Source of the DNA: Promethearchaeota archaeon
GTDB taxonomy: Archaea; Asgardarchaeota; Lokiarchaeia; Sigyniarchaeales; Promethearchaeaceae
Assembly: GCA_016933055.1 (NCBI GenBank)
Contig: JAFGBS010000008.1
Location: 90,001 to 122,000, forward strand
DNA: 32,000 bases
Direction: 5' to 3'
The translations under genes were made by a program, and so were the position numbers. Shown piece by piece: positions 1-32,000 of this stretch. A model generated the notes under the pieces. It did not search any database. It saw nothing but the letters and a program-made list of their open reading frames with translations, and was not told the origin of the DNA. Position 1 is the first letter of the stretch, and the number at the start of each line of letters is the position of its first letter.

Positions 1-1
1 C

Positions 2-1294
2 GCTCATGAAATAGCTGAAAACGAGAATTATACCGATATCTGGCAAGCAGAAGTGGCCACCGATCATTATATTTGGGAGTTAATGAGAAAGCGGGGCGTT
101 TCTGAGACATTCATCACTGGAACTGCGACTAATGAAGAAAAATGGATGAAATTAGCTGAAATCTTTGAGGACTTGGTGGGCAATCCTGTATATGAATGGG
201 TACATCTAGATTTACGTCAACGCTTAGGGATTACTGAACTCATTTCGAAAACTACTGCTCAATCGATTTGGAATCAAGCGATACATATTCTTCAACAAGA
301 AAATAAACGTCCGCAACAAATTCTAAAAGAAATGTCTGTAGAATCCATGTGTACTACTAATGATCCCATTGATCTGTTAGCTGATCATAAAAAATTAATG
401 GATATTTATGGGAAAGGATATATCCGTCCAACATGGAGACCCGATAATGCCATGAATATTTTTAGGCCTACTTGGGTAGAATACGTGGAAAAACTGGGGC
501 AGAGAGTAGAGAAATACCCTCTCACTCTTGATGATTTCATAGAGGCTTTGAGAACTACTCATGATTATTTTGCAGAATTCGGGTGTATAACTAGTGATCA
601 TGGTATGCTAATTCCTCTAGGTTTTGAAGTAAATAAGGAAGATGTTGAAGATATTTATGAACGTCGCATCAATGATGAAGAAACCACGGAAGAAGAGCAC
701 ATGTTATTCATGAGTTACATGTTACATGAATTTGCACAAATGGATGTGGAAAAAGGGTGGGTTATGCAATTACACATTGGAGCAGTTCGTGATGCAAGAG
801 AATCATTATTGACTATTATTGGACCAGATAGTGGAGGGGACATTTCTAATCATACGGTAGAAATTGTAGATTCCTTACTTGACCTTCTTAATTCTTATGA
901 TGAGAAAAATCCTATACTTGATCCAAAATATCGTGGATTAAAAGTGGTATTATATTGCCTTGATCCTTCTCATCAACCAACTTTAGCAACAATTACACGT
1001 GCATTTGGTAAAAACGTGAATTTAGGTGCAGCTTGGTGGTTCAATGACACTCCTATAGGAATGAAAAGACAACTGGAATATATTTCATCGGTGGATTTGT
1101 TAATGAACTATGCAGGGATGGTAACCGATTCCCGTAAATTATTGTCCTATGGGTCCCGAACTGAAATGTTTCGTAGAGTATTAGCGGATGTGTTGGGATC
1201 TATGGTGGAAAAAGGGCAGATCCCCGAAGAGTTGGCAATTAAAACTGCAAAACATGTGTGTTACGACGGTCCAAAGCATTTTTTTGGATTTTAA
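2..1294 (+). CDS. uxaC: Glucuronate (uronate) isomerase, 5'-truncated by window edge
   Basis: Frame is open from base 2 (AHEIAENENYTDIWQAEVATDHY...), so the GTG at 53 is not the true start. UxaC motifs seen: TDHYxWELMR, TTNDP, PTWRPD, MQLHIGAVR, GAAWWFND, GMVTDSRKLLSYGSRTEMFRR. Confidence 0.93.
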   Translation, partial: AHEIAENENYTDIWQAEVATDHYIWELMRKRGVSETFITGTATNEEKWMKLAEIFEDLVGNPVYEWVHLDLRQRLGITELISKTTAQSIWNQAIHILQQENKRPQQILKEMSVESMCTTNDPIDLLADHKKLMDIYGKGYIRPTWRPDNAMNIFRPTWVEYVEKLGQRVEKYPLTLDDFIEALRTTHDYFAEFGCITSDHGMLIPLGFEVNKEDVEDIYERRINDEETTEEEHMLFMSYMLHEFAQMDVEKGWVMQLHIGAVRDARESLLTIIGPDSGGDISNHTVEIVDSLLDLLNSYDEKNPILDPKYRGLKVVLYCLDPSHQPTLATITRAFGKNVNLGAAWWFNDTPIGMKRQLEYISSVDLLMNYAGMVTDSRKLLSYGSRTEMFRRVLADVLGSMVEKGQIPEELAIKTAKHVCYDGPKHFFGF

Positions 1295-1295
1295 A

Positions 1296-4200
1296 CTAAG
1301 TTTGAGCCGATTTACTTCTTCGTTTAATTTGTTGTATATTAGCTAGAACAAGTCGTCTCATATTAGGACTCATAGTCGCACCTGTTACTTCAGCGTCGTA
1401 AACTAGAAAAGGGATCTGATTATCAAGATATATAGGTTTAAGAATTGCTTGTGATATTCGATATGGTAAACAGAACTGTGGTCCAATTAAGATTAAAGAG
1501 TCGAATGCATTTCCGTGGATTGTCTCCATTCCTTTTCCAATTGCAGGGATTGATTCTCCAAAAATTTTGGGACTTATCAAGGATTGCGCATTTGCAAAAA
1601 TCTGTTCGATATTAGTAGGATGCGAATACAATAATCCAGTTCTTTCAAATCTTTTTCGCATAGATCGCTCTACCCATTCCATAAAGCGCAAGGATACTTT
1701 ACTCGCCAGTATTTGGCTTTTTAAATTTGTGGTACCGCTGACCATTTTGCCAAAATACAATCCATACAAAAGAAGTTCAAATAAATCCGTGGATTTTATG
1801 ATCACGCCATGTTGATTGTAGATTTTACTAAGCTCTCTTAGGAAAAAGGGGCTAAATCTCACAAAAAAATCTCCTGAGACCAGAACTTTTGGATATTCCC
1901 TAGGATTTGAGGATCGTGGTATCGTTTTGACTTTTCGAATGAGTTTTCTTATTGCTTTGCGGGACTTCCTCAATTTAGTTGCTGAATCAAGAAATTCTGT
2001 CCAGAATTCGTTCAATAAGATTAATCCTTGCTCATCACCTACTACCCTCAATGCGCTATCAATTTCATGAATAATGTCTCCGAGAACGACATATTTTGGA
2101 GCGGTTCTTAATATTTTAGTTAAGGATCTCCCCATAAAATTATTATATTTATCGAAATTGAAGATAAAGACATCCTCGATTTGATTATCAATGATAAAAC
2201 TTTTGAGATAACTATAATAATTACAGACTACGCAAGGAGAACCACCTCGAAGCATGAAATACCCGATGACTTCTCCAGGTCTTCTATGTTCCGTAAGATA
2301 CTTGATGTGACCAATTACAACGCTTAAGGGATTGCATTCCTTCCCACTACTATGTTTTAGCCCCTCTATTGGGTATTCGGGTATAATATCTGTCGTGAAT
2401 CCTGGATTAAATCCCCAATTTGCAAACATTTTTTCAATTAAATCGGTATGATATTTTGAAAAAGAGGGTGCATAAATCTTTACTCGTGAATCGCTGATTG
2501 GAATTTTTTCTCCTGTACTACTGATCACATGAGGGCTTTTGTTCTCCAATTCTAATTTCGCAATCTGAAACTCCTTTTCTTTATGCGGTTTTTTCATTTT
2601 GCGATAATTTTTAATTATTTCTATAAATGCTTCTAATCGGGTTTGAGTACCCGCATCAGCCTGATGGGCGTCCAATTCTAAAAAAAGATAAGGTTTTGAT
2701 TTTAATTCCGTTCTAACATAATTTTGGATGAAAGAATCAATAGTACAGCTAAAACTATTAATATATAAAATAAATAAATTATCATTATTTCGCACCATCT
2801 CCACTGCATGCTTGATACAATTCGCAAAATACCAAGGAAATGAAGTTGTATTAGCATCAATTTCTGAATAACCGAAATCATATTCCAGGAAGTCAAATGG
2901 TATTACATTAATTCCCATACTTACAAGTTTTTTCGGAATAGATTGAGAGGTCTCAGCTGGAAAGGCATTATAACTTCTCCCGACAAGCAGGATCCCAATA
3001 TCATCAGTTTTCGAAATACTGTCCAAGCTCTCTCTCCCTTTTAATAGAAATTTGTTTTCTACCTCTAATTGTGCTGCCACTGCTCCCTTATAAGCCCTCG
3101 TACATATTTCTATCGGGATTTTGAGTTCCTCAGTTGCAAATTGAATCAATTCAGTTCGATTTTCATATCCATCTGAGAAATCTAAGACTGGTTTGTAAAT
3201 ATTAGCAGAATTAAAAGCTTGAGAAATAATATAGGGACTTGCTTGAGTAATCGGACAAAAAGTAGAGTCTTCCCACCCCTCTTTCTGGGTCATGGTATGA
3301 ATGTGCGGTAAAAATATGTTCTTTATCCCCTTTTTAACTAAATCTAACACGGCTCCATGAAGAATTTGCATAGGATAACATAACGGAGCATTTGTGACTT
3401 TTTCCATTTCTTCATCGATCCCCGATAAAACAACTTCGAAACCTAATTCCGTAAAAAATCTGGAAAATAATGGATACAGACTATGAGTTAATAGTGCCCG
3501 AGGGATACCCAACTTTCCTTTCGAATATGAAATTATCACAGATGAATAGGGTTTTTGGAACACAAGATTATTGCGAAATGCTACTAAGTCTTCTTTTTCT
3601 TGAATTTTTTTGGATTGTTTCCACATGTGCTCATAACGGGAGCATTTTCCCCCAAAGGGAAATTTTCTTCCCCCTACTTCATATTGTTCAATTGTACATA
3701 AGTTCGTACAAGATCTACATGTGAATCTGCCTACATGTCTCATAGGTTCACGCACTAGGGAAGATAACGTAACGTTCTCAGGTATAAGGTCAATCTCCTG
3801 CAATAAATGCTTTTCTTTAGCGATAAGTGCAATTCCAAAGGCTCCAATCAGTTCAGGATTGGAAGGAATAATAATTTGTCTACCTGTGATTTGGGCAAAT
3901 GCATAACCTACGGCAGAGTTTTTTGCAACTCCGCCTTGAAAAAATATTTTTTTCTTCCCAATTGGACGGGATCCCTTGACTTTATTTAGGTAATTATTTG
4001 CGATGGAATACACTAACCCTGCAATTATGTTCTCCCGTCCATATCCTTCTTGTAGGGCAGTTCTGATATCGGTATTGATAAATGCTGCGCAATCTGCTTT
4101 AAAACTGACTGGTTCTTGTGCTTTCATCGCTTCCTCTGCGATTTCATAAACATTTACGCCCAAATCACATTTAGCGCTTTCTTCAAGAAAACTGCCTGTA

Positions 4201-5465
4201 CCAGCCGAACAGCTTGCATTCATGGCGTAATCTACTGGTACTCCGTTTTCTAGATACATATATTTGCTATCTTGACCCCCGATTTCGAAAATAGTTTCTA
4301 CATCAGCATCATAATAGGCAGCTCCTGCTGAATGGGCCGAAATTTCATTATATACAGCTGGTGTACCTAAATATGCACCAACAATCGCTCGACCTGAACC
4401 TGTAACTCCTATTAATTGGAGATTATGGTCTCCCACTTGATCCAAGATGTTTTGGATGGACTCTTTGGTAGCTTTAACGGGATTACCATTAGTTCGCCCA
4501 TAATGTGAAGCGATTATTGCATTCTCATCAGCGTCCATTAACACTGCTTTAGTGGTTGTTGATCCTACATCAATTCCTAGGATATATCTTTTATCAAGGG
4601 TTTTGTGAATTGATGGTTCAGTCGTTATTATAGTGACCAGATCGCGATAATTTCCCAAACTGGGCAACGTAGTGAAAGATTTACTTATATTGAGTTTCGG
4701 AACAGTAAATTGGGGTGAATCTTTAACAAGAAGGGCCGCTCCAAGTGCCTCATATACTGCACTTTCGGGTTTAATGATTATTTCCACTTCTTTTAAGCAT
4801 TCTTTAAGAATTGATACAAATGCATCATTTAATGATAATCCTCCAATTAATAGAACTCTTTTTGGTTCAATGCGGGATTGCCATATCAATCCCATTACTT
4901 TATTCACCATGCTTAATAGAATGGAATATAAAATATCCTCAAGTTTTTCTTCTCCACGATTTAACTTGTGGGTGATATCAGATTTGCAATGAACTGAACA
5001 TCGTGATGCTAATTCGATTTTTTTTCCCTTCTGGGCTAAAATTATCGCTTCATCTAAAGATAATGCTAAACGTTCAATTTGTTGAAGGAAGAACTCTCCC
5101 GAACCCGCTGCACATTTGTCATGGGATAAAGAATTCACGATATGGTGCTGTTCGTTTAAAACATATAATACAAATGCCTCCCCTCCGAGAGATAAAACCA
5201 AATCAAATGGCTTGTTTTCTTCTGAAATGGCACGCTCAATACTTTCTATCTCTGATATATCTCCAAATGAACCGCATACTCCATAATAGTTTTTTTGTGA
5301 GTTTTCTGGATAGGCTTGGCTTAAAATAGTAGTTAGAATTTCTTGGGGCTTTCCTTGATGAGGCTTTTTAGTGAGTCTCACATTATTTTGGCTATCTATA
5401 CTAACTACATTGACCGAAACAGAACCAATATTTACTCCGATATATTGATTGGTAATACAATCCAC
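1296..5465 (-). CDS. Fused CoA-substrate-specific activase (2 x BcrAD/BadFG ASKHA ATPase) with DUF2229 / 2-hydroxyacyl-CoA dehydratase-like domains
   Basis: Two ASKHA domains: GVNIGSVS / GGE / KCAAGSG / RCSVHC and GIDVGSTTTK / GVTGSGR / EIGGQDSK / MNASCSAGTG / CAAF / FQGGVAKN. These are followed by CRSCTNLC, LGIPRAL, CYP, FCP, GRSYN, FSCTID, LELDAH, ECNP and GPQFCLP. The exact start (GTG) is uncertain. Confidence 0.85.
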   Translation of the reverse strand: MDCITNQYIGVNIGSVSVNVVSIDSQNNVRLTKKPHQGKPQEILTTILSQAYPENSQKNYYGVCGSFGDISEIESIERAISEENKPFDLVLSLGGEAFVLYVLNEQHHIVNSLSHDKCAAGSGEFFLQQIERLALSLDEAIILAQKGKKIELASRCSVHCKSDITHKLNRGEEKLEDILYSILLSMVNKVMGLIWQSRIEPKRVLLIGGLSLNDAFVSILKECLKEVEIIIKPESAVYEALGAALLVKDSPQFTVPKLNISKSFTTLPSLGNYRDLVTIITTEPSIHKTLDKRYILGIDVGSTTTKAVLMDADENAIIASHYGRTNGNPVKATKESIQNILDQVGDHNLQLIGVTGSGRAIVGAYLGTPAVYNEISAHSAGAAYYDADVETIFEIGGQDSKYMYLENGVPVDYAMNASCSAGTGSFLEESAKCDLGVNVYEIAEEAMKAQEPVSFKADCAAFINTDIRTALQEGYGRENIIAGLVYSIANNYLNKVKGSRPIGKKKIFFQGGVAKNSAVGYAFAQITGRQIIIPSNPELIGAFGIALIAKEKHLLQEIDLIPENVTLSSLVREPMRHVGRFTCRSCTNLCTIEQYEVGGRKFPFGGKCSRYEHMWKQSKKIQEKEDLVAFRNNLVFQKPYSSVIISYSKGKLGIPRALLTHSLYPLFSRFFTELGFEVVLSGIDEEMEKVTNAPLCYPMQILHGAVLDLVKKGIKNIFLPHIHTMTQKEGWEDSTFCPITQASPYIISQAFNSANIYKPVLDFSDGYENRTELIQFATEELKIPIEICTRAYKGAVAAQLEVENKFLLKGRESLDSISKTDDIGILLVGRSYNAFPAETSQSIPKKLVSMGINVIPFDFLEYDFGYSEIDANTTSFPWYFANCIKHAVEMVRNNDNLFILYINSFSCTIDSFIQNYVRTELKSKPYLFLELDAHQADAGTQTRLEAFIEIIKNYRKMKKPHKEKEFQIAKLELENKSPHVISSTGEKIPISDSRVKIYAPSFSKYHTDLIEKMFANWGFNPGFTTDIIPEYPIEGLKHSSGKECNPLSVVIGHIKYLTEHRRPGEVIGYFMLRGGSPCVVCNYYSYLKSFIIDNQIEDVFIFNFDKYNNFMGRSLTKILRTAPKYVVLGDIIHEIDSALRVVGDEQGLILLNEFWTEFLDSATKLRKSRKAIRKLIRKVKTIPRSSNPREYPKVLVSGDFFVRFSPFFLRELSKIYNQHGVIIKSTDLFELLLYGLYFGKMVSGTTNLKSQILASKVSLRFMEWVERSMRKRFERTGLLYSHPTNIEQIFANAQSLISPKIFGESIPAIGKGMETIHGNAFDSLILIGPQFCLPYRISQAILKPIYLDNQIPFLVYDAEVTGATMSPNMRRLVLANIQQIKRRSKSAQT

Positions 5466-5660
5466 CTATAAAATTATCTTTACTTAGAAAAGAACCTAAT
5501 AGAACAATTAAACCTTTGTAACAAATCTGGGAGTAGATCGTCTATCAAATATAGGCTAAATTTTTCGAAGCTAACTAAATCTTCTATTTTATTGTTAAAC
5601 ATACATTGTAGGTCTAACAAAACCTAAACTTCTACAGTCGTCTGTGAATTAAATAGGAAT

Positions 5661-5668
5661 AAAAAAAA
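5661..5668 (-). terminator. Putative archaeal oligo-T terminator for the 5692-7149 gene
   Basis: T8 run on the minus strand about 23 nt after the stop codon. Confidence 0.4.
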
Positions 5669-5691
5669 GACAATATAGATTTTTGGTAATT

Positions 5692-7149
5692 TTAAAGTAA
5701 CATTGTTATTGCTGTGTAGAGAACGCAGTAAATTAAAAATACTACAAAGAATAAAATCACCATTCCTGCACCATAATATTTTTTCGGGGGGTCACTTATG
5801 GATTCTACATTCGTAATTGCATCGGAAATCCTCGCTCGTTCGTGTCCTTGTTTTCCGCTCATCAATTTTACCGTTATCCATTCAAATGAACCAATAAAAT
5901 CAATTTTTTGCCATAACCACAAAACTAAGGTCCAAAAAGCGAGAATATATATTAGCTCACCAATTACTCCGTATCCACCTAAGCCTTCATTGAAAAAGGG
6001 CCCATCTCTGGTGAGAACAAATGTAGCCCAGTTAAATCCATAATTGATGGCATTCAAAATCAATTGGAGAAGCATAATTGGAAAAACCATGACCCATTGG
6101 AGCATCCAAAGACTTAATGACATAATTCCAAAGCGTTGAAAGTAGAAGAATTTAACCTGCTTCCGCCCTCTACGTACATCTAGAAGGTAGAGAAATATTA
6201 ATATTGCCAATATCGAACCCCCTGAAGTCATGAGGTAAATACCTGCTTCTACTTCGATAAATACAGAATCTAATGTGGATTCTAAGGTGGATTCAAGGAA
6301 GTAGAAGGCAGCTCCTACCACAAATAGAAACATGCTGACCATAAAAAACCAATTTAGATGACGTTTTTCTACTTGTTCCTTACTTATCAGAAAACCGATA
6401 ATCACCCCAACAAACATAATAGAAATATCGGGGAAGAATGGAAAATCATCCTTGATAAATGGAGCTAGAATTATACGCAAAATATTCGTCCCTATATCTG
6501 TAGTTTGCCAGAGATCTTGGGGTTTATTGGGAAAACCCAACGTGGGATATAACCATTGAAGTAGAGGAGTTACAACAAAAAGAGTACATACGCTTATGGT
6601 GATGAACGTCACAATCATGCGTTTTCTCGACCAATCGGCTCGTTTCATCAACAGATAAATTAAAGAAGTAACAATAAGCCCCACTCCAATTAGCCATAGG
6701 ATATGTGATCTAAAAAGCATTTGAACGGATTCATCAATAATGTTAGGTTCCCGCAATATGGTATAAAGTAGCATATGATTAAGCAGAACTTCTGCAACAT
6801 AACCAAGAACGGCGATGAATAATCCTCGAATCAATTGTGTTTTAATTAAGGTCCAAAAAGCATGTTTTTTACCCTCTCGAGGATCTCCTTCCCACTTGGT
6901 GATGATTCGGTTCCATTTTTTATCTATGGATATGGTATTCACAATTGCGGACAAACAAACGAATAAAACATCGAATTCTCCTATGAATACCAAAGGAACC
7001 AGTAAAATATAGAAAATAATACCTGGGTCTCCGGCCATTACTGCATTATAATCATAAGACTGATTCATCACATGAAAAGAAAAAACACCAATTATTGCAA
7101 GACCGCGTAACACATCCAGTGAAAGGTATCGTTTTAATTTCTGAGACAT
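5692..7149 (-). CDS. Polytopic membrane acyltransferase-like protein (DUF1624/DUF418, HGSNAT-like), paralog 1
   Basis: N-terminal RYLSLDVLRGLAIIGVFSFH, then LIRG, FPFFP, RFGIMSLSLWMLQ and GSFEW motifs. Roughly 11-12 hydrophobic segments. Confidence 0.75.
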   Translation of the reverse strand: MSQKLKRYLSLDVLRGLAIIGVFSFHVMNQSYDYNAVMAGDPGIIFYILLVPLVFIGEFDVLFVCLSAIVNTISIDKKWNRIITKWEGDPREGKKHAFWTLIKTQLIRGLFIAVLGYVAEVLLNHMLLYTILREPNIIDESVQMLFRSHILWLIGVGLIVTSLIYLLMKRADWSRKRMIVTFITISVCTLFVVTPLLQWLYPTLGFPNKPQDLWQTTDIGTNILRIILAPFIKDDFPFFPDISIMFVGVIIGFLISKEQVEKRHLNWFFMVSMFLFVVGAAFYFLESTLESTLDSVFIEVEAGIYLMTSGGSILAILIFLYLLDVRRGRKQVKFFYFQRFGIMSLSLWMLQWVMVFPIMLLQLILNAINYGFNWATFVLTRDGPFFNEGLGGYGVIGELIYILAFWTLVLWLWQKIDFIGSFEWITVKLMSGKQGHERARISDAITNVESISDPPKKYYGAGMVILFFVVFLIYCVLYTAITMLL

Positions 7150-7171
7150 GCATTGGGATTGGTTGAGTGAC

Positions 7172-7177
7172 TATAAA
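7172..7177 (-). promoter_or_regulatory. Archaeal TATA box (TTTATA), probably leaderless transcript
   Basis: TTTATA on the minus strand, 22 nt upstream of the ATG at 7149. Confidence 0.55.
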
Positions 7178-7242
7178 AAAATTATGTTTGAAATTCTTTC
7201 GGAGACATAAACTTATTTACTTATATACTGAAAAATCAGATA

Positions 7243-8673
7243 ATGAAAAGATATATCTCTATTGATATATTGAAAGGCTTCTGTATGTTTCTGGTCATTT
7301 TTTTCCACGTACTTACGCGTAGCCTTGATATGAACATCATAGAGGATACATTAAGTGAATTCACTCCGATTTATTTGCCTTTATATTGTGTTATTGTGAT
7401 TTTAGGATATATCTCGCAATTTGATTTGGTGTTTATTTGCATCAGTGGGTTTGGGAATATTTTTTCAGTTCAACGTCAATGGGAACGTCTTATAACGCAA
7501 AAATCCTCCCTTAACGATAGGAAGGAAGGGTTTAGAGCCATTATGAGAACCCAACTCATCCGGGGGGGGTTCATCGCCATACTTGGATATGTATCTGAAT
7601 GGTTTTTCAATGGTATGATTGTTGATTTAATATCCCAAAATCCAAACTGGGTTACCAGTTCAATTAGCGCTTTCTTCTTCGCTCAAATATTGACCGTGAT
7701 GGGTTTAAGTAACATTTTCCTAAGTTTTGTCTATTTGATGCTATTACGAAACAGAAAGGAAAAATCAATTCAGATGGTATTACTCGGGTTATTTATTGGT
7801 TTTTTGGTCGTCACTCCAGGTATAATTGAATTGATAAAATTAAATCCAGTATTATGGAATAGTTTGGAGATTGGATGGGAACATAGAACGGTAGGGATGA
7901 ATATTTTATTATTTTTTCTCAATCCATTTATTCGTAGACATACACCCATCTTTCCTAACTTTAGCGCATCAGCATTAGGGGCAATAATGGCATATAAATT
8001 CTCTCAAGAAGGAGTTAAAAAGAAATTTATTAATTGGATGGTGCTAATTTCGATTGTTTTACAACTCGTCGGCTTAGGTTTCGCATATTTTGAATACCAA
8101 GGATATCAACGCATTCGGGATTATAATCTCGGCTCATTTTTATTTGCATATTCAGGAACCATTCTATTCATTTTGTTTTTTCTCTATTTTTTTGAGGTGC
8201 ATGGGTCGAAAAAAGTAATAGCTTATTCAAAATTCTGGAGAAGGCTGGGAATTTTCACATTAACATTATGGTGTACGCAATGGTTGATCATATTCCCTGC
8301 ATGGTTGATTCAAATCATCATTAACTGGATTTCAGGGACATGGACGGATTTTGTGAACAGTCCTCTTATTAATAATGGACTCACGATGTGGCAGTTTCTA
8401 ATCGCTCTTGTTTTCATCATCGGTTTTTATCATGGAATTCTCCTATTGTGGGAAAAAATCCAGTATATCGGTACTTTTGAATGGCTGACTGTGAAATTAA
8501 TCTCAAGTACTTATGGGAATGCAAAGAATAGGTTGGATATGGTGCAATCATTATACAATGTCGAGTCGTTTATCCCCGAACGCATTAAGTATTACAAATC
8601 GTGGCAATTAACAATAGGAATTCTCCTTTTTTGCCTATTTGCGGTGATTCATGCAATGTTTTACCTAATTTAG
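7243..8673 (+). CDS. Polytopic membrane acyltransferase-like protein (DUF1624/DUF418, HGSNAT-like), paralog 2
   Basis: RYISIDILKGFCMFLVIFFH, QLIRGG, PIFPN, RRLGIFTLTLWCTQ and GTFEW align motif by motif with the divergently transcribed 5692-7149 protein. Confidence 0.75.
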   Translation: MKRYISIDILKGFCMFLVIFFHVLTRSLDMNIIEDTLSEFTPIYLPLYCVIVILGYISQFDLVFICISGFGNIFSVQRQWERLITQKSSLNDRKEGFRAIMRTQLIRGGFIAILGYVSEWFFNGMIVDLISQNPNWVTSSISAFFFAQILTVMGLSNIFLSFVYLMLLRNRKEKSIQMVLLGLFIGFLVVTPGIIELIKLNPVLWNSLEIGWEHRTVGMNILLFFLNPFIRRHTPIFPNFSASALGAIMAYKFSQEGVKKKFINWMVLISIVLQLVGLGFAYFEYQGYQRIRDYNLGSFLFAYSGTILFILFFLYFFEVHGSKKVIAYSKFWRRLGIFTLTLWCTQWLIIFPAWLIQIIINWISGTWTDFVNSPLINNGLTMWQFLIALVFIIGFYHGILLLWEKIQYIGTFEWLTVKLISSTYGNAKNRLDMVQSLYNVESFIPERIKYYKSWQLTIGILLFCLFAVIHAMFYLI

Positions 8674-8854
8674 ACTCCTTGGGATTAGTACAATAATCAT
8701 CTTGATATGATTTATTAAACTATCTATCTATTCTTATAATCTTACAATTCAATCTAATGATTCAGCATTTTATTTTATACCGAATACCCTTCAGAATTGA
8801 CAATTTTGACAAGTGAATTCTATCTAATCATTAAGATTTAAGTAGATAATTCAA

Positions 8855-8860
8855 TTTATA
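8855..8860 (+). promoter_or_regulatory. Archaeal TATA box (TTTATA) upstream of the four-TM gene cluster
   Basis: TTTATA 56 nt upstream of ATG 8917. A GAGGA SD-like element at 8904-8908 suggests a short leader. Confidence 0.45.
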
Positions 8861-8867
8861 TGATAAT

Positions 8868-8888
8868 AATGATTTTCACAAAATCATT
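8868..8888. promoter_or_regulatory. Perfect 9-3-9 palindrome AATGATTTT-CAC-AAAATCATT, candidate operator
   Basis: Read directly from the sequence. It lies just downstream of the TATA box and over the expected transcription start. Confidence 0.5.
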
Positions 8889-8916
8889 GTAAAAAATCAA
8901 ATTGAGGATATTCAAA

Positions 8917-9414
8917 ATGGCAAAAGGTGGTAAAATCCTAGCTTTGCTGGGTGGAATACTTGTATTTATAGGAACTTTTGGTTTATCGTTATTTACATCT
9001 GGTTCTTCTTATTTTTACGGAATTGGATTAATCTATCCATTCGGAAATTTCATAGGGCTTTTCGCAGGCAATTGGATCAACATTTTAATTGGTATAGGAG
9101 TTGTCTTGTATCTTCTTGCTTTTGTACTTATTTTAATTGGAATAAAAGTTCGATTGCTCGCTTTAATTGGATCAATTTTTCCGTTAGCCATGGCAACTTT
9201 TGTGCTATTAGGCGCATTCAATCTCTGGACAGGGGCTTATTTCTATATTGGGAACATTATTGGAGGAGGTGGAATGCCTGCTTTAGTGACGCAATGGATT
9301 CCATTATCGTTCTCCCAAGTTGTCTTTAATGGAATTGATCTGGGTACTTGGGTTATTCTTTTGGGTGCAGTATTAGCGTTAATCAGTAGTTTTATCACTC
9401 GAGAAGATTATTAA
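8917..9414 (+). CDS. Unknown four-TM membrane protein, tandem paralog A (about 165 aa)
   Basis: ATG 8917 follows GAGGA. Four hydrophobic segments. GKILALLGG...GTF start and LGTW...ISSFITRE end are shared with the next two genes. Confidence 0.8.
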   Translation: MAKGGKILALLGGILVFIGTFGLSLFTSGSSYFYGIGLIYPFGNFIGLFAGNWINILIGIGVVLYLLAFVLILIGIKVRLLALIGSIFPLAMATFVLLGAFNLWTGAYFYIGNIIGGGGMPALVTQWIPLSFSQVVFNGIDLGTWVILLGAVLALISSFITREDY

Positions 9415-9425
9415 AATCACATCAA

Positions 9426-9434
9426 TTTTTTTTT
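9426..9434 (+). terminator. Putative oligo-T terminator
   Basis: T9 run 11 nt after the stop at 9414. Confidence 0.45.
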
Positions 9435-9589
9435 CACTTTGTTGGAATTCATAAGGTCCGATTTTAGGTCATATACCGTTATATAGCTTGTTTCTAGGGT
9501 TCCAACTTATTGTTTAGGTATTGTTATTAAACAAGGATTTAAATTTCTACATAATCTTATTAATTGTATCTTTTAAAGAGGTAAAAAAA

Positions 9590-10054
9590 ATGAAAATAGG
9601 TAGGTTATTAGCTTTAATTGGAACAATTCTATCAATAATAGGCACGTTCTTATTCACATTGTATTCATATATTAATCCTGTTTATGGCGTTGGTGGAATA
9701 ATTAGTCTCGCTTCAGCGTTTAGTCTTGCAACTAGTTGGATCGATTTTGTATTAATTATCGTGTTCATCATCTTTATCTTAGCATGTATAGTACAGTTAA
9801 TCGGTATCCCTAATAGTATATCGGCAATAATAGGGGGGGGAATAACTCTGATTTTTTGCGTATTTATATTTCTGGGAGTCTTCGGACTAATTCCTGGATT
9901 TACAAATGGAATTGGATTTCTATTAGACCATACCGAGTGGATTCCGGGGGTGATTCCGGTAACTGTGGAACTTCTGGGTGTTGGGTTAGGGACCTATATT
10001 GCCACAGTAGGTGGAATCATATCCCTTGTGAGTGGCTTTTTCCCACGAGAATAG
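9590..10054 (+). CDS. Unknown four-TM membrane protein, tandem paralog B (about 154 aa)
   Basis: ATG 9590 follows GAGGT at 9578-9582. GRLLALIG...IGTF start and LGTY...VSGFFPRE end. Confidence 0.8.
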   Translation: MKIGRLLALIGTILSIIGTFLFTLYSYINPVYGVGGIISLASAFSLATSWIDFVLIIVFIIFILACIVQLIGIPNSISAIIGGGITLIFCVFIFLGVFGLIPGFTNGIGFLLDHTEWIPGVIPVTVELLGVGLGTYIATVGGIISLVSGFFPRE

Positions 10055-10178
10055 TATAACACTCTTTTTTATCATTTCTTTAATTATTTTAAGTTTTTTT
10101 AATTTCTATGGATATATTTTTAGGAATATTGCACTATTTGAATTATATCATTTTTCACCATCATAACAGGTGTATATT

Positions 10179-10685
10179 ATGGATACTGGTAAATTTTTAG
10201 CGCTTTTGGGGGGTATAATAACATTTGCGGGAACTTGGTGGCTAACATTATTTGCAGTGAGTGCTACAGAGTTTGCTTATGCTGTTGGAGGAATTATGCA
10301 GTATAGTAATATAATTGCGAACGCCGCGTCTAATGCCTTAGGTGTAGATCCTTGGGTCATCTATTTGCTTGTTGTTTTTTATTCCATTTATTTGATCTCA
10401 TTCATCTTTCAATTGTTAGGAGGAAAAAGTAGAATATCGGCATTTATTGGTTCTATCCTTCCCTTAGCTGTTGGTGTAATGATTATGGTTTACTCCTTAT
10501 TTGGTTCTTTTAGTATCATTATGCCGATAATGGGCACATTTTCAGGTGACGCAGTAATTGAGGGATGGTTTCCCTTTAATTACGTAATTGGTTCACAAAT
10601 CGAGGCTATTGGGACCTATGCTATTATATTTGGTTCACTTTTAGCTTTCATTAGTGCATTTATTCCAAGAAAAGATCAGTACTAA
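10179..10685 (+). CDS. Unknown four-TM membrane protein, tandem paralog C (about 168 aa)
   Basis: ATG 10179 follows AGGTG at 10168-10172. GKFLALLGG...AGTW start and IGTY...ISAFIPRK end. Confidence 0.8.
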   Translation: MDTGKFLALLGGIITFAGTWWLTLFAVSATEFAYAVGGIMQYSNIIANAASNALGVDPWVIYLLVVFYSIYLISFIFQLLGGKSRISAFIGSILPLAVGVMIMVYSLFGSFSIIMPIMGTFSGDAVIEGWFPFNYVIGSQIEAIGTYAIIFGSLLAFISAFIPRKDQY

Positions 10686-10688
10686 AAA

Positions 10689-11069
10689 TCAAATCTTTCT
10701 TTTTCGAAAGGTCCTTTTTTTTTGAACATCACTTACTTGTTCGATAAGTAGATTAAGATCTTCTTTCATGTTAGCAAGTGTACTTATAGGAACAAAGCGT
10801 AATCTTGTTCCGCTCCCTTTTAATAAATTGCTGGGATCCATTAGACGTGTGCCTTCAAAAAAAAATAGTTTGATATGATCATATTCGGGTTTTATTGCAA
10901 TAATTGATCGGGGAATTCCGTAGGTTATCCACTTCATGCCAATATGCACCTTTTCCTGAGCGTTCGGAATGATTTTCAATATCATCACTCGTAAACTCAA
11001 AGCAATTTTTCGAATTTTTTCTGGGAATTTTTCCAAATATTTCCCAAATGTTTGATCTTGCGACACCAC
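10689..11069 (-). CDS. DUF1801 (YdhG-like) domain protein
   Basis: Size and pattern fit DUF1801: YLEKFPEKIRKIALSLRVMILKIIPNAQEKV, HIKLFF, DPSNLLKGSG..LR. Confidence 0.75.
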   Translation of the reverse strand: MVSQDQTFGKYLEKFPEKIRKIALSLRVMILKIIPNAQEKVHIGMKWITYGIPRSIIAIKPEYDHIKLFFFEGTRLMDPSNLLKGSGTRLRFVPISTLANMKEDLNLLIEQVSDVQKKRTFRKRKI

Positions 11070-11098
11070 GGACTTTCCCTTAACTATATATTAACAAA

Positions 11099-12310
11099 TT
11101 AATTTCGATTGCTTATAGCATTTAATGAATCGGATGCTATTCTTAAATTCTGCATTGCTTTTTGAACTATACTTCTTGGTAAACCGATACTCAATCTTTG
11201 AAAACCAAATCCTTCATCTCCATAGAATTGACCATCAACTGAAATTAAATTTGCTTGGTCCAACAGGAAAGAAAATATTTTATCATGAGGAATACCAATT
11301 TCACGAAAATCTAACCAGATTGTTGGCGTTCCCTCTCGTTTAATTACTTTTATTTTCAAATCATTTTGAATGATATAGTTTTCGATGTATGAATAATTTT
11401 CATCTAAATATTGAGTAAGAAGATTTGCATATTCTTCACATTCAGTATATGCAACCATTAGTGCGGTAATAGCAAATACATTAGGTGCATAAACGAATTT
11501 TTTATCAATTATTGGATAAAATCTATTACGGATTTCAGGATTGGTTATATGATAATTAGATATTTTTAATCCTGATAAATTGAATGTTTTTGAGGGGGAT
11601 GTTAAAGTTATCGTTATATTCGAGATGTCTTCAGAGATCGATGTAATAGGCACATAAGCATGATCTTTTGCAGTCAAATCACTGTGAATATCGTCAGATA
11701 CTATAAGAGTATTATGCGAGACACATAAATCTCCCAATTTTCGTAATTCTCGTTCATTCCATACTCTTCCTACAGGATTATGAGGATTACATAATGCTAA
11801 CATTTTTATTTTTTTTTTTTCGAAGATGCGTTCTAATAAATCAAAATTAATTAAGTATTTATCATTTTCAAGGAATAGGGGAACTCTTACAACTTTCCTT
11901 CCATATTCTTCTACGCCTTCAATAAATGGCCGATAAATGGGAGTTAATATGAGGACGTTGTCTTTTGGGATGGTAAAATGATTTATAATTGTTCGATAAC
12001 TGCTGATTATACCCGTACCAAATTGTAAATCCTCCCTTTTATAGGAGATACTGTGTCGTTTATTAAACCAGTCAACTATGCAGTTATAATATTCATCTTT
12101 CACTAATGTGTAACCATAAATCCCATGAGATGCACGTCTCTTAATTGCGTTTATGACAGGTTTAGGGCATTCAAAATCCATTTCAGCGTGATTGAAAGGG
12201 AGAAGGTCGGTTCGGTTAAATCTCTCTTTCATGTAGTCGGGATCCCATTTTAAAGACCAAGTTTGGGTTCGATCAATAATTTTATCGAACTGGGATATAC
12301 TAAATGCCAT
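11099..12310 (-). CDS. MalY/PatB-family PLP-dependent enzyme (cystathionine beta-lyase-like)
   Basis: DRxxTxSLKWD, AEMDF, HGIYGY, LCNPHNPVGRVW, SDDIHSDL and the PLP-lysine motif SPSKTFNLSGL. Confidence 0.88.
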   Translation of the reverse strand: MAFSISQFDKIIDRTQTWSLKWDPDYMKERFNRTDLLPFNHAEMDFECPKPVINAIKRRASHGIYGYTLVKDEYYNCIVDWFNKRHSISYKREDLQFGTGIISSYRTIINHFTIPKDNVLILTPIYRPFIEGVEEYGRKVVRVPLFLENDKYLINFDLLERIFEKKKIKMLALCNPHNPVGRVWNERELRKLGDLCVSHNTLIVSDDIHSDLTAKDHAYVPITSISEDISNITITLTSPSKTFNLSGLKISNYHITNPEIRNRFYPIIDKKFVYAPNVFAITALMVAYTECEEYANLLTQYLDENYSYIENYIIQNDLKIKVIKREGTPTIWLDFREIGIPHDKIFSFLLDQANLISVDGQFYGDEGFGFQRLSIGLPRSIVQKAMQNLRIASDSLNAISNRN

Positions 12311-12333
12311 AATTAAGTCAAATTTTAACTTGA

Positions 12334-12339
12334 TTTAAA
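12334..12339 (-). promoter_or_regulatory. Archaeal TATA box (TTTAAA) for the MalY/PatB gene
   Basis: 23 nt upstream of the ATG at 12310. Confidence 0.5.
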
Positions 12340-12349
12340 TATGATCTGC

Positions 12350-12357
12350 AAAAAAAA
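12350..12357 (-). terminator. Putative oligo-T terminator for fbaB
   Basis: T8 run within a longer T-rich tract on the minus strand, downstream of the stop at 12385. Confidence 0.4.
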
Positions 12358-12384
12358 GAAGAAAAAATTGAAACTTAATAAAAA

Positions 12385-13461
12385 TTATGCTAACGTAATT
12401 TCATCGCATAAATAGACATCTTGAACCGAATTGAGGATCTTGATTCCATCAGCCATTGATTTTTTGAAAGCTTTTCTACCTAGAATCAATCCCATACCAC
12501 CCGACCTCTTGTTAATAACCGCTGACATAACCGCATCATGCAAATCAGAAGAACCGGATTCTCCTCCAGAATTTATTAATCCTGCCCTTCCCATATAACA
12601 ATTCGCGACTTCATACCGATTCCAGTCAATTGGGTGTTCCGGGGCTAGTTTTTCATAAACCAATTTATCAGTTTTTGCGAAATTCAATTCCAAGAATCCA
12701 CGATTCGTGTTAGAAAGCTTTTGCTTGATTAAATCAGCTTCTATGGTTACTCCCAAATGGTTAGCCTGAGAGCATATATCATTAGCTGCATGGTAATCTT
12801 TTCCTTCTTTGATATATTCATCCTTGTTTCTAGTATAACACCACAAAATGGTGACTAATCCCAATTCATGTGCGTATTTGAAACTTTCACTGATCTCCTG
12901 AATCTGACGTCTACTCTCGGGGGAGCCGAAATAAATAGTTGCTCCCACCGCCGCCGCTCCCAAATCAAATGCTTGTTCCACCGATGCAAATAATGTTTGA
13001 TCAGAAATTTCTGGTAAAGTTAGTAGTTCATTATGATTTATTTTTACAATAAATGGTATCTTACGCGCATATCGACGGGAAATAGATCCTAACACTCCTA
13101 GCGTAGATGCAACCGCACTGCATCCCCCCTCCAATGCCAGCTTAATAATGTTTTCGGGATCAAAATATAGTGGATTAGCTGCAAAACTTGCCGAAGCGGT
13201 ATGTTCGATTCCTTGATCCACGGGTAAAATGGATATATATCCCGTGCCAGCAAGTCTTCCTCTTTGATTGAATAATCGGTGATAGTTATTAAGCACTCGG
13301 TTATTCCTATCGGTTTTTTCAAACACTCGTTCTATGAAATCTGGACCGGGAGGGTGAATTAATTCCTTAGGAATTCCTTTACAAGTGTGTTCCAGTAATT
13401 TGTCTGCGTCTGCTCCAAGCAGTTTTTTTATTTCTGTAAAACTCATTTTTTGTTGAGACAT
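12385..13461 (-). CDS. fbaB: Class I fructose-bisphosphate aldolase, long bacterial FbaB type
   Basis: [48 protein letters not shown], Schiff-base [25 protein letters not shown]. 358 aa. Confidence 0.95.
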
Positions 13462-13489
13462 ACGCTCATAGTAAGGAACTTTGCATTAA

Positions 13490-14218
13490 TTAAACTTGTT
13501 GTGAAGATGTAGAATCATTTATGTATAACCCCTTCTGGTTACCGTGTTGGATTGAAATTATATATCCCCCTGCAATTAGCTTATCAATATGATATTTTAT
13601 CTTATTTCGCTGCTGAGGCATGTTCAAATTACGTGCTATTTCGCTGGCTATAATTCCTGGATTTTCTTTTATCAATTTAAATATGGATTCACGAAGAGGG
13701 AATTTTAACAAGAAATCAAAATCACTTTTATTTTCGTCACCTACCGGAAAAAATAACAAGTTCTGTCCATGACGCAATTTTTGGATAATTCCGTAATGTA
13801 ATAGGATCGTTAAATGGTGTCTAAATTGACCAGGAGATAAACAACTTTTTTTACGAAGAGCATTGTAATGGATTCCTGACTCCTCAATCACGATTTCGAT
13901 GATCAGTTTACGGTTTTCATTATCTATTACTTGGTTGTATGTTAACCTATGATTATGATAATTCAAATCATTTCGTAAATTCCGAAAATATGACACATAT
14001 TCCCTTATCTCTATAACTGAGAAAATTGCCAGGAATAATGATATCAACAAAGTTAGAATGAAGATTATGACTTGGATTTCAGTAGGGTCTGCTAATATTG
14101 GTCTTTTCCATTCAATACTAACCAATATTATCAATGTAGCTATTATAAGTATCGAAAATAACGCAATCGCCATTTTTAGGTATCGATAGATTACTTGATG
14201 ATACTCTTTAGACGCCAT
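13490..14218 (-). CDS. Membrane-anchored transcriptional regulator with two winged-HTH domains (COG3398-like)
   Basis: Two N-terminal hydrophobic helices, then two repeats: NRKLIIEIVIEESGIHYNALRKK...HHLTILLHYGII and LRESIFKLIKENPGIIASEIARNL...YHIDKLIAGGYI. Confidence 0.72.
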   Translation of the reverse strand: MASKEYHQVIYRYLKMAIALFSILIIATLIILVSIEWKRPILADPTEIQVIIFILTLLISLFLAIFSVIEIREYVSYFRNLRNDLNYHNHRLTYNQVIDNENRKLIIEIVIEESGIHYNALRKKSCLSPGQFRHHLTILLHYGIIQKLRHGQNLLFFPVGDENKSDFDFLLKFPLRESIFKLIKENPGIIASEIARNLNMPQQRNKIKYHIDKLIAGGYIISIQHGNQKGLYINDSTSSQQV

Positions 14219-14300
14219 TAATAATGATGAAAGATTTTTTTGTTATTTATAATTCTTGTGGAACAGTTTTTGTACATACTTGAGTATAATATTTATAGAA

Positions 14301-15311
14301 ATGGATTTTCAACATAGAATGATAATTGATGATCAATGTGTATATTTTTCATCTTCAGAACGAATGAATGAATTGAGCAATAATATTATTGATATAGTAA
14401 TTACATCTCCACCTTATAATCGGGGAAAGAATTATTCGGTTTCGGTAAACAGTGAAGAAGGTTATAATGATGCTTTACCAGAAAAAGATTATTTAAATTT
14501 TCTAGAACGAGTCTGGGGGGAATGTTATCGAGTTGCATCTGAAAGTGCGGTATTTTTCCTGAATATCGGTGATTCTGCAAACAATCAAGGAATTTCTGAA
14601 AAAGTGGTAAAAACTGCTGTTTCTGCTGGATGGAAACGGATTCAAGACATTGTGTGGATTAAATCAATCTATGGTCGAGGTCATTATACTCCCTCTGGCA
14701 GTATCAGACGATTCAATAATGTATGGGAACATATCTATTTATTAGTGAAAAATAAAAGAAAATATCGATTAAATACAAAAGCAGTGGGAATCCCTTATGC
14801 AGATAAATCGAACATTGGGAGGTATGGAGATACTGATTTGAGGGATCCTGGTAATGTATTTCATATTGAATATGAAAAAACGACAGGCAATACTATAAAA
14901 AAAGGTCATGATGCTCCTTTTCCAATAGGATTACCATATATTTGCATAAAAGCTGTACCGAAAGCAAATACCATACTGGACCCTTTCCTAGGAACAGGAA
15001 CAACACTAGCTGCTTCTTCATGTTTAGGAAAAAAAGGATTTGGGTATGAGTTGTATCCCCGTAAGGACTTAATTATCAATACAATACAAGCTGGAAAAAA
15101 TTACTCTCCTAAACCAGTTGTCTTAATCCCGCATTATGAAATAACTATCAAGAACTTAGTTTCGCTTATCGAGGATAGTCTATCGAAAATTTCTATAACA
15201 ACAAAAAAAGAATTCTTGGAGTATAAAATTACACTTGAATCCCTTGAAAAATTAGGTATTGATTCGCCTTTAGTTGGTACATTAACTCAATTATTAAAAC
15301 AAAATAATTAA
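14301..15311 (+). CDS. Site-specific DNA methyltransferase, beta class (N6_N4_Mtase), orphan
   Basis: Catalytic TSPPY precedes the SAM-binding DPFLGTGTT motif (beta order). Also FFLNIGD, IVWIK and HDAPFP. ATG 14301 is preferred over the track start at 14256. Confidence 0.88.
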   Translation: MDFQHRMIIDDQCVYFSSSERMNELSNNIIDIVITSPPYNRGKNYSVSVNSEEGYNDALPEKDYLNFLERVWGECYRVASESAVFFLNIGDSANNQGISEKVVKTAVSAGWKRIQDIVWIKSIYGRGHYTPSGSIRRFNNVWEHIYLLVKNKRKYRLNTKAVGIPYADKSNIGRYGDTDLRDPGNVFHIEYEKTTGNTIKKGHDAPFPIGLPYICIKAVPKANTILDPFLGTGTTLAASSCLGKKGFGYELYPRKDLIINTIQAGKNYSPKPVVLIPHYEITIKNLVSLIEDSLSKISITTKKEFLEYKITLESLEKLGIDSPLVGTLTQLLKQNN

Positions 15312-15335
15312 CAATTTTATCTGATCTTTCGAGTA

Positions 15336-16424
15336 CTATTTTTTACCGGAAGGATTATTTCGAGCATTTTCATTCAATGTAATTAACTCATTAAAAAGCT
15401 TATTTTCCTCCTCAGTTCCAAATTTCTCAATTAATATTCGGGTTTCTGGTGAGCATAAAATATCGGCGCTTTTATCAAACTGGTGAGAATATATATAGGA
15501 TAAACAGGTTTGAAGGAGAAATTGAATTGTCCAATTCTCATTCTTGCTATCTTTAGACAGGTTCAATCCTTTGGAGCTAAACGCAATAGCTTCTTGATAC
15601 TTTTGAGTTTTGATTTTTATATCAGCCATATGGTATATACTTTCCAATAAGCTTACGAAGTCATCTATTTGCTTCTGTTCAATTAAATCCACACTTTCTT
15701 GGTAATACATAAAAGCTTTTGGATCATTTTTTTTATTGAACTCGTCCCCCAGTAATTTTAAGAGGAGGATCACATTCATCGTATCTTCAAGGTTATCATA
15801 AACATTTAAAGCATTTTGATAATGGGTAATTGCTTTCTCATGCCAAGATAACTTGCTTGCACAAACACCTAATCCTTGAGAAATAGTGGCGTTTAAAACA
15901 AGATTGTTCTCGCTTTTTTCTAAATCCTTTGTTATATTTAAAGCCAGAAATAAATTCTCGTATGATTTTATATTATTTTCCAAATATAAATAGCAAGTTG
16001 CAATTTTAATGTAAATTTCAGCATTTAATGAACCAATACCCTCCCTTTTTTTGAATTCTATGGATTTTTCATAGAGGTCTATTGAATTCATATATTTTTT
16101 TTCTTGACGATAGATATCTGCAAGAATTTCTAAATCCGAGGACACTGTTGAATATTGTTTAATTTTGGTATGCAAATCAATGGCTTTCTCCAAATATTTT
16201 CTTCCTTCGGGGTAATTTCCGCATAATAAATAGGATTTCCCGACCGTCATGTGTAAATCTGCATATTGCTTTTCGTATTTTAATTCTTTGCAGATCGGAA
16301 TTGCTTTTATCGAATATTCTGCGGACAATTCATAATTTCCATTATCAAAATGTGTCCATCCTTCTTGAAGGAGTTCTTGAAGCTTTTTATCCAGATCTTC
16401 CATATTCGTGCAGGGCTCATCCAT
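15336..16424 (-). CDS. Tetratricopeptide repeat protein
   Basis: About eight helical repeats of roughly 40 aa, with patterns such as G..Y...GNY.EG.KY.EKA and LADIYRQE.KY..SI..YEKS. Confidence 0.8.
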   Translation of the reverse strand: MDEPCTNMEDLDKKLQELLQEGWTHFDNGNYELSAEYSIKAIPICKELKYEKQYADLHMTVGKSYLLCGNYPEGRKYLEKAIDLHTKIKQYSTVSSDLEILADIYRQEKKYMNSIDLYEKSIEFKKREGIGSLNAEIYIKIATCYLYLENNIKSYENLFLALNITKDLEKSENNLVLNATISQGLGVCASKLSWHEKAITHYQNALNVYDNLEDTMNVILLLKLLGDEFNKKNDPKAFMYYQESVDLIEQKQIDDFVSLLESIYHMADIKIKTQKYQEAIAFSSKGLNLSKDSKNENWTIQFLLQTCLSYIYSHQFDKSADILCSPETRILIEKFGTEEENKLFNELITLNENARNNPSGKK

Positions 16425-16460
16425 TATGTAGCATGAAAATTTTACGCATTTATGATTATG

Positions 16461-17720
16461 CTAGTGTTTCACTGGATCGTACACTTTTTGAATTTTGAAC
16501 ACTTTGGCATTTTTCGGTAGAATTTCATTAATGGGCATTAAGACAATGATATGTGTGCTAGAAGATGCTTCACCAGTGTTATGAACTGATATTCCCTCGT
16601 GAATTAACTTAATGATTTTAGTGGTAGTGTAAAATTCTTCATCATTTTGTATTATTATAGTATCTCCAATTCTTAATTCTCCTGAGGTTAGCTCAATGGT
16701 CGCAATTGAGTTCTCTATTTGATATTCCGAAACGGTTCCTACCATAATGTGTTTCCAATGTGAAGCATTACCTTTTACTTTTAGCTCGATATCTTTAGGA
16801 TCTGGGGGAGAAAAATAAAATCCTGTATGGAATCCACGATTGTACACTCTTGCAAGCCTTTTTAGCCAATTCGTTTTCTTTTCATTTGTATAAGTTCCAT
16901 CTTTCACCGATTCGATAGCCTCTCTATAGCATTGGGTAGTTTCTGAGATATATAAGGGATCTCTCATACGTCCCTCAATCTTAAATGCGAAAAGATTTGA
17001 ATCTATTAGTAGATCTATGAATTCAATCATGCAGAGATCTTTCGCACTGAAAAACCTACCCGTAAAGGGTTCATAATCCAATAATTCTCCATCTTCTCCA
17101 ACAAGACTATAAATTCTACGGCATTGATGAGCGCATTTTCCACGATTTGCACTATAAGATTGAGAAAATCCCATTAATTCTGCACTCAGATAACATCGAC
17201 CGCTTATTGCCGTACACATAGCGCCGTGTACAAAGCATTCAACGGGAATTTCGACTTCAGAGACAATTTCTTTAATCTGATCTAAATTCAATTCTCGTGA
17301 TAGATTAATTCTGGATGCCCCCATTGCTTCAAAATATTTTGCGCTGAATTGGTTAGAAATATTCATTTGCGTAGAAATATGAAATTTCAATCCCATCTCT
17401 TTTGCAATTTGCATCGATGCGAAATCATAACAAATTGCTGCATCTACACCACTACGTTTAGCCATCTCTAGAGTTTCATTCAATTTCTGAAGTTCATCAT
17501 TATAAACTACGATATTGGTACAAATGTAAAGTTTATCACCATAATCGTGGACTTTTTTGCTTAACCGGGGAAGCTCTTCCAGTAAAAAATTACCAGCACG
17601 TGCTCTCATAGAAAAATTGGTACCAAAATATATCGAATCCGCATTATCCAAAACTTTCAACTTTGGACTTAGTGTTTTCCAGTCATTTAAAGGTGCAAGT
17701 AATTCTGGTGTGCGTTGCAT
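16461..17720 (-). CDS. Peptidase U32 family Fe-S protein (TrhP/RlhA/UbiU-like)
   Basis: PELLAP, FHISTQMNISN, LSRELNL, FVHGAMCTAISGRCYLS, NRGKCAHQCR, SAKDLC, FKIEGRMR, YNRGF. Confidence 0.9.
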   Translation of the reverse strand: MQRTPELLAPLNDWKTLSPKLKVLDNADSIYFGTNFSMRARAGNFLLEELPRLSKKVHDYGDKLYICTNIVVYNDELQKLNETLEMAKRSGVDAAICYDFASMQIAKEMGLKFHISTQMNISNQFSAKYFEAMGASRINLSRELNLDQIKEIVSEVEIPVECFVHGAMCTAISGRCYLSAELMGFSQSYSANRGKCAHQCRRIYSLVGEDGELLDYEPFTGRFFSAKDLCMIEFIDLLIDSNLFAFKIEGRMRDPLYISETTQCYREAIESVKDGTYTNEKKTNWLKRLARVYNRGFHTGFYFSPPDPKDIELKVKGNASHWKHIMVGTVSEYQIENSIATIELTSGELRIGDTIIIQNDEEFYTTTKIIKLIHEGISVHNTGEASSSTHIIVLMPINEILPKNAKVFKIQKVYDPVKH

Positions 17721-17786
17721 TTTACTTTACATTTAGATTAAATAAAGATAGGTATTGTAGTTTGTGAAATAATATCGATGCATAAT

Positions 17787-18998
17787 TTATTTGAAATGTG
17801 TAAAATATAACCAAAACAGGAAATATACAAACATCCCCGCTAACATTAATTTACCTATCCATTTTAAGAACCATTTAATTATTTGCCAGCCTCTTGTTTT
17901 TCGCGGTTGCCTTTCTTTTTTCGAGGGAAGTTGGGGGAATGGTTCGTGTGGTTCCATTTGATACCAATAGGAAGTGGATTCCCAACGATCTGCAAGGCGA
18001 TGATTATCATGACCTCGTTCAATGGACACAATGATCTCGTTTTCAAAAGGAATAGGATCGGGAATATGATAACGATAGTAGGTAATTTTCCCATTCCAAT
18101 TGAATCCACCTGGTTTAATAATTCCGTGATAAGGTGCATTATATTCCGTTCGAGGCCCATAAGCAGTATTCACATAATCTTCTGTACCCGTTCCATAAAG
18201 AGTAGGTTCTTTTCCGACATCCTCATCAATAAAGATCATATCATCACCCTCACCAGGCCAGTTTAAGATGAAAAATCGAGATTTGTTGTCAATATTTAGA
18301 TGGCACCCGACATATTGACCTTTTCCTCTTGCATGGAGTATTGTATGATTGAGATCATAACCCATATTATCGTATGTGTTTTTTCCTCCTGAAACTTGCC
18401 ATTGAATTTTTGTAAATCTTTTTCCTGTATCCCGATCGTTTCTTTGATCTTTTTCCAATTTTGATTGCCGGAATTGTGCATGGAAATATCCGAGAGGTTC
18501 TAATGGGTCTTCAGGTAGTTTTTCATACTTTTCATAATCGACATAGTAATACAGAGTAAATTTCTTGTCTAATTGATTTTCAATCTCAATCATTGCATGT
18601 TTTTTAAATGGCATGGGCCACCAGCAGTTAAATCCTTTTCCCGAACGAGGACTCATTTGGAATGGTGTAGACACAAAATTTTTGCATTCTCCATGTCCCA
18701 TTCCGAAAAAGTCACTTATTGGAACCTCCACACTCGGATACTCTTCAAAGTCCCAATACATGCGGACAATAATATTTCGTAACCAGTTTTGTTTTCCTCC
18801 AATTGTTGCCATGGTCATCCAGATGTGTTTTATAGAACTTGGTCCATCTTGGTCAAAAATCACTCGTCGCTCATTAGCTTGGAGAACAAGAAAATCATTA
18901 TTTCCACCAGTTCGGTCGTACGAGGATTCTCTCTTCCTTCTAAATCTTCGTAAACGTGCAATATTTGCTAAATTTGAACCAAAAACTGTAGAATCCAT
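17787..18998 (-). CDS. DUF2961 / glycoside hydrolase family 172-like protein with a C-terminal hydrophobic tail
   Basis: SSYDRTGGNND, HIWMT, LRNIIVRMYWD, PISDFFG, FNCWWPMPF, YFHAQFR, WPGEGDD, GTGTEDY, YRYHIPDPIPF, STSYWYQ. Ends in a basic-hydrophobic tail. Confidence 0.85.
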   Translation of the reverse strand: MDSTVFGSNLANIARLRRFRRKRESSYDRTGGNNDFLVLQANERRVIFDQDGPSSIKHIWMTMATIGGKQNWLRNIIVRMYWDFEEYPSVEVPISDFFGMGHGECKNFVSTPFQMSPRSGKGFNCWWPMPFKKHAMIEIENQLDKKFTLYYYVDYEKYEKLPEDPLEPLGYFHAQFRQSKLEKDQRNDRDTGKRFTKIQWQVSGGKNTYDNMGYDLNHTILHARGKGQYVGCHLNIDNKSRFFILNWPGEGDDMIFIDEDVGKEPTLYGTGTEDYVNTAYGPRTEYNAPYHGIIKPGGFNWNGKITYYRYHIPDPIPFENEIIVSIERGHDNHRLADRWESTSYWYQMEPHEPFPQLPSKKERQPRKTRGWQIIKWFLKWIGKLMLAGMFVYFLFWLYFTHFK

Positions 18999-19021
18999 AG
19001 AAAAAAATACACTGTATCTTG

Positions 19022-19027
19022 TATAAA
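19022..19027 (-). promoter_or_regulatory. Archaeal TATA box (TTTATA) for the DUF2961 gene
   Basis: 23 nt upstream of the ATG at 18998. Confidence 0.55.
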
Positions 19028-19046
19028 TAACTATTCTCTACAATTA

Positions 19047-19436
19047 CTAAAGAGGGTGAGCGTTTGTATCAAAAACTTGAATTTCAATTGTGTACCCGGT
19101 GGGATCGTAGTAAAACGCATTGTATATCTTAAATGTGCGATTATAAGCGGGAGATTTTTTGCATGGAACTTGGTTTGATACTAGATGAGAGTGCCATTTA
19201 TCTACATCGTGTTGGGTATCTACTACAAGGGTTAAGCAAATTCGCTCAGGATCTATTATTTTTTCGGAATAATGATCGCAAAATCCCCAATAAGCTTTGG
19301 AACCGATTCTATATAAAATACATCGTGCTTGCTCTAATGCTACGGGTAATTGGAGGATTTTTTCATAAAATGGCCGAATTTCTTCCAAAGAGTTACATGG
19401 TAGAAAAGTAATTGGATAAGAGAATGGATTTACCAT
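19047..19436 (-). CDS. VOC/glyoxalase family protein
   Basis: FYEKILQL, LTLVVD...VDKWH and YNAFYYDPTGYTIEIQ. A GAGGA SD links it to the VWA gene. Confidence 0.8.
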   Translation of the reverse strand: MVNPFSYPITFLPCNSLEEIRPFYEKILQLPVALEQARCILYRIGSKAYWGFCDHYSEKIIDPERICLTLVVDTQHDVDKWHSHLVSNQVPCKKSPAYNRTFKIYNAFYYDPTGYTIEIQVFDTNAHPL

Positions 19437-19448
19437 TTTTATGTTCCT

Positions 19449-20618
19449 CTAAACGAGTACCTTGATGGCTTCCTCAAGTCCGTCGATTGATAGATCAAAC
19501 ATAGGAAAGATCTTTTCTATCACACCACGTGTATACGGTTTCCATCCAGCGATTATTTCAGGATTTAACCACACGCTTTTCTTAAATTTTTCTTTAATCC
19601 GGTTCAACCAGACTACTCCTGGGGTGTAGGTCTCTTCCCACACGTGAATACTCCCATAAATATGACTCAGTTCATTTGGAGCCATCGCAGCGTCCCCAAC
19701 CATAATCACACGGAATTCCGGATCTAATTTTTTGATCACTTCTGCAGTTTGCTCGTAAGATTCAAGTTCAATATCCTTATAGAGCTTGGTATATGGCACA
19801 TTGTGAAAATAATAATATTTAAATTCTCGGAAATGCGTTGATTTATTAGCTGCAGAGAATAATTGTGACACCAATTCTGTAAATGGCTCCATTGAACCCC
19901 CAACATCCATTAACAGCAAGACTTTGAGATTATTCTTCTTTTCCTTACGAAATACTAGATCTATCTCTCCAAACTGTTTGCACGTTTTATCAATGGTTTC
20001 GTCTAGATCTAATTCTTCTCGGGGGCTATCTCGCGTTAAATTACGGAGTTTCTTTAACGCTACTTGATAGGAACGTATGTCTAATATGCGATCAGAGCGA
20101 TAATTACGAAATTTCCGCTTTTGGGCGATCTTGGTTGCCAAGTGCATACCCCCATATCCTCCAATTCGAATCCCTCCTGGATGTCTTCCCCCGGCACCGA
20201 AAGGAGAAGTTCCACGCGTTCCTATCATTTGGTCCCCAAATTTATGAGGTTCTGGACCTTGTTCTTCCATTTTTTTCCGTAATTCCTCTTTCAACTTTTC
20301 AATATCGATGGAATAGACTTTCTCATAAAATTCCCGGGGTACCTTAAACTTGAGTTGTCTTAATTCCTCTTCAATGGTTCGAATCAAATCTTCTGAGATT
20401 TCTAATGGGACTTCTTTATCTTTAAAGTACTTCGCAAATGCTAAATCGTAGGAATCGAAAAACTTTTCGTCTTTAATTAACAGAGCTCGTGCCACATAGT
20501 AGAACTCCATAGAAGAACAAATCAACTTCTTATCGAGGGCTTCCATTAATGCAAGATATTCCTTAATGGAAACAGGAACTTTCATTTCTCTCAAGAGGAA
20601 ATAAAAATCTATGAACAC
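19449..20618 (-). CDS. VWA-domain protein (CoxE/COG3825-like partner of MoxR ATPase)
   Basis: FD.AF..YF, GT.GTSPFG.GG, RKFRNYRSD, ELDLDETIDKT, MIDAS-like LMDVGGSM, YFHN, VGDAAMAP and WLNP. Confidence 0.88.
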   Translation of the reverse strand: MFIDFYFLLREMKVPVSIKEYLALMEALDKKLICSSMEFYYVARALLIKDEKFFDSYDLAFAKYFKDKEVPLEISEDLIRTIEEELRQLKFKVPREFYEKVYSIDIEKLKEELRKKMEEQGPEPHKFGDQMIGTRGTSPFGAGGRHPGGIRIGGYGGMHLATKIAQKRKFRNYRSDRILDIRSYQVALKKLRNLTRDSPREELDLDETIDKTCKQFGEIDLVFRKEKKNNLKVLLLMDVGGSMEPFTELVSQLFSAANKSTHFREFKYYYFHNVPYTKLYKDIELESYEQTAEVIKKLDPEFRVIMVGDAAMAPNELSHIYGSIHVWEETYTPGVVWLNRIKEKFKKSVWLNPEIIAGWKPYTRGVIEKIFPMFDLSIDGLEEAIKVLV

Positions 20619-20654
20619 GACGGCATCCTTCCAGCGTGAATATGATAAATGGGT

Positions 20655-21485
20655 TTACGAAATTCCTTTGTATTTTGTCAAATATTCCATATCTTGTTCT
20701 TTCTTAATGAGTGTTCCCAAAAAAGGAAATCCTTTTTGTTTCAGATCCTCAGTGGTTAGTCCGGATTTCAGAAGAACTAATATCCAATCAATCAATTCAG
20801 ACGTGGAAGGTTTCTTTTTCAGCTGGTTATATTCGCGTAATTCATAGAATTTCTCCAAAATCGCTTTTAAAATATTCTCTTCGATATTGGGATAATGTAC
20901 GTTTACAATTTTCGCCATGAGTTTCTCATCAGGAAATTCGATGAAATGAAACGCACACCTTCGAAGGAATGCATCAGGTAATTCTTTCTCATTATTGGAT
21001 GTAATTATTACTATAGGACGATGTTTTGCTTTCATAGTTCGCTGAAGTTCAGGGATATAAAATTCCATAACATCCAGCTCTTGTAATAAATCATTCGGAA
21101 ATTCCACATCCGCTTTATCAATCTCATCAATAAGTAATACGACTTGATCCTCGGAAGTGAACGCTTCTCCCAGTTGACCTAATACAATGTAGTCTTCCAC
21201 GTTGTCTACGTCTCGGGTCTTGGATCCAAAGCGCGAATCATTAAGACGCTGAATGGTATCGTACACATAACACCCATCAATTGCTTTAGTTGTGGATTTG
21301 ATATTCCATGTAATCAATTTTAATCCCAAGGAATCTGCAATACTTTTAGCTAGAAGCGTTTTACCCGTTCCCGGTTCTCCTTTTACTAGTAATGGACGTT
21401 GGAGAGCGATGGCGACATTGACAATATTTTGAAGGGAGCTTCCCGCTATGTAATCATAGGAACCACTATACTTTTCAAAACCCAT
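20655..21485 (-). CDS. MoxR-family AAA+ ATPase
   Basis: Walker A PLLVKGEPGTGKT, Walker B VLLIDEIDKAD, FPNDLL, IITSNNEKELPDAFLRRC, KKKPSTSEL. Confidence 0.92.
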   Translation of the reverse strand: MGFEKYSGSYDYIAGSSLQNIVNVAIALQRPLLVKGEPGTGKTLLAKSIADSLGLKLITWNIKSTTKAIDGCYVYDTIQRLNDSRFGSKTRDVDNVEDYIVLGQLGEAFTSEDQVVLLIDEIDKADVEFPNDLLQELDVMEFYIPELQRTMKAKHRPIVIITSNNEKELPDAFLRRCAFHFIEFPDEKLMAKIVNVHYPNIEENILKAILEKFYELREYNQLKKKPSTSELIDWILVLLKSGLTTEDLKQKGFPFLGTLIKKEQDMEYLTKYKGIS

Positions 21486-21504
21486 AAAAAAATCATTGAT
21501 TCTT

Positions 21505-21522
21505 GGATAAAATAGTTTATCC
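21505..21522. promoter_or_regulatory. Perfect 7-4-7 palindrome GGATAAA-ATAG-TTTATCC over the MoxR operon TATA region
   Basis: Read directly. It overlaps TTTTAT (minus strand, 21507-21512), about 21 nt upstream of ATG 21485. Confidence 0.4.
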
Positions 21523-21541
21523 TTAATCTATCAAAAAATAC

Positions 21542-21549
21542 AAAAAAAA
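21542..21549 (-). terminator. Putative oligo-T terminator
   Basis: T8 run on the minus strand 16 nt after the stop at 21566. Confidence 0.4.
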
Positions 21550-21565
21550 GGAGAGATTCTGCTAT

Positions 21566-22969
21566 TTACATAGCGGAACTTGGTTGGTCACCTATCATTC
21601 GGATGCTTTTTTCTGTGCGGAATAAGTTACCGAATTTCATAACCCAATACTCGAAACCATATTTGAAATTTATTTTAGACCATGCCCAAATAACAGTTAA
21701 CCAGAATGCTAACGAGACGACCATAAAAATTACGATTTGCCACCATGTTACCATAAATGAGTCTACCATTCCCCAACCCACGGTCCCGGGTTCACTAAAT
21801 AAATAATGAAATCCCGTTGCAATAGCTAAATTAATGGGCCCTTCTAGGAGATATAAAGTTAAAGTGACATTCCCCATTTTTCTGAAGAATTTGGTCTTTC
21901 TAAGAAAGTTTTCACGTTTTTCCTCGGATGCATATTCCACATACCTCACACATATTAAAAGAAGTAGTGACATAGCGAATAGCGAGAAATATAACCAAAC
22001 ACGAGGTAGAACTTCATAATCGAACAGTGCAGCTAAAATGTCGTCTGAATTTAGGAATAGTAATCCTGCGGTTATCAAAAATCCCCCTAAGAATACTAAT
22101 ATTATTGTTAGAAATATTTTCTTAAAGAATTTATAATCAACTTTCAATGCGAGTAAATAACCCGCTAAAGCACCGAAAAAAGCATAGGACCCCATGGGAA
22201 AGTACGATAATTGTCCACCAAAAAACCATTTTAGGATATAACCTAAAAAGTATTTCCAACCACCCTGTACATACAGTCGTTCAACAAGATTGAGCTCAAT
22301 GATCACATAGTCCGAGATGGGATTTGCGATTCCTGCAAAAAGAAATCCCAAAACCAATAATACAATTACGTTCCGCTTAACCTTCTTATATCCCCCTTTG
22401 TAAAAGAGGAAAGCGAAAATGATAGCTATCACAAATCCACTTATTGCAATGGCGGGAAGGGATCCGATCGCATAGAGTTTTTCTGGATCAGCGAACGCTA
22501 GTCTTCCAGTTTCGATTAAATTCCCCCAAATAGAACGATTTACACCGCTTGGTTCCAACGGTATGTAAATGCTGCCGATGGGCGAGAATACATTATCTGT
22601 TGTGCGATATAAGATAACTGACCTGAGCGGATCAAATAATAATAATGCAATTCCACTTACAATTAATGGAATAGTAGTTTTTCGATATTTTATTCCCCGT
22701 TCTACTCGGCGTTTCATATTATATACGTTAACAATACCGGAAATATAACTAAATCCCCCTCCCCACGTTGCTAACATTACTAATGGAGATAAAGCTGCCA
22801 CCACGGCTATGTGTACTACATCTAAGGCAAGACCCTCAGAGTACCAGACACCGTAAATTAAAGTATGTAATATTATTAGCAAAAAAATGCTTATTCCTCG
22901 GGCTAAATCTATGGAAATAATTCTCTTATAGGTATCCGGTTTTTCAGGACTTTCGGTTATTTTTTCATT
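21566..22969 (-). CDS. Polytopic membrane acyltransferase-like protein (DUF1624/HGSNAT-like), paralog 3
   Basis: RIISIDLARGISIFLLIILH, YFP, RKMGNVTLTLYLLE and GFEYW. ATG 22969 sits at TATA spacing from TTTAAT (22997-23002). GTG 22981 is an alternative start. Confidence 0.72.
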   Translation of the reverse strand, partial: NEKITESPEKPDTYKRIISIDLARGISIFLLIILHTLIYGVWYSEGLALDVVHIAVVAALSPLVMLATWGGGFSYISGIVNVYNMKRRVERGIKYRKTTIPLIVSGIALLLFDPLRSVILYRTTDNVFSPIGSIYIPLEPSGVNRSIWGNLIETGRLAFADPEKLYAIGSLPAIAISGFVIAIIFAFLFYKGGYKKVKRNVIVLLVLGFLFAGIANPISDYVIIELNLVERLYVQGGWKYFLGYILKWFFGGQLSYFPMGSYAFFGALAGYLLALKVDYKFFKKIFLTIILVFLGGFLITAGLLFLNSDDILAALFDYEVLPRVWLYFSLFAMSLLLLICVRYVEYASEEKRENFLRKTKFFRKMGNVTLTLYLLEGPINLAIATGFHYLFSEPGTVGWGMVDSFMVTWWQIVIFMVVSLAFWLTVIWAWSKINFKYGFEYWVMKFGNLFRTEKSIRMIGDQPSSAM

Positions 22970-23049
22970 CATTGTTGCCACTTCGATGAATTTTTAATTA
23001 AATTAGTAACTATATCTTCAACTGAGTTGTTTAATAAAGTTTCGTTGGC

Positions 23050-23055
23050 TATAAA
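23050..23055 (+). promoter_or_regulatory. Archaeal TATA box (TATAAA)
   Basis: 23 nt upstream of the ATG at 23079. Confidence 0.55.
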
Positions 23056-23078
23056 AAGATGTCCCCATTTACTCTTGT

Positions 23079-23525
23079 ATGATAGAAGAAAAACTGTTAA
23101 ATCTAGCTATGAAATACTGGTTGCAAACTCCCGATATCAACTGTGCTCAAACTACAGCATGCAGCTTACTTGAACATCATGGGTATAAAGAAGAGAGTAA
23201 AGTATTGCACAAAGCCTATCGAGTCTATGGTGGTGGATTGAGTTACAAACTTGTATGTGGCACTATTACGGGAAATATAGGGGCACTAGGATTCATTTTT
23301 ACAGAAAAAGGCCTAAGTAAAGAAAAAATAGAAGAAATTGTGAAAGAATTTTTGTTACAGATGGAAGAAAAATTTGGTAATTTGAACTGCGGGGCTTTAA
23401 TGAAAGAATGGTACGAAAATGGTGATATAAATTTCGATCTACCCGGTAGACACGAAAAATGCACAGATTTGGTACATACATCATTAGAAATAACCAGTCA
23501 CTTAATAAAGAAGTATATGAGGTAA
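23079..23525 (+). CDS. C_GCAxxG_C_C family putative redox protein
   Basis: NCAQ, YGGG, VCGTITG, NCG and KC give the four-Cys spacing of the family. 148 aa. Confidence 0.82.
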   Translation: MIEEKLLNLAMKYWLQTPDINCAQTTACSLLEHHGYKEESKVLHKAYRVYGGGLSYKLVCGTITGNIGALGFIFTEKGLSKEKIEEIVKEFLLQMEEKFGNLNCGALMKEWYENGDINFDLPGRHEKCTDLVHTSLEITSHLIKKYMR

Positions 23526-23531
23526 TTAGTC

Positions 23532-24890
23532 ATGTATGAGGTTTCTTTGTTTGTATTTTCCCGAGATCTAAGAATTTATGATAACACAGCATTAGTTAAT
23601 GCCCTAAACGAATCTAAAAAGGTTATTCCATGTTATTTTTTCAAAGATGAAGTTGAAGTATTACACAAATCTAATCCATTTTGGTCCTACTTCCTAATAG
23701 AATCGTTACAATCCCTCAATAAAACACTTATAAATCAAAAAGGGCGTTTATTCCTTTTCACTGGCAACATGATGAATCATCTCCTTACAATTAAAAAGTC
23801 TACATATTTTAACGCAATTTTTCTTAATCATGAATATTCACCGTATTGGAATTCAATAAAGCAGAATTTAGAATCCTTAAATGTACCTATTTATATTTCT
23901 GAAGATTATCTATTAAACAAGCCTGAGTCTGTGTTGACAACAGCTAATAATCCCTTTCAAGTGTTCACTCCTTTTTTCAATACTGCAAGAGTAAAACCAG
24001 TACGTATTCCCAGTCCAATTTATCATCAAAATTTTTTCACGGAACCCCTCCCAGAGGAATTGGATTTTTCACCGAGGAAGTGGGGAGATCTCGAACTGAA
24101 AAAACATGTCCATTTCCATGGAGGCAGAGAGAATGGACTCAAAATTTTAAAAAATTTAAAAAAGTTCAAGAACTATGCTGTTGAACGAGATATCCCCTCT
24201 ATAAATGGAACAACCTCCTTATCTGCACATTTAAATCTAGGTACTTGTTCCATCCGTGAAACCTATCATGAAATGGTAAACCAGTTGGGAATTGATCATC
24301 CCCTAGTTCGACAGTTATATTGGCGTGAATTTTATGTATACGTTGCAAATCACTATCCACACGTGTTTTCAAGTAATTTCCGGGAAAAATATGATCACTT
24401 AGAATGGATAAATGATGAAGAATTAATGCAAAAGTGGAAGGACGGAATGACCGGATTTCCCATTATAGATGCTGGAATAAGGCAATTGAACCAAACGGGA
24501 TTCATGCATAATCGAGTTCGTATGATTGTTGGATCATTTTTAACTAAAGATCTTCACATTGATTGGAAGTTGGGAGAAAAATATTTTGCAGAAAAGCTAA
24601 CGGATTTCGATCCCATGCTAAATAATGGAAACTGGCAATGGATTGCTGGTACTGGTTGTGATGCTGCTCCATACTTTCGGGTGTTTAATCCGTGGACACA
24701 GCAAAAGAAGCATGATCCTGAATGTATCTATATTAAACGATGGATTCCTGAATTGCAGGATGTTGAAAGTCAAAAGATCCATAATATATATAAAAAACCT
24801 CTCAGTGATTCAGTGAACTACCCAAAACCAATTCTGGACCATTCTAAAGAGAGAATAAACGCTTTGGCAATGTATAAATCCGTAAAATGA
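23532..24890 (+). CDS. phr: Deoxyribodipyrimidine photolyase / cryptochrome family protein (class I CPD photolyase-like)
   Basis: RDLRIYDN, VFTPF, TTSLSAHL, RQLYWREF, GMTGFPIIDAG, GFMHNRVRM, FLTKDL, DWKLG, NNGNWQW, YFRVFNP, YIKRWIPEL. Trp-triad positions are present (LEW, IDW, NWQW). Confidence 0.95.
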   Translation: MYEVSLFVFSRDLRIYDNTALVNALNESKKVIPCYFFKDEVEVLHKSNPFWSYFLIESLQSLNKTLINQKGRLFLFTGNMMNHLLTIKKSTYFNAIFLNHEYSPYWNSIKQNLESLNVPIYISEDYLLNKPESVLTTANNPFQVFTPFFNTARVKPVRIPSPIYHQNFFTEPLPEELDFSPRKWGDLELKKHVHFHGGRENGLKILKNLKKFKNYAVERDIPSINGTTSLSAHLNLGTCSIRETYHEMVNQLGIDHPLVRQLYWREFYVYVANHYPHVFSSNFREKYDHLEWINDEELMQKWKDGMTGFPIIDAGIRQLNQTGFMHNRVRMIVGSFLTKDLHIDWKLGEKYFAEKLTDFDPMLNNGNWQWIAGTGCDAAPYFRVFNPWTQQKKHDPECIYIKRWIPELQDVESQKIHNIYKKPLSDSVNYPKPILDHSKERINALAMYKSVK

Positions 24891-24895
24891 CCGTA

Positions 24896-26437
24896 TCATT
24901 CTTTAAGGTGTTGGGAGGGTAATTTAACCTTAGCTCGCTTGGAAAAGGTTTCCACTTTACGTTTCGCCCTATGTAGGGGGGATAGAGTTCCGGGACCTCC
25001 AATGCATCCATAAGGGCACGCCATACCCTCAACTAGAAGGGGTCTGGGAGAAATTTTACTATTTTGTATATTTTTTAACATCATCATGCAATCTGCTAAG
25101 GTGTCTGCGGAAGTAAAAGGAATATCAATTTCTTTTCCTAAGATCTCTTTGGTTTGTGCAAGAATAGCATCGGCTACTCCTCCCGCAACAGCATAAGCCC
25201 TCCCTACTTCTGAAGCATCGCTAATTTCTTCTTCTACGTTCATTTCAGAGGGATCAATACTAAAAGCTTGGAATAATGCACCTAATTCTTCAAAAGTCAT
25301 TACAAAATCTACTAATTCAGCAACTTCTGGTGTAAAACACTCATTCTTTTTTGCAATGCACGGACCAAGAAATACAACTCTGGCTTCAGGGTCCATTTTT
25401 TTTATTTTGCGCGCAGCTTCCACCATTGGAGTAAAGGACTCGGATATGTTTATCGCTTGTTTAGGAAAATTCGTAATTGCTGCCAGTACCCATGCAGGAC
25501 AACAGCTTGTACCTATATACCTACGCTTATCTTTAGTCTTCTTAGATACTAAATCTGCTAATTCCCTCGATAAGATAAGAGTATCAACATCTGCTCCATA
25601 TGCAACCTCCACGACACCCGCAAATCCAATTTGCTTTAAGGCTGCAATAATCATAGATGGTTTTACCAACGGCCCAAACTGGCCAACAAAACTTGGAGCG
25701 ATCTCCACGTACACGGGTTTCTCTCCTCTAAGAGTATAGATGATCTGAACAATCTCAGATTTCTCCCCAATTGCCCCGAACGGGCAACTAACTATGCATA
25801 ATCCGCAGCTCACGCATTTTTCATAATCGATCTCGGCAAAACCATTTTCATCAGAACTTATCGCATTTACTCCGCATGCTTGAGCACAAGGTCGTTCACG
25901 ATGGACAATTGCATTATACGGGCAAGCTTGTGCACATCGACCGCACCTTATACATTTCTCCTGATCGATAATCGCAGCCTTCTCTCCGATTGTAACTGCT
26001 TCGACGGGGCAAACAATACTACAGGGGTGTGCCATACATTTTCTGCAGTTATTTGTAACCCAGAAACTGTCCGTTTCGCATCGTTCGCATCCCGCTTTAA
26101 TAACATTGACGATTGGACGAGATAAGAATTTTTTATCCGTCATAGCTGGAGTTACATCATCAATAATGGGACCATGTGCCCCAAATTCTTTCAAATCTAG
26201 ACCAAAAGCTAATCTTGCTCTCTCTCGAACGATTGCTCGTTCTCTAAACACCGATTCACGATAGGTTGGGGTGTCTTTAGATATGATATTATAAGGGATT
26301 GTTTCTATATATGACGGAGGGTGACCCTCCACGATCATTCTTGCAACCTCTGTGAGAACTTGGCGACGTACATTCTTCACCGGAGTAAAAATTCCACGCA
26401 TTTTTTCAAAAATAGAGAGCTTGGGTAAATCTGGCAT
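24896..26437 (-). CDS. Monomeric [FeFe]-hydrogenase, group B type, with N-terminal [4Fe-4S] domain
   Basis: H-cluster motifs P1 TSCCPAW, P2 GPCIAKKNE and P3 EGMACPYGCIGG, plus APS and GADV. The 16 N-terminal Cys fall in CERC, CRKCxxxxCxxxCP, CIRCGRCAQACP, CAQAC and CVSCGLCIVSCP. ATG 26437 is preferred over TTG 26449. Confidence 0.9.
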   Translation of the reverse strand: MPDLPKLSIFEKMRGIFTPVKNVRRQVLTEVARMIVEGHPPSYIETIPYNIISKDTPTYRESVFRERAIVRERARLAFGLDLKEFGAHGPIIDDVTPAMTDKKFLSRPIVNVIKAGCERCETDSFWVTNNCRKCMAHPCSIVCPVEAVTIGEKAAIIDQEKCIRCGRCAQACPYNAIVHRERPCAQACGVNAISSDENGFAEIDYEKCVSCGLCIVSCPFGAIGEKSEIVQIIYTLRGEKPVYVEIAPSFVGQFGPLVKPSMIIAALKQIGFAGVVEVAYGADVDTLILSRELADLVSKKTKDKRRYIGTSCCPAWVLAAITNFPKQAINISESFTPMVEAARKIKKMDPEARVVFLGPCIAKKNECFTPEVAELVDFVMTFEELGALFQAFSIDPSEMNVEEEISDASEVGRAYAVAGGVADAILAQTKEILGKEIDIPFTSADTLADCMMMLKNIQNSKISPRPLLVEGMACPYGCIGGPGTLSPLHRAKRKVETFSKRAKVKLPSQHLKE

Positions 26438-26462
26438 TGTAGTTAACAATAGAAACTATAGC

Positions 26463-26708
26463 TTAGTTTATAAAAGTACGCAATGTGGAAACTAGACGTT
26501 CTGGGGTTATTTTCATATAGTTTTCTCCATTAATAGAAACTACAGGGGATAGCGCACCATCATCACAACACTGTAAACAATTAACGGGAATAAAATCGAA
26601 TTGATCTCCTTGAAATAATGGATTAGATTCAATGAGATCCAGTAATTCTTGACCTCCCTTTAAACTACAATGTAATCCACAGCATACTTCCACAGATACT
26701 TTTCGCAT
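26463..26708 (-). CDS. Thioredoxin-like [2Fe-2S] ferredoxin (NuoE/HydC-like), 81 aa
   Basis: VEVCCGLHCSLKGG (Cx4C) and NCLQCC (Cx3C), then PVVSING. It lies directly upstream of the hydrogenase on the same strand. Confidence 0.85.
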   Translation of the reverse strand: MRKVSVEVCCGLHCSLKGGQELLDLIESNPLFQGDQFDFIPVNCLQCCDDGALSPVVSINGENYMKITPERLVSTLRTFIN

Positions 26709-26732
26709 ACCATTTAATGCACATGAAGATAT

Positions 26733-26738
26733 TTTAAA
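26733..26738 (-). promoter_or_regulatory. Archaeal TATA box (TTTAAA) for the ferredoxin-hydrogenase unit
   Basis: 24 nt upstream of the ATG at 26708. Confidence 0.55.
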
Positions 26739-26753
26739 TCAATCTGATATTCT

Positions 26754-28304
26754 TTAGTGAAAATTCATAAGAACATCGACTGCATAAGAACCTAAAAACG
26801 TAATATAATCGAACGAAGATAGTAATATACGGAATTTTGGATACTCCCAACCCACTTTGGATGCATTCATTACAGATTGAAGCCCTTGTATTCCAAAATG
26901 GGTAAAAAATCCTTGGAATTCGAAAAGTTCGATTGTGTCAATACCAGTATATTTAACTAGCGCTAAATCATGCAAAATTTTGTCCGTTGTATCGTAAGTA
27001 GGGAATGATCCAGTACATCCAATCGCCACTGCCCCATTTTCTGGATAATATTTGTTTACTATTCTAGATTGCATAAACACATATCCTTGCGTATTTGGAT
27101 TCACATGATACTCGCAATGTCTATAGAGCATGTAACTGGCTCGATCCCAGTAATCCGTTTCCGGCGGGTAATTTATTATACCAAACATCTGTTGTATATC
27201 AGGATCTCCGTCCATATCTCGTAAAGTCATGTCCATGCCAACCAGTCCTATCTCATATCCAAACGTGGATCGCCAATCATTCATAATTGATACATATGCA
27301 TCCACGGTTTCTGTCCAATTTTTCTCCGTTTCCAGTTTATGACCTAGTAAATTATACATAGATGAGAAAGGGGATCTTGGGGTCTCTTCACTTACTGTTT
27401 GATCAAATTCAAAATCCATAATTATACCTGTTATATTAAGTGCAAAATTTGCTACCCATGAATCGAATATGCTTTTAAAAACCGGTAAATAACTAATGTC
27501 TTCCCATGAGGGATACATTCCATTTTCCTCATAGTAAAACCAGATATAGACATCTATTCCACTACTTGTGCAATTTTGTATTATTTTAGCAGTTCTGAAA
27601 GACTTATTAGAATCCATTAGAGTATTTTCGGATACATGCATGATAATTTGAGCAGGTATAACACCAAGATTTGAAGATCCGTTAAGCACACCTAAAATCG
27701 AATTATTTGTGAGATAATCGTAACTCACTTCGGAAGCATAAAATGAGAGTTTTAACGTTTCATTCATGTAGGGATCGGAATTAATATCAATAGTTTTATA
27801 ATATATGCCCAATCCGTTTGTTGGTAAGATAATTACCGATTGGAGAATCACGAAAGTAATGATTAAGGCATAAAAATAATTTTGTTTCCCCCGAATCTGG
27901 AGTCTGGTTTGAATTCCTTTTCGTTTACACTGCAAAATTTCGACTATGACACAACCAAACCGTGCAACATTTGATAATAATAAGAATAAATAAAGAAAGA
28001 ACCCCAAAGATAATTTCACGCTCAAAAATAGACTGAATATACTCAAAATACAGGCATTTACCAGAATTGTGATAATGGAATACATTAATTGGATTGTAAA
28101 TGCTTTTTTTTGTATGAACCATATTCTAGTGAATATTATTAATATAAAATTCATAGAAAATACGAAAAGAAACGAAATATAATACAAAAAAATCCCAAAA
28201 TTCATCAAATTCAAGAACAATACTGAAAAGAAATATGCATAGAAACCAAAATTCAAAACTGTATCTATTTCCACAAAGATTTTAGTGTATTTAGAAATCT
28301 TCAC
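26754..28304 (-). CDS. Membrane protein with about five N-terminal TM helices and a C-terminal soluble domain, possibly a TIM-barrel glycoside hydrolase
   Basis: Hydrophobic N-terminal about 165 aa. The soluble part alternates short beta-like segments and helices and includes ITGIIMDFE and YMLYR. Coding call is firm, function is inferred. Confidence 0.6.
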   Translation of the reverse strand: MKISKYTKIFVEIDTVLNFGFYAYFFSVLFLNLMNFGIFLYYISFLFVFSMNFILIIFTRIWFIQKKAFTIQLMYSIITILVNACILSIFSLFLSVKLSLGFFLYLFLLLSNVARFGCVIVEILQCKRKGIQTRLQIRGKQNYFYALIITFVILQSVIILPTNGLGIYYKTIDINSDPYMNETLKLSFYASEVSYDYLTNNSILGVLNGSSNLGVIPAQIIMHVSENTLMDSNKSFRTAKIIQNCTSSGIDVYIWFYYEENGMYPSWEDISYLPVFKSIFDSWVANFALNITGIIMDFEFDQTVSEETPRSPFSSMYNLLGHKLETEKNWTETVDAYVSIMNDWRSTFGYEIGLVGMDMTLRDMDGDPDIQQMFGIINYPPETDYWDRASYMLYRHCEYHVNPNTQGYVFMQSRIVNKYYPENGAVAIGCTGSFPTYDTTDKILHDLALVKYTGIDTIELFEFQGFFTHFGIQGLQSVMNASKVGWEYPKFRILLSSFDYITFLGSYAVDVLMNFH

Positions 28305-28390
28305 AATTTATCCAACTTTCTATTCTTTTAATATTATTAGGATAGTACGGATAAATATAAGACTGGTTGCAACACGTTTTATTGATAAAT

Positions 28391-29410
28391 ATGGAGGAAA
28401 AACAAGACCACATCGAAGTGGGAGCATTTTTTGATGCTCTCGAGAAAGAGTTAGAAATTGACGACCAATCGTCTAAGCATTCCCTAGTCGAACGAAAACC
28501 TCTAATACCCAAAAAACAGATGCAGCATCACCCATCCTTTCCCTATCAAGAAACGAATTCCATAAAAATCCAGCGAAAAACTCCTCTAGACTATATGATC
28601 CGCAAAAATCAAGAAGTAAAATCATCCCAAACACATAAACTTCCCACCTATAATGATTATCAGAACCAAATTTCTAATAGAAATCGTTTGGATCCTATAT
28701 CTAAAACGACAGCTTATCCGAATTATTCAGAAAACTCCGGAGTTCCACAATTAAATGAACCCCCAAATTCCATTCCTCCGAGAAATTTTCAGCAGGAGTC
28801 TACACTTTCATCCAATTCTTCCCTCTATAATAGATATTACGTTACAGATAGACCCAAAATTTCTCATCCTCCTGAGCAAACTCCTGATAACTCGTATTTA
28901 CGAACTCAAATGCTAAAAGAATTGCGAACTCAACAAAATAGACAACCCATCGAGATTTCACGCAGTAGACTGCAACCCCCCACTGTCCCTCTATCCCCCC
29001 ACTCCACAAGCAGTTCAGTCTGTTCTCCGCAAAAATCTCCACCTATGATCGATATGGATTCATACTACATTGAAGAAGAATCCAACATAAAACAACAATA
29101 CATCAATGAAGTCGATTTAATTCGCTGTTTACGAGAAATTCGGGACAAAGCAAAAATCGATGTGATATTGGAATTATTAGATGGTCAATGGCATGATGAA
29201 AATGAATTACTACGAGTCGCCAAAAAAACGCGTGACTTTATTGGTGTAGTTGGGTTTGGAATGTTAATGTATTCATTTGAAGACAGTGTATCAAAATCAT
29301 TTTTAATTAAGAAAGTCAATCCCGGCAATTCCTCTTGGTTTAAAATAAACGATAATTATATACAACTGGCTCGTTCTGCTTATTCACAATACAAGAAAAC
29401 CGAAAATTAA
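28391..29410 (+). CDS. Hypothetical protein: long P/Q/S-rich disordered region with a C-terminal winged-helix-like domain
   Basis: Long ORF. About the first 235 aa are low complexity. The last about 95 aa look ordered (KIDVILELLDGQWHDENELL...FLIKK...WFKIN). ATG 28391 is preferred over TTG 28367. Confidence 0.65.
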   Translation: MEEKQDHIEVGAFFDALEKELEIDDQSSKHSLVERKPLIPKKQMQHHPSFPYQETNSIKIQRKTPLDYMIRKNQEVKSSQTHKLPTYNDYQNQISNRNRLDPISKTTAYPNYSENSGVPQLNEPPNSIPPRNFQQESTLSSNSSLYNRYYVTDRPKISHPPEQTPDNSYLRTQMLKELRTQQNRQPIEISRSRLQPPTVPLSPHSTSSSVCSPQKSPPMIDMDSYYIEEESNIKQQYINEVDLIRCLREIRDKAKIDVILELLDGQWHDENELLRVAKKTRDFIGVVGFGMLMYSFEDSVSKSFLIKKVNPGNSSWFKINDNYIQLARSAYSQYKKTEN

Positions 29411-29420
29411 TTTTATTTAT

Positions 29421-29897
29421 TCATTCATTTTTATAATCGGTAATTAACATGGCAGATAAAAAATAGATTGCTATAATTAAGAATATTCCATAGTAACCAA
29501 AACCTAATATAAACAAACCAAAATTTAGGAAAAAAATTATAGAGAAGTAAACAAAAATACTGATTGCAGAAAAACCTCCAATGAGTAGAATTTTTTTGAT
29601 GGTTGCGGGGTTTGAGTTATAGGAAGTTCCAAATATACCACAAATACTGATAAATAAAAACAATACCCATAGAATGAATGGAACTATATTATCAAGACAG
29701 ATCTGGTCAAATCCGTGCCAAATTCCATTAGTATCAACAATACCCCATACATAGAAAAGCGTACCTTCTGATTCCATAACAAAAAGTGGTAAAGAATAAG
29801 AGCTACTCAAAGGAATACTTGCCATGAAAGTAAACAATAAACCTAGTAATCCTCCGATTAATGGTAAAATTCGGAAATATCTTCTTTTTTCCGTCAT
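29421..29897 (-). CDS. Unknown four-TM membrane protein (YVWGIVD type)
   Basis: Four hydrophobic segments. An AGGTGA SD at 29906-29911 suggests it is co-transcribed with the upstream paralog. Confidence 0.75.
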   Translation of the reverse strand: MTEKRRYFRILPLIGGLLGLLFTFMASIPLSSSYSLPLFVMESEGTLFYVWGIVDTNGIWHGFDQICLDNIVPFILWVLFLFISICGIFGTSYNSNPATIKKILLIGGFSAISIFVYFSIIFFLNFGLFILGFGYYGIFLIIAIYFLSAMLITDYKNE

Positions 29898-29912
29898 ATA
29901 TTATCTCACCTA

Positions 29913-30416
29913 TTATGTTACCATATTATGGATTCTCACTGCAATTACTTGAAGAAGAATAATGATGACTAGTAGATATATGCCAATTCCGATTCCAATA
30001 AATATTTGCGAGAAAGAAATAGTGATCCCCAGAGTCCCAATAGCTAAAATGTCTACCGTAATAAATAAAAAACAGACTATTTCCATAATCAAGGAGATGC
30101 CGAGTAATTTCCTTCCCCCAACTCCTTGAATCCAACTTCCAATAAAAGTTAAAATGCATCCAACTATCAACAACAGTTCTAATATGAATCCAGAAATTCC
30201 CGCAACTCCCAATGTTAACCACCAATTACCGCTTGATAATGCAATATCAACCACTCCCCATGCATATACGGCGATCGATCCGTTGTGAGCAAAAGCCAAG
30301 GGAATTCCTGTAAAACTAGTAATTCCCACTGCAAAATAAATGCCAACTGGTATTACAGCAAAAAAATTCAATATAATTAGTAATATACCGTTTAAAATCC
30401 CGATTTTATTTGCCAT
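29913..30416 (-). CDS. Unknown four-TM membrane protein (YAWGVVD type)
   Basis: ATG 30416 (MANKIG...) is preferred over the track start at 30464. Four hydrophobic segments. Shares Y-x-W-G-x-V-D with the downstream gene. Confidence 0.75.
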   Translation of the reverse strand: MANKIGILNGILLIILNFFAVIPVGIYFAVGITSFTGIPLAFAHNGSIAVYAWGVVDIALSSGNWWLTLGVAGISGFILELLLIVGCILTFIGSWIQGVGGRKLLGISLIMEIVCFLFITVDILAIGTLGITISFSQIFIGIGIGIYLLVIIILLQVIAVRIHNMVT

Positions 30417-30548
30417 AACTTTTCTCCAATAGGTTATGAAAACAGACAAATAAAAGAAAACCAAATAGTCCCTATTAAGATTACGTTGTTCTTCTTAATC
30501 TAAGTAGATAATATTAAAAAATAATTACTTGATTAGTTCTTGAGATAA

Positions 30549-30683
30549 ATGAAAAGAAATAACAATGATAATAAAACTGAAAAAGATGAAAATGATGAAT
30601 TGATGTTCAAAACCGCGAAAAAGAATGAGGAATCTCGTAAATGCGGGGTCTATCGACAAAAGAAAGCATTTTCAGATGAATGA
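30549..30683 (+). CDS. Possible small charged protein (44 aa)
   Basis: ATG..TGA frame MKRNNNDNKTEKDENDELMFKTAKKNEESRKCGVYRQKKAFSDE. It fills the gap between two genes and has TATTAAAA at 30512-30519. Confidence 0.4.
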   Translation: MKRNNNDNKTEKDENDELMFKTAKKNEESRKCGVYRQKKAFSDE

Positions 30684-30693
30684 ATCTAATTTT

Positions 30694-31371
30694 TTACTTC
30701 TCAAATTTTGGTACAGAATAATGCTGCTCGCTTGTTATTCCTTTTAAGAAAGAAATGTTACCAAAATCAATCAGTTGTCCAATTAATTTCCCATTTTCGA
30801 TTATTATCTTCACAGTTGCTATACCACAATTATACCACCGGTTCTTATAAAAAAAACTTCTATCTACGTTTGTTAGTATTTCTGCTAAACCCGTGATGAA
30901 TATTCCTCCGTGTCCTAATAATACTGCGGGCTCATCTGAACTTTCTTTGACCACTTGTTTAACCGCTGTATTAAAACGATCAACTAATTCATACATATTT
31001 TCTCCCCCAGGATATCTTCGTTCAGGAGTTCCTGAGTACCAAGAATGTGCAATGTCGAAATATAACTTCCATGCGTCATCTAGTTTTGAAGGAGGTGTTT
31101 TTTCAAGATCTCCGACATTTACCTCTCGAATTTCTTCAACAATCCGCACGGGAATTTTTCTTTTTTTCGAAATAAATTCTGAAGTCTCTAATGCCCTTTT
31201 CATCGGAGATGAAAAAAGAAAGCTAAAATCCACTTTATCTAAGTAATCTGCAAGTTGTGAAGCTTGTTTTATACCCTTCTCAGTCAAACTTTTATCCACT
31301 AATTTGTAAGAAAACTCTCGGGATACATTAACTATGCTTTCAGCATGACGAATAAAATATACAATTCCCAT
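30694..31371 (-). CDS. Histidine phosphatase family protein (phosphoglycerate mutase-like)
   Basis: YFIRHAES, LTEKGIKQA, SSPMKRALET, EVNVG, PGGEN and LLGHGG. Confidence 0.9.
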   Translation of the reverse strand: MGIVYFIRHAESIVNVSREFSYKLVDKSLTEKGIKQASQLADYLDKVDFSFLFSSPMKRALETSEFISKKRKIPVRIVEEIREVNVGDLEKTPPSKLDDAWKLYFDIAHSWYSGTPERRYPGGENMYELVDRFNTAVKQVVKESSDEPAVLLGHGGIFITGLAEILTNVDRSFFYKNRWYNCGIATVKIIIENGKLIGQLIDFGNISFLKGITSEQHYSVPKFEK

Positions 31372-31401
31372 GATTCAATGAGGATTGAATGACAAATAAG
31401 G

Positions 31402-31409
31402 TTATATAA
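31402..31409. promoter_or_regulatory. Palindromic TATA element TTATATAA between two divergent phosphatase genes
   Basis: 30 nt from ATG 31371 (minus strand) and 23 nt from ATG 31433 (plus strand). Confidence 0.5.
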
Positions 31410-31432
31410 TACCACCACAAAGAGAGAATATC

Positions 31433-32000
31433 ATGACTGAACAAAACCATCAAAATCGTATAGAACCATACCATAAATATTCATACCCTGAATATTTAAA
31501 GATCTTAATAGTGCTCGCTTTTTTGACGACAGCCGGCATATTTTTATTGATGTTTGGGTTAAATGAGGCATTCTTCATTCCCGAACCGGTTGCTGTATTC
31601 AAGATATTCAAAATTATCACATTCTTGGGTGATGAACTTTTTTTCATCATTGCTTTTAGCTTTATTTATTTTGCTTTTGACAAGCGGTACTCACGAAGGT
31701 TAATAATACCATTTTTACTCAGTACTCATCTCAATACCGTACTAAAAGTATTTTTTAAGGATCCTCGTCCTCCCGCAAATGAATATTTTGGTGAACCAAT
31801 TGGTACAGGATACGGACTTCCCAGCGGTCACACCCAGAGTTCTGTGGGCTTCTATGGCTTCACATTTCATCAGTTTAAAGGACACGAGAAAAAGAGTGGG
31901 ATAGTTGTCCGGATTATCAGTTTTCTTTTATTAATCTTGGTTCCCGTTTCTAGACTTATTATAGGTGCTCATGATGTCCAAGATGTTCTTTTCGGTTATT
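31433..32000 (+). CDS. PAP2-family membrane phosphatase, 3'-truncated by window edge
   Basis: Not in the ORF track. My translation (MTEQNHQNRIE...) contains all three PAP2 motifs: KVFFKDPRP, PSGH and SRLIIGAHDVQD, with several TM segments. Confidence 0.9.
   Translation, partial: MTEQNHQNRIEPYHKYSYPEYLKILIVLAFLTTAGIFLLMFGLNEAFFIPEPVAVFKIFKIITFLGDELFFIIAFSFIYFAFDKRYSRRLIIPFLLSTHLNTVLKVFFKDPRPPANEYFGEPIGTGYGLPSGHTQSSVGFYGFTFHQFKGHEKKSGIVVRIISFLLLILVPVSRLIIGAHDVQDVLFGY

Follow-up and report, generated by a model that had tools for sequence, protein, structure and literature searches.

The window analysed here, meaning the whole 32,000-nucleotide stretch of DNA, comes from a Lokiarchaeia-type Asgard archaeon of the family Promethearchaeaceae and bears an intact two-gene operon, hydC-hydA. 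The reading we favour, with a probability of roughly 0.75, is that this operon specifies a group B [FeFe]-hydrogenase that works as a heterodimer, depends on ferredoxin and evolves H2, in a host that is fermentative and probably syntrophic. Syntrophy models of eukaryogenesis give a central place to the H2 that an Asgard host passes on. The features of the operon are as follows:

26730..26738, minus strand: TATA-like element TTTAAAATA, centred ∼26 nt upstream of the hydC ATG
26463..26708, minus strand: hydC (81 aa), a thioredoxin-fold [2Fe-2S] ferredoxin of truncated NuoE/HydC-like type, predicted to be the small subunit of HydA
26438..26462, minus strand: hydC-hydA spacer of 25 nt with no Shine-Dalgarno-like motif (direct sequence reading)
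24896..26437, minus strand: hydA (513 aa from the ATG at 26437), the group B [FeFe]-hydrogenase catalytic subunit

Both reading frames lie on the minus strand at the coordinates given in a preliminary description of this DNA, with one correction at the start of hydA. An in-frame TTG (position 26449) would render a 517-aa product, but the ATG at 26437 is the likelier start, since it is the one used in the protein-collection form and the N-termini of the relatives' proteins show a conserved 'MP..'. The two genes are probably co-transcribed. The same description had proposed a TATA box at leaderless spacing; the TATA-like octamer TTAAAATA matches TTTAWATA at 7 of 8 positions and has its centre 25.5 nt upstream of the hydC ATG, a match expected by chance in ∼3% of 10-nt placement windows in the source genome. 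Judged from this spacing, a leaderless or near-leaderless hydC transcript is plausible. A second TATA-like octamer (TTTATAAA) starts 37 nt before the hydA ATG, within the 3′-end of hydC. A sigma-70 promoter scan returned fewer sites than expected from shuffled sequence, although such a scan has no relevance for an archaeal host; neither tRNA genes nor Rfam families were found in the window.

The assignment of HydA to group B is supported. The NCBIfam model TIGR04105 (FeFe_hydrog_B1, group B1) matched it with 539.6 bits over profile positions 3–460 of 462, against a curated cut-off of 450 bits, and was the sole hydrogenase model above its cut-off; the group A models remained far below theirs (131–136 bits versus cut-offs of 406–765; for NF040763, 135.6 bits versus 765). 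Pfam recognised PF02906 (6e-52) and several Fer4 families. In the 513-aa numbering, a helical N-terminal region (residues ∼1–110) is followed by two 2x[4Fe-4S] ferredoxin-like domains (117–218) and the H-cluster domain (∼240–490). Exactly 16 Cys residues with ferredoxin-type spacings lie upstream of the H-domain, as had been counted earlier, and seven lie downstream; all 16 belong to the ferredoxin-like domains and are enough for four [4Fe-4S] clusters, the content predicted from sequence. An AlphaFold2 model of HydA (pLDDT 87.7, pTM 0.86) found its best structural matches in the PDB among [FeFe]-hydrogenases (CbA5H, CpI and HydABC, E ∼1e-20); the best PDB sequence matches were group A enzymes (E ∼1e-29), there being no group B structure in the PDB.

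The three H-cluster motifs reported in the preliminary description (TSCCPAW, GPCIAKKNE and EGMACPYGCIGG) are complete; in the 517-aa open reading frame they lie at residues 314, 362 and 474. On alignment to CpI, the H-cluster Cys residues of HydA mapped to C299, C300, C355, C499 and C503. When 29 Asgard HydA sequences, reaching down to ∼54% identity, were compared, the proton-relay Cys (equivalent to CpI C299), the four cluster-ligating Cys, the Lys, Met and Ser equivalent to K358, M497 and S319, the motif Glu, the motif 2 Gly and Pro, and all 16 Cys of the ferredoxin-like domains were invariant. The motif 2 signature F356-x-G358-P-C360 (513-aa numbering), in which Gly replaces CpI M353, was likewise invariant in the HydA alignment, and further supports the group B class, the same Phe-x-Gly-Pro-Cys arrangement being present in CpIII. 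In the alignment to CpI, E279 is kept as E, E282 corresponds to D and R286 to K; the two outer residues of the CpI proton pathway vary across the Asgard sequences, which tells against the favoured reading.

In the proposed mechanism, ferredoxin would be reduced by the many 2-oxoacid:ferredoxin oxidoreductases of the genome (at least six POR-type alpha subunits are encoded), and its electrons would pass through the four [4Fe-4S] clusters of the two HydA ferredoxin-like domains to the H-cluster. Protons would arrive there by the conserved Cys/Ser/Glu relay and be reduced to H2, which partner organisms would then take up. Two large subunits of [NiFe]-hydrogenases are encoded in the host genome as well, and these enzymes alone could account for its H2 metabolism. 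Since [FeFe]-hydrogenases are reversible, HydA might instead be a physiological uptake enzyme passing electrons from H2 to ferredoxin for carbon fixation or anaerobic respiration, and the authors of the 2024 study of Asgard hydrogenases left H2 consumption by Asgard group B enzymes possible (PMC11216029). We regard this as improbable: the group B enzymes that have been characterised couple H2 production to the reoxidation of ferredoxin, the cultured members of the family are hydrogenogenic syntrophs, and ferredoxin-reducing oxidoreductases abound in the genome.

The suggestion that the hydrogenase is a two-component enzyme gained support from both gene order and modelling. The upstream 81-aa protein is, as previously proposed, a thioredoxin-like ferredoxin: it matched PF01257 with 35.8 bits (cut-off 24.8) over profile positions 65–142 of 145, i.e. 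the C-terminal, cluster-binding half of NuoE/HydC. Its ligand pattern is Cx4C...Cx3C; across 21 homologues C9 and C14 did not vary, and conservation of C44 and C48 was at least 90%. In all ten relatives for which upstream DNA was available, hydC lay directly upstream of hydA, an arrangement seen again in six longer stretches from six of them, and the two genes were also adjacent in a sister metagenomic contig and in a Sigynarchaeota contig. The model of the HydA–HydC complex reached an ipSAE of 0.76, while the best of three controls gave 0.01; for comparison, that mark was attained in 58 of the 80 solved complexes and in 2 of the 110 mismatched pairs. Separate runs shared at least 96% of contacts, with a partner pLDDT of at least 84. 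Solved HydABC complexes contain a NuoE-like HydC, and a partial memory effect in the model is possible. The in silico result supports binding of HydC to HydA. In the complex as modelled, the [2Fe-2S]-binding loops of HydC would pack against both the H-domain and the helices at the HydA N-terminus, and this small subunit might provide an extra redox site, stabilisation or regulation. Among 78 bacterial group B loci, at least 29 also have a hydC-like gene 5′ of hydA, so that a small HydC partner is widespread there too; many group B enzymes now called monomeric, those of bacteria among them, may in fact require HydC as an obligate small subunit.

It had been noted that the window contains no hydE, hydF or hydG; this was borne out, and when the search was extended to the whole host genome (91% complete), profiles for HydE, HydF and HydG gave no match over cut-off. 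HydF and HydG were not found in 40–41 related genomes either, three of them single-contig assemblies. These negative results count against the favoured reading, under which the [2Fe] subcluster would have to be put together in vivo without HydE, HydF or HydG; strict conservation of the H-cluster pocket alongside undetected HydF and HydG in so many genomes sharpens the question of maturation. The weak HydE matches in the genome belong to a methylthiotransferase of MiaB/RimO type and a radical SAM protein resembling HemN; these were rejected as maturases, as were the weak HydF matches, which were generic GTPases (23–38 bits). A search for shared accessory genes that might act as alternative maturases showed only hydC and hydA to be common to the window and the 12–20 kb neighbourhoods of six relatives. 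In four of these six a PP-loop ATPase gene lies 7–9 kb away; none is present near the locus in the window. Missing maturases have been noted for Asgard group B enzymes, and the idea of HydEFG-independent maturation was already raised in the same paper (Cell 2024, PMC11216029).

Two outcomes were weighed. First, HydA may be activated in vivo by a route to the H-cluster that dispenses with HydE, HydF and HydG, the [2Fe] subcluster being made or acquired by functions encoded elsewhere in Promethearchaeales genomes or from a precursor supplied by a syntrophic partner; we consider the odds of this about even. If true, the Promethearchaeales would offer a clean comparative test bed for such a route. 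Second, HydA might never receive its [2Fe] subcluster in vivo; it would then carry electrons through its several [4Fe-4S] clusters, or persist as the slowly decaying relic of a transferred bacterial gene. The failure to find the three maturases in the genome, or HydF and HydG in its relatives, would fit this second outcome, as would the identity of the only weak HydE-like matches. It nevertheless seems unlikely, since the residues that serve only the [2Fe] subcluster (the proton-relay Cys, the CN-binding Lys, the motif 3 Met and the motif 2 Phe-x-Gly) are invariant in the 29 Asgard sequences, which argues against relaxed selection, under which such residues would be expected to erode. Moreover, active [FeFe]-hydrogenases have been reported from some eukaryotes without maturases (PMC11216029). 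The age of the gene in this lineage speaks against a relic as well: the GC content of hydA (0.42) ranks at the 99.6th percentile when the genome is cut into 1.5-kb windows, but GC3 of the gene (0.325) is host-like, indicating a long-resident gene. Recent horizontal transfer was rejected on the same grounds, the GC excess being due to amino-acid composition.

The group B enzyme belongs to an archaeon, as the preliminary description had supposed. The host genome contains an archaeal 16S gene and 54 Ras-type GTPases, and falls in the same taxonomic family as Ca. Harpocratesius repetitus. That a bacterial contig has strayed into an archaeal bin, and the hydrogenase is not archaeal, might be proposed from the closest non-Asgard homologues being bacterial (54–61% identity) and from an estimated bin contamination of 3.3%. 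This explanation is effectively refuted: the contig is 199 kb long, its tetranucleotide composition correlates with that of the rest of the genome at 0.999, it carries two of the Ras-type GTPase matches and an HVO_0163-type archaeal regulator, the whole neighbourhood (hydC-hydA included) is syntenic with the independent sister contig, and HydA orthologues are present in three single-contig genomes of the same family. The notion of HydA as a sensory protein like those of groups C/D, or as a non-catalytic one like Nar1, suggested by general family resemblance alone, is refuted too, in line with the earlier preference for group B over sensory group C, since there is no PAS or extra-cluster domain, no C-terminal extension and no domain past the H-domain, while the proton-relay Cys and all the H-cluster ligands are in place and TIGR04105 is the only hydrogenase model over cut-off.

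Within group B, HydA falls into a sub-clade of its own with good support, whose eight sequences (75–82% identity) all stem from MAGs or metagenomes. Outside the Asgard archaea, the nearest homologues come from Spirochaetota and Holophagae. A single clade of Asgard group B enzymes was rejected (AU test, P = 4.7e-5); monophyly of the eight-sequence sub-clade with the main Lokiarchaeial clade was neither supported nor rejected (P = 0.087). The trees thus provide evidence for at least two Asgard clades interleaved with Spirochaetota and Holophagae sequences, which would imply more than one inter-domain transfer; the 2024 paper described a single archaeal clade (PMC11216029). The distribution of the gene is patchy: about 13 of the 40 relatives searched were hydA-positive and the remainder negative, and one archaeal order holds genomes of both kinds, with no maturase detected in either.

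Archaeal [FeFe]-hydrogenases upset a long-held rule of distribution, though their discovery predates the present locus, and the enzyme type, its HydC partner and the missing maturases were published for the same family in 2024 (PMC11216029). The locus adds a further well-assembled case, drawn from another lineage of that family at genus level. The separate eight-sequence sub-clade, the non-monophyly of the Asgard group B enzymes and the hydC-like gene in bacterial group B loci are small additions.

Comparison with known systems places the operon as follows. With the HydC of HydABC (group A3) and the NuoE of complex I, the window's HydC shares a thioredoxin-like fold and a Cx4C...Cx3C [2Fe-2S] site (PF01257), but at 81 aa it lacks their N-terminal helical half. 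A NuoF-like HydB flavoprotein was sought in the operon and the window and none was found, which sets the locus apart from HydABC (A3/A6) and leaves no basis for electron bifurcation. The group B enzymes of gut Bacteroides and Firmicutes, which reoxidise PFOR-derived ferredoxin, are similar in that they produce H2 in fermentation while reoxidising ferredoxin, and have a ferredoxin-like domain tethered by a flexible linker; they differ in their bacterial hosts and in being described as monomeric, an upstream hydC-like gene going unmentioned (Nat Microbiol 2025, PMC12578642). CpIII of Clostridium pasteurianum, to go by the parts of its description drawn on here, is an active group B H2 producer that resembles HydA in motif 2, where CpI M353 is replaced by Gly and the residue two positions before it is Phe (F266/G268 in CpIII), and in keeping the proton-relay Cys; in contrast, it has TSCCCP with a supernumerary Cys where HydA has the standard TSCCP, its F-domain is modelled with two accessory [4Fe-4S] clusters whereas the 16 Cys of HydA are enough for four, and in those parts no HydC partner is mentioned (PMC12138974). 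The nearest likeness is to the group B HydA–HydC reported in Ca. Prometheoarchaeum syntrophicum and Ca. Lokiarchaeum ossiferum (Greening et al., Cell 2024, PMC11216029). The Ca. P. syntrophicum orthologue is transcribed in culture and, once matured artificially, evolved H2; a HydA–HydC heterodimer was modelled for it (PMC11216029). HydEFG are missing in those organisms as in the present host, which differs from several relatives in having no second, group A-like [FeFe]-hydrogenase and from those relatives also in the genes that flank hydCA. The family, the hydC-hydA layout and the plan of two 2x[4Fe-4S] domains plus H-domain are the same, and the window's HydA is 63% identical to the Ca. L. 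ossiferum protein and 62–65% identical to the orthologues in the other genomes of the family.

This Promethearchaeaceae archaeon has a genuine, intact hydC–hydA operon that encodes an [FeFe]-hydrogenase of group B. The range 24896–26708 is occupied by two ORFs, both on the minus strand and in the same orientation, with a spacer of 25 nt between them:

24896–26449, minus strand: hydA, the larger ORF, read from a TTG; 513 amino acids when started at the ATG at 26437.
26463–26708, minus strand: hydC, 81 amino acids; thioredoxin-like [2Fe-2S] ferredoxin PF01257, C-terminal half only (35.8 bits; cut-off, 24.8 bits).
Centred ∼26 nt 5′ of the hydC ATG, minus strand: TATA-like sequence match, TTTAAAATA.

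The preliminary description had placed both genes correctly; only the hydA start required a slight correction, to the ATG at 26437. The resulting 513-residue form is that entered in the protein collection, and its N-terminus agrees with the ‘MP..’ conserved in relatives. HydA contains the H-cluster motifs TSCCPAW, GPCIAKKNE and EGMACPYGCIGG, and exactly 16 Cys residues before the H-domain; in Pfam it matches PF02906, the large-subunit domain of [FeFe]-hydrogenases (6e-52), together with several 4Fe-4S families. In HydC, the Cys pattern C9-x4-C14...C44-x3-C48 is kept across 21 homologues. An intact hydrogenase with a [2Fe-2S] partner, as originally described, is what these data agree on. Its assignment to group B also held, since HydA scored 539.6 bits against NCBIfam TIGR04105 (FeFe_hydrog_B1, ‘monomeric [FeFe] hydrogenase’; curated cut-off, 450), versus 131–136 bits at most with group A models. 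The TATA-like element was found at the spacing first proposed; the chance of an equally good match there is ∼3% in this AT-rich genome. A second TATA-like octamer (TTTATAAA; window 26438–26500, minus strand) starts 37 nt before the hydA ATG, within the end of hydC, and could serve as an internal promoter.

When HydA was aligned with the [FeFe]-hydrogenase CpI, equivalents were found of the proton-relay residue C299 and of ligands C300 and C355; in a second stretch of the same alignment, the Cys residues of motif 3 paired with ...MACPGGC... of T. kivui HydA1 (8a6t), the equivalents of CpI C499 and C503. Residues K358, E361, S319 and E279 of CpI are also retained, while the relay differs from that of CpI in two changes, E282 to D and R286 to K. 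Across 29 Asgard group B sequences, all these CpI-equivalent residues are invariant except for the two outer relay positions, as are the 16 accessory Cys. The AlphaFold2 model of HydA was confident (pLDDT 87.7, pTM 0.86), and its best solved matches were all group A [FeFe]-hydrogenases (19–26% identity); the PDB contains no group B structure. Harpocratesius-type orthologues (G011:C1:1477472-1479103, G003:C53) bear an insertion of ∼30–40 residues in the variable loop that immediately precedes TSCC (columns about 313–350 of the alignment of HydA homologues).

Group B enzymes are usually termed monomeric. A hydC-like gene adjoins hydA upstream in all 10 related Asgard genomes with upstream DNA (also on longer stretches from six of them). 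The same arrangement occurs in the sister contig and in a contig of Sigynarchaeota, on which the archaeal lipid gene CarS is also found. Comparison of the window with the neighbourhoods of relatives revealed no other conserved genes around the pair, and hydC–hydA is therefore a self-contained two-gene module. Prediction of the HydA–HydC complex gave an ipSAE of 0.76 (three runs, 0.75–0.77), while the best of three controls scored 0.01; of 80 solved complexes 58 attained the ipSAE mark used, as did 2 of 110 mismatched pairs. The three runs had at least 96% of contacts in common, with a partner pLDDT of at least 84, and the predicted interface involves HydC residues 10–24 and 41–44, the cluster-ligand loops, and HydA residues 15–29, 254–258, 386–398 and 485–490. 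The model supports binding of HydC to HydA and, with the conserved pairing, upholds the two-component enzyme proposed at the outset. A NuoE-like HydC is present in solved complexes of the electron-bifurcating hydrogenase HydABC, and some memory effect in the prediction is possible; the window's HydA is only about 21–26% identical to those proteins. Among bacterial group B loci (L011–L090), at least 29 of 78 have a hydC-like gene of about 80–90 codons immediately 5′ of hydA, in Bacillota, Spirochaetota, Halanaerobium and others (e.g. L013:5374-7539). In Holophaga foetida a single open frame covers the HydC domain and HydA, suggesting that the two are fused. Four of six relatives have, 7–9 kb from hydA, a PP-loop ATPase of 289 amino acids that gives weak QueC/ThiI-type matches (L103:18336-19205, L105:1509-2378, L107:2107-2973, L108:82-942); it is not near the window's hydA, and there is no sign of a functional link to the hydrogenase.

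That the contig is bacterial contamination is effectively excluded. It spans 199 kb of a 36-contig, 3.76-Mb genome (estimated 91% complete, 3.3% contaminated) that contains an archaeal SSU rRNA (1461 bits) and 54 matches to Ras-family GTPases, including two on this contig; numbers this high are characteristic of Asgard archaea. Its tetranucleotide profile correlates at 0.999 with that of the other contigs. The nearest hydrogenase homologue (81–82% identity) is found on independent metagenomic contigs with the window's gene order on both sides: PAP2, histidine phosphatase, hydC, hydA, C_GCAxxG_C_C, acyltransferase, AAA, VWA, GH172, U32 peptidase, methylase and HVO_0163-type regulator. The family also includes three single-contig genomes, one of them Ca. 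Harpocratesius repetitus, placed by NCBI in Promethearchaeaceae, Promethearchaeota. The Asgard host proposed earlier thus stands.

Judged by called genes and Pfam families, two window genes have no counterpart at the same place in the syntenic sister contig: a photolyase convergent with hydA (23532–24890, plus strand) and a 516-amino acid multi-pass membrane protein upstream of hydC (26754–28304, minus strand). These differences are lineage-specific insertions or losses outside the hydrogenase module. Upstream of hydC, the sister contig has a divergent 319-amino acid gene without a family; the window has an ORF of 347 amino acids at 28367–29410 (plus strand). Elsewhere (1296–5465, minus strand), a 1389-amino acid fusion of two BcrAD/BadFG-type ATPase domains, DUF2229 and part of the D component of 2-hydroxyglutaryl-CoA dehydratase resembles, from its domains, a protein of the activase type.

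Asgard group B hydrogenases do not form one clade. In a maximum-likelihood tree built from 54 sequences with taxonomic labels, the window's HydA fell in a three-sequence clade (100/99; eight sequences in a larger tree). The branching order between this clade, the main Lokiarchaeial clade, a Spirochaetota clade and a Holophagae/Spirochaetes clade was unresolved. For two members of the bacterial clades, a bacterial context was verified from their contigs, which carry an RND pump and a bacterial flagellin. A separate Asgard clade (Sigynarchaeota plus a sister family) joins Sphaerochaeta-type spirochaetes (99/98). A single clade for all Asgard sequences was rejected (AU test, P = 4.7e-5), while forcing the window's clade together with the main Lokiarchaeial clade was not (P = 0.087); these tests were picked after the tree was seen, which somewhat weakens the P-values. 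This polyphyly, and the interleaving of the Lokiarchaeial clades with those of Spirochaetota and Holophagae, imply more than one inter-domain transfer. A recent transfer as the source of the high GC content of hydA (0.42) is ruled out by its GC3 of 0.325; amino-acid composition is the source.

No HydE, HydF or HydG, the maturases that make the [2Fe] subcluster, was found above cut-offs in the 91%-complete genome, and HydG and HydF were not found in any of the 41 related genomes searched, including three single-contig genomes with hydA; hydEFG, first noticed to be missing from the window, were thus not detected elsewhere in the assembly either. Weak HydE-like matches proved to be MiaB-type and HemN-like radical SAM proteins. 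The genome has one [FeFe]-hydrogenase gene, two [NiFe] large-subunit genes and no fewer than six alpha subunits of 2-oxoacid:ferredoxin oxidoreductases, a set that fits a fermentative organism obliged to reoxidise ferredoxin. Several relatives (G003–G005, G007–G009, G011) have a second [FeFe]-hydrogenase of 580–606 amino acids, about 30% identical and probably group A-like, which is missing from the window's genome. In the sister family, one single-contig genome (G022:C1:1128865-1129614) has only the C-terminal half of hydA (open frame of 268 amino acids, 49% identity to residues 269–506), possibly because the gene is truncated or split.

Compared with CpIII, the characterised group B enzyme of Clostridium pasteurianum (PMC12138974), HydA lacks the supernumerary Cys (TSCCCP) but has the counterpart of F266/G268, with Gly for CpI M353 and Phe two residues upstream. 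Every element of the preliminary interpretation is correct and already published: Lokiarchaeia, both cultured species included, have group B [FeFe]-hydrogenases; the Ca. P. syntrophicum enzyme was modelled as a HydA–HydC heterodimer with two 2×[4Fe-4S] domains; artificial maturation led to H2 evolution, and transcription in culture was reported; and most archaeal genomes, that of Ca. P. syntrophicum among them, lack HydEFG, for which an alternative maturation pathway was proposed (Greening et al., Cell 2024, PMC11216029). In bacteria, reoxidation of PFOR-derived ferredoxin is a function shown for group B enzymes (Welsh et al., Nat Microbiol 2025, PMC12578642). The product of the present locus is most likely a ferredoxin-dependent, H2-evolving heterodimer matured by a route without HydEFG, an additional member of this recently published enzyme type; among the additions made here is the non-monophyly of the Asgard group B enzymes in the tree.
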